From positions 1 to 46,108 of IMG/VR virus record IMGVR_UViG_3300048629_000047: a stretch of DNA of 46,108 nt, one strand, 5' to 3'. The position numbers and the translations under genes were made by a program. This DNA is from a virus (taxonomy: Duplodnaviria > Caudoviricetes). Every line of letters begins with the position of its first letter. The stretch's first letter is position 1. Under the pieces are notes generated by a model. The model saw only the letters and a list, made by a program, of their open reading frames with translations, was not told where the DNA came from and did no database searches. Shown one piece after another: positions 1 through 46,108 of this stretch.

Positions 1-227
1 AACACCCTCTTAACAAAACGCCAAAAACCGCGCAGTTAAAGGACATCGCGCATCGGCACAGGTTGATTAAGGGGACGTGTGGGACGTGCCAGTATTGGGA
101 TCGCGAATTACTATATTGTGCTCGTGTAGGACATTTTGTAGCAACGCCAATGTACGCTTGTGTGTTCTATAAAGCAAAGGACGTTGACACACAAGAAACT
201 GCGGCGAAGGAGGCCGCGACGAAATGA
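1..227 (+). CDS. 3' part of an 81-aa Cys-rich hypothetical protein that starts at 46090 and wraps the junction
   Basis: Frame from position 3 reads HPLNKTPKTAQLKDIAHRHRLIKGTCGTCQYWDRELLYCARVGHFVATPMYACVFY...KEAATK*; stop overlaps the next ATG (ATGA, 224-227). Confidence 0.75.
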   Translation, partial: HPLNKTPKTAQLKDIAHRHRLIKGTCGTCQYWDRELLYCARVGHFVATPMYACVFYKAKDVDTQETAAKEAATK

Positions 228-751
228 AACTATTTATCGCCCTAACTCTGCTGTCACTAAGTCGCCCCGCGTACGCAGTAGACGACGCGACATTAACAGC
301 GGTGCTCTATCTCGTACAGCAGCACCCGCACCCGCTCGCCGATGATGCCGACGCATTGACTGAGATCGCCGACGCACTTTACGACGCCGCGCAACAGTAC
401 CGCGTGCCTGCGCTGCTACTCGTGTCAATGGCGTGGTTCGAATCTCACTTTCGGCCGGACATTTTGAGACTAAAAACCGTCGGCAAACTCGGTGAACAAG
501 GGTTACTGCAAACCGGTCCGCACGCGGTAAGGGACGGACGGTGCGACACTTCAACGCTCACCGGGCAGGCCGCTTGTGGTGCGCGCTGGCTCGCTCTTGC
601 GCGCGACGGTTGCAACGGGTCGATAGAGCAGGGCCTTGCGCTGTATGCCTCAGGGCGCACGTGTCACGCGGAGAAGAGTAAACGATTGCTGTGGAGGGTT
701 AACGCACGGCTGCACCTTTGGCGACGGCTGGAGGGGAGGTTTGGGAGATGA
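224..751 (+). CDS. Lytic transglycosylase (SLT/lysozyme-like) with N-terminal signal peptide
   Basis: AWFESHF catalytic Glu-Ser motif, GEQGLLQ, ALYASG; hydrophobic N-terminus ending AYA; SD AAGGAGG. Confidence 0.75.
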   Translation: MKLFIALTLLSLSRPAYAVDDATLTAVLYLVQQHPHPLADDADALTEIADALYDAAQQYRVPALLLVSMAWFESHFRPDILRLKTVGKLGEQGLLQTGPHAVRDGRCDTSTLTGQAACGARWLALARDGCNGSIEQGLALYASGRTCHAEKSKRLLWRVNARLHLWRRLEGRFGR

Positions 752-1257
752 CTTTGCTAATAACAAAAGCGTGGGCGATGCCTTCTAAAAATACTTTCAC
801 GATCAAACCGATTAGGCAGATCGTCGAAAAATACGCGCACGGGATAATTGTAGACCCATTTGCAAACAGTAGTAAAATCGCAACAATAACTAATGATTTG
901 GACCCCGCTTTTGACACTGATTATAATTTAGATGCTCTTGATTTTTTGAAAATACTACAGAACAACAGCGCTAATACTGTGTTATACGACCCGCCTTTTT
1001 CCCCGCGCCAAGTGAGCGACTGTTACCGCAAAATGGACAGAACAGTCAATAAGGAAACGACACAAAAATCATTTTGGGCAAAATTAAAGCGAGAAATTAC
1101 ACGGGTTATTATGCCACAGGGAATCGTTATTTCGGCGGGGTGGAACAGTGGAGGCATCGGCAAAAAACTTGGTTTTGAGCAAATAGAAATTCTACTTGTC
1201 GCTCATGGCGGGGGACGTAACGACACAATTGTTACTATAGAAAGGCTTGGGCGATGA
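748..1257 (+). CDS. Small adenine-specific DNA methyltransferase
   Basis: VDPFA (SAM-binding motif I-like) and YDPPF (motif IV); ATG 748 overlaps the upstream stop. Confidence 0.8.
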   Translation: MTLLITKAWAMPSKNTFTIKPIRQIVEKYAHGIIVDPFANSSKIATITNDLDPAFDTDYNLDALDFLKILQNNSANTVLYDPPFSPRQVSDCYRKMDRTVNKETTQKSFWAKLKREITRVIMPQGIVISAGWNSGGIGKKLGFEQIEILLVAHGGGRNDTIVTIERLGR

Positions 1258-1400
1258 TCGAAAAATTAGAAAAGGCATTTCTGATTTTTATCACAACGTT
1301 TTATGTCGCAATAATCTTGACCGGACTGCCTGTGTTGCTGGCTATGACCGTGACTGTGGTTGTGCACATTTTTACCGGCGAATGGTTGATGTTATTATGA
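1254..1400 (+). CDS. 48-aa hydrophobic membrane protein (not in ORF track)
   Basis: MIEKLEKAFLIFITTFYVAIILTGLPVLLAMTVTVVVHIFTGEWLMLL; ATGA overlaps at both ends. Confidence 0.6.
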   Translation: MIEKLEKAFLIFITTFYVAIILTGLPVLLAMTVTVVVHIFTGEWLMLL

Positions 1401-1633
1401 GCACCGCAAGCAAAGCACGAAAAACCCGATGGCAACGATTGCACTATAAAAATTTTGATCATAACTGGAGGTGCATCAAGTGCGGCGGGATAGTTAGCGC
1501 AAATAAAGATCTACCGCCACGATTAACCGATGACGGATTTCGCGAGTGGGTGGTTTTAATGAGCTGCGGTTGTGTGATTGGTTTTTCGGACATTTTCAAT
1601 TATTTAAAAGAGAGCGAGGATAAGACAAAATGA
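1397..1633 (+). CDS. Hypothetical protein with CxxC/CxC
   Basis: 3' part of track ORF 1247-1633; ATG 1397 coupled to the previous stop. Confidence 0.6.
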   Translation: MSTASKARKTRWQRLHYKNFDHNWRCIKCGGIVSANKDLPPRLTDDGFREWVVLMSCGCVIGFSDIFNYLKESEDKTK

Positions 1634-2256
1634 AAGTCAAAATCAAAACTTGGGATAGATTGCGCAGCGAATACGGCCCTGCTGATGACATGGGGACAGT
1701 ATTAATATTTACCCCCGGCGTTACGTTCACGCGTCCGATGGAGGCGGCGTTACCCTCGGACAGATTAATTGAAGTCGAACAAATTGGATTCGATCTTTTT
1801 AAATGGCATGTTGAGGATGGGGACTATTTGATCACCGATCAAGTGATCGCCGAATACCTCGACGACGAAGAACCCGCAACCGGCGCGGAGATCGTCGATC
1901 AACTGATTGGGCCTGAGCCTAAGCCAACATGGGACAACGACGAGGATTGCCCTTTAACTCCGCCCTCGTGTAACGGCGGTGATTCCTGTGAGTGTCAATT
2001 CGTGGAACCAGCGTCACTACTATCTGACAACCCCCCCATGGATCTAGTAGATCTAAACTTCGTAGCCGCAATGTCCCTGAATATGCAGCGAGGCATCAAA
2101 GGCGACCGCGTACGCGACGGCTGGAGGGATATGCCTTGGGACGCGGAAACCCAGTCACTGTATAGGTCAAAGCTTTTACGCCACGTTAAAGATCGAGATT
2201 GGGCAGCGGTGGCGTGCAACGCTATGATTCTTTTTGTGAGGGGCGAAGTAAAATGA
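1630..2256 (+). CDS. Protein with C-terminal DUF5664-like (dATP/dGTP diphosphohydrolase-type) domain
   Basis: PMDLVDLNFVAAMSLNMQRG...GW...YRSKLLRH...AAVACNAMIL resembles the family pattern but is degenerate. Confidence 0.5.
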   Translation: MKVKIKTWDRLRSEYGPADDMGTVLIFTPGVTFTRPMEAALPSDRLIEVEQIGFDLFKWHVEDGDYLITDQVIAEYLDDEEPATGAEIVDQLIGPEPKPTWDNDEDCPLTPPSCNGGDSCECQFVEPASLLSDNPPMDLVDLNFVAAMSLNMQRGIKGDRVRDGWRDMPWDAETQSLYRSKLLRHVKDRDWAAVACNAMILFVRGEVK

Positions 2257-2483
2257 ACATAGTACAAAACTACATAGCCCCTGCGCTGTTTGCGCTCGTG
2301 CTCGTCCTCGTGGTTTACTTCGCGGTCAAAATGGGCGAGGAATCAGACCGCTACTTTTTTGATCGTTGCGTAGCAGAATGTGAACACGCGCAAGACGCCG
2401 GTGCTATTGAGTCAGAGGATTTGAAGAGCTGTAAACACGGTTGTTATTTGCGCAATATTAAACCGAAGGAGGGGAGAAGATGA
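2253..2483 (+). CDS. Membrane-anchored hypothetical protein
   Basis: N-terminal TM segment, two CxxxC pairs; ATGA coupling. Confidence 0.65.
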   Translation: MNIVQNYIAPALFALVLVLVVYFAVKMGEESDRYFFDRCVAECEHAQDAGAIESEDLKSCKHGCYLRNIKPKEGRR

Positions 2484-2956
2484 AAGCACTAACACTATAC
2501 CCCGAGTGGGCGTGGGCAATCACGCATCTAGACAAGCGCGTCGAAAACCGCTCCTGGATGGCCCCGTCATGGCTCGAAGGCGAGCGGTTCGCGATCCACG
2601 CGGGAGCGTCGACGCGGGCTTATGACAAGGCCGGATGGTTATTTGATCTTCGCGAAGCGGCAGAGGACGCGGGTTGGAGCTCGCATTTTGTTGACGGGGA
2701 GACCGAATTTAATAAAGGCGCAGCCTATGCAAAACTAAACCTCGCCCATAGCGCAATCGTCGCCGTGGTACGCGTGCGAAAGTGCACGCCCGATTTACCT
2801 CTCCCACCGTGGGGGCAGATCGGGAATTTTCACTGGTATCTAGAGGATGTCCAGGTATTACCTACGCCGCTAAGGTGCGCAGGACAGCAGGGGCTTTGGA
2901 ACGTGCCTGAGGAATTGGTTTTGGGAATTGAGAAACAGATCGGAGGTGTGAAATGA
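2480..2956 (+). CDS. ASCH domain protein
   Basis: MKALTL.PEWAWAI...KRVENRSW...AIHAG and C-terminal GQQGLW. Confidence 0.85.
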   Translation: MKALTLYPEWAWAITHLDKRVENRSWMAPSWLEGERFAIHAGASTRAYDKAGWLFDLREAAEDAGWSSHFVDGETEFNKGAAYAKLNLAHSAIVAVVRVRKCTPDLPLPPWGQIGNFHWYLEDVQVLPTPLRCAGQQGLWNVPEELVLGIEKQIGGVK

Positions 2957-3138
2957 ACACCTGTCGTAACTGTAAATTTTTTCTCGACTCAGGTCACGTT
3001 CTTGTTGTATCGCCGCGCCGCAAAACACCCGCCGTCGCCAAGGACGGTTTGTGTCGCCTCACCCTCGACGAAGTCAACAACGACGACGACACGTGCGAAA
3101 AATTTGAAATTGCGAAACAGATCGGAGAAGTAAAATGA
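2926..3138 (+). repeat. 31-nt direct repeat at consecutive gene junctions (2926-2956 and 3108-3138)
   Basis: aattgagaaacagatcggaggtgtgaaatga vs aattgcgaaacagatcggagaagtaaaatga, 27/31 identical. Confidence 0.85.
2953..3138 (+). CDS. Small Cys-rich hypothetical protein
   Basis: CRNC...C...C pattern; SD GGAGG. Confidence 0.7.
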   Translation: MNTCRNCKFFLDSGHVLVVSPRRKTPAVAKDGLCRLTLDEVNNDDDTCEKFEIAKQIGEVK

Positions 3139-3257
3139 CAAAACAAGAAATCAAAAAACGGCTCGAAGATATTTTAAACGATAGCCCGGATTTTTTCTAT
3201 TCGAGTGTTGTTGATCTAATTTTTGACTTGAATCAGGATATAAAAAACGATGACTAA
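3135..3257 (+). CDS. 40-aa hypothetical protein (not in ORF track)
   Basis: MTKQEIKKRLEDILNDSPDFFYSSVVDLIFDLNQDIKNDD; SD GGAG; fills the gap between neighbours. Confidence 0.55.
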   Translation: MTKQEIKKRLEDILNDSPDFFYSSVVDLIFDLNQDIKNDD

Positions 3258-3921
3258 AAATCTAATCACCCTACTGTCCCCCGGACACGGCGGCGTCGGA
3301 CCGTTTAATACGTACCTCACGCGCTGGAAGCGCAGCTTCGAAGTGCCTCCCGGCGTTTATGAGGGCGGTTTTAATGAAGAGATAGTAGAAGAGGTTGAGC
3401 GACAAATTCTGCATTGCGGTAACACTTTTGAATTGCCGGGAGGGCCAGGTACGCCGACGATGGTTATCCCCGACTCAGATATTTCGACCGTCAACCTCCG
3501 CCCTGGCCCCGTCAACACACCGCTCCGAAGCCGGATCAAATATTCAAACGCGCTCAAGCGAGCTTTACCCGATCACAAATTTCTGTACCTCGCTTGTCAC
3601 GCCAACGCCGCGCGAGGTAAGGGCTGGAGCAAAGCACGCGGTCACAAGATTTTTTACAAAGCCGGAAACGCAGACAGTAAGCGGCTCGCGAGGATGATTG
3701 ATTTTGCACTCACTTACGCGTGGCCGGGCGTACCGTCACGCGGTATCAAAGCAGCGCCATGGTTGCGTGAGTGTCGAGGGCCACGAATGCCAGCGGTGCT
3801 GGTTGAGTTTGGTTTTATGACTAACAGGGAAGATTGCGAGTACTTGAGCGACCGCGAAAAAATAGAAAGAGCAGGCGAGGCGGTCGCGTTAACAATCGAG
3901 GAATGGAGCAAGACACTATGA
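3250..3921 (+). CDS. N-acetylmuramoyl-L-alanine amidase (Amidase_3), probable endolysin
   Basis: PGHGG, E, CHANA zinc ligands and PAVLVEFGFMTN catalytic motif. Confidence 0.9.
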   Translation: MTKNLITLLSPGHGGVGPFNTYLTRWKRSFEVPPGVYEGGFNEEIVEEVERQILHCGNTFELPGGPGTPTMVIPDSDISTVNLRPGPVNTPLRSRIKYSNALKRALPDHKFLYLACHANAARGKGWSKARGHKIFYKAGNADSKRLARMIDFALTYAWPGVPSRGIKAAPWLRECRGPRMPAVLVEFGFMTNREDCEYLSDREKIERAGEAVALTIEEWSKTL

Positions 3922-4091
3922 CCGCCCTCGAAATCTACACCGCAATAATTTTGGTCACGTGTTGGTCCGCAAGCGTGCTTTATCTGTTGCTATCACCGGC
4001 CGAGCGCGAAATTATCACGCGACGCACACGGAATAAATCGCGGCGACGTAACTGCAAAAAACCGATGAACGGAAGGGAAGCAAAAAGATGA
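3918..4091 (+). CDS. Small single-TM protein with basic C-terminus (holin candidate)
   Basis: MTALEIYTAIILVTCWSASVLYLLL then Arg/Lys-rich tail; directly follows the amidase. Confidence 0.5.
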   Translation: MTALEIYTAIILVTCWSASVLYLLLSPAEREIITRRTRNKSRRRNCKKPMNGREAKR

Positions 4092-4351
4092 ACCCGTTTA
4101 TAAATCTACTCACAAGCGCAATCAGCCCCGTGACCATCGGCTTGCTCAAAAGAAAAATCCGACGACTCGAAAACGAGAACGCGGCGCTGCTCAACCGAAT
4201 CGACGCCGTCGCCGACAAACTAAAACGTGAGCGCACGTTACACGCGGTAACGCACACCCGCCTTGACGCAGCGAGGAAGGAGGTGCGAATGTTGCGGCTG
4301 CGTCTCGTTCAACGCCGCACCAAACCGATTGCTGAAAATCCCTACGGGTGA
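4088..4351 (+). CDS. Coiled-coil hypothetical protein
   Basis: Heptad-like helix; ATGA coupling. Confidence 0.65.
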   Translation: MNPFINLLTSAISPVTIGLLKRKIRRLENENAALLNRIDAVADKLKRERTLHAVTHTRLDAARKEVRMLRLRLVQRRTKPIAENPYG

Positions 4352-4384
4352 TAAAATCCGCTTGACAACCCAAGGATTTTTACA

Positions 4385-5653
4385 ATGAAAATTTGGCCTT
4401 TTAAAAAGAAAAACGACCTTGAAATTTCTGTAACCGACGCCAACGAAGACGTTGATCTGGAATCACTTTTCAGCGTACCTGCTGAAAATTTTCTTGACAA
4501 CATCACAGTTGACAGCCTTAAAAAAACGGTTACTCGAATGCTCCAGGATGAGCAGGTCTTCTCTGAGTATTCGACCTTCAAAAGTTTTGTTACGTCCGCT
4601 GAACACGACATTGACGCGGAAAACGAGACTATCAAAGAGGAAGCCGCGCAGTACTTGAAAAACATCGAGGTTCAGAAGCTGCTTGAGGCCCTCGATTATG
4701 GCTCGATAATCTGCGAAGTCATTTGGGACGACCCTGCGAACAACGCTGGAAAGTGGGTAATCAAGCGCCTTAAAACGCTTGACCCTGAACGCTACGGGTT
4801 TAATAAAGCCGGTCAAATAGTTGACCGCGAAAATGATATAGTCCTCGATCAACCCTATAAATTTATCAGCGTTTCTCACGACGTGCGCAACGATAACCCG
4901 CAAGGTAACTCACTTTTACTTAAAGCTTACTGGCCTTGGTTTTTCCGCAAAACCTGTATCCGCGCGGGTATGCTCTACACAAAGAAGGCGATCATCCCCT
5001 CCCTCGTGGCGATTTATAAAAGCGCAATCGATCAAAAAACAACAGAAGCAAACGGTGCGGCAATCGCAAAAAAACTCACCGCGCTGGCGAACTCTTCGGC
5101 GGTGGCCATGGCTAACGTCGACAGCGTTCAATCAATCAACGCGACCTCAAAAGGCACGGACATCGTCAACTTGATTGAGTTGTTCAATCGGATGATTTCA
5201 AAAGCATTTCTAGGGACGTCTACTCTCACTAACGATTCCCGGTATTCGAATCAAGGCGGCTCCGACAACCAGGTTGATTTAATCAAGACACGAGCGCGTG
5301 AGATCGCTGTCAACGAGTGGCAGCCTGCGATCAACACGTTACTATCCTGGACCTGGGAGCTGAATCACGGCGTCACGAAGGACGTGCCTTTTTACCGTTT
5401 CGTTTACGATTACGATCCGACCTTTGAGGAGCTGCTCAACGCGCAAAACGCGCGCATCCCCTTCAGCCTTGAGTGGTTCAGAAACAAATTCAACATCGAG
5501 GCTCCCAAAGACGACGACGATTCCTCGGTTAAAGACGCTCAAATTTTTTCAAGTAAAGTGGAGGCTGGCGACCGTTTTTTTCAGCGCGACGCGAAGCCGC
5601 CGAAGCTGATGACCGCGATCTCACGGATGCGACGGAATATTTCGGAGGATTAA
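4385..5653 (+). CDS. Portal protein (Mu gp29/DUF935-like)
   Basis: KFISVSHDVRNDNPQGNSLLLKAYWPWFFRK signature, ISKAFLG.TLT; followed by gpF. Confidence 0.85.
   Translation: MKIWPFKKKNDLEISVTDANEDVDLESLFSVPAENFLDNITVDSLKKTVTRMLQDEQVFSEYSTFKSFVTSAEHDIDAENETIKEEAAQYLKNIEVQKLLEALDYGSIICEVIWDDPANNAGKWVIKRLKTLDPERYGFNKAGQIVDRENDIVLDQPYKFISVSHDVRNDNPQGNSLLLKAYWPWFFRKTCIRAGMLYTKKAIIPSLVAIYKSAIDQKTTEANGAAIAKKLTALANSSAVAMANVDSVQSINATSKGTDIVNLIELFNRMISKAFLGTSTLTNDSRYSNQGGSDNQVDLIKTRAREIAVNEWQPAINTLLSWTWELNHGVTKDVPFYRFVYDYDPTFEELLNAQNARIPFSLEWFRNKFNIEAPKDDDDSSVKDAQIFSSKVEAGDRFFQRDAKPPKLMTAISRMRRNISED
5560..5581 (+). promoter_or_regulatory. Candidate -1 frameshift signal (internal SD plus T TTT TTT) linking portal to gpF
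   Basis: GGAGG 5560-5564, 10-nt spacer, T7 at 5575-5581 in X XXY YYZ phase; -1 frame open from 5557 to 6513. Confidence 0.7.
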
Positions 5654-6513
5654 TCGCCGATAATCTTTGGCCGGAGCTTTACGCGAAAGTCGAAGATGAA
5701 AATCCTACACCGGGAGAGCCTTATATCACCGACGCCAGCGCGATTAATGAGGAGGGCACCATCAATACACACCTCCTCGGTTTTGCTCACGTGGCGCGCA
5801 ACGTCGCAACGCAAGAGGGGGACAACAAAACACTTAGTATGTTCGCCGCCGACACCCCCGTGATTGACGAACGAACTATTGAAACGATTCTTGAAGACGC
5901 TGGCGTCGGAAAAGATTACATTCGCGAGCTGGAGGCCGCGTTGCAAGATACGCTCCCGGTGCGCGCGAAGCTTGACTTCTACGACAGCATGAAGACTCTT
6001 CAAAAATATTTAGCAGAGAACGTACCGACCGGGATGGGCCTGCGAGAGTTCATCGACAGCGTCGGCAAAGACGAGGTCATGACCGCGCTGGGTATCTCGC
6101 CGGAGAACCCGCATTATATCGAAACGGTCTATCGGACCAACTACGGCACGGCTCACAGTGCGGGACGCTGGGCAGCTTCGCAGGCTTCTAAAAGCGTTGT
6201 ACTGCTTGAGTACCAAGCTGTCATGGACAACCGCACAACGCCTATTTGCAGCGAGCTGAACGGTGTGATCCTGCCGAAGGATCACCCGTTCTGGGACGCA
6301 CATTACCCACTTAACCACTTCTCCTGCCGGTCAACGGTGACAGAGCTGACGGAGTCTTATGTCGAGATCGAGGGCATCGAAGAGACACAAACACCGCTGA
6401 TTGACGCTGATATTATCCATAAAGATTTCAACACGAACCCAGGGCAATCGCTCGATTGGATGAAACCATCAAAAGGCATGAAAGAAAGGCTCGCGAGTTA
6501 TGAAGCGCCGTAG
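5581..6513 (+). CDS. Minor head protein Mu gpF / SPP1 gp7-like, probably translated as a portal fusion (track start GTG 5791)
   Basis: ETVYRTNYGTAHSAGRW, YQAVMDNRTTPICSELNG, HPFW..HYPLNHFSCRSTV; frame is open 78 codons upstream of the SD-less GTG. Confidence 0.85.
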   Translation, partial: SARREAAEADDRDLTDATEYFGGLIADNLWPELYAKVEDENPTPGEPYITDASAINEEGTINTHLLGFAHVARNVATQEGDNKTLSMFAADTPVIDERTIETILEDAGVGKDYIRELEAALQDTLPVRAKLDFYDSMKTLQKYLAENVPTGMGLREFIDSVGKDEVMTALGISPENPHYIETVYRTNYGTAHSAGRWAASQASKSVVLLEYQAVMDNRTTPICSELNGVILPKDHPFWDAHYPLNHFSCRSTVTELTESYVEIEGIEETQTPLIDADIIHKDFNTNPGQSLDWMKPSKGMKERLASYEAP

Positions 6514-6703
6514 AGTCCACCCTGTGATCGAGCTGATAAATAATAAATACGGCTCGGTCAGTGACTACGCGGCTTCCCTCGGTGTGCACTGCACCTCCAT
6601 CAGCCACGCTCTGAGTTTTGATGATGGTTACGAAAAACTTTTTTACAAAATCGCAGAAGAGTTCGACTTCGAGGATGACTTCAATTTAATAGATAGGTAC
6701 TGA
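6500..6703 (+). CDS. Small HTH-like DNA-binding protein
   Basis: YGSVSDYAASLGVHCTSISHAL helix-turn-helix pattern. Confidence 0.5.
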   Translation: MKRRRVHPVIELINNKYGSVSDYAASLGVHCTSISHALSFDDGYEKLFYKIAEEFDFEDDFNLIDRY

Positions 6704-7001
6704 GCGCACCCGCGCCAACACTGAGGATCCCAGCCAACGCAAGAAAAAATTTTGTCCGCGCCTTGGTCTCCGCGCGTGTCATCGTTTGATTGCCGCACGC
6801 GGATTTGTGCTCACCGATTGCGTATGCCATCAAGTCGGTCGCGCTGTCTTTTGTGAGCATCTTACTTAAGCCGGAGGTGTTCGTCTTGAGCATGTCAACG
6901 TTTGTTTTCAGGACCTCCACATCAACTTTTAGGCCAGTGATGTCGGAGGAGATCATATCGATCTTTTTTTCAATCCGGATCGTGGTAGTATCGTCTGGCA
7001 T
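6681..7001 (-). CDS. Coiled-coil protein with C-terminal TM helix (XhlA/holin-like); likely start ATG 7001
   Basis: MPDDTTTIRIEKKID...FFLALAGILSVGAGALSTYLLN; AGGA upstream; the longer track ORF overlaps the neighbouring gene. Confidence 0.6.
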   Translation of the reverse strand: MPDDTTTIRIEKKIDMISSDITGLKVDVEVLKTNVDMLKTNTSGLSKMLTKDSATDLMAYAIGEHKSACGNQTMTRAETKARTKFFLALAGILSVGAGALSTYLLN

Positions 7002-7009
7002 CGGTAGTC

Positions 7010-8347
7010 CTATTCGGGCGGCACAACGATGAGCCGCTTGGTTATTGCGTTTCCGCCGCATTTGTCGCAGTAGGTGTAAAGCGTGTTGGTCGCCGGAACG
7101 AGACATAGATAATCCGAGGTAGTATGCGTCGCATCGGTCGCGGGGTTCGAACCGCTCGCGGCGGTGAGTTTTACACCGTCCGCGTAAACTGTGAAAACCC
7201 CAGTGTTTGAGCGGGTGACAACGATCCTGGCACGGGCGGCCAAAGAAATCGTGGCGTTGGCGGTGGTCATCAAAGTCGACGCAACCGCGCCGCTGGTGAT
7301 TCGCTGCAATTTGAGCGCGCCGGATGAATTGATTTCGACCTGAAAACCATTTTGTGCCGCGGCATTGTACGCACCCGCGACGGTGGCGATGATCATCGTC
7401 GAGGCCGCGCCGGTCGTCGAAAACTCCCACGTCCCATACGCCGCCTCGGTCGCGGAATGGTGCATTGAGATAGTCCGCGCTGCGAGTACGCCGGTGCCGA
7501 CACAGTTGATCGATTTCGTGCCGTCTGATTCGGTGATTTTGTGTGTTCCCGAGATTACCTCGAACAGGGAATTTGAGAGTTGGCCGGTGGTGGTGTTGGT
7601 GACTAACTCTACACCGGGGGTTGTGTGCCAGAGGGCTGTCGCGGCTTTGGCATATTCAGCGGCGAACCAGTCGGCTGATTTTACTTCTTTGTAGATCTGG
7701 GGGGCGATGATTGAAGCTGCCGCGTTTTCAATTGTGGCAGAAATGGAATTCTCTCCTAAAAATCTAAAACCGTCTGCATCGACTGCCGCGAGATAAAACA
7801 ACGTAGTATCTGCCAAGGTTCCAGCCGCTACACCGTCGATATACAATGTAACTAATGTAGATGCATGGTCGATAGTGTAACCAATATGCACCATTTTGCA
7901 GAGCATAGATGTTGTCGTCGTGATAGACACATAAGCAGCACCGTTAAAATGCGCATATTTAATCGTGCCATTATGTATAATGGCCACGCCGCCGTTACCT
8001 GTTTGTGACCAGTTGGCTCCGCCGACGCCTTTACAAAAAATTGGCGCTGTCACCGCAGGCACCGCACATGGAAGTGCCCACCCACAAACCGTATGCGATT
8101 CCGTCCTCGGGTTTAGTTGAGTCGCATCAATCCCCGTATCAATCGAGTCGTTACCGCACCCACGCACCGCCGGACCGAGTAAATGCGGCTCGGGAACCTG
8201 CCCGGTCAACGCCGCGTCATTACCGTAACTCGACACGTCCAGAATCTCACCTTCGACGGCGCGACAATTATACCCACCGTAGAGATTATTCGAATCAGTG
8301 ACCTGGACGTTGGCGCAAATCGCCTGGTGCGGTGCCTGATTGGCCAT
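7010..8347 (-). CDS. Virion-associated protein with ConA/LamG-like domain(s)
   Basis: HIGYTID...VTLYIDGV and IVVTRSNTGVFTVYADGV LamG-like strands; Thr/Ala/Gly rich. Confidence 0.65.
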   Translation of the reverse strand: MANQAPHQAICANVQVTDSNNLYGGYNCRAVEGEILDVSSYGNDAALTGQVPEPHLLGPAVRGCGNDSIDTGIDATQLNPRTESHTVCGWALPCAVPAVTAPIFCKGVGGANWSQTGNGGVAIIHNGTIKYAHFNGAAYVSITTTTSMLCKMVHIGYTIDHASTLVTLYIDGVAAGTLADTTLFYLAAVDADGFRFLGENSISATIENAAASIIAPQIYKEVKSADWFAAEYAKAATALWHTTPGVELVTNTTTGQLSNSLFEVISGTHKITESDGTKSINCVGTGVLAARTISMHHSATEAAYGTWEFSTTGAASTMIIATVAGAYNAAAQNGFQVEINSSGALKLQRITSGAVASTLMTTANATISLAARARIVVTRSNTGVFTVYADGVKLTAASGSNPATDATHTTSDYLCLVPATNTLYTYCDKCGGNAITKRLIVVPPE

Positions 8348-8748
8348 TAGTTGATCGCCTTCGTCGCCTTCGCGGCAACAAACGTGTCCCCATAGTCCTT
8401 AAACGTCCCGGTCTTGGCCACGACTTTCGACGTCGCGTAATCGATAATCGCTGCGTCCCCGCTGACTTCCGCTTTGACTTTCGTTTTCAGCGCGGCCACA
8501 GTTTTCGGCTTACTGTCGCTGGACATTGCCGCATCACACGCCGACTGGACCGCCTCGATTTTGTCAATCGCCGGGCCTATCAAGTGATGAAACGATTTCC
8601 CTTTCTCGAAATCAGCGTATATCTCGTGCTTGATTTCGAGCGCGCCTTTACCCTGAGCGTACAAGTCAAAGATCTTTTTTTCCTGTGTTGCGTTGAGTGA
8701 TTTCGTGATTGGTTTTTCCACTCCGCGCTCTTTTCTGTTGATGATCAT
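8347..8748 (-). CDS. Hypothetical protein in late operon
   Basis: Abuts neighbours; AGGA SD. Confidence 0.75.
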   Translation of the reverse strand: MIINRKERGVEKPITKSLNATQEKKIFDLYAQGKGALEIKHEIYADFEKGKSFHHLIGPAIDKIEAVQSACDAAMSSDSKPKTVAALKTKVKAEVSGDAAIIDYATSKVVAKTGTFKDYGDTFVAAKATKAIN

Positions 8749-8757
8749 TTTTAAATC

Positions 8758-10116
8758 CTAACTCACAATCAGCGCGCCCTTGGTGTCAAGGGTGTCGCAA
8801 ATTGATTTCATTGTTGACCTTGTTAATTTCTTTCCCCAGACGACGACGCTGCGGACATCGCCGTCGTCAAGGTACTCGAAATCCTGATGGTTGTTATCGC
8901 CCGCAGCACCACGACCTAATCTAAAATAGATAGCCTGAGCGCTCACTACCTGGTTGACGACTATTCGTCGCGTGCGCCCGCTGGCGGTCACGGTGTATAG
9001 TGAGCACTTACTCTTACTTAAATCGTTTACGATAAACAGATTTAAAACCCCGCTGAACGGTGTCGCGCTTGTCCAGGTCCCTATTGTACCATTGACCTCA
9101 AGTTGTATCGAGCTTCCGTCGCTGGCGACTGATAGCACGTTTCGACCGAGCGAAAACAAAGTGTGATCACCGCTTGCTGAATTGACGTCGACCTGGATCA
9201 TAATCGTGTGAGTGTGCGCAGAAAAATCAGCCGTGAAAGGAGCTTCGCCGAAATCGTCGGCTCGAAACAAGCGCTTATAAATTGTGTGAGCGTTGATCGT
9301 GTCGCTTCCGATAGCCACTCCGCCTGACATCACCATGTCGGCCCCGGCCATTGTGTCCACTGCGAGGGTATCGACACCCGCCGATTCCTGGAACGCCCAG
9401 TAATTCTCAAGCCCGTTCGAAGCGGCGACGCCCACGTCGGAATAGAAATCGTCGGTGGTTTCGAGTACGTCCCCATAATAGATATTGCCGTTGTCTGTTT
9501 CGACAACAGCTTGCGCCTGGAACGTGTGTCCCGCTGTAACCGTTGCGGTATCTGAGTAATCGCCGACCGCTGATAGTGTCGCGTCGCTCGTGTCGGTCCA
9601 AGCGCTTCCGCTCGTCACGTCACGCCAGCGAAAACGCACTTTGACACTTGTCTCTACTCCGAGGTCATCAAGCGTCCCGTTGAGCGTGAGTGTAGTTGAT
9701 GCCAGCGATGGGGTTCCAGTACTGATAACAGGGATAACAATGTAATCCTCTTTGACGCCCGACGCCTCGGTGAACGTGTATTTACCGTCAGCGTTGAGAA
9801 TTATTTCAACGCCTGAGCCCTGAGCGCACAAGCGCATCGCGTAAAATTCCGCACCGTAGGCAGAGTCACTAGGCACAGCAAGTTTTAAAATGAGGCAATT
9901 TTCGTCGTCGCTCATTTTTTTAATCAACCAAGATTTCGGGTAATCAGTAAACGTCGAAGCGGCGGGAACAGTGATAGTAACGTCGCAAGCAGAGCAGACA
10001 ACACCGACAGCGTAATCGTCGGAGGCCAACGTGTGATCAGAGGTGACGGGTTTACCGCCGAACGTATAAGGATAAACTAATTTCTTTTTTACGTTCTGGG
10101 AAACTAAGGAGGTCAT
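8758..10116 (-). CDS. Virion-associated protein: FN3/Ig-like domain plus LamG-like domain
   Basis: TLTLNGTLDDLG...VRFRW...YYGD (FN3-like); LENYWAFQESAG...GDVRSVVVWGKKLT (LamG-like). Confidence 0.65.
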   Translation of the reverse strand: MTSLVSQNVKKKLVYPYTFGGKPVTSDHTLASDDYAVGVVCSACDVTITVPAASTFTDYPKSWLIKKMSDDENCLILKLAVPSDSAYGAEFYAMRLCAQGSGVEIILNADGKYTFTEASGVKEDYIVIPVISTGTPSLASTTLTLNGTLDDLGVETSVKVRFRWRDVTSGSAWTDTSDATLSAVGDYSDTATVTAGHTFQAQAVVETDNGNIYYGDVLETTDDFYSDVGVAASNGLENYWAFQESAGVDTLAVDTMAGADMVMSGGVAIGSDTINAHTIYKRLFRADDFGEAPFTADFSAHTHTIMIQVDVNSASGDHTLFSLGRNVLSVASDGSSIQLEVNGTIGTWTSATPFSGVLNLFIVNDLSKSKCSLYTVTASGRTRRIVVNQVVSAQAIYFRLGRGAAGDNNHQDFEYLDDGDVRSVVVWGKKLTRSTMKSICDTLDTKGALIVS

Positions 10117-10953
10117 TTAGGGAGCCTCGTACGTCCAGACGTCCGTCGCGTTCGAAGCGTCGGAGCAAACCCACTCAACCATGATTTGCGAAAACGCAAG
10201 CCCCGTATCGAGCAACGCGATCCCGTCGTTATCGACCTGAGTTAAAGAGCCTGTAAACTCCTTTGTTACGTCCGCCCATCCCACCAAACTAGACGTATCA
10301 GCGGTCTCGTCGTTCGATGCGTAGATCTTCAAAGTCACGCCTCCGCTGATATTCCATTGGATCGAACCATGCAGGAAAGCCTTGCGGCTGTAGAGTTTGC
10401 GGTATGTCGCGGCGGCCTGGTTGGACTCGTCAACAAAGTGAATCCCGCCGCTGTACTGTTCCTGCGGGGGGTTGACGACCTCAACCCTGAGCGCGCAAGA
10501 CGAAGTGTTGATCACCGCGTCGAGGCTGTCCATACTACCGGCGTTCATGATTTGCGCGGTCACGTCGCCGATGGCGTAAGGTGCTCCGCCCTGCTTAAAC
10601 TTGTACTCTATTCGGATAAAATCCGCGTCGGCGATTGTGGACTCGCCCTCGAAGCGCGCCTCGACCATGGCGTTTGTAACCGCGTCGAGGGTCTTCGTAA
10701 TCGTCGGCAAATCACCGATGCTTTTGAGCACCGGCGTGAGGATGACCTCGGTTCCCGCAGGCATGGTGCCTACCACAACGATTCTCACAACCGCTTGTGT
10801 CGCGGTATCAGCCTCCACGCCGAGGCCGTTGTGCAATGTGTTAAAATCCGAGTCAACATCGGTAGTACTGCCACCCGCAGGGATAGGCAGAGAGGTGCTT
10901 ATGTCGACCTGCGTTCTGCGGCCATCGGTGACTGTCACCATTCTATGTCCCAT
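10117..10953 (-). CDS. Hypothetical beta-rich structural protein
   Basis: Abuts gpD-like gene; long ORF in late operon. Confidence 0.7.
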   Translation of the reverse strand: MGHRMVTVTDGRRTQVDISTSLPIPAGGSTTDVDSDFNTLHNGLGVEADTATQAVVRIVVVGTMPAGTEVILTPVLKSIGDLPTITKTLDAVTNAMVEARFEGESTIADADFIRIEYKFKQGGAPYAIGDVTAQIMNAGSMDSLDAVINTSSCALRVEVVNPPQEQYSGGIHFVDESNQAAATYRKLYSRKAFLHGSIQWNISGGVTLKIYASNDETADTSSLVGWADVTKEFTGSLTQVDNDGIALLDTGLAFSQIMVEWVCSDASNATDVWTYEAP

Positions 10954-11960
10954 TATGAAATCCTTTCAGCGTCTACTTCGCAGGTCCACGAGTCGCTCAA
11001 ATTGTGAGAGACTCGCGTAACTAAAAAGTCCCCGGTTATAGGCCGTAGACCCTCAATTCTCAATATAGCACCCGCGATTAAATTTGTGTTACCAACTGTT
11101 GTATAATTTACAACTTGTGTTGTTTGACTATCAACGGCCATCGCTACGGCCCTTGCGGCGTCTGGGTCCGCGACCTTCGCTAAAATATTATTTACTGTTT
11201 CGCTTTTTGAGGTCGCGACGTCGCGCCGGTGTTTTTTGTCATGTGTGCGCTTGCCCGTGCGCGGATCGTAATAAGACACCGCGTAATCGGTAGGCACGTG
11301 CGTGTTGTCGGCCACCTCCAGATTCCAAACAGGGTCTTTTGTTACGTCGATTTTTACCGTGGGCGACAGGCCACGCATCGAGAACAAGTTTGTAAAAATC
11401 AAAGTCGAATCGTAAATTTTTACGTAACAGCCGAACATGTCCGCGTACTCGGAAACCACCGCCCCCACTGCTTGGTTCTGAATCGCGACGTTTTTTAAAT
11501 TGATGTTCCAACCGCTCAAAGGGTCGCGCATGAAATTGTAATTCAGATCAAAACCGATCTCTTTGAGAACATCCTGGAGCAGCACCGCGAGCGTCACGCG
11601 CTTTTTTGAGTAGCAGATCTGATAGTCAAAACCTTTCATTTCGGTGGGCTTTGAGTTTGCGCCAATCGTTATATAATCGGGTTGAATCCCAAAAGGCCGC
11701 GTGTCCACGAAAAGCGCGCCGCTGTTGACTGACTGCGCCGGGATGACCGAGCGGTCGATTATCTCAAGTTCAATCGGTGTACCTTTTGGGAACAGCTTGT
11801 AAAGCTTGTCAGCGTAAAAACCGAAATTAACATTAATCGTGTCGGAGGAAAACCCCAGGTTATCAGTGTATTCGACGTCTTGAATGCGCTGAATGAAATC
11901 TCGATCAAGCTCTTTACCGTCAACTTTTATCGAGTAATCAAACGCCATTATTTTCGCCAT
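10953..11960 (-). CDS. Baseplate hub, P2 gpD / Mu gp44-like
   Basis: YTDNLGFSSDT, VGNTNLIAG, GDFLVTRVSHNL; follows gpU/gpX-like genes. Confidence 0.8.
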   Translation of the reverse strand: MAKIMAFDYSIKVDGKELDRDFIQRIQDVEYTDNLGFSSDTINVNFGFYADKLYKLFPKGTPIELEIIDRSVIPAQSVNSGALFVDTRPFGIQPDYITIGANSKPTEMKGFDYQICYSKKRVTLAVLLQDVLKEIGFDLNYNFMRDPLSGWNINLKNVAIQNQAVGAVVSEYADMFGCYVKIYDSTLIFTNLFSMRGLSPTVKIDVTKDPVWNLEVADNTHVPTDYAVSYYDPRTGKRTHDKKHRRDVATSKSETVNNILAKVADPDAARAVAMAVDSQTTQVVNYTTVGNTNLIAGAILRIEGLRPITGDFLVTRVSHNLSDSWTCEVDAERIS

Positions 11961-14287
11961 TCCTGCGCGGGCGCTGCGTCGTTCGCGGGCGCTGCGTCGG
12001 TCGGTATCTCAATCACCGCGCCTTGCGGTACATCGAGGCGAGCCTTTATCTGTACAGGTATCCTATTTGCGTCTTTAATATCTCGGATTTTAAAGCGGTC
12101 TAATCGGTCCCACCGCGTGTCAAAAATCAAGTGCTTAGAAGTGAGCGGTACGTGGTCATCAATCGCGCACGCGCCTTTCAAAATCACGTTACTTGTGGCC
12201 GTTTTTATCTCGCAACTTTCCTCGGGAAATCTGCCGCTGCACAAGCCGCTCCAGTACCGCTGCGCCGCCGCGTCCGCTGTCGCCCACGTCTCGCCATTGT
12301 CGAGCGAGCGCTGCACGCGGTGCGTACCGTTGCCTGCTACGGTCACGAAGGAGTTATCCTTCGAACGCGCGAGTTCGTTCCAGGTGTTCTGCTCGGCGGC
12401 TGTTGTGAGCGTCCAAGACACGCCACCGTTGGCCGAGTACATCGCGCGGTGCGTACCCGTGGTCGATACCGCCGCGAAGCGCCCCGCGCCGTAATCCAAC
12501 CCGTACCAGGGGTTATTCTCAGGCAGCGAGTAACTTGTAAAATTGACCGCGCCGTCTGTTGATACCGATACGTGCCCGTCACTCGTCAACGCAACCCATG
12601 CCCCGCCCCCGGGACACACCGACGAATACAGATAAGTATTCGCGACAGAAGACAACCAAGTCACACCGCCGTTTACTGAGTATTTAATCCGATTAGTCCC
12701 CGCCCAAGACACCGCGACAAACACACCGTCTTGGCCATTAACTTCAATCCAGTTATTCGACCCGGCAACGGTAAAGCTAGACCACGTAAGGCCTTCGTCG
12801 GTCGAGCGGAGCATTTTACCAGCTTGTCCGACGATAATCCAAACACTATTATCATAAGTCGCGTCGCTCCAAAAACCAGACGAAGTTAAAATCGAGGTCC
12901 AAGTTTTGCCGTAGTCCGTGGACCGGGCAACGTGATCACTTGAGCCGTAACCGACCGCTATCAGTACACCGTTGCCCTCGGACACGGTGATATAACCATC
13001 GGTAAAAACCGGCATATCGTATTCTGTCCACGTCTCGCCGTCGTCGAGCGACCGCATACTTTTACCAAGCGGCGCACCGCCCCCGCGCGCGACGGCGACA
13101 AGATAATGATCGGCTTTTTTTGTTTTGAAAACATCTGTTGCGATCTCCCCATCAATACCGCCGCTGCCGAGCGCGTGAAATTTAGTATCGATTCGCAGGC
13201 GACACTCACCGAACGAGTATGCTTGTAACCCTGTCGATACAAGGGCCGTAACCTCGCCGTCGTAAAACACACCGCGTTTTGTTGCGGTCGCGAAGCGCGT
13301 AATCGAGGTGAGCTCTACGTTATTCAGATCCACGGTGAGCACGTCGTAAGAGGGGTTTGAGAACAGGTGTAAAAGCGCGCCGTCGTAAAGCAGCCCGTTG
13401 TCAGCGGTCGCCGCGAGGGTGTGTTTAACACCGCTATAAACAAACTCCCCAGCGTTATCGATTACGCCGCCGATTATTTCAGCGTTCGCGCCGTTTATCA
13501 TTGTCGCGAACAACACACCCAAGCGTGCGCCGGTCGGTGAGTCAATCACCGTCACGTTATCCAGATTCGCCGCTGCGCCGGTGTAAGTCGATTGAAGGAT
13601 AAGGTTATCAGCGTTCGTTTTCTCGACGCTGTACACGCGCGCTGCGCCCGTCACAAATGAGTAGTCACCAAGCACCGCAACCGCAACACCATTCGCGGTT
13701 GTGTTTTTCGACACTACGGAAAATTGACCAAAATTATCGACGCTCAAAAGCGTAAGCGCGACGGAGTCTACAACATACAAAGCCATCCCGTCCGCATTAC
13801 CGCTTATCCCTAGCACCTGGACCGCGTTTGGTTTGACGGAATCGAGCAACGTTAGCGCGCCGAATTGGTCCACCTTGAGCGCGTGAATCCCGTCCGCGTT
13901 AGCGAGGTATAAAAACCTCCCGTCGTAATAAACGCGACTGTTTGATGCAACGGTCAACGGTGTGAACGCTGATAGTTGTGTGAGCGTACCGCCCGAATCA
14001 CCGAGCGTCACAACGCCTAGGGACGTGCTGGCAACAAAGATAAAAACGTCGCTCACGCACACGTCTACTGTGTTCACAAGCGACGTAAGGACGTCGGCGG
14101 TGTACTCGAACGGGTCCAGCGTTTTGCCTATCGCGTCGGTAGCAGTAAACTGTCCGGTCACCTCGACATTATTAATGAAATGCTCTTCGTCGGATTCGTT
14201 TAACACGTGCATGGCACGCGCGGGAGCGACGCCGCCGCGCGGCAGGCCAGGGAAAGAAATTTGAGAGGGTGCGATTTTTATTGTCAT
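11948..14287 (-). CDS. Multidomain tail protein: Ig-like domain, LVIVD-like propeller, Asp-box/BNR propeller, C-terminal gpX/LysM-like domain
   Basis: Seven SxDxGxTW-type Asp-boxes; C-terminal RWD...DAN...VPQGAVIEIP...W; ATG 14287 overlaps the gpU-like stop. Confidence 0.7.
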   Translation of the reverse strand: MTIKIAPSQISFPGLPRGGVAPARAMHVLNESDEEHFINNVEVTGQFTATDAIGKTLDPFEYTADVLTSLVNTVDVCVSDVFIFVASTSLGVVTLGDSGGTLTQLSAFTPLTVASNSRVYYDGRFLYLANADGIHALKVDQFGALTLLDSVKPNAVQVLGISGNADGMALYVVDSVALTLLSVDNFGQFSVVSKNTTANGVAVAVLGDYSFVTGAARVYSVEKTNADNLILQSTYTGAAANLDNVTVIDSPTGARLGVLFATMINGANAEIIGGVIDNAGEFVYSGVKHTLAATADNGLLYDGALLHLFSNPSYDVLTVDLNNVELTSITRFATATKRGVFYDGEVTALVSTGLQAYSFGECRLRIDTKFHALGSGGIDGEIATDVFKTKKADHYLVAVARGGGAPLGKSMRSLDDGETWTEYDMPVFTDGYITVSEGNGVLIAVGYGSSDHVARSTDYGKTWTSILTSSGFWSDATYDNSVWIIVGQAGKMLRSTDEGLTWSSFTVAGSNNWIEVNGQDGVFVAVSWAGTNRIKYSVNGGVTWLSSVANTYLYSSVCPGGGAWVALTSDGHVSVSTDGAVNFTSYSLPENNPWYGLDYGAGRFAAVSTTGTHRAMYSANGGVSWTLTTAAEQNTWNELARSKDNSFVTVAGNGTHRVQRSLDNGETWATADAAAQRYWSGLCSGRFPEESCEIKTATSNVILKGACAIDDHVPLTSKHLIFDTRWDRLDRFKIRDIKDANRIPVQIKARLDVPQGAVIEIPTDAAPANDAAPAQEWRK

Positions 14288-14811
14288 GCGGTCACCCACT
14301 CTTTCAAGTCAATATCGATTTCAGCAAAAAGAATTTCACCGTTGGTTCGGTGCTTTTCGCGAACGTTAAAACTCTCAATCGTAAAATCACCGCGATAAGA
14401 ATCACCAACGTAAAAAGGTGCGGGCTCCTGCGAGTCATGCAGCGCGCGGATCTCCTCGATGTATTTTGTAACATCCGTGTAAAGGCGTTCGTCTTCGGAT
14501 TTGTCGCCCATTCGATCACCAACGAGTTTGCCCGCACCGAATGATAGCGCAACTTTCCCGAGCACACCGGTTGAAATAATCTCGAAAACCATCGTTGAGA
14601 TTTTAAGTGAAAACGAATAGGTCTCAAGCTCAAGCCCGGATACCTCACGCAGCGGCTTCTGGCCCTGATACTCTCCGTTTGAAGCTGTCGTCACTATCCG
14701 AGGATGATCTGTGAACTTGGCTGATTTACTGCGTGACAGCGAGCCGTAAACGGGCGACGTTAAAAATTCGAAAACAATATCACCGAGCGAGCCCCATACT
14801 AATTTGCTCAT
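14284..14811 (-). CDS. Tail tube initiator, P2 gpU-like
   Basis: WGSLGDIVFE, KPLRE..GLELE, G.FTIESF, IDLKEW; follows tape measure. Confidence 0.8.
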   Translation of the reverse strand: MSKLVWGSLGDIVFEFLTSPVYGSLSRSKSAKFTDHPRIVTTASNGEYQGQKPLREVSGLELETYSFSLKISTMVFEIISTGVLGKVALSFGAGKLVGDRMGDKSEDERLYTDVTKYIEEIRALHDSQEPAPFYVGDSYRGDFTIESFNVREKHRTNGEILFAEIDIDLKEWVTA

Positions 14812-16736
14812 TTAAACGGCCCCGCTTTCGGACTATTACCCGTGTAAAGTGTCGACGTACTTTGATTCCAGGATACCGCCTCGCGCTTGCGTTTGCGCTG
14901 TATACGTTCTAGAGCCTTCTCCATTTCGCGTGCTGCATCGCGCGCTGCTTTCTCTGTTGTCGTATTCGGGTCCGACGACACGTTGACATTAAGCGCGTTA
15001 ATCAACATATCGCCGACCCCGCCTCCGCCCGCTGCTACACGTTTTTCTTTCGCGTCCGCCGCTTTGTAATACTCGGTCTGCGCGTCCATGATTCGCCGGT
15101 CCTGCGCCTTCGTGTCGAATTTCAAAGAGCGCACGGAGCTTGTCGCATCATCAACTACGCCGAGATCTTTGAGCACGCCGAGAACGGCTTCGTGTAAATA
15201 AATTATTCCGTCAAGTATCTCGTTGACCGCAGCCATTGCGCCATATTTCATTTGTTCCCAAATGATCGTCCACGAGTACCCTGTCAAAGAAAACTCTTCT
15301 CTGAACGCGACAAACGCGACGATTGCGCCCACTATCAGCGTAGTTATCAGCACGAGAGGGTTAGCGAGCATCGCGACGGTGAGCGCTTTAAAAGCCATGG
15401 TCACGCCCTTAATAACCCCCGCTATACCCAACGCAATTTTAAGCGCACCGAGGCCGATAACCAACGTAGCTGCAACGGTCCAGATTTTTACAAGCGTTGT
15501 TATCAGGCCCTTATTCTCTTGCGCAAACTTGCCGACGCTTTTGATGATCGGCGTCAACTGTTTGAGCATATCGGTCATGACCGGCGCGGCTGCGCGCCCG
15601 AAGTCCTCCCAAGCCGTTGCGAGGTTTTGCATAGTTTGACGGTATTTAAAGAGCGTCGTCTTACTCATCTTGTCGGCTTGTTTTGCCATAAGCCCCTGCG
15701 AGTTTCGCACTTTGTCCGTAGACTCCGCGAACTTCTCATTCGCAATCGTAGTAAGGGCGATAGCGGCTTTGCTTGCCTCGATGCGTCTAAAGACTTTGCC
15801 TAACATTTCGGCGCGCTTCGCCTCGCTGTCGGTGTAGTTATTGACGCCCTCGACAATGTCTTTAAGAGTTCCCTGCAAACCTTTTTGTTTAATCGTTACC
15901 GCGTTAACCTCGACGCCTAACTCTCTAAGCACCGCGCGCGCTTGCGAGCTGGGTTTTTGCAACGCGGTGAGCACACCGACGACTTGCGTCATGGATTCCG
16001 CCGTTGGATTGCCAACGGAGGTCAACGCAGCGATAGCGCCCATCGTTTCATCAAAAGCAATCCCCGCGCCCGCCGCTGTTGACGCGACGTTACCAAGGGA
16101 TTGACTCAATTCTACAACGGTTGTTTTACCGGCCTGGACCGCCGCGAACATTTGATCGCTGGCCTGTTCGAAGGTCATCCCCGAAGCCTGCCATGCGTTA
16201 ACCACCGTGGTTATTGCGTCAGCCGCGACGGCCATGTCAGTCTTGCCACCGACCGCAAGATTACCGGTCGCTTTTAGATACCTGTCAACCGCTTGTTCAG
16301 TGACGGGGACGCCCGAAGAAATACCGTCGTAAAGCGCCTTGATTGTGCTTTGAGCGTTTTGACCGAACGTCTTTCGAGTCGCATTAACTATCCCGCCGAA
16401 CTTGGCTTCTATCTGCGCTGCTGTCAAATCGGTGAGCGTGGCGACCTCCGCCATACCCTCCTCGTACTTGCCGAACGCGCGCGCGGCAAGCGCAACCGGC
16501 GCGATCATCGCAGCGCCTATTCCGGCGGTCTTCATCCCACTAAAGATCTGATTTTGGCCTTTACGAATTTGGGCAGCCGACGCAGCAAAGCCGGTCCGCA
16601 TCTGTGCGAACGCGACTTTCCACTGGCCTTCAACGCGGTTGGCGACGTTACCGCTTGTCACCTGCATCTGTTTCAAGCCGCGTGTCAGCTCGTCTTTGAG
16701 TACGAGCCTTAATGCTGCTTCGTAGACGTCAGCCAT
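14808..16736 (-). CDS. Tail tape measure protein (TP901-type core)
   Basis: ALYDGISSG, SDQMFAAVQAGKTTVVELSQSLG, helical Ala-rich with hydrophobic segment. Confidence 0.92.
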   Translation of the reverse strand: MADVYEAALRLVLKDELTRGLKQMQVTSGNVANRVEGQWKVAFAQMRTGFAASAAQIRKGQNQIFSGMKTAGIGAAMIAPVALAARAFGKYEEGMAEVATLTDLTAAQIEAKFGGIVNATRKTFGQNAQSTIKALYDGISSGVPVTEQAVDRYLKATGNLAVGGKTDMAVAADAITTVVNAWQASGMTFEQASDQMFAAVQAGKTTVVELSQSLGNVASTAAGAGIAFDETMGAIAALTSVGNPTAESMTQVVGVLTALQKPSSQARAVLRELGVEVNAVTIKQKGLQGTLKDIVEGVNNYTDSEAKRAEMLGKVFRRIEASKAAIALTTIANEKFAESTDKVRNSQGLMAKQADKMSKTTLFKYRQTMQNLATAWEDFGRAAAPVMTDMLKQLTPIIKSVGKFAQENKGLITTLVKIWTVAATLVIGLGALKIALGIAGVIKGVTMAFKALTVAMLANPLVLITTLIVGAIVAFVAFREEFSLTGYSWTIIWEQMKYGAMAAVNEILDGIIYLHEAVLGVLKDLGVVDDATSSVRSLKFDTKAQDRRIMDAQTEYYKAADAKEKRVAAGGGGVGDMLINALNVNVSSDPNTTTEKAARDAAREMEKALERIQRKRKREAVSWNQSTSTLYTGNSPKAGPFK

Positions 16737-16737
16737 A

Positions 16738-17229
16738 TCAGACCTTAAACGTTTCTAGCCTAAGTTTGAGCGCGTCAAGGGCACTCAAACCGGGCGGTAA
16801 TGCGATTGACAAATTCATGGTACCGCCGCCGGGCGGGATAGTTGTCGTCGCCGAGAGGAGCAAGTCAAGCGTGCTCACAAGCAGATCAATCAACTCTTGC
16901 GACTGATTCTTGATCTCGATTTGGCCTTGTGCTGTCTGTGTTATCGAGATCGAACCGTTATCACTAACGATTTCTTTTTCGCCGCTCGGCGAGGGTAAAG
17001 GTTGATTGTCGCTGGCAATCGCGCCAAGCAGGTACAAGTCCCCGTTATTATCAGCCGCGACAAGTACGTCCGCCCCGACTTCGGGGAGCGCCTGACTTGC
17101 GGTGTTGGTCCTGAGGGGCATAACCTCTTCGATAGGCTCCGCGTCGCCGGAGGCGTGCAAAGTCACGACCGCGTAACCGTCCTTATAGCCGATCACTTTC
17201 GCGGTCTGAATTTGGTTGCGGATCATCAA
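16738..17229 (-). CDS. Baseplate spike, P2 gpV / Mu gp45-like
   Basis: OB-fold motif LPEVGADVLV...YLLGAI. Confidence 0.75.
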   Translation of the reverse strand: MMIRNQIQTAKVIGYKDGYAVVTLHASGDAEPIEEVMPLRTNTASQALPEVGADVLVAADNNGDLYLLGAIASDNQPLPSPSGEKEIVSDNGSISITQTAQGQIEIKNQSQELIDLLVSTLDLLLSATTTIPPGGGTMNLSIALPPGLSALDALKLRLETFKV

Positions 17230-18845
17230 CTGCTAAAAACCTTTCCGCCGGTTACCTCGTGATCGGTACCGCCTGAGCCTTTTACGAAAGTACTCGACGC
17301 CACGTTATGGAAAATCGAGCCGCCAAGCTCGGCATGGTTTCCGTAAACACCGGGCCAAGGCGCGCCGCCTCCGCCCTCAGCAACGCTGTTGATACAAATT
17401 ATTACCGCTCCTCTGGAAGCGTCTAAACCGTTAGTAGTATAAGCACCGACAATACTATTTTCTATTTGCAGCCGTGTGCCATTGCCGTACGCGACAACAG
17501 CAGAGCCTGTTCCCGTGTCGGCATAACAACTTGACAGCAGCACGTCTCTAGAAAAATCAGCTTTAACAAAATTACCCGTTGTAGCGTTAGATCCTCCAGC
17601 TATTAAATCTAGTATCACTCCTGTTTCACAACGCTCTATTTTGACCGCTGCTGTGAAAGACACTGTATCAAGAATCGTTGTCAAACCCGTCCCTGAACCG
17701 CCTGCACCTTTCAGCGTAACAGATCCCCGCCCGGTCAAATCTTTAAATTCGACGACCGGCGTTGCTGTGGTCCGCGTGATCGTCGTTCCGGGCAGATTTA
17801 ATCTAACGTGTACGTCAAGCGGTCGGGGGAGCGCCGCGATAAAATTTGTCATGTAGCGGGAGGTGTTGTCAGCGCCTTCGTTCGCGACCGTGACAAGATA
17901 AGGACTCGCCTTCGTGCCTGCGCCGGTGCCTGAAATAGCGAGCGCTTTGATTTGCGAAGAGTCACCAACGTTAACCGGCCCGCCGCTCAACGTCGCCATG
18001 TTCGCGCCTGTAGGTATCGCGTTATCGAGCTGAAAAAAAAGCAGCGTCGAATCGAACGACAAACTGTAAAGCGTGTTTTTTATTTTACCTAGAGTTGCGG
18101 TAATTAACAGCACATGCGAGTTGACCGTCGCGTTAAGCAAATAATCAATCCCTGTGTCCACCCCGCCGCCGTTATTTGTATTGGCTTTCAGGTCCGCGAT
18201 AGAGAAAAACTCCGAATCGTAACAGTAAACCCCGGTCGTCAACGTGTTAGTACCCAAACATTTGATCTCAATATCGTTCAGAGCAACTATCCGGCAAAAC
18301 TCTATTTTGAAAGCACGTGCGGCGACAGCGGTATTCACAGCAACGGTAAGAGTCCCGGTGTTGTGCTCGATTTTGACCGCGCAATTTTTAATCGAAACGA
18401 CGTCACCCGCTGCGGGAAGGTTGTTCGCCTGAATCGTAAACCCGCCGTTGATCTGAATCTTACCTCCACCGTGAATATCATGGATTTGGATCGGCGCTGT
18501 CGCGGTGCTTGTCCACGTGTACGTACCCGCCGCAATATTGATTGTGATCGTCGCGCCTTTGTGGATATAAGAAATCTTATCGAGCGCGTCGTTCATGGTC
18601 ACAAGTTGCGCAACGCTGCCGACAGTAATCGTCATGTTCTCGAAAACCATAATCCGGTCCATGTACGCGAGGTTGTTTTCAATCTCCGCAAAGATCCGCG
18701 CGGAGGCGCTATTCAAAGCGCCGAACGTGGTGGCGACCGCTGGCGTAGCCTCGCCCTTCACCGCGTCGGTAAGCTCGGGGATGTATTGATCGACGCGCCA
18801 ATACTTGCCGAAATCAGTTATTTTTGTACTGTCTGGTTTCCACAT
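17226..18845 (-). CDS. Tail fibre/tailspike with two beta-helix-like modules
   Basis: Follows gpI-like gene; TITINIAAGTY...GGGKIQING and VRLNLPGTT...GRGSVTLKG repeat a pectin-lyase-like start. Confidence 0.7.
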   Translation of the reverse strand: MWKPDSTKITDFGKYWRVDQYIPELTDAVKGEATPAVATTFGALNSASARIFAEIENNLAYMDRIMVFENMTITVGSVAQLVTMNDALDKISYIHKGATITINIAAGTYTWTSTATAPIQIHDIHGGGKIQINGGFTIQANNLPAAGDVVSIKNCAVKIEHNTGTLTVAVNTAVAARAFKIEFCRIVALNDIEIKCLGTNTLTTGVYCYDSEFFSIADLKANTNNGGGVDTGIDYLLNATVNSHVLLITATLGKIKNTLYSLSFDSTLLFFQLDNAIPTGANMATLSGGPVNVGDSSQIKALAISGTGAGTKASPYLVTVANEGADNTSRYMTNFIAALPRPLDVHVRLNLPGTTITRTTATPVVEFKDLTGRGSVTLKGAGGSGTGLTTILDTVSFTAAVKIERCETGVILDLIAGGSNATTGNFVKADFSRDVLLSSCYADTGTGSAVVAYGNGTRLQIENSIVGAYTTNGLDASRGAVIICINSVAEGGGGAPWPGVYGNHAELGGSIFHNVASSTFVKGSGGTDHEVTGGKVFSS

Positions 18846-18853
18846 TTTGTCCT

Positions 18854-19531
18854 CTACGAAAAACTGTAAATCGTTCGCGTCTGTCCCGCTGGGAAGCCCG
18901 GCGAGCGAACTTTCACCTGGTACAGCTCAACGCGCTCTTTTTTCAGCGCGTTCGCTACGGCAACAATAGCATCAAGCTGTTCATCGGGAGCCCCTACTGC
19001 CAGTAGATCGACCGTTGACGTCAGCTCGATATTAAAAAGCTGGTGCTCCAAATTGCCGCTATAATCTGCCTTGCCGTCATAGTTAAAAGTGCCGTCGTAG
19101 ATAATCGGGATGCTCACGTTCTCAGTAACAATCACGGACGTAAAACCGAAGGCCGTTAAACCCTTCTGAATACTGTACGCCAGTCCTTTTTTGCGCATGA
19201 TTTCGACAAGCGCCTTGAGCATGATCGCCTTGCGCTTTTGAACGGTATTGCCCGGCGCAACTAGATTAAACTTGCCAACGTACTCCCACGCGGTGAATCC
19301 TATCTGCTCGGCAAAGGCCTGCATCATGTCTTCAGACATGCTTTTATTTTGGATAGCGGTCCACAACAAAAGCGCTGAAAGCTTTACCCTCAGTGCTTTA
19401 AACGTAACCGACGATTCATAAAACACGCGAACAATCGATTCAATAAAACCCTTCACCGTGTCATTATTCGCGGCGGGGTTACCGTCGTAATCGCTCCACC
19501 CGAAGGCCTTCTTTAACGTGTCGCGGATCAT
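18854..19531 (-). CDS. Baseplate wedge protein, P2 gpI-like
   Basis: RKKGLAYSIQKGLTAFGF..V..TE and YDGTFNYDG motif; follows gpJ-like. Confidence 0.75.
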   Translation of the reverse strand: MIRDTLKKAFGWSDYDGNPAANNDTVKGFIESIVRVFYESSVTFKALRVKLSALLLWTAIQNKSMSEDMMQAFAEQIGFTAWEYVGKFNLVAPGNTVQKRKAIMLKALVEIMRKKGLAYSIQKGLTAFGFTSVIVTENVSIPIIYDGTFNYDGKADYSGNLEHQLFNIELTSTVDLLAVGAPDEQLDAIVAVANALKKERVELYQVKVRSPGFPAGQTRTIYSFS

Positions 19532-20964
19532 GTCAACACCGTCACGTTAACTGTCGGCACGGACGCGGTGAGGTACTCGTTTTTCGCGGAGGTGACAATA
19601 TCCTTGGCCGGTGCCGCGTCAAATTCGATTGTAGCGCTGTAGACACCGTCGAGGTTCGCAAGCGGACCTGACAACTTAGATTTGACCGCGTCTTTTGCGA
19701 GGTTGGACCTTAGATCGTCCAGGTATTCACTGATAAGCTGCTCCGCGCGCGCCTTTGTAGTCTCTGTGTTTCCTGTGCTGATAACAATGTCGCATTTTGA
19801 GATCGTGAACGACTTCGGCGCCGCGCAAGACACGGTAACGATGTCATTCAGCGGGCGCACTTTCGAATAACCGACGTCGGGGTTGAACGTCTGATTAACC
19901 CTGGACACCGCGTCCATGTACGTCGTCACAAAGTTCGCGGCATCGGTATCGTTCGTCGCCCCGGTAAGGTCCACACTGCCCGTCAAACCGCTCCCGCCCA
20001 CTTGTGTCAAGACTATCCCGGCACCGTTAACGTGCGAGCAGGTCGCAACCGCTGTTGTTTTCGCTGCGTCTTTGTACAGAGTAAACACGCGGACCGGCGC
20101 GCCTGTAAGGTTCCAATAAAGACGTCCGTGGTCCGTATTTGAAAGCGTTGCGCCGGTCAATGTGAGGTTACTTATCTGTACGCTCGCGTCACCGTAGACG
20201 ACGTTTTCGAAACTCATCGGCAAAACGTAAAGCGAGAACGCCCATCCTAATTTTTCAAGCTCGGCATCGAGCACCTTCACCGTCGCGGCCTTCGCCCAAA
20301 ACAAATAAGACTCGTAAGTCCCCGCCGTGGAGGAAGCGTCGAGCATGTGCTCAAGCCGGGAAAGGTAGCGCTCGTCTGCTTCTCCCGCTGTACCGCCTTC
20401 GGACTCGTTCACGTTCTCGACGCTGTCTATCACGCTGTAAATGCCGGACGGGTCGAGTAACGTTGTCATGTCACCGATTAAAATATCATTCGCAAGCGCG
20501 CCGCTGTTTGTGTTCGCGCCTATGTCGTTTCGCTCTTCGAGGACCAGCTCGCAAAAGTCAACGCCTGGAGGGATTATCGCGTCCTCAGTCACGTAAAAAG
20601 AAAAAGTGCCGTTGTCATTGAACCCAGTAACCACGGTATTTTTCTTGATCGTGTAGTAAGACTCAAGCGTCGCCGTGAAGTTAAAACGGACGGTGCACGT
20701 CGCCGGTGTGCTCGCCAAACGCGCGCCGTCAGTGCCTCCCATGGACGCGCCGTAATCATCGAGCTGCTGACCGCTCATGTACTTGAGAAAAATTTGGTTC
20801 GAGGCGTCAAGCCACTCAGAACCCCAGTTGTAGATCTCGCCTGAGAAGATTTGCAGCATCAAACGTTCGGCGTCGAAACGCTCCAGGGCGTAACCGGTCT
20901 TCGCCTCGAACGCCGCCTTCGCGCGCTCGAAAATGGTGTTAAAATCTAGACTAAAGATCGGCAT
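19528..20964 (-). CDS. Baseplate J-like protein
   Basis: QLDDYG...RL..TPA, SEGGTAGEADERYLSRL, STAGTYESYLFWAK, VRPLND.V.V. Confidence 0.9.
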   Translation of the reverse strand: MPIFSLDFNTIFERAKAAFEAKTGYALERFDAERLMLQIFSGEIYNWGSEWLDASNQIFLKYMSGQQLDDYGASMGGTDGARLASTPATCTVRFNFTATLESYYTIKKNTVVTGFNDNGTFSFYVTEDAIIPPGVDFCELVLEERNDIGANTNSGALANDILIGDMTTLLDPSGIYSVIDSVENVNESEGGTAGEADERYLSRLEHMLDASSTAGTYESYLFWAKAATVKVLDAELEKLGWAFSLYVLPMSFENVVYGDASVQISNLTLTGATLSNTDHGRLYWNLTGAPVRVFTLYKDAAKTTAVATCSHVNGAGIVLTQVGGSGLTGSVDLTGATNDTDAANFVTTYMDAVSRVNQTFNPDVGYSKVRPLNDIVTVSCAAPKSFTISKCDIVISTGNTETTKARAEQLISEYLDDLRSNLAKDAVKSKLSGPLANLDGVYSATIEFDAAPAKDIVTSAKNEYLTASVPTVNVTVLT

Positions 20965-21328
20965 CGTTAAAAGTCTCCGGGGGCGTGGGAGGCGCGCCGT
21001 GATTGAACTTTACAGCTATTGACTGCTTGATTGCGGAGTAGTCGAGGACGTACGAGACGAACAACTTTAGCAGCTCGACAATCGAATACCTCAACACAAT
21101 GAGCTTGGTTAAAATTGCCCTGGACCTAATCGCCGCGAACACGTCGTTTCTGTCAATCTGTTGATACAGCGTTGTGCCCTCGCCGCTGTAAGGCACTGAT
21201 AGCGCGGGCGTCGTGGCTTCTCTGAGGATTCCTTTTGAGCAACGAAAGTGTCTTTCGAAATCGTCGCCACCTAGTTCCTCGAACGACAACCGCCTGAAAC
21301 TTGCTGCTTGTGTCTGCGGTGTCGTCAT
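20951..21328 (-). CDS. Probable baseplate W / gp25-like sheath initiator
   Basis: Size, position upstream of J, SVPY..EG..L...ID motif. Confidence 0.55.
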   Translation of the reverse strand: MTTPQTQAASFRRLSFEELGGDDFERHFRCSKGILREATTPALSVPYSGEGTTLYQQIDRNDVFAAIRSRAILTKLIVLRYSIVELLKLFVSYVLDYSAIKQSIAVKFNHGAPPTPPETFNDADL

Positions 21329-21510
21329 TACGTTTTGTCCTTTACGAGGTCGATAAATTTTTCAAATAGCACCGAAAAGTAATCAACAGGCATAGCCATG
21401 AAATCATCATAGTTAAGCGCAACACCGCTTGACCAAAGGGTCGCGTGAATCTCTGCAGCCTGGTCTTCGGTTAAACAAGGAACCTTGCCAACTTCGCCCA
21501 GACAGTTTGA
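21328..21510 (-). CDS. Frameshift extension of the tail assembly chaperone (gpGT / P2 E+E'-like)
   Basis: -1 frame after T TTT TTT (21516-21510) reads SNCLGEV...LWSSGVALNYDDFMAMPVDYFSVLFEKFIDLVKDKT*, and its stop overlaps the next ATG. Confidence 0.75.
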   Translation of the reverse strand, partial: SNCLGEVGKVPCLTEDQAAEIHATLWSSGVALNYDDFMAMPVDYFSVLFEKFIDLVKDKT

Positions 21511-21848
21511 AAAAAAGATTCGTCAAGCGCCTCTATCTGTGTGCAATCCCACTTCTCGCCGTCGAAAGTAAGCATCACGGAAGCCTTGGCGATCATCGTC
21601 TCCATCGTCGAAGGCTCATAACCGTCCAGGTTTTTACCGTAGTAAGCTTTCGCAACGCGAGTAGCCAAAACGCTGTCAGCCATACGAGCCTTACGCGAGA
21701 GACGAACCTTCGGAAAAATTTTAACATTTGCTTCTTCAAAACCTTCCTCGATATCCACGTCCCACCCGTGATCTTCAAGTTCTTGATCGATCACATCCTT
21801 GGTCTCTTCGAGCACTGCGCGTGCTTCCTTTAATTTGTTCCCACTCAT
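21471..21848 (-). CDS. Tail assembly chaperone
   Basis: Directly downstream of tube gene; slippery site near 3' end. Confidence 0.75.
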   Translation of the reverse strand: MSGNKLKEARAVLEETKDVIDQELEDHGWDVDIEEGFEEANVKIFPKVRLSRKARMADSVLATRVAKAYYGKNLDGYEPSTMETMIAKASVMLTFDGEKWDCTQIEALDESFFQTVWAKLARFLV

Positions 21849-21854
21849 TTTAAA

Positions 21855-22397
21855 CTACCCTCCGAGAATGTTTTGAACAGCGCTCAACAGGTCCACGCTG
21901 TCGATTTTGAACTTGCTGTTTACAAAGTCGAAATCAATCACGTTGAGAAAATTGACGTCCACCTTGTAGCTCAGCATTTTGAACTTTGCGGTAAGCTCGC
22001 GCTTCGCGCCCTGCTTGATTGTCCCGTCGTCGACAGCGTAAAACTGCGCGCCGATTGTGTACGTGACCGGCATCGGCAGAAACTGCCCGAGCTGGGGATT
22101 GAGCGAATTTTGAGCAATCGCGATTTTGAACGATTGAAGCTTGGTTGCGTCCATAAGCTTGCCGAGCAAACGTCCGTCCATCGATTCGACTTTCACCTCG
22201 CCGTCGCCGTCGGGCTGCCGCCTCCAGGGGTTGGCGACTTCAATCTCGCCACCTGTCGAGGTGTTATCAAAGGTTTCTGTCGCCGACGAGACGCCGGGAA
22301 CCTTAACTTCTGCAATATATGGCATCGGGTCGCCGTCGAAAAAAATCGACATAGCCGCGACCTGGAAGCCTTTTGTGAGTTCTAATGACGTGGCCAT
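21855..22397 (-). CDS. Contractile tail tube protein (P2 FII-like)
   Basis: EVKVP, GGEIEV, YKVDVN...IDFDFVN...IDSVDLL; follows sheath. Confidence 0.85.
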   Translation of the reverse strand: MATSLELTKGFQVAAMSIFFDGDPMPYIAEVKVPGVSSATETFDNTSTGGEIEVANPWRRQPDGDGEVKVESMDGRLLGKLMDATKLQSFKIAIAQNSLNPQLGQFLPMPVTYTIGAQFYAVDDGTIKQGAKRELTAKFKMLSYKVDVNFLNVIDFDFVNSKFKIDSVDLLSAVQNILGG

Positions 22398-22416
22398 TTT
22401 TATCTATCCTTTCGAC

Positions 22417-23910
22417 TTAACCGAAAACGGTTTCGAAGTAGTTGAGGTCAACCTGAATCTCTACGTCCGTCTGCCCCATCGGCTCCGGCCCGAGTATGTA
22501 CAACCTGAACTTGACGTACTGGGAAAGGTCCGGGTTATCGTCGGGGTCGAAGACCAGTTCCCAACCAAGCAGCTTGCCTTTGCTTACCTGCTGCGCGCCG
22601 AACGTGTTCCACTTGTCGACGACATCGCCCGCAAGAATTTTGTTGAAATTCCTGTCGGTGTTTTTGATCCAAATGTCTTTTGTGATCAACTGGACCAGGT
22701 AAACGATTATGTCATCCTGATTCGTCGAATCCTTTTTCAGGTCCGTTGCTGTTCCGTTGTAGTAGCTCGTCTTGGTGCCCCAAAGATTCCAACCCTGGTC
22801 CGCCAAGTTCAACGATACCGTGATGATCCCGTGTTCGTTAATTGCGTTCGGCGGAACGGGGAAACTCAGTTTGTTGTTCGGCGTGTAGTTTTCGAGCAAC
22901 CGATTCGAAGGGCTCACACCTGGGAAACCATTCGCGGCAACTTCGGCTGACTGCAACCCTAGGAACCAGTCAGAGAGGAGCTGCTCGGTGTGTCCGGTAA
23001 CCGCGCCCTCACCGAAGAACACGCGCCCGTACTCGCTGCGCACGTTAACGTCCGCGTAGATCTGAGTGAGGTCCGGCGTACCTGCCGCAACCGAAGTGTT
23101 GTAGTCGGTCTCGTCAATGTCATAGACGAACCGCGTCTTAAACACCGTGTTGAGGTCACCTGCGATTGCGAGCAACGCTGCGCGTATATCAGCGGGGACC
23201 GTAGTTGCGCCGGTGCTTTTCTGCGAGTAGTAGGGGCAGTGTACCCAGCCCGGCAGCTTACCCGCGCCGAGCTCTGTCATGATGTTGTTAACACCGTCAA
23301 TCGCGGTCGTGAGGTGCGCGGTCGTGACCTTGGTACCGTCAACGTAGTCATAGTCAGCGTCAACGGTCTCGTTTGCTAAAATAGCGCCGGTCGCTATTCG
23401 AGTAACTTCGATCTTGCCCGTGGAGGTGCTGCGCTCAAGACTGTAGTCAATGCCGAGTACGTAGGTCACTGCGCCCGCCGTGTTTGTGATCACAACGGTA
23501 TCAATCAAGATCGGTGTCTCTACCAGCTCTTGTGTCTGACCTGCGCCAGGCGCGAACGCGGGGACGTGCTCATTAGCAATTGAGGTAATGTGTATCGTTG
23601 GATCGAACACGTTGTAAATGAGCACCGGGCGAACTCCGAACGTCTGCATCAACGTCTGGACGCTCTTTGGAGTGGGGAACAAAGCGCGTGCGAGTTGCCC
23701 GGTGCCCCAGAATTCTGTAAATCCATAGGCGCTCTTGTAGTCTTCCCAGCTAGTGCACTCGTACCATTCTTTCGGCTTGCCTTTGGTCGGATTTGTATCT
23801 TTGTCAACGGGAAAAAAACCGACCATTGCGGTCAACTCTGAATCGACCTTGATCGGCGGCTGGCCTTTTGTCGGACCTGCGTAAACGTTAACGCCGTGTG
23901 TGACTGTCAT
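22417..23910 (-). CDS. Tail sheath protein
   Basis: HGVNV, NVFDP..H, SPSNR, GWNLWG, FDPDDNP motifs. Confidence 0.9.
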   Translation of the reverse strand: MTVTHGVNVYAGPTKGQPPIKVDSELTAMVGFFPVDKDTNPTKGKPKEWYECTSWEDYKSAYGFTEFWGTGQLARALFPTPKSVQTLMQTFGVRPVLIYNVFDPTIHITSIANEHVPAFAPGAGQTQELVETPILIDTVVITNTAGAVTYVLGIDYSLERSTSTGKIEVTRIATGAILANETVDADYDYVDGTKVTTAHLTTAIDGVNNIMTELGAGKLPGWVHCPYYSQKSTGATTVPADIRAALLAIAGDLNTVFKTRFVYDIDETDYNTSVAAGTPDLTQIYADVNVRSEYGRVFFGEGAVTGHTEQLLSDWFLGLQSAEVAANGFPGVSPSNRLLENYTPNNKLSFPVPPNAINEHGIITVSLNLADQGWNLWGTKTSYYNGTATDLKKDSTNQDDIIVYLVQLITKDIWIKNTDRNFNKILAGDVVDKWNTFGAQQVSKGKLLGWELVFDPDDNPDLSQYVKFRLYILGPEPMGQTDVEIQVDLNYFETVFG

Positions 23911-24488
23911 GACGGTTTATCTCCTGTTCGAGGCGGCATCTTGTCCCCGCCGTTAAAGTAAACGTCGCCGATAAAGTGTTGTTCGGCTCTGTATCCGTTT
24001 TTATCTTCGTGCTCAAAAACCACGTCACTGTTGGGATCGCGTTCGAGCATCACAATCAAACCAAGTGCGGGACCGTGTTCGAGGGGGTTCGGGAGGTCCT
24101 CCCCGTGACCGTTGGTAACAAGGTCTAGTGACCGCCCCGAAAACGCCTCACCCAAAATCGGAATCCTGAATGGCTGTGAAAACAACGTGGCGTTGCGTCG
24201 AGCTTGCTCGATGAATTCGCCGCGCCACATTTCGCCGGAAGAATGCGAACGATAGATAACCCGCACGGGCAGTGCTTGATCGTAACCCTCGATATATTTC
24301 CCGCCGTCCGCAAAACGATAAAACGTGTCCGTGTTAATCCCGAACGTGCCGCGCGGCTCTTGCCAAAAATTACGTACACCTACAACGTACCTGTCGCCCT
24401 TGATATTCGCGGGCGACGGCTCAACCTCGGCTTTGACGCCTCCGCTGAACACGGTCAGGTACTCTGCAAGGTAACGCGGGATGTCCAT
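23907..24488 (-). CDS. Probable tail terminator/completion protein
   Basis: Position just upstream of sheath only. Confidence 0.5.
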   Translation of the reverse strand: MDIPRYLAEYLTVFSGGVKAEVEPSPANIKGDRYVVGVRNFWQEPRGTFGINTDTFYRFADGGKYIEGYDQALPVRVIYRSHSSGEMWRGEFIEQARRNATLFSQPFRIPILGEAFSGRSLDLVTNGHGEDLPNPLEHGPALGLIVMLERDPNSDVVFEHEDKNGYRAEQHFIGDVYFNGGDKMPPRTGDKPS

Positions 24489-24490
24489 GA

Positions 24491-24655
24491 TTACTTATCA
24501 GCCTTTTTGGTCTTCTTGTCGGTCGGTAGTTTGTAATCCGGTGACACCTCGAACGCACGAAAGCCTTTAGCCGTGCGCTTCACAGCGTCTGCGTTGTTAT
24601 CAGCTTTTACCAGGACGGCGATGTCGTCGGTCCTGTGCACTTTAAAAATTCTCAT
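24491..24655 (-). CDS. 54-aa basic hypothetical protein (not in ORF track)
   Basis: MRIFKVHRTDDIAVLVKADNNADAVKRTAKGFRAFEVSPDYKLPTDKKTKKADK fills the gap with ATGA coupling. Confidence 0.65.
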   Translation of the reverse strand: MRIFKVHRTDDIAVLVKADNNADAVKRTAKGFRAFEVSPDYKLPTDKKTKKADK

Positions 24656-25122
24656 GATGCTCTTGCCTTTCTAAGGGCCTTGCTCCAATGCCAGCGAATA
24701 GCTCGATAGATGTAATCGCCCTTCGGCATCGTTAAAAACCTGCGTTGCGGCGCGTGTGGTACGCGGCCTTGCTCGTGATAGGCCATGTAGCCGTCCGGGA
24801 CTCCGACCTCAACCGCTTTGTTAAACAACACGCGGTAACTCACTTGCCGCAAGCCTATCCCGGTATCAACAAGCGTTATCCCCTTGTATTTACCTTTGCC
24901 GTACTTGCGGCGGCGGGCGAGTACGCCCTCGGTTGTCTTCGGCGTGACCTTGTTTTTTACGAGCTTCTCAGTAGTCAGCTTCACGCCTTGTTTGCCGATG
25001 TCGTCAAGGACGTTGTTCATGTTTGCTGCCGAGTATTTCAACATCATCAACGCCGCTGCGATGGTGCCAGCGTCGTTCGCGTCTTCGGGAGCGAGCCCGT
25101 GAAATTCTACCTCGGCGCTCAT
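24652..25122 (-). CDS. Virion morphogenesis protein (Mu gpG / P2 gpS-like)
   Basis: TLVDTG.GLRQVSY, VEVG, YMAYHEQG, PQRRFL. Confidence 0.8.
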   Translation of the reverse strand: MSAEVEFHGLAPEDANDAGTIAAALMMLKYSAANMNNVLDDIGKQGVKLTTEKLVKNKVTPKTTEGVLARRRKYGKGKYKGITLVDTGIGLRQVSYRVLFNKAVEVGVPDGYMAYHEQGRVPHAPQRRFLTMPKGDYIYRAIRWHWSKALRKARAS

Positions 25123-25646
25123 TCGTAACCTCCGAGGTAATCAGTGATTTCGCTTTCGCTCATAACGTCGATTTCAAAAACCGCCTCCAGGTTATCGCTC
25201 CCAACACCGCCACCGTTGCCTGAATCCGGGTCCGCCGCGTTGCCGACGATAGCCAAGATCATTTCCTTAGCCTCTTTAAGCAAATGCGCGCCGGACTCAA
25301 CCAGGCCGGAGGCTTGCCACAAATTAGCGATTGATAGCTGTATCAACGCTTCGAAAATGGCCATGAAAAGATCACTGTCGACGCCTTGCGCATCGTACGC
25401 GGCCCGCACGGTTGCGAGCTCTGCAAGGTCCCCGACGACAAGGTTACCAAAGGTCGCTTCTGTAAAACCTGTCAGCGTATCGATAGTCCCCGACTGATAA
25501 AAGCGCCCCCAGATCCAGGCGCGGGCTGAACCAACGGCATCGTGACCGAGCGAGGCGATCTTCTCCTGGAGGAGGTATTCGCCGTCTTCTACAAAGAGCC
25601 TGTTAGCTACAATGTAGTCGATCAAATTGCCGTTGGTTATCGCCAC
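25119..25646 (-). CDS. Probable head-tail adaptor
   Basis: Helical protein between capsid and gpG-like genes. Confidence 0.55.
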   Translation of the reverse strand: MAITNGNLIDYIVANRLFVEDGEYLLQEKIASLGHDAVGSARAWIWGRFYQSGTIDTLTGFTEATFGNLVVGDLAELATVRAAYDAQGVDSDLFMAIFEALIQLSIANLWQASGLVESGAHLLKEAKEMILAIVGNAADPDSGNGGGVGSDNLEAVFEIDVMSESEITDYLGGYE

Positions 25647-25858
25647 TAGATTTTCTCAACCTTTTTGATGTCGGGCTTTCGGCCAATAACCGCGCAGGTT
25701 ATCGCGATTGCCTCTTTTTCCGAACCTGCCGAAACAAGCTCGAAGCGGTCCTCAAAAAATACTCTGTATGTTTTTTCTTCGTTTTGGGAATCACCCTCAA
25801 GCGCGGAAACAGTCGCGCTTGAGGGGTTCTCCAATTTATATTTTCTTGGGCGTCCCAC
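25646..25858 (-). CDS. Small hypothetical protein after capsid
   Basis: SD GGAGG; starts MGRPRK. Confidence 0.7.
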   Translation of the reverse strand: MGRPRKYKLENPSSATVSALEGDSQNEEKTYRVFFEDRFELVSAGSEKEAIAITCAVIGRKPDIKKVEKI

Positions 25859-25868
25859 TCTTTACCTC

Positions 25869-26888
25869 CTAAGAAATTACCGCGTTGCTGTCGACCATGG
25901 CCTCGGGACTGAACAGGCCGACAGGCCGCCACTGGACCATGATGTCCACGAACTCGCCGCCCGGGTCCTGGACCTGATTGATGAGCACGAATTTCTGTCC
26001 CCCGATGGCTTTGAGGTTTTCGAGTTCCAGGGATACCATCGTGGCGGGCGCGCTTGTGTCGATCATCCGCATCTTCTTTGCGGGGATTGCGTTACCTGCG
26101 GCCTGCGTCTCCGGGTCGACCAAGTCGCCGTCGAATTTCTTGATCGTGTAAGAGCCTACCTGCAACGTGTCGATGTCAATCCTCTTGCCACCGATTACGC
26201 TGTTGTTTGTCTTGCCGTCCAGGAGGTTGAAAATCGCATTCCATACCGCCGTGCGTGCGTAGATTACGATTGCGTTCGGGTTGCGGAAGTAGTTGCGATA
26301 AGCAACGGCCTTGCCTTTTTCTCGCATCGCGTCGAGGTGAACAACCACGTCAGCGAGCGTCGCGCCCGCAGCATCAAAGAGCGTGCCTGGCGCGCCGGTC
26401 GCGGGCATCGTCCCAAGACTGTAAACGTTGGTACCGTAGGCACCATCGAGCAGCATCTTGTAAGAGCAATTGCCGGTGGTGAGAAAGTGTCGCGCAAACC
26501 ATTCCATGTTCATCGTGATCGTCTCTTTGATAAACGTCACGTGCTCGGCCAACCAAGCCTTGTACTCTTTGCCTTTGAGGTTCTTAGCGGCTTTGAAAGC
26601 CTTCGCCTCTAAGCGCTGGTGAGCCTTGAACGGCGGGGTTGTGATACTGTCGAGCGTTCCCGACTTGCCGGAGATAGCGACACCGCGCCCGGCCTGCGGG
26701 CTGAACGGCACGGCCTGGATTGTCTGCGCGACAAGTTCACGCGAAACGTGATCACTTGGCACCGTACGCTTGCGTTTGAAAACGTTGGTCATCATTTCTT
26801 GCGGTTCGGTTTTGATCTCTCCGAGGACCTGCAAAAGAAGTTCCGGTTTAATTTTCAGAGCCGGATCGATAGTTGTTACAAAACTCAT
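25869..26888 (-). CDS. Major capsid protein (lambda gpE-like)
   Basis: 339 aa after protease and decoration genes; AVPFSPQAGRG, EWFARHFLTTG, QDPGG...VQWRP. Confidence 0.8.
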   Translation of the reverse strand: MSFVTTIDPALKIKPELLLQVLGEIKTEPQEMMTNVFKRKRTVPSDHVSRELVAQTIQAVPFSPQAGRGVAISGKSGTLDSITTPPFKAHQRLEAKAFKAAKNLKGKEYKAWLAEHVTFIKETITMNMEWFARHFLTTGNCSYKMLLDGAYGTNVYSLGTMPATGAPGTLFDAAGATLADVVVHLDAMREKGKAVAYRNYFRNPNAIVIYARTAVWNAIFNLLDGKTNNSVIGGKRIDIDTLQVGSYTIKKFDGDLVDPETQAAGNAIPAKKMRMIDTSAPATMVSLELENLKAIGGQKFVLINQVQDPGGEFVDIMVQWRPVGLFSPEAMVDSNAVIS

Positions 26889-26899
26889 TTAAGGACCTC

Positions 26900-27295
26900 C
26901 TATACCACCGCGTCTACGACGTTGATGTTTTTGGCGCGCAGCGCGTTGACGAGTACCAGCTTCTTGGCAGCAGTGTTGACAGCGGTCATACCCAAAGCGC
27001 CGAAGTGACAGGTCGCGTTTTTTGCGTAACCGAGGATTACGTTTGTTCCCGCGTCGGTCACAATCGAGTCGATGATCCCGAGAACCACGAGCGCCGCCTT
27101 GTCGGTCTCGTCATAGATCGCGTGCTTGTTGCTGTCGTCTGTTTTGTAACAGAGCACGTCCCCGATTGCGGGTGTGTAACCTGCTGTCGCCTCGTCAAAC
27201 TCTGTCGCCTCAAGCTCCAGGTAGGTCCCGGCAACATACAGCTCGGTATTTTCGGCGTAGGTCCCTACGGTTGATTTCTGATTAAAAGCAGTCAT
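26900..27295 (-). CDS. Head decoration protein (lambda gpD-like)
   Basis: 131 aa between protease and capsid; IGDVL, GII, ALRAKNI. Confidence 0.7.
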   Translation of the reverse strand: MTAFNQKSTVGTYAENTELYVAGTYLELEATEFDEATAGYTPAIGDVLCYKTDDSNKHAIYDETDKAALVVLGIIDSIVTDAGTNVILGYAKNATCHFGALGMTAVNTAAKKLVLVNALRAKNINVVDAVV

Positions 27296-27305
27296 AGCCT
27301 ACCTC

Positions 27306-27695
27306 CTAGTACAGACAGTCAACGGCTTCGCGCCCGCTGAAAGTCTCTTTCGGTTTTTCGGTTTCGACGTCCTCACCTTGTGGGTCGGTGACCTCGCCCG
27401 GCTTTACCGGCGCAACGTGTGCGTCGATGACGGCGGCGAAAGAATCGAAAACGCCCTTGTTTACTGCGCCGGAGACGAAGGCGTCTTCGAGCGAAGCGAT
27501 GTTTTCGAACATACTCTTGCGAACGTCTTCGTTCAGCCCTTTGGCCTCCGCGCTCTTTTTGAGGGCTTCGGTGATGCTCGCAAACTCTTCACGCTTTGCG
27601 TTTTCACGAGCGGTGGCGAACTCTTCAAGGTCCTTCTTGAGCTTCTCATTCTCGGCCTTCAACGCCTCGAATGCCTTTTTCTCTTCTTCGTTCAT
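27306..27695 (-). CDS. Nested scaffolding protein (Mu gpZ-like) from an internal in-frame start
   Basis: AAAGGAG SD before in-frame ATG 27695 (MNEEEKKAFEALKAENEKLKK). Confidence 0.75.
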   Translation of the reverse strand: MNEEEKKAFEALKAENEKLKKDLEEFATARENAKREEFASITEALKKSAEAKGLNEDVRKSMFENIASLEDAFVSGAVNKGVFDSFAAVIDAHVAPVKPGEVTDPQGEDVETEKPKETFSGREAVDCLY

Positions 27696-28187
27696 TTCTG
27701 AATCTCCTTTCCGAGGCGTTGCCCGGAACATTAAAATGGTCTTATCCTCAGACACTTTGACTTCAGCATAATCACGCGTGTTAACGCGCGCCGAGAAGTT
27801 ATGTGTCTCTTCTAAATCTTTAAAAGCCGCGCCAACACTGCCTAACAGCGCCAAGTGGTCGACTTCCCACCCGCGCTTTTTTGTTTTGAAAATACCTAGT
27901 GACCACCCCGGATAGGCGTTGTCTTTATAATCGTTGTCCACCTCTCCCCGGAGGTCGACGTCACCTAAAAGGGTGTCATCGGATTCACGCACGCGCAGAT
28001 TAGTCAGTGACCCTGCGGCTTTTGTCGCGTCACTCCAATACCCTAACGCCGCGTCGTGACCGACGGCGACAGGGTATTTTGTTTTGCTCGAATAGTTCTT
28101 GACCATTTGGGCCAGCATTGACGCGGTTATGCGCCGCTGGTCATCAACGGTTTTTGGGTACATGAGTTCAAAGGTTCGCACAGTCAT
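27306..28187 (-). CDS. Prohead protease/scaffold (Mu gpI-like)
   Basis: PVAVGH, AAG, YPGWS, HLALLG...AFKDL protease domain followed by charged coiled coil. Confidence 0.85.
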   Translation of the reverse strand: MTVRTFELMYPKTVDDQRRITASMLAQMVKNYSSKTKYPVAVGHDAALGYWSDATKAAGSLTNLRVRESDDTLLGDVDLRGEVDNDYKDNAYPGWSLGIFKTKKRGWEVDHLALLGSVGAAFKDLEETHNFSARVNTRDYAEVKVSEDKTILMFRATPRKGDSEMNEEEKKAFEALKAENEKLKKDLEEFATARENAKREEFASITEALKKSAEAKGLNEDVRKSMFENIASLEDAFVSGAVNKGVFDSFAAVIDAHVAPVKPGEVTDPQGEDVETEKPKETFSGREAVDCLY

Positions 28188-28237
28188 GCTACCGATTTGC
28201 TGCCTGCATCGAGGTTTGTCAAAAACTTTTACAACAA

Positions 28238-29644
28238 TCAGTATCCATCTGTGTCGTGATAATCAGGTTCCCCCATGTATTTTAAATTGTGGCCTAGAAG
28301 GTTATCGAAGGACGCCTCGGCCTCGGGAGTTATGTTTTTTTCTCTTGTTAAATCGAACCAAACCCGCATAGCTGCTGCGTCCGAGAGGTCCGGCGACCGG
28401 CCTATGTTTTTCTTTACCTGCTCTTTAGACAACAGGAAAAGTTTCCCGTCTTTATCGAGGCGGTCGCGTTTTACTTGGTTCAACTCTTCTGACAACCGGT
28501 CCTTTAAATCGCCGTCGTTACCGGCGTCAACGTACAGTTGGCTTGATTGTATTCTCTTTGCTAACTCAAAGTAACACTGTGTTTTGAGGTTCGCATAATT
28601 TTCTTTATAATCTTCGTTACCACGTGGGAGCGCTGCCGCCCCGTTGTGGAAAGGGTTTGCGCCTTCGAGGTAGCTACCAAGATAGCTGCCGAGACCATCC
28701 GCATCAAAGACGATATTAGAGCGCGGGACCTTGTACTCACGCGCGGCATCTTTGATCGCGTCTTCTACTTCTTTGCCTGTCGATTTTTCAAACGTGAGAA
28801 TTTTCTCAACACGCCACCCTGACCAAACAAAGATGACAAACAAGTCCGAGCCCTGCATCGCAATGTCGGCGGTTATAAATTTGTCGCCCTTGGGGACGTG
28901 GTCGTTTGTAAACACGTCGACTATTTTGTTGTACTCGATAAGCCGCGCCGGGTCGCTGTCATATTCCCAGTTGCCCTCCAAGAGTCGTTCGCGGTCCACG
29001 TCGTCGAGGCGGGACAAAGACTCGGCGTAGTGTTTAGATATAAATCTATTGTGCCTCGCGAGAACAGGCACGTAAGCGCGGTAAGCAGGTAAGCGGCCCT
29101 CTACGTAAGGCTTGTAGAAATCGCGGTACAGCCAGCCCTTGTGCGGATTGCAGCTCATGTAAAGTTTTGGGATTAATCTAAACTCATCGAGTTTGTATCT
29201 GATACGTGAGTAAACAATCCCTTTACACCTCTGCGTTACCTCTGCTGCCTCGTCTATCGCTGCTGCTGTAAGCTCAAGCGAGCCGAGCCGCGTGTACTCG
29301 GGGTCACTCGGCTTGTGTGCGAGATCCATCAAAAATATAGTTGACTCGTTCGCAAAATTTATTGTTGATGTCTGCCAGTTAATTGAAAAATGTTTGTTAA
29401 TCTCGACGCCCTGGATTTTACAGACTTCAAGAAAAGTCATGAGTGTTGTTTTTTTAAGTTGTGTTAACTCGTAGCGTCCCATCAACGTGCGCGATCCAGG
29501 ATATTTAAGAGCGACTTTTAAAAGCCAGAACGACAGCATAAAAGACTTAGAGCCTCCGGCCCCCCCGCCTACAAGCAGCTCGTTTGTTTTGTCGTCCTGG
29601 AGGTAATCCAGGATCTGAATCTGCTCTTTAAATAGCGTCGCCAT
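28238..29644 (-). CDS. terL: Terminase large subunit
   Basis: GGGAGGSKS Walker A, AAIDEA Walker B, SCNP, ADIA..GSD, GRSPDLSDA nuclease motifs. Confidence 0.95.
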   Translation of the reverse strand: MATLFKEQIQILDYLQDDKTNELLVGGGAGGSKSFMLSFWLLKVALKYPGSRTLMGRYELTQLKKTTLMTFLEVCKIQGVEINKHFSINWQTSTINFANESTIFLMDLAHKPSDPEYTRLGSLELTAAAIDEAAEVTQRCKGIVYSRIRYKLDEFRLIPKLYMSCNPHKGWLYRDFYKPYVEGRLPAYRAYVPVLARHNRFISKHYAESLSRLDDVDRERLLEGNWEYDSDPARLIEYNKIVDVFTNDHVPKGDKFITADIAMQGSDLFVIFVWSGWRVEKILTFEKSTGKEVEDAIKDAAREYKVPRSNIVFDADGLGSYLGSYLEGANPFHNGAAALPRGNEDYKENYANLKTQCYFELAKRIQSSQLYVDAGNDGDLKDRLSEELNQVKRDRLDKDGKLFLLSKEQVKKNIGRSPDLSDAAAMRVWFDLTREKNITPEAEASFDNLLGHNLKYMGEPDYHDTDGY

Positions 29645-30150
29645 TAATTTTTATTATCCGGTTTTTCTTCCCAGGTAATTTTCAACTCTGATTTGCTCTT
29701 AACTATTTCGGTGGGCTCATCTCGGTTGATACGCTCCAACTCTGCCCCAGCTTTGATTAGATTAATAAGGGTTTTTGTATCAACAATAACCTCATCAGGA
29801 TTATCGACAACCTGCCGCGTTATTTTTAACAGCTCGGCCTCTGCTATTTTTTGCATGTCCTCGCCAAGAGTTGATTGACGCTCGCGCATTTTAATTACTT
29901 TATTACGCGCGACCTGCAAGCGTATTTTATCTAACTCCTCATCCCATGCGTCCGAGCGCTTGCGCCAGAGCCGTTTGCGCGCTATTTTCGCGACCTCGGT
30001 ACGGTCTACCTCAAAATGATCTGCAACCTCGGCTACGGACCTCTCTAGGCCCTCATGGTCACGGTAAAAAACAAATAGGTTCCACTCTCGATCTGACTCG
30101 GCCTTCATGCGCCGCCAGATTTTTTGTCCTGCTCGCCAATGTCCGGCCAT
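29644..30150 (-). CDS. terS: Terminase small subunit (start ATG 30150)
   Basis: Abuts terL; HTH-like RSVAEVADHF; SD GGAGGT before MAGHWRAG. Confidence 0.75.
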   Translation of the reverse strand: MAGHWRAGQKIWRRMKAESDREWNLFVFYRDHEGLERSVAEVADHFEVDRTEVAKIARKRLWRKRSDAWDEELDKIRLQVARNKVIKMRERQSTLGEDMQKIAEAELLKITRQVVDNPDEVIVDTKTLINLIKAGAELERINRDEPTEIVKSKSELKITWEEKPDNKN

Positions 30151-30390
30151 TTTTATTACCTCCCGCTCAAAAAATAAAAACACTCGCGCCCGTCGAAAAT
30201 TTTTGAAAAGTCGCCGGGCGCATCCCGAGAAAGCGCTGAACAAAAAACATGGAGAAGAAAAAATTTTTTGCTCGTCGGGTGCGCCCGGCGAGCGAGGAGG
30301 GTTTAGGCCTGTCTCACTCTGTACCCGATTTATAAACTCTCTTTAAAAAGTCAAGAGTTAATTAATTTTTAATTAAGTGATCTTTTTTGC

Positions 30391-30798
30391 CAATAATTAC
30401 GGTAGTTTGCGCGACTTTTTCAACTCTAAAAAAATATTCATTTATGCGCGTTTTTCACATCCTTAATAATATCAGATAGTTGCAAAAACCGCATTTCAAA
30501 AGAGCAGGCTACTATTCAATGTTTTCAAGTACTTAACCAAAAAACCCCCTTTTTGACCCCCTAATTCCCCCACATCTATAACTATAGTTTTTTTTTACTC
30601 TCACACATATAAGTATAGCCAACCTAGTTAAAAAAAGTATATTTTCTTGTAACTGATTGATTTCATTGACAAACCGTCACACCGTTTTTTTGTTGACTTT
30701 TGTCTCATTCTTATAAACAGCTGAAATCATTATAACAATAAACTATGCCCTTTTTTACCTTATTTTATTCGAAATTTATAACTTAGTGAAATCATTGA
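30391..30798. repeat. Six degenerate ~19-nt motifs (TAAnTnnnTGA(A/T)(A/T)(T/A)CATTG), three inverted then three direct
   Basis: Inverted at 30391-30408, 30464-30481, 30516-30535; direct at 30650-30669, 30714-30733, 30779-30798. Confidence 0.7.
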
Positions 30799-30867
30799 AA
30801 AAACGCCGAATGTTCGTAAACACATGGTTATAGTATTTTATATACTATGAGTATAAAAAGTGTATAA

Positions 30868-30975
30868 TTAAAGAATTCTTTAGTTAAAGAATCTTTAATT
30901 AAAGAATTCCTTATTTCAGGATTCCAGTATTAAAGAATTCTTTAATTAAAGATTATTTAATTAAGGATTCTTTAT
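30868..30975. repeat. Tandem array of seven 15/16-nt near-palindromes TTAAAGAATTCTTTAA
   Basis: Copies start at 30868, 30884, 30899, 30915, 30930, 30946, 30961. Confidence 0.9.
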
Positions 30976-33354
30976 TTGCTTGACTTTTTCAATAATTGTG
31001 GAAGGAGCTTCTTCATCAAAAACAAGTAAAAACTGTCTCAAAACGTCTTCATCGATCACAAATCGGCCAGTTTTTGAGACATTTTTTCTAAAGCCTGCGC
31101 CAGTCAAAATTTTACTTATTTTTTGTATTGTCGGTCTATTTATCCCTGCCCCCGCAACCGCTTTTGACGAGACCCAGAGGTCATGGATTCGGCCCGATCT
31201 TACACAGAGGTCTCCGTCGAGGCACACGAGCGGGAGCCGTGCTCGCGCGCTCGCTGACAACTCCTCTGCGCTGTCGCGCAGCTCGAACTCACACGCCCTG
31301 AACACAACCGACCAGATATAATTGAGTAGCTCCCCGCCGAACCGCGCCTTGAGCAGCACTTGGGCGTCCGTGTGCGGTTTGATAAACAACCGGCCTTCGG
31401 ACGTGTGAGCGTCGCGTCGGTGCTTCTCCAGCCACACCACGTGTTCGCAGAGCAGCTCCCCGGAGCGTAACCGCTCCATCTCCTCCGACCCGCGCCACCG
31501 TTGCTCCAGCGCTGTCACACGCTCCGTGTCGGTGTAGAGCAACAAAAACCGCTCCATCGTTGCGTGCACCGAGTCAGCGTCGATTTCGTTCGAGAAAATC
31601 TTGTCTTCTGAGTTGACCGAAATCACGTGCCTAACCGCGCTCACGAGGTTAATAATACCGTTCACGCCTTTCGATTCAATCGCCTGAGTCTTGCTGGTGA
31701 TTGATTCGCGATAAGCTTCCGGCTGCGGTTTACCAAAATTTTCAAACGCCAATTTCTCGTCGCTCCACACCACAGGATTTACTAAAAGGTGCGCGTTAAA
31801 CCGCGTCATTATTTTTTGTGCGCGACCTGCCGAAGGCGCATAGGAGCTGCCCCAGAAGCGCGACAGCAACTCACAAATTTTTGACTTCCAGGTCGCGCCG
31901 GGACCCACGAAAGTCAAAGCTGGCAGAGGTTGATCTAAATCCCTAAATCGTGTGAGGTAAGCCTCAAATTGATCGTAGTGGTCACCCGCGATTGTGTGTA
32001 ACAAGTCGTCGGCGATCTCATGAAACACAGGCTCCCATTTAACCCAGTGATACGCCTGCAAGCAGATCGAGTCCGACGACTTATCGTAAGCCTGCGGGGG
32101 CTTGCGTGGCCAGTACGTCACCCCCTCGACCGTTGTCCCGTACTCGTGGTTTAACTCAATCGCCGACTTGATGCGCGGCCCGCTTCGCGACCAGGCCAAC
32201 TCCGAGACATCACCGACACCGACCAGGTTATCCCGCACCGCGATTGCGACCTCGGCTTGAGAAAAAGGCCCCTTGTAAAGATCACAACGCGGGGAATATA
32301 CGTAGTAAGTGCCCCTATTAGATACCACGAGCTTGCCGCGCAGCTTATCCGCGCGTGCGGCGGCCTCCGGGGGCATGGGCGGGAGCTCGTCGACGGTCGC
32401 GGCCTCCTCGTCCTCGCGAAGTTTTTTCTGTGCGGACTCGACCGCTTCAATCCAGTCCGCGCGGTGTCTATCAACGTCACCGCCCCAAACGTCCGTCCAA
32501 ATCCCGTCCAAGTACTTGTCCGCGAACCACGCGGCGTCAAGGCGGCGAAAGGCCCGGACCAGTTCGAACGCGACCTGGAGCTGCGCGTTGTGGCGGTGTC
32601 CGTCCCCCGCGAACGACTCGCCCCGGAGGATTGCCTCAAGCGCCGCGCCGGTTTTTTGCAGCCGCGTGCGCGTCGAGCCTCGCATGTTTTTCGCAACTTT
32701 TTTTAGCTCAGGTTTCGTCGGGCGCTCACCCGGCGCGTCAAAGTCCACGTCACCGCTGCTTGATAGCGCGACAACGTTTTTTAAATCCAGCGCGTCGACG
32801 TCAACGGGACGACCGCGAAAGCGATGGCGTTCGACCTCACCTGCGTGCTGTGGCTTGTGCTGCGGCGCGAAGAACAACCGCGCGCCGTCCAAGGTTGACG
32901 GGTCCGGGGATATTTTCAGCAACTCCGCAACGGCCAGATACGCCGGGAGGTACTCGGTTTTGATCGAGCGCACCGGGCGAGATAGCGCCACGAGCACGCG
33001 CAACCGGGGCGCAGCCGAGGTGTGTTTGAACGTCGAGTAAATAGCAACGTCATGTTGCGCCCACGTCGGCAGCGCCGACGCGAGGTCCTCAATCGAAATA
33101 TCATCAACGTCGTAGCAAAAAATTTGCGTCGCTGAATCCGGCGCGAGCTGGGAGGCGTGCTTGCTGCGCGCACCTTCGCGATATTGAGCGAGCACGAAGC
33201 CTTCCCCCGCGAGCTTGTCCGCGTCGGTGCGACAGGGCTGTGATTGGATTTGACTAACGTCGGCAATGAGGTCCAGGAATTCCGATGGCGACATGTCGAC
33301 GACGTGCCCAAATTGCGGCGTACACGTCGCGCCGTGTAAAATATGAATTCGCAT
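30961..33354 (-). CDS. Primase-helicase (AEP prim-pol N-terminus plus P-loop helicase domain)
   Basis: YDVDD, YSTFKH, PRLRVLVALSRP, FFAP; GPGATWKS Walker A variant, VWSDE Walker B, ISVN. Confidence 0.8.
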   Translation of the reverse strand: MRIHILHGATCTPQFGHVVDMSPSEFLDLIADVSQIQSQPCRTDADKLAGEGFVLAQYREGARSKHASQLAPDSATQIFCYDVDDISIEDLASALPTWAQHDVAIYSTFKHTSAAPRLRVLVALSRPVRSIKTEYLPAYLAVAELLKISPDPSTLDGARLFFAPQHKPQHAGEVERHRFRGRPVDVDALDLKNVVALSSSGDVDFDAPGERPTKPELKKVAKNMRGSTRTRLQKTGAALEAILRGESFAGDGHRHNAQLQVAFELVRAFRRLDAAWFADKYLDGIWTDVWGGDVDRHRADWIEAVESAQKKLREDEEAATVDELPPMPPEAAARADKLRGKLVVSNRGTYYVYSPRCDLYKGPFSQAEVAIAVRDNLVGVGDVSELAWSRSGPRIKSAIELNHEYGTTVEGVTYWPRKPPQAYDKSSDSICLQAYHWVKWEPVFHEIADDLLHTIAGDHYDQFEAYLTRFRDLDQPLPALTFVGPGATWKSKICELLSRFWGSSYAPSAGRAQKIMTRFNAHLLVNPVVWSDEKLAFENFGKPQPEAYRESITSKTQAIESKGVNGIINLVSAVRHVISVNSEDKIFSNEIDADSVHATMERFLLLYTDTERVTALEQRWRGSEEMERLRSGELLCEHVVWLEKHRRDAHTSEGRLFIKPHTDAQVLLKARFGGELLNYIWSVVFRACEFELRDSAEELSASARARLPLVCLDGDLCVRSGRIHDLWVSSKAVAGAGINRPTIQKISKILTGAGFRKNVSKTGRFVIDEDVLRQFLLVFDEEAPSTIIEKVKQIKNP

Positions 33355-33356
33355 TT

Positions 33357-33506
33357 TTACCTCAGATTTTTCTTGATTAGATTTCTGAGGATTGTCGCTA
33401 TGCTTGGCTTATAGCCGGTTTTGTCTTTTTCTTTTTGTTGTGCGCGCTCGATTCGCGCGCGGTCCTCGGGGCTGATAAAAAATGTGATCGATTTGTTTTC
33501 AGACAT
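33357..33506 (-). CDS. 49-aa ribbon-helix-helix (CopG/Arc-like) regulator (not in ORF track)
   Basis: MSENKSITFFISPEDRARIERAQQKEKDKTGYKPSIATILRNLIKKNLR; SD AAGGAG; stop 2 nt before primase ATG. Confidence 0.7.
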   Translation of the reverse strand: MSENKSITFFISPEDRARIERAQQKEKDKTGYKPSIATILRNLIKKNLR

Positions 33507-33734
33507 TTTCCACTCCTTGTTTTAGCGTTACTGATTGACAGACTATCGAGCCCGAAGTCAATTAATTTTTAATTAATTTTTAATTAAAAAAATAATGTTG
33601 ACAACGCTTTAAAACGGGTGTATTCGCGCGCGCCTTGTCTACCTTTAAATAGTGCTTTTTAGGGCTAAAAATAAAATTTAATTATTTTACTATTTTTTAT
33701 TGACAGACTAAAAATCGCGTGTTAAGTTATAAAC
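33507..33734. promoter_or_regulatory. Divergent control region
   Basis: Three TTGACA on + (33535, 33598, 33700), TTGACT on - (33561-33556), repeated 12-mer ATTGACAGACTA, AT tracts. Confidence 0.75.
33700..33728 (+). promoter_or_regulatory. Sigma70-type promoter of the rightward operon
   Basis: TTGACA, 17 nt, TAAGTT with upstream TGn. Confidence 0.65.
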
Positions 33735-34085
33735 ATGATGACGAAAACAAATAACAAAAAGTGGAACGGGTCGAAGTGGATTAGGCCCGAAAAAAGGTTG
33801 GCTATCTACCTCAGGGATGAGTTTAGATGTGTCTACTGCGGCCGGGACCTGCACCACGCTGCGCCCGAAGAAATCAATCTCGACCACGTCAAGTGTCGCT
33901 CCCACGGCGGCAGTAACAGCGAAACGAACCTCGTGACGAGCTGCAAGACCTGTAATTGCAGCCGTGGCAATCAAAAAATCGCGCAGTGGGCGGACGAGCC
34001 CACGCGCAGGGCCATCCGCCGCCAGACGCGACGGAGTTTGAAGAAAAATCTCGCTCTCGCGAAATCGATTATCGCGGAGCGGTAA
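33735..34085 (+). CDS. HNH endonuclease
   Basis: RDEFRCVYCG, LDHVKCRSHGGSNSETNLVTSCKTCN. Confidence 0.92.
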   Translation: MMTKTNNKKWNGSKWIRPEKRLAIYLRDEFRCVYCGRDLHHAAPEEINLDHVKCRSHGGSNSETNLVTSCKTCNCSRGNQKIAQWADEPTRRAIRRQTRRSLKKNLALAKSIIAER

Positions 34086-34133
34086 TAGGGCAATAACGCC
34101 CACAAGGACCGGCATGGCCGGAAAGGTAAGAAA

Positions 34134-35081
34134 ATGGAAAAAGTTACAGTAAAACTAAACATCAGTGAGCAAGAGGCAATCAAGGCGGGACGCAGCGAGT
34201 ACGGCACCGTCGAGAAAGAGTTTGACCCGGCGATACTAAATCCTGAGCAACGCGCAATGCTCGCTCAAGAGAATCTCAAAACCGGACCGCTGAACACGTA
34301 TCACCCGCGTTTTGCTCATCTCGATGATTTTGACGCGGCGGTTACTCAAACCCTCGATTACAAAATCGAAGAAGAAAAGCGCAAAATTGAAGAGGAAAAA
34401 GACGAGGTAATTGAGATCGCGACTTGGCCCCTCGAAAGACTGAAGAATCACACACACCGAAGCCCCGAAGGCCGGACGCTTAACTCGTATCACGGTGATA
34501 AAGTGCGCAAGCACACGGACGAGTTACCTGAGACAGCGGCGTTGATCAAACGCAATCTCGAAATCCTCAACAATGAGGATAAGGAAAACGACCTAAAAAG
34601 GGCCGAGCGTGAAGCAAGAGCAAAAAGGGAACAAGAGAAAAAAACCGAACGTGCGGTTGCTCTTTGCAAAGAGCGACAAGCTTTCGTCAAAAAAATGTTG
34701 AGCAGCAAACCTGTTGTTTTTGAGCAGTACGAGCGTGGGATGTTGAGCGAGCCAGAACAGCGAAAAATGGCCTGCGATGTTGTTTTTGCGGCGCTTGACG
34801 GCTGGCCCCGGTATGAGCGCATAAGAGGCTCGGATGTATGCGATTGCGGCGCGAACGGCGACGCTACCTCTTTTGAGGTTGACGAGGCCGAAAATCTGTC
34901 AACGAACACATTTAGAGATTTGGTTGAGTTAGAAAAAAAGGCGACGGCTTTTAAAATTGAGCCCCGCGAGCACGTGGGTGAATGCGGCTATTGTGACTCC
35001 AAATTGACACGGTATAGCGCTCATGTCTCATTTGTGATCGGCGATTGGACGCTCACAAGAGAGTTTGCATTAGACGACTAA
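34134..35081 (+). CDS. Hypothetical coiled-coil protein with C-terminal CxC/CxxC
   Basis: Long charged ORF with SD. Confidence 0.8.
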   Translation: MEKVTVKLNISEQEAIKAGRSEYGTVEKEFDPAILNPEQRAMLAQENLKTGPLNTYHPRFAHLDDFDAAVTQTLDYKIEEEKRKIEEEKDEVIEIATWPLERLKNHTHRSPEGRTLNSYHGDKVRKHTDELPETAALIKRNLEILNNEDKENDLKRAEREARAKREQEKKTERAVALCKERQAFVKKMLSSKPVVFEQYERGMLSEPEQRKMACDVVFAALDGWPRYERIRGSDVCDCGANGDATSFEVDEAENLSTNTFRDLVELEKKATAFKIEPREHVGECGYCDSKLTRYSAHVSFVIGDWTLTREFALDD

Positions 35082-35153
35082 ACCAGCCCGGTGGCAAGCG
35101 GGGGTTCGACTCCCCCGCTGGTTAAAACAACGCCCCGCGAGGGGTTGGAGGAG
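35081..35153 (+). repeat. Structured intergenic repeat, copy 1 (tRNA-like half, GCGA hairpin, SD)
   Basis: aaccagcccggtggcaagcgggggttcgactcccccgctggttaaaacaacgccccgcgaggggttggaggag. Confidence 0.85.
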
Positions 35154-35163
35154 GAGAAAGAAG

Positions 35164-35568
35164 ATGTTGTTCACAGACCTGGATACCAAACAATACAAAA
35201 AGCACGCAAGCCTACTGGCGGATGTAGCCGCCAGCGTGAAATATTTGCTCACTGTCGACAGACATATCGCCGCGCGCGCGATAGCCGTCGCATATGCACG
35301 GGCGGCGGGCGAGATTGACCACTGGGAGCTAGCCGCCGCCCGAAACGCGGCAACGGCCGCCGCGCGTCGCGCTCATGCGCGAGGTGATGAGGTGAGCGAG
35401 CGGGCGCTCCTGTCTGCGAGTTACGCCGCCGATCACGAATACATCCGCGCCGCACCCGCGTGCGCAGGGAACGCGACGCGTGCTCGCGATCTAGCCGCTG
35501 GCCCCGGCGGTAGCGACCAGAAAGAGCGCAATGCCGTTATGCTCCGCGCGTGGGCGGAGCAACAATAA
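35164..35568 (+). CDS. Ala-rich helical protein, Imm5-like
   Basis: ARAIAVAYARAAGEI...AARNAATAAARRA...A.YAA...ER pattern. Confidence 0.5.
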   Translation: MLFTDLDTKQYKKHASLLADVAASVKYLLTVDRHIAARAIAVAYARAAGEIDHWELAAARNAATAAARRAHARGDEVSERALLSASYAADHEYIRAAPACAGNATRARDLAAGPGGSDQKERNAVMLRAWAEQQ

Positions 35569-35571
35569 TTT

Positions 35572-35642
35572 CCAGCCCGGTGGCAAGCGGGGTTCGATTC
35601 CCCCGCTGGTTAAAAACAACGCCCCGCGAGGGGCTGGAGGAG
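35572..35642 (+). repeat. Structured intergenic repeat, copy 2
   Basis: ccagcccggtggcaagcggggttcgattcccccgctggttaaaaacaacgccccgcgaggggctggaggag. Confidence 0.85.
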
Positions 35643-35649
35643 ATCTAAA

Positions 35650-35805
35650 ATGCCGATAATACCTCTGCTAATCATAGTAATAGTTTTTGTCGTTAACGCA
35701 ATAATGACGATGCGAGGTCAATTTGATTTATTGCTACCGGCAACTGCGATAGCGGGTTTTTGTGTGGGCGGTTGCATCGCCTACCTCACCGGGAGATCAA
35801 AATGA
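35650..35805 (+). CDS. 51-aa two-TM membrane protein (not in ORF track)
   Basis: MPIIPLLIIVIVFVVNAIMTMRGQFDLLLPATAIAGFCVGGCIAYLTGRSK; uses the SD of repeat copy 2. Confidence 0.7.
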   Translation: MPIIPLLIIVIVFVVNAIMTMRGQFDLLLPATAIAGFCVGGCIAYLTGRSK

Positions 35806-35858
35806 TCATATTGTTGATAACCGCTTTTGCGGTAGGCTTTGCAATAGCCTGGAGGTAA
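35802..35858 (+). CDS. 18-aa hydrophobic peptide
   Basis: MIILLITAFAVGFAIAWR; GGGAG SD, ATGA overlap, stops 2 nt before next ATG. Confidence 0.45.
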   Translation: MIILLITAFAVGFAIAWR

Positions 35859-35860
35859 AA

Positions 35861-36160
35861 ATGTATCTCAAAAATAAAAAACAAATAAGCGCCCGCCGCG
35901 TAGAGCAGCTGGTTAACTCCCTCATCTATTGGGGCGACGCGGACGAGTGGGAGAGTGTGCTCGCCGACGACATGATCCAAGCTGGCGTCCTCCCCTCTCA
36001 GATCCACGCGCTCACTGAGCGTGGGTGGATACGGGTGTGCGAGGCCGCGCAGGCGAGCGACGAAATCGAGATCGTCGGCGTACACGAGCGCGCAATCTTT
36101 TACGACGTCCGCGCGGCGACGCGTGAGCTGTATAAAATCAGGAAGGCTAAAAATGTTTGA
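35861..36160 (+). CDS. Hypothetical protein (start ATG 35861)
   Basis: SD GGAGGT before MYLKNKK. Confidence 0.75.
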   Translation: MYLKNKKQISARRVEQLVNSLIYWGDADEWESVLADDMIQAGVLPSQIHALTERGWIRVCEAAQASDEIEIVGVHERAIFYDVRAATRELYKIRKAKNV

Positions 36161-36359
36161 TCAATCAAAACGCTGGACCGTCGGTGTAGACTACGCCGAT
36201 CAAAAAGGCAGGCTCAAACACTCCGAAATATTCTCGGTCGACAGCATCGCCGAGGTCGTCGACGCCTACCCGGGCGAGTTAATCATGGACGTCCGCGCGT
36301 CACGTAACGCACGCACGGAGCCTACGTGGGCAGAGAGGTGGTGCAATGACAATAGATAA
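36153..36359 (+). CDS. Hypothetical protein (start ATG 36153)
   Basis: MFDQSKRW...; overlaps upstream stop. Confidence 0.65.
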   Translation: MFDQSKRWTVGVDYADQKGRLKHSEIFSVDSIAEVVDAYPGELIMDVRASRNARTEPTWAERWCNDNR

Positions 36360-36516
36360 ACAAGAGCTGCTCGATCCTCACGCACCATTGCGCCGCAAAA
36401 CAATCGTTGGTGAGGAGGAACAGTTTGTCCGCGATCAAAAACGGAATGCAAAAAATAAAAAACGCGCGAAAGTGAAGCGCAAGATAGCGAGCAAGTCGAG
36501 GAGGAAAAATAAATGA
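36346..36516 (+). CDS. 56-aa protein with very basic C-terminus (not in ORF track)
   Basis: MTIDKQELLDP...KRAKVKRKIASKSRRKNK; SD GAGG; ATGA coupling. Confidence 0.6.
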   Translation: MTIDKQELLDPHAPLRRKTIVGEEEQFVRDQKRNAKNKKRAKVKRKIASKSRRKNK

Positions 36517-36779
36517 TCGAAGAGATTAAAAAATTAATTGCGTTAGCTGAGCGCATAGGCGGCGGCACGAAAAAGCGCCGTGATTTTCAAATAACAAAAG
36601 CGTACGAGCAAGCATTGTTCATCGTCGGCGATGCCGGGGACGTCGCAAACAGACGCGAAAGGTTCCAGTATCTTTGGGGACGCATCGACGGTTTTGAGGA
36701 CACCTATAGCGCGGTCGGAGAGCTACTCACTTTTGCTCAGACGCTTTTGCGTACTGCCGAAAATCAGGAGGAAAAATAA
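36513..36779 (+). CDS. Hypothetical protein
   Basis: SD AGGAGG. Confidence 0.75.
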   Translation: MIEEIKKLIALAERIGGGTKKRRDFQITKAYEQALFIVGDAGDVANRRERFQYLWGRIDGFEDTYSAVGELLTFAQTLLRTAENQEEK

Positions 36780-37186
36780 TGCAGGCAAATAAAAAACTTG
36801 AGCGTCTAATCGATCTCATAGAAGAGATCGACGACTATGAAGCTGTCGCTGAGATCCTTACGTCGGACGAGCCCGACGTAATCGCAGAGATTAAAGCGGA
36901 CATGAACGCTGACGAATTGATTGAGCGTTTCGCGGAGCAGCCTGCGAGCGATGAAGAGTTGATGGACAAAATTTTTGAGAACACAGGCCTGTTTGAGCCT
37001 TGGTTCGAGGCCCTCACCGCCGACGAAATCAGAAACATGCTTACAACCGAGCAGCACACGAACCTGATTCGCTTCGACAATGTCGACGAAGGTATCGCCG
37101 CTTTGATTGAGGGATTTCACGAAGAGGACGTCCGCGAAGCGCTCAACCAGTGGCGGCGGTATCATCTCACGAGGGAGGCGCTTTAA
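36779..37186 (+). CDS. Highly acidic hypothetical protein
   Basis: SD AGGAGG; Asp/Glu-rich. Confidence 0.8.
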   Translation: MQANKKLERLIDLIEEIDDYEAVAEILTSDEPDVIAEIKADMNADELIERFAEQPASDEELMDKIFENTGLFEPWFEALTADEIRNMLTTEQHTNLIRFDNVDEGIAALIEGFHEEDVREALNQWRRYHLTREAL

Positions 37187-37188
37187 AA

Positions 37189-37398
37189 ATGCAAAAAATA
37201 AAGTTGAACAAACATCGAATAATCGAGGCTGCGGAGAACAAAGGAATCAATTTAACGCAGCTAAACAAACTTCTCGGAATAAACCCTCAGACACTCACTA
37301 ACAGGCTACGACAGGGTTTCCGCGTCGCCGACGCTGAATACCTCGCCCGCGTCTTGGGCGTCGAGCTGGTAAAGCTGCAAGAATTTCTTGACAGCTAA
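37189..37398 (+). CDS. Cro/C1-type HTH regulator
   Basis: GINLTQLNKLLGINPQTLTNRL...LARVLGV; SD GGAGG. Confidence 0.75.
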   Translation: MQKIKLNKHRIIEAAENKGINLTQLNKLLGINPQTLTNRLRQGFRVADAEYLARVLGVELVKLQEFLDS

Positions 37399-37471
37399 TT
37401 GAAAATGTGAGAGTGTCGTAACCCTGATTTTTGAAGTGAATTTAAAGTGATTTTAAAGTGAGGAGATGTAA

Positions 37472-37693
37472 GTGAAAAAAGAACTCGCCCTAAAAATATT
37501 AAACATTTCTAATTACCACGAAAAACTTAGTTTTTTGCGTAAACTCTCGCCCAGAAGTCGCTTTATTGTGCTGTTCGAATGCCTCTCTAGAACAGACGAA
37601 ACGTACACCCTCGCCTCAGTAACTCTATCATTAATAAAAAAAGAGCGACGAGATATTAAAAATATAATCGAGTGTTTTCAAGAGGAACTGTAA
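37472..37693 (+). CDS. Hypothetical protein
   Basis: SD GAGGAG before GTG. Confidence 0.6.
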   Translation: MKKELALKILNISNYHEKLSFLRKLSPRSRFIVLFECLSRTDETYTLASVTLSLIKKERRDIKNIIECFQEEL

Positions 37694-37698
37694 AAGCT

Positions 37699-38814
37699 AT
37701 GGCTAAAAAAATCCATATCTCAGCAACTCAATTAACAATGTTTTTGACATGCCCGCGCTCGTGGGCTTGGAGCTATATCGCCCGCGTCCCGCGTGAGCGC
37801 GCCCTCGCTCTTGAACTCGGGATACGGGTTCACGAAATTCTTGAAGCGTACTATCGCGGCGAGGCTATGCCGGACCGGTCCGAGATCTGGCGTTTCAATC
37901 CCGGCGAGAAAATTTACTATCCAGGTAAGATCGCAGACTCGATGCTCAACGCGGCAATACCGCGCCAGCCCTCAGCCGTAGAGGTTCAGTTCGATAAGCA
38001 CCTGGACGGCGTACACTACACGGGTAAAATCGACGTGCTTCAAAGACATGCAAACCGCATCGAGATCTTTGATCACAAAACCTCAAGTAGCCCCGCCAAG
38101 TGGGGCAAGACCCCTGACGATTTGCTTAAAGATATTCAGCGCAACCTTTATTGCTGGGCGGCGCGTGAGGATTATCTGCCGGTTAACTTCGCGCTGAATT
38201 ACGGTTGCACCGATGGTAAACCGCAAAAAGCAAAACTCGTAAAAGCAGCGTCGTCACTAGACGACAGCTATTTTTTAAACGAGATACACCCGACCGCAAA
38301 ACTCATGGTCGAATTAAAAGAGCAAAAAACTAACCCGCTGGACCTACCTCCTGAACCCGCCGCTTGCGGAATGTTTAGAGGTTGTCCGCACAAAGAGCGG
38401 TGCGCGCTGACGACGCGCGACCGCGTGAAAGGAATCATCATGGCAAACTCAATGATCGCAGAGCTGTTGGAGAAATCGAAAGCCGCCGCGAAAGCCGCGC
38501 CGGTAAAACCCGAGGCCGCGCCGCCGCTGGGTCCACCCGAAAAAGCGCCCGTTGTCGAGGCGAAGGCCGAGCCCAAGGTTGAGGCGAAGCCGAAGCGCAC
38601 CCGCGCGAAGTCCGCGCCCAAGGTCGAAACTGTCCAGGTTGAAAACGTCCCTGTCGAGAATGTCCGCATCGAGACCGCGTCAATGCCGAACCTCGTTCAG
38701 GTCGCCGCCGCTATTGGTGAGCTGGCCGGTATCGCCAAAGGCGCAGCACCGGAGATCAAAAACGAGATCGAGGACCTCAAGCTCGGCATCCTCGAAAACC
38801 TGGAGCGCATCTAA
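37699..38814 (+). CDS. PD-(D/E)XK exonuclease (Cas4/RecB-like) with Pro/Ala/Lys-rich C-terminal extension
   Basis: SATQL...CPR, GIRVHEILE, GKID, DHKT, QRNLY, ACGMFRGCPHKERC (four-Cys arrangement). Confidence 0.85.
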   Translation: MAKKIHISATQLTMFLTCPRSWAWSYIARVPRERALALELGIRVHEILEAYYRGEAMPDRSEIWRFNPGEKIYYPGKIADSMLNAAIPRQPSAVEVQFDKHLDGVHYTGKIDVLQRHANRIEIFDHKTSSSPAKWGKTPDDLLKDIQRNLYCWAAREDYLPVNFALNYGCTDGKPQKAKLVKAASSLDDSYFLNEIHPTAKLMVELKEQKTNPLDLPPEPAACGMFRGCPHKERCALTTRDRVKGIIMANSMIAELLEKSKAAAKAAPVKPEAAPPLGPPEKAPVVEAKAEPKVEAKPKRTRAKSAPKVETVQVENVPVENVRIETASMPNLVQVAAAIGELAGIAKGAAPEIKNEIEDLKLGILENLERI

Positions 38815-40445
38815 TGGTCAACGGCGCGGTGAGAAACACCGTCGAATTGCGGCGCATCCTCGCTCTACCTGAGCGGGACGCGGACGCTATCGGTGAGCAC
38901 ATAGCCGAGCCGCTCACCGCGCTGTTACGCCGTCCAGGTGGTACGATGACACTGCGGCCGCTGCAAGCCCTAGCGCTCGCCGAAGCGCACGACAGACAAG
39001 GCGCGGTGATAATGCTTCCCGTCGGTTACGGTAAAACCTTAGTATCCTTTTTGTTGCCGCGTATCTTTGACGACGTCCGCAAACCATTGCTATTAGTGCC
39101 TGCGAAGCTTCGCGAGAAAACCAGAATAGAATTTCGCGAGCTCGCCGAGCACTGGCAAGGCGCGAACAACCTAGAGGTCCTCAGTTATGAAATGATCTCG
39201 ACACGTCCGGGTGTGCTCGACGAAATCGCGCCGGATATGATCATCGCTGATGAGTGCCACAAACTAAAAAACCCTAAAGCGGGCGTGACAAAACGTGTGT
39301 ACCGCTACTGCCGCAACGCTGACAACATGATTTTTGTTCCGTTGAGTGGCACGATAACAACGCGTTCTTTTGTTGATTGGTGGCATTTACAGTTCTGGGC
39401 GCTCGGTCCTGAGCGTTCGGTGTTGCCTACAGATTTTCGCGAGACAACCACGTGGGCGGAGGCCCTCGACGAAAAAATGAAAATTCGTAGACCGCCGGGC
39501 GCGCTCGAAGTTTTCGCGGACCAGCCTGAACATGGGCATTTGTTAAACAAAATCCGCGATGGTTACGGGCGAAAAATCCGAAGTGTCGAAGGCGTAATAT
39601 CCGCGCATGCTGATGAACTCGGGATCTCGTTAACTCTTGCACTGTCTAGGTTTGAGCCTTCAAGCGCGGTTAAGGAAGCGCTTAAAAATTTGATTGAGAC
39701 CTGGACGTTACCCGACGGTACGGAGTTGATTGAGGCCGTTGATTTCTGGCGACACGCCGTCGAGCTGTCGCAGGGTTTTTATTACACGTGGGCGGATGAC
39801 GCCCCGGAGGATTGGCTTGAGGCGCGCGCGGGCTGCTCGAAGTACGTGCGCGGTGTGCTGTCGCGGTCACGAACACTGGACACACCCGCGCAGGTGCTGA
39901 AAGAGCGTCTCGACGATCAACGAGTCAAGAACTGGTTGGTTATTCGCGACACGTTCAAGCCGATCACAAAACCAACTTGGCTTTGTAAAGAGCTACTTCA
40001 AAAGGTCGCGACTTTTCCGGGGCTGATTTGGGTAGGACACACCGCCGTTGGCGAGGAACTAGAACAAAATTACAAAATACCTTTTTATAGAGAGGAGGCT
40101 AAAACACGGTCAGGACGCCACATTTACGATCACACAGAAGGACCTGCGGCGGTGAGCATCGCCGCGTGCTCGGAGGGCCTCAACCTACAAACGCGGTTTT
40201 ATCAAAACCTGATAACCGCACCGTCGTCAAACGGCGCACGTTGGGAGCAACTCTTGGGGCGCACACACCGTCAAGGCCAGCGCGAAGACGAGGTGCAAGC
40301 AACGGTGCTTGTGCACACACAGACAACGTTAAAAAATTTCGAACAAGCCCGCGCCGATGCGAAATACATCGAGCGCATTACCGGCCAAAAACAAAAATTG
40401 AATTTGGCCGATTACACGGAGATCGAACATGGGAAACTTTTTTAA
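38814..40445 (+). CDS. Superfamily 2 (SNF2-like) helicase
   Basis: LRPLQ, VGYGKT, DECH, LSGT, SEGLNLQ, EQLLGRTHRQGQ. Confidence 0.9.
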   Translation: MVNGAVRNTVELRRILALPERDADAIGEHIAEPLTALLRRPGGTMTLRPLQALALAEAHDRQGAVIMLPVGYGKTLVSFLLPRIFDDVRKPLLLVPAKLREKTRIEFRELAEHWQGANNLEVLSYEMISTRPGVLDEIAPDMIIADECHKLKNPKAGVTKRVYRYCRNADNMIFVPLSGTITTRSFVDWWHLQFWALGPERSVLPTDFRETTTWAEALDEKMKIRRPPGALEVFADQPEHGHLLNKIRDGYGRKIRSVEGVISAHADELGISLTLALSRFEPSSAVKEALKNLIETWTLPDGTELIEAVDFWRHAVELSQGFYYTWADDAPEDWLEARAGCSKYVRGVLSRSRTLDTPAQVLKERLDDQRVKNWLVIRDTFKPITKPTWLCKELLQKVATFPGLIWVGHTAVGEELEQNYKIPFYREEAKTRSGRHIYDHTEGPAAVSIAACSEGLNLQTRFYQNLITAPSSNGARWEQLLGRTHRQGQREDEVQATVLVHTQTTLKNFEQARADAKYIERITGQKQKLNLADYTEIEHGKLF

Positions 40446-40911
40446 GGACCTGAGCAAGGCAACCCCTTTCACGCAGAGCAAGTATTTTCAGCCCGGCAGT
40501 TACGTGGTTGAAATCCAGGCCGTGAAATACAACGAAGGCGGTTACCGAGGCGACAGTTTTGTGATCGAAACGAAGGTCCTCGCCTCAAAACACACCGAGG
40601 ACAGCGACGCCCCGAAGCCAGGCGACATCGCGGCGCACGTGTGGCGCGCGGACGGCGAGAAGCGCGACATCGCGCGTAATACCTGGATGGCCTTCCTGGA
40701 GGCAATCTTCGGCGTCAAGACCGCCGACAAAACCGACGAAGAGTGGTCGGCGATTTCGGCGCAGGTCATCGACGATAACGCGCTCAAGGGTGAGCCGGTG
40801 CTCCTCGAAGTCTTCAACAAAAAGACGAAAGCGGGCGGCGACTTCACGTATCACGCATGGCGCAGGATTGCGACGCCTGAGGACCTCCAAGAGTTCGGGA
40901 TCGAGGTATAA
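40429..40911 (+). CDS. Probable single-stranded DNA-binding protein
   Basis: Between helicase and polymerase; YFQPGSYVVEI beta-rich pattern. Confidence 0.45.
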   Translation: MGNFFKDLSKATPFTQSKYFQPGSYVVEIQAVKYNEGGYRGDSFVIETKVLASKHTEDSDAPKPGDIAAHVWRADGEKRDIARNTWMAFLEAIFGVKTADKTDEEWSAISAQVIDDNALKGEPVLLEVFNKKTKAGGDFTYHAWRRIATPEDLQEFGIEV

Positions 40912-40912
40912 C

Positions 40913-42796
40913 GTGTCGACACTTGCGTTTGATACAGAGACGCATTTGATTGAGCGTTTCAAACCCCTGCCGCGCTTGGTCTGCGCGACCTTCGCGGCGG
41001 GGGCATCCCCGGATGATGTTCTTTTACTTACGCGCGGTGAGCAGTTACGCGCGTTCATGTCCAGCGCGCTCGGTGATCCTGCTGTAAAATTTGTTGGGCA
41101 TAACGTAGCGTACGACTTCGGCGTGCTGGGAAACGCTTATCCTGAGCTGCTCCCGGCGATTTTCGAAGCGTATCAAAACAACCGAATAACAGACACCGGG
41201 ATAAGACAGCAACTTTTTGACATTGCCTTTGGTCGCGTTTTCGCTGGGGACAAACTCAAAAGTTACTCACTTGCGGTTTTGAGCGAGTTGATCCTCGACG
41301 AAGTAATGGCCGGTAAAAAAGGTATGGTTGACGAAGGCGACCCGTGGAGGTTGCGCTATTCGGAGCTTGACGGTGTACCTCTTGAGGACTGGCCCGAAGC
41401 GGCGGTGTCCTACGCAAAACAAGATGCGCTCACGACGTGGCGGATCTGGCACGAACAAGAGGAGGGCGCGCGGGATTATTTACGCGACGACTCTTTTCAA
41501 ACGTACGCTGCGTTCGTGCTTACGCTCACTGCTTCGCAGGGAATGCGCACCGACGAAGAGGCGGTCATCAAATGCGCCGAGCACTGGGAGAATAAAAAAG
41601 CAGAGTTGCTGCCGGACCTGGAAGCGGCGGGGCTTATCGTCAAAGGCGTTAAAAAAGTAGCACCAGCGCAAGAGCAAATACGCACCGCGTGCGAGGCCCG
41701 AGGCGTTGAACCACCTCTTACCGCAAAAGGCAAAGTGTCCACGGACAAGGTCGCGTGCTTGATCGCAGGTGACGAGTTGATGCTCAAACGTGCCGAATAC
41801 GTAACCGCCGAAAAGATGTTAAGCACGTACATCCCGACGCTGATTGAGGGCGTGCGAGGTCCTATAGCGACACGCTTTCAGATGGCCGCGACCGGGCGCA
41901 CAACGTCGAGCGCACCCGGCGCACCTTTGGTCGGCACGAACCTGCAAAACGCGCCGCGTAAGGGCGGTATCCGCGAAACGTTCAAACCGCGTGATGGTAA
42001 GGTTTATCTAAGCGCTGACTTTTCCGGCGCGGAGTTACACACCCTTGCGCAGGCCTGCAAGCTAAAGCTTGGTTACAGCACGCTTGGCGAGGCGCTGAAC
42101 CGAGGTGACGACGTGCACCTCAAGGTGGGCGCGGAGCTGCTCGGTATCAGCTACGAGGAGGCGAAGACACGCAAAAAAGATAAGGAGGTAAAAGAGTCGC
42201 GTCAAAACGCGAAGGCCGCGAACTTCGGTTTCCCCGGAGGGATGGGCAACTACACTTTTAGGATGACACAACTAAAACAGTCAGAAAAGTTTTGGACCGA
42301 AGAGGAAGCACGCGACCTGAAAGCCGCTTGGTTACAGGCTTTCCCTGAGATGGTCGAATATTTCGAATACAATCAACAGATACTCGGCATAGAAGAAGAG
42401 TGCGTGATTGAGATTCCTTACTCGCGACGGCTTCGAAAAGTATCTACGTTCCCCTCCGCGTGTAACACGTGGTTTCAGGCCCTCGCCGCTGACGGCGCGA
42501 AGGCCGCGCTCGCTGAGGTTACACGACTTTGCTACACCGTACCAAGCAGCGCCTTGTACGACGCACGTCCGGTGAACTTCGTGCATGACGAGGTGATTCT
42601 CGAAATCGCCGACCGTGCGGAAGTCTATCAACCGGCGGCTGTCGAGTTTGAAAAAGTAATGTCGGATGCTTTTAACCGCTTCACGCCTGATTATCCCACG
42701 TCCACCGAGGCCGTGTTAATGCGGGTTTGGAGCAAAAACGCAGAACAAGCTTTTGACGAAAGAGGAGGATTGATACCGTGGGAACCATCGGAATAG
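40913..42796 (+). CDS. Family A DNA polymerase with 3'-5' exonuclease (start GTG 40913)
   Basis: FDTET, GHNVAYD, YAKQD; TGRTTS, NLQN, ADFSGAEL, RQNAKAANFG, VHDE; SD GAGG. Confidence 0.95.
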   Translation: MSTLAFDTETHLIERFKPLPRLVCATFAAGASPDDVLLLTRGEQLRAFMSSALGDPAVKFVGHNVAYDFGVLGNAYPELLPAIFEAYQNNRITDTGIRQQLFDIAFGRVFAGDKLKSYSLAVLSELILDEVMAGKKGMVDEGDPWRLRYSELDGVPLEDWPEAAVSYAKQDALTTWRIWHEQEEGARDYLRDDSFQTYAAFVLTLTASQGMRTDEEAVIKCAEHWENKKAELLPDLEAAGLIVKGVKKVAPAQEQIRTACEARGVEPPLTAKGKVSTDKVACLIAGDELMLKRAEYVTAEKMLSTYIPTLIEGVRGPIATRFQMAATGRTTSSAPGAPLVGTNLQNAPRKGGIRETFKPRDGKVYLSADFSGAELHTLAQACKLKLGYSTLGEALNRGDDVHLKVGAELLGISYEEAKTRKKDKEVKESRQNAKAANFGFPGGMGNYTFRMTQLKQSEKFWTEEEARDLKAAWLQAFPEMVEYFEYNQQILGIEEECVIEIPYSRRLRKVSTFPSACNTWFQALAADGAKAALAEVTRLCYTVPSSALYDARPVNFVHDEVILEIADRAEVYQPAAVEFEKVMSDAFNRFTPDYPTSTEAVLMRVWSKNAEQAFDERGGLIPWEPSE

Positions 42797-43263
42797 ACCC
42801 TGGACGCAACACCGGTTACGCCGTAATTGACGCGGACGGCAACGTCGAGGATTTGGGAGTCTTCACACTCAAAAGTAAAAAACTCGAAGAGCAGCTAGAC
42901 GATCTTGACTACGAAATCGCGCAAGCGTTTACGCCTTTTCAACGCGCGGAATACGTTACAGCCATTGAATTACCCGTGATTTACAACAGGCTTCAGAACC
43001 CTGGTAACCCTAACGATATTTTAAAAGTCGCGTTCATCGCCGGAGCAATCGCGGCTAACTTTGTACAATGTTTTTTGCCGACGCCGCGTGATTGGAAAGG
43101 AACGACACCTAAAAAAATCAACCACGCGCGCACGCTCGCAAGGTGCGGCGGCATAAAAGATTTACTAAACGGAATACCTGCAACAAAACAAGAGCACGCC
43201 CTTGACGCGCTGGGGATAGCGTTTTGGGCGCTCGATAAGGAGAAGAACAATGCAAAACTTTAA
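42778..43263 (+). CDS. RuvC-like Holliday junction resolvase
   Basis: IGIDPGRNTGYA, AIELP, P.DWKG, DALGIA. Confidence 0.8.
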   Translation: MGTIGIDPGRNTGYAVIDADGNVEDLGVFTLKSKKLEEQLDDLDYEIAQAFTPFQRAEYVTAIELPVIYNRLQNPGNPNDILKVAFIAGAIAANFVQCFLPTPRDWKGTTPKKINHARTLARCGGIKDLLNGIPATKQEHALDALGIAFWALDKEKNNAKL

Positions 43264-44005
43264 TTTGGTGAAGACAAGAAAACCTGGAACATGCGACGCC
43301 GCGCGGTGCAAAGAGGAAACGTCGGAAACGTTCGCGGACGGTACACAGCTGTGCGTAAGGCATTTGGGGATGCTCACCGACGAAGAGTACGACGCGTTGA
43401 AAGAAGGCGCGCCTGACCCTACGCCCGAGCCCGAGCAAGAGGCGACCGGGCCTGAGGCGATTGTAAAAGTCGAGCTGCAAGAGGCACGCGACCGAATCGC
43501 GATCATCGAAGGGATCGAACTTGAAGATCAACAGGACCTGGATTCGTTTAGCGAGTTGCTCACGCACGCGAAGTCGCGTCTAAAATACCTCGAAAAAATG
43601 CAGAAGGAGTACTCCGGTCCCGCTTATAAAGCGTACAAAAAAATCCATGGTTTGTTCAAGCCCGGTATCGATGAGCTGAAAAAACTTGAGAAGATCATGA
43701 AGGGCAAGATCGAGGTGTACGTGGTCGAGCAACGCAAGGCACGCGAGGCCGCATTTAAAACTCCCGCGCACGCTTTCCCAGTAGACGAGCCGTTCAAGTT
43801 CCCGGAGGCCCCGGTGCTGCCCGATAATATCAGCGAGCGCGCAACGTGGGTCTTTGAGGTTGAGGATATTAACGTTGTGCCCATGCGATTTTTGAAGGTC
43901 GACGAGGATGTCGTCAAAGCGGAGATTGAAAAGCTCGGTGGTGAAAAAGTCGCTATTCCTGGTGTGCGCGTGTATCAAAAAACTTCACTCGCAGTAAGGA
44001 GCTAA
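43250..44005 (+). CDS. Coiled-coil phage protein
   Basis: C-terminal WVFEVED...VP..FLKVDE...IPGVRVY motif common in phage recombination regions. Confidence 0.75.
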   Translation: MQNFNLVKTRKPGTCDAARCKEETSETFADGTQLCVRHLGMLTDEEYDALKEGAPDPTPEPEQEATGPEAIVKVELQEARDRIAIIEGIELEDQQDLDSFSELLTHAKSRLKYLEKMQKEYSGPAYKAYKKIHGLFKPGIDELKKLEKIMKGKIEVYVVEQRKAREAAFKTPAHAFPVDEPFKFPEAPVLPDNISERATWVFEVEDINVVPMRFLKVDEDVVKAEIEKLGGEKVAIPGVRVYQKTSLAVRS

Positions 44006-44008
44006 ACT

Positions 44009-44614
44009 ATGAAGTGCCCAAGGTGGATGAACGGCGCGTTCAGTGGCCCTGCGGGTGATTGCATTTCCGCGCGCATCGAGGGCGGAGAGTTTCGGTTAGG
44101 TTCGGGTCATTTAATCTTGACCGATGACGCGCCCGAAGGTGTTGATGATTGCTTGGTTGAGTACGGTGGCGAGATAAAAGAAAAACATCTAACGCCTATT
44201 GCGGACCAGTTCAGGGTCGTTAACAATCACGACGTTTTTGTTGTTACACTCGACGCCAAAGAGACGCAGCAGTTTCTTAAAGACCTGAAAGGCGCACGAG
44301 CGTTGGCCGGGACGTGGGGTTTTATACAGTTAGAGGTCGTGATTAATTTATTACGCGTGAGCCTCTACGCAGAAGATAAAAGCGGGGATGTTTTGGAAAC
44401 CCTTATAGTGCCTGCTCAAACAGTGACAACACCGAACGGAGGCGAAATCTTTTGTATATTAGGCACGCTACAAAAAGCGCTCAAACTTATCACAGGCAAA
44501 AAACAAACTTTGCAAATGCTGTTTTATGGTCACGCTCATTCACCTATACTTTTTGAGAGCGGTTCGCGAAGGGCGTTAATGTCACCGTCGACCTGGAGGC
44601 CCGGTGATGTCTAA
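44009..44614 (+). CDS. Hypothetical protein, weak resemblance to a sliding-clamp domain
   Basis: Alternating beta/alpha; ends SPILFESGSRRALMSP. Confidence 0.55.
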   Translation: MKCPRWMNGAFSGPAGDCISARIEGGEFRLGSGHLILTDDAPEGVDDCLVEYGGEIKEKHLTPIADQFRVVNNHDVFVVTLDAKETQQFLKDLKGARALAGTWGFIQLEVVINLLRVSLYAEDKSGDVLETLIVPAQTVTTPNGGEIFCILGTLQKALKLITGKKQTLQMLFYGHAHSPILFESGSRRALMSPSTWRPGDV

Positions 44615-45065
44615 CCCAAACTACAAAAAACTTGTTAAGGAGCGCTTCGGGACACAAGAGGCTCTCGCAACAATTTTGAACGTAGGCACCGCCAGCGTCA
44701 ACGCCGCGCTTTGTGGACGGCGTACGTACCGCGCTTTGATGGAGCGTATCTGCCGATTGTTGCAGGTCCCCGCGCCTGGTTACGGTCCCCTTTGTGATAG
44801 GTGCGGATTCCAGCCTACCGAGCGCGTTGACGAGGTGACACCGTTCCGAGGTGAGAACCTGTGTCGCGACTGCGTTATCCGCGCAGGCGACGGCGAAGAA
44901 AACCAAGAGTTGACGATTGATGATTTCGCGGTACCTCAATGCGCGCTCGGGAGCGTGGTAATGCCTGACCCGAATTACCCGACGCGGTCAGAGGGGCATA
45001 ACGCAAAAGTTCCAGGCAAAAAAACAAGACACAAGGATTTTTATTTTGGAAAAGAAAGGGATTAA
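44607..45065 (+). CDS. HTH protein with zinc-finger-like CxxC pairs
   Basis: FGTQEALATILNVGTASVNAAL; LCDRCG, LCRDC. Confidence 0.65.
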   Translation: MSNPNYKKLVKERFGTQEALATILNVGTASVNAALCGRRTYRALMERICRLLQVPAPGYGPLCDRCGFQPTERVDEVTPFRGENLCRDCVIRAGDGEENQELTIDDFAVPQCALGSVVMPDPNYPTRSEGHNAKVPGKKTRHKDFYFGKERD

Positions 45066-45067
45066 GA

Positions 45068-45370
45068 ATGGAATCTAAAAGTGCCTGCGCCCTGGTGCGC
45101 ATCAAACATTGGATTGACTTGGTGAAAGAATTCGGCTTGGATGAACGCGCCACCGATACGCGCATCAACGCACCAGCGTACTGGCCGCTGCGTTTGGAAC
45201 GAGTTCTGCCTGTTAATAGGATCATACGTGTTGAGCTTGCCATTTATCACAGCGCTAGTGATAGGCAGAAGGTGCGAGCATCAGGTAAAATTGGATATTG
45301 GAATGATCATGGCATATTCGAGTCGGTAGTGTCTGAATATGTTGATGATGGCGAAACTAAAGAGCCCTAA
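45068..45370 (+). CDS. Hypothetical protein
   Basis: Abuts upstream gene; purine-rich SD. Confidence 0.7.
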   Translation: MESKSACALVRIKHWIDLVKEFGLDERATDTRINAPAYWPLRLERVLPVNRIIRVELAIYHSASDRQKVRASGKIGYWNDHGIFESVVSEYVDDGETKEP

Positions 45371-45382
45371 AAGGAATTAAAA

Positions 45383-45582
45383 ATGAAATCAAAAGCGCCT
45401 GCGTGCTGCGCTACGACTGTGTTAACGGGAGCCCGGCGACGTGCTGGACGTATCAGCCAAAACCAACGGATGCGTTTTCAAAAAAAGTCAGGAATAAATC
45501 AGGCTGCCGCTTCGAAAACTCGGACGGCCAATGCTCATGCGCCCCAGCGAGGGCGCTGGCTAGAAGGAGGGCGGGGGAATGA
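45383..45582 (+). pseudogene. Small Cys-rich gene apparently frameshifted near its start
   Basis: Start is a 1-nt-shorter copy of the 45068 start; the -1 frame (KSACVLRYDC...RRRAGE*) ends in an ATGA overlap at 45579-45582. Confidence 0.45.
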
Positions 45583-45818
45583 AAAATAGTTATGCTCGCC
45601 GCAATCCTCAAAATCAATGGGTAACTGTGCGACAATATTTTAGAGAAGGAAACCTATGCCCGTTTAAAATAGGCAAGGTAAAAATAGCGAGTCCGATTTG
45701 CACCGGGGGCTGTACGTGGTTTTTAAGCCTTGACGACAACGAAAATTTTGTAATCTGCGAATTGCCTGGCTACATTTTTGACGCCGGGATGATTAGATTT
45801 AAGGAGGCCGCGAAATGA
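45579..45818 (+). CDS. Cys-containing hypothetical protein
   Basis: SD AAGGAGG; ATGA coupling downstream. Confidence 0.7.
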   Translation: MKNSYARRNPQNQWVTVRQYFREGNLCPFKIGKVKIASPICTGGCTWFLSLDDNENFVICELPGYIFDAGMIRFKEAAK

Positions 45819-46093
45819 GTGACACAAAAACAATACTAGATTTTGTAACAGAACTTCTTGAGAAAACTTTGGACAAAAAAGACACGATTGACGAACGCAT
45901 AAAAAATCAGCAAGGCGTCGCCTTGGAAGAGGCTATATTTTTCACTCGGAAAGATGGTCGCGAACCTTCGCGCGATTTGATAGCTGCTTGCGCTGAGCTT
46001 GCTACTTCGCGAAATCTTTTGGAGTGGGTTGTAATGCCTATTTTAGAGAGTCTTGAAAAACTAAAAAAACATTTAGAGGAGCAAGGGGAATGA
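45815..46093 (+). CDS. Helical hypothetical protein
   Basis: SD AAGGAGG; ATGA coupling. Confidence 0.75.
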   Translation: MSDTKTILDFVTELLEKTLDKKDTIDERIKNQQGVALEEAIFFTRKDGREPSRDLIAACAELATSRNLLEWVVMPILESLEKLKKHLEEQGE

Positions 46094-46108
46094 CCGCCAC
46101 AACAAAAC
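46090..46108 (+). CDS. 5' part (MTATTK...) of the gene continuing at position 1
   Basis: ATG overlaps the previous stop; joins in frame to 1-227. Confidence 0.7.

Follow-up and report, generated by a model that had tools for sequence, protein, structure and literature searches.

A conserved slippery sequence at the portal–MuF junction of a hydrothermal-vent phage points to conditional fusion of two head proteins

The junction between the portal gene and the downstream gene for a MuF minor head protein is, on comparative evidence, very probably a genuine recoding site in the phage genome described here, a stretch of 46,108 nt (hereafter, the window) that constitutes an entire virus record. The route that we favour, and consider likely, is a −1 ribosomal frameshift stimulated by a Shine-Dalgarno (SD) sequence, which would generate a 422-aa portal together with a 709-aa portal–MuF protein; we infer both its occurrence and the ratio of the two products. 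The programmed −1 change of frame from portal to MuF had been proposed in a sequence-only reading of this DNA, and it is now backed by the retention of the site, its phase and a startless −1 protein in five of five relatives, as well as by a survey of the family.

The portal–MuF junction in the window

The window was found in two hydrothermal-vent metagenome runs and codes for terminase, major capsid, tail tube, baseplate J, tape measure, DNA polymerase A and amidase, a gene set from which we read it as the genome of a contractile-tailed phage with, presumably, a bacterial host. A genome scan with the alignment of close portals returned zero relatives and, hence, no host. The portal–MuF cassette (4385–6513, + strand) is distant from the terminase, in region 25869–29644 (− strand), which is directly followed by the capsid module on the strand opposite to the portal. 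The portal is at the end of a + strand series that includes SLT and amidase genes, and is convergent to the tail-fibre genes. The tape measure gene (14808–16736) is set apart from the tube and chaperone genes (21328–22397, − strand), with the baseplate genes in between, an order that differs from the usual one.

The portal gene (4385–5653, + strand; 422 aa in frame 0) is a member of the Portal_Mu/DUF935 family (PF06074, E 5.7e-39, 134.8 bits for a curated cut-off of 23.9; phrog_113, E 2.2e-43) and stops at TAA 5651–5653. Read in frame from 4385, it contains the sequence GTG GAG GCT GGC GAC CGT TTT TTT CAG, with the heptamer T TTT TTT at 5575–5581 (+ strand); its first T is the third position of the Arg397 codon in Arg397-Phe398-Phe399 (CGT TTT TTT), that is, in the X XXY YYZ phase of dnaX- and IS-type sites. 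On the sense strand, T7 in this phase occurs at four places in 12,771 codons (41 ORFs), two of which are the portal site and the tail site described below. An SD-like GGAGG (5560–5564, + strand), the likely stimulator of the shift, lies 10 nt upstream, within the spacing of 9–14 nt reported for bacterial −1 shifting (10 nt in dnaX; PMC5009743). Its anti-SD duplex energy, −10.2 kcal/mol, ranks at the 1.2nd percentile among 344 portal positions. For the scoring we assumed an E. coli-type anti-SD sequence, which may not match that of the host. No 3′ stem-loop, an element that is frequent but dispensable in sites of this type, was evident in the window (z +0.43 for 45 nt and +1.03 for 75 nt), and its T7 falls short of the A/T run of at least nine that typifies transcriptional slippage. 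Downstream of the heptamer, 5582–5653 (+ strand) would be dual-coding, specifying both the 23 frame-0 residues that end the short portal and the beginning of the −1 extension.

Opening at 5557, behind TAA 5554, the −1 frame runs without a stop up to 6513. It includes a linker from the shift site to the MuF core (5581–5960, + strand; ca. 125 aa), whose first 70 residues lack a canonical start, and a MuF/gpF (SPP1 gp7-like) domain with its C-terminus (5961–6513, + strand; stop codon at 6511–6513), directly downstream of the portal, that exceeds the cut-offs of PF04233 (61 vs 29.6 bits, E 2.2e-16) and TIGR01641 (58.7 vs 39.65 bits, E 6.5e-16), and matches phrog_220 (E 5e-33). The first ATG, GTG or TTG in this frame is GTG 5791, followed by ATG 5839; anti-SD duplexes reach −2.9 kcal/mol for GTG 5791, −0.1 for ATG 5839 and −0.3 for GTG 5860. 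Because 28 of the 34 ordinary starts in the window score −5 kcal/mol or lower, the phage does use SD sequences and the canonical MuF starts are without one. Two non-AUG codons not mentioned in the sequence-only reading do have SD-like motifs nearby, with GGAGGA 3 nt before ATC 5653 and GAGGAGG 4–5 nt before ATC 5761. That reading had described the phase of the T7, the GGAGG 10 nt upstream, the −1 frame open from 5557 to 6513 into gpF, the absence of a start before an SD-less GTG 5791, and products of 422 and about 709 aa. The portal frame as read from 4385, the stop-free frame with its Phage_Mu_F match, the list of starts and the computed lengths (422 and 399 + 310 = 709 aa) agree with it on each of these points.

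The linker (5581–5810 in the −1 frame) ends in an 'LLG..H' motif and shows a weak likeness both to the C-terminal domain of Mu-like portals and to the N-termini of free-standing MuF proteins. Comparison with the portal domain gave E 0.054 (6 vs 7 sequences), and P 0.0016 with a probability of 16% (65 vs 11 sequences), a hint only that the linker could be that domain.

An offset at a homopolymer might also arise if one in-frame fusion gene had been broken by an assembly error, or if the locus were a pseudogene. Homopolymers are error-prone, single-ORF fusions of equal size exist (see below), and our check of T7 length, which the sequence-only reading had called for in raw reads, was carried out on assembled contigs alone. 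Nevertheless, Logan contigs from two runs, X1 (depth 190) and X2 (depth 13), either of which could be the source of this DNA, match 5200–6100 with 0 differences and 0 gaps, so that the T7 is present in both assemblies and the window, with its frame-0 stop at 5651, does not hold a single-ORF fusion. Five independent genomes share the −1 offset, with 7 or 9 T, 122 of 147 surveyed loci (best 160 of 296 confirmed loci plus seven) have an overlapping −1 frame, and the frame-0 stop is conserved. With the T7 in both run assemblies, and the run and split kept in relatives, an assembly error or pseudogene is effectively refuted and has next to no probability.

Conservation among close relatives

From 7,998 scored candidates, 16 close portals, the window's included, were retained at E ≤ 1e-20; the 15 homologues are 423–457 aa long and show 44–77% identity. 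Phe-Phe is invariant in the 16 aligned portals, which are otherwise variable at the C-terminus. We analysed the junction DNA of five distinct relatives (L002, L003, L020, L021 and L024; 47–77% identity), leaving out L022, which ends before the junction, and the duplicates L017–L019 and L023. All five retain the portal/MuF split and a T run, T7 in L002 and T9 in the other four, and the run begins at codon position 3 in each of the six genomes. In the relatives, the −1 frame opens 0, 1, 1, 8 and 33 codons before the run and continues into MuF; the shift site is thus pinned, because in three of the five it opens merely 0–1 codons ahead of the run. The codon preceding Phe-Phe ends in T in all six genomes while encoding R, R, A, G, G and S, that is, four different amino acids, and selection therefore acts on the nucleotides.

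Over 5656–5790, from the portal stop to GTG 5791, the −1 frame shows pN/pS values of 0.19–0.61 in 15 of 15 pairs, which are not independent of each other, and 254, 188 and 461 differences at the first, second and third codon positions, respectively. This substitution pattern shows purifying selection on the startless −1 stretch. Within the overlap, identity was higher in the −1 frame (167/372 codon pairs) than in frame 0 (127/363), with 55 silent changes vs 30. Site and −1 ORF are, then, conserved under selection, as in established −1 frameshifts. The frame-0 stop varies in position by no more than one codon across the six genomes, being TAG in five of them, whereas the window lost this TAG and has TAA one codon earlier; this conserved position suggests that the short portal is probably selected too. 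Start codons are not conserved: GTG 5791 is GTC in L003, and L021 has no start for 100 codons. Ile27 of the −1 frame, which overlaps the portal stop, is ATA or ATC in all six.

An SD accompanies the run in two of the six close genomes, both with T7: the window (−10.2 kcal/mol) and L002 (−8.6 kcal/mol), which has GGGGG at the same 10-nt spacing. The four T9 relatives are without an SD (−0.9 to −2.1 kcal/mol), and no conserved 3′ hairpin was found in the six genomes of this group (z −1.7 to +1.5).

In L003, a TGA at ca. position 4962 breaks a MuF C-terminal motif (NHFT*RS), and conserved sequence continues in frame beyond it; the −1 ORF of L020 and protein P0017 stop at the same motif position. 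This TGA could possibly reflect readthrough or Cys-to-Sec recoding of a conserved Cys codon.

Survey of portal–MuF loci

A word-based search for longer, fused homologues retrieved none, although a profile search that used the −1 protein as query against 1.84 billion representatives later did find them. Among 14 long proteins scanned from the best 150 hits, eight were full-length Portal_Mu + Phage_Mu_F single ORFs, whose lengths (698–849 aa) bracket the predicted 709 aa, and one was partial. One such fusion, P0050, aligns to the portal (E 2.4e-18) and, linker included, to the −1 protein (E 1.8e-27), with the linker homologous to residues 457–520 of P0050. The DNA of fusions P0143 and P0050 was not found, and the search gave one distant locus, L028. 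The four top matches of the −1 protein begin at profile positions 35, 45, 65 and 97.

Using the alignment of the eight fusions as a query, we surveyed the best 80 of 89 confirmed GTDB loci and the best 80 of 207 from IMG/VR. The addition of six close loci and L028 gave 167 loci, 20 of which had no portal in the fetched DNA, leaving 147; all survey counts below refer to these best 160 of 296 confirmed loci plus seven. MuF was in an overlapping −1 frame in 122 loci, in the same ORF as the portal in 14, in the +1 frame in nine and behind an in-frame stop in two. An in-phase X XXY YYZ heptamer lay inside the overlap in 115 of the 122 −1 loci. Clustering at 70% MuF identity resulted in 65 clusters with 45 −1 representatives, of which 38 were slippery, compared with 2.1 expected from portal bodies. 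The seven −1 loci without a slippery heptamer comprise five with a start codon at most 7 nt from the portal stop, one that is N-masked and one unexplained. Named hosts in the survey include Treponema and other Spirochaetota, Desulfurobacteriaceae, Thermosulfurimonas, Nitrospirota, Nitrospinota and Acidobacteriota. Of the features that the sequence-only reading had proposed to follow across portal–gpF pairs, the heptamer and the −1 overlap are thus kept in most of these loci, but the SD is not a family-wide feature.

Some loci depart from this arrangement. In L077 the portal ends with a T9 run and yet MuF is in the same frame after one TGA, which might be an assembly error, decay or a variant, while its cluster mates are of the −1 type. 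L048, L061 and L122 combine a slippery site with a start codon that overlaps the portal stop, and are possible intermediates between separate genes and a recoded fusion. MuF was present in nine of 13 distant DUF935 loci (L004–L016), by eye as separate genes with their own starts. INPHARED yielded 42 records, and identity was below 30% for all of the 40 listed.

Six of the 14 single-ORF fusions in the survey have A8–A11 at the junction, with a −1 stop within 0–5 codons, and eight lack such a run; four of the six are genes with background runs of 7–8. The L028 junction reads A AAA AAG. The A8–A11 junctions are those of L028 (2481–2493), L123, L085, L089, L097 and L103, where stops follow a few codons later in the other frames. 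It is possible that these fusions have a reversed polarity, with slipping yielding the short portal.

The nature of the signal varied with run length. Among the 38 slippery representatives of the survey, 27 have A/T runs of exactly 9 (20) or 10 (7), and 11 have runs of 3–8; runs of 9–10 are absent from the 36,018 nt that make up the portal bodies of these representatives. With an SD defined as −7 kcal/mol or lower at 7–20 nt upstream, a cut-off picked after seeing the data, 7 of the 11 representatives with short runs had an SD (1.01 expected on the basis of their own portals, P 5.5e-6) vs 1 of 27 with long runs (2.55 expected), a significant difference (Fisher p 1.9e-4). At 7–16 nt upstream, the counts were likewise 7 of 11 and 1 of 27. 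The SD signal peaks 11–14 nt upstream, in keeping with the 9–14 nt given for −1 shifting in PMC5009743. Each of the four short-run representatives that lack an SD has a 3′ hairpin (z −2.1 to −4.0), whereas the mean hairpin z for long-run representatives is 0.06. At the level of the 115 slippery loci, SD presence/absence was 17/25 for short runs vs 5/68 for long runs (p 3e-5). That only 17 of 42 short-run loci pass the cut-off is due to 22 T7 loci from Treponema prophages, whose purine-rich motifs are of modest strength (−3.3 to −8.5 kcal/mol) and which lack a hairpin; the cluster that they belong to entered the representative counts via a T9 locus, and two of its T9 loci score −8.9 kcal/mol. 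An upstream SD, put forward as the stimulator in the sequence-only reading, is therefore a feature of most short-run clusters, but not of the long-run clusters nor of four of the six close genomes.

In a quick tree of 86 portals, with one long branch and weak forks, the short-run form with an SD appears in the window's clade, in L146, in L070, in L032/L031/L116 and in L186. The window's clade is sister to the four T9 genomes, and the T7 with SD of the window and L002 is one common event. Heteropolymeric sites in the survey (C CCT TTT, C CCT TTC and T TTT TTC), as well as the G GGT TTC at which the tail gene of the closest relative would shift, fit with ribosomal slipping.

The tail site of the window was used for comparison. 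A probable tail-chaperone G/GT pair (21328–21848, − strand), outside the portal cassette, follows the tail tube gene and has T TTT TTT at 21516–21510, reading TCT TTT TTT CAA and leading to a −1 frame of 60 aa. A slippery heptamer and a conserved −1 tail were found in three of three relatives (T TTT TTT twice and G GGT TTC once). The shared T TTT TTT CA noted in the sequence-only reading is indeed there, but the chaperone identity derives from position only, with no Pfam match for the gene. A GAGG at 21529–21533 (− strand) lies 13 nt upstream of the tail heptamer (−5.8 kcal/mol), and may reflect a conserved Glu-Ala codon pair.

Weighing the routes to the fusion

The main competitor of SD-stimulated frameshifting is slippage of the RNA polymerase, whereby one extra U in some of the mRNAs would put MuF in frame and the GGAGG would be incidental. 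Efficient transcriptional slippage occurs on runs of 9 A or T, and Thermus thermophilus dnaX relies on it (PMC5009743). Because they lack an SD in 26 of 27 clusters and show, on average, no hairpin signal, the 9–10-nt runs of the survey, which make up 27 of 38 slippery clusters and occur in all three codon phases, fit this route, as do four of the five close relatives, with T9. We consider polymerase slippage likely for these A9–10/T9–10 relatives. For the window it is rather unlikely, since a T7 is too short for efficient slippage and the SD is at the reported spacing; besides, the T7 is flanked by G and C, exactly the heptamer is kept in L002, and an SD goes with short runs in other clades as well. 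Points against a ribosomal route in the window are the lack of a 3′ hairpin, the SD-less T9 of four of its five close relatives, and that U_UUU_UUU shifts far less readily than A_AAA_AAG in E. coli (PMC5009743). Both routes may also operate together.

Alternatively, MuF might be a separate protein initiated internally, at GTG 5791, ATG 5839 or by coupled re-initiation at AUC/AUA, with the T run incidental or vestigial. This would accord with the AUC/AUA codon (Ile27) kept over the portal stop in six of six genomes, with the SD-like motifs before ATC 5653 and ATC 5761, and with the separate portal and MuF genes of distant Mu-type phages. We find it improbable, because the canonical starts lack both conservation and an SD, the SD ahead of ATC 5653 leaves too little spacing and is missing in four relatives, and the −1 frame is better conserved than frame 0 upstream of Ile27. 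An internal start would also leave unexplained the invariant Phe-Phe with its T run and the 115 of 122 slippery sites in the survey.

Discussion

Under SD-stimulated frameshifting, our preferred reading for the window, two tRNA-Phe would re-pair from UUU UUU to the −1 UUU UUU, with GGAGG bound meanwhile by the 16S anti-SD in the manner of E. coli dnaX. Unshifted ribosomes would add 23 residues and stop, producing the 422-aa portal, and shifted ribosomes would add 310, to reach 709 aa. The shift is expected to be a minority event and the fusion a minor product, because U_UUU_UUU is weakly shifty in E. coli and SPP1 gp7, which binds the portal, is present in 1–2 copies per capsid (PMC5576092). 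Mixed portal rings would, then, bear a few MuF tails. From the binding of gp6 and gp7 in SPP1, where gp7 is needed for efficient infection (PMC6316719), we infer that MuF could act as a covalent portal tail, so that a tether and a fixed ratio would replace non-covalent binding. Across the family the signal would be interchangeable: a short heptamer with an SD, as in the window, a short heptamer with a hairpin, or a bare A9–10/T9–10 run. Many relatives, thus, probably slip by another route than the SD.

The closest functional parallel is the tail chaperone G/GT of lambda, with E/E+E′ of P2 (TTTTTTG) and 17.5/17.5* of SPP1 (UUUUUUC), which likewise relies on a −1 shift at a T-rich heptamer late in a morphogenesis gene (PMC3091744, PMC6316719), and likewise yields two products, one short and one extended, in a set ratio; sites of the P2 type also lack a 3′ hairpin, as in the window (PMC3091744). 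Unlike the chaperone, the window's genes encode a portal and a minor head protein, whose products would be parts of the virion. In E. coli dnaX (tau/gamma), the −1 ribosomal shift comes with an SD at the very spacing seen in the window and a 3′ stem-loop, while T. thermophilus dnaX, with 9 T, slips in transcription (PMC5009743), so that the dnaX family obtains two products by either route, as the portal–MuF family would. However, the window has U UUU UUU and no stem-loop, and it is the long product that needs the shift; the single-ORF A8–A11 relatives resemble the polarity of dnaX.

The same order of portal and MuF domains exists in one polypeptide in Microbacterium phages of subclusters EA3, EA5 and EA8 and of cluster EB (PMC7302621), but these are read in one frame, with no recoding described in the part of that source covered, whereas the window fusion would be conditional. 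In SPP1 (gp6–gp7) and Mu-like portal–gpF pairs, the MuF gene directly follows the portal, as in the window, although as separate genes whose products bind non-covalently, in contrast to the covalent fusion proposed here. Frameshift extensions of major capsid proteins (T7, T3, A2, A118, PSA, MSTV1) also provide a fraction of a virion protein with a C-terminal domain (PMC5009743, PMC11375127); those, however, concern capsid or tail-tube proteins and mostly Ig-like domains, rather than the portal.

Frameshifting in phage structural genes is, therefore, known, and the portal–MuF junction as its site was not found in print. Our search of the openly available full-text literature retrieved no description of portal–MuF recoding, although the GeneTack and PRFect tables could hold cases. 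There is none in the parts covered of PMC2628397, PMC7911831, PMC4493119, PMC4066793, PMC10299305 and PMC10367356, and the word 'portal' does not appear in those of PMC5009743, PMC3711429 and PMC10885494.

The locus adds statistical support for the SD as a stimulator, and a sign that signals are switched within one family, apparently between ribosomal and probably transcriptional slipping. With chances that we regard as evenly balanced, the portal–MuF junction could be, next to the tail chaperone, a second locus at which recoding is widely conserved in tailed phages. Phages of the Mu type from Spirochaetota, Aquificota, Thermodesulfobacteriota, Nitrospirota, Acidobacteriota and further groups would then build mixed rings of short and MuF-extended portals by means that were repeatedly swapped: an SD-dependent shift, a hairpin-dependent shift, polymerase slippage at A9/T9, or the reverse arrangement, with the fusion in frame and the short portal arising by slipping. 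MuF genes occur in 35% of 1753 tailed phages (PMC5576092), and gene callers clip recoded MuF genes at arbitrary internal starts. The versions of this locus with a short run and an SD, a short run and a hairpin, or a 9-nt run form a natural series in which ribosomal and transcriptional slipping could be told apart. A conditional covalent fusion, if true, would answer both the low copy number of MuF and its targeting to the portal, and predicts that portal rings are hetero-oligomeric.
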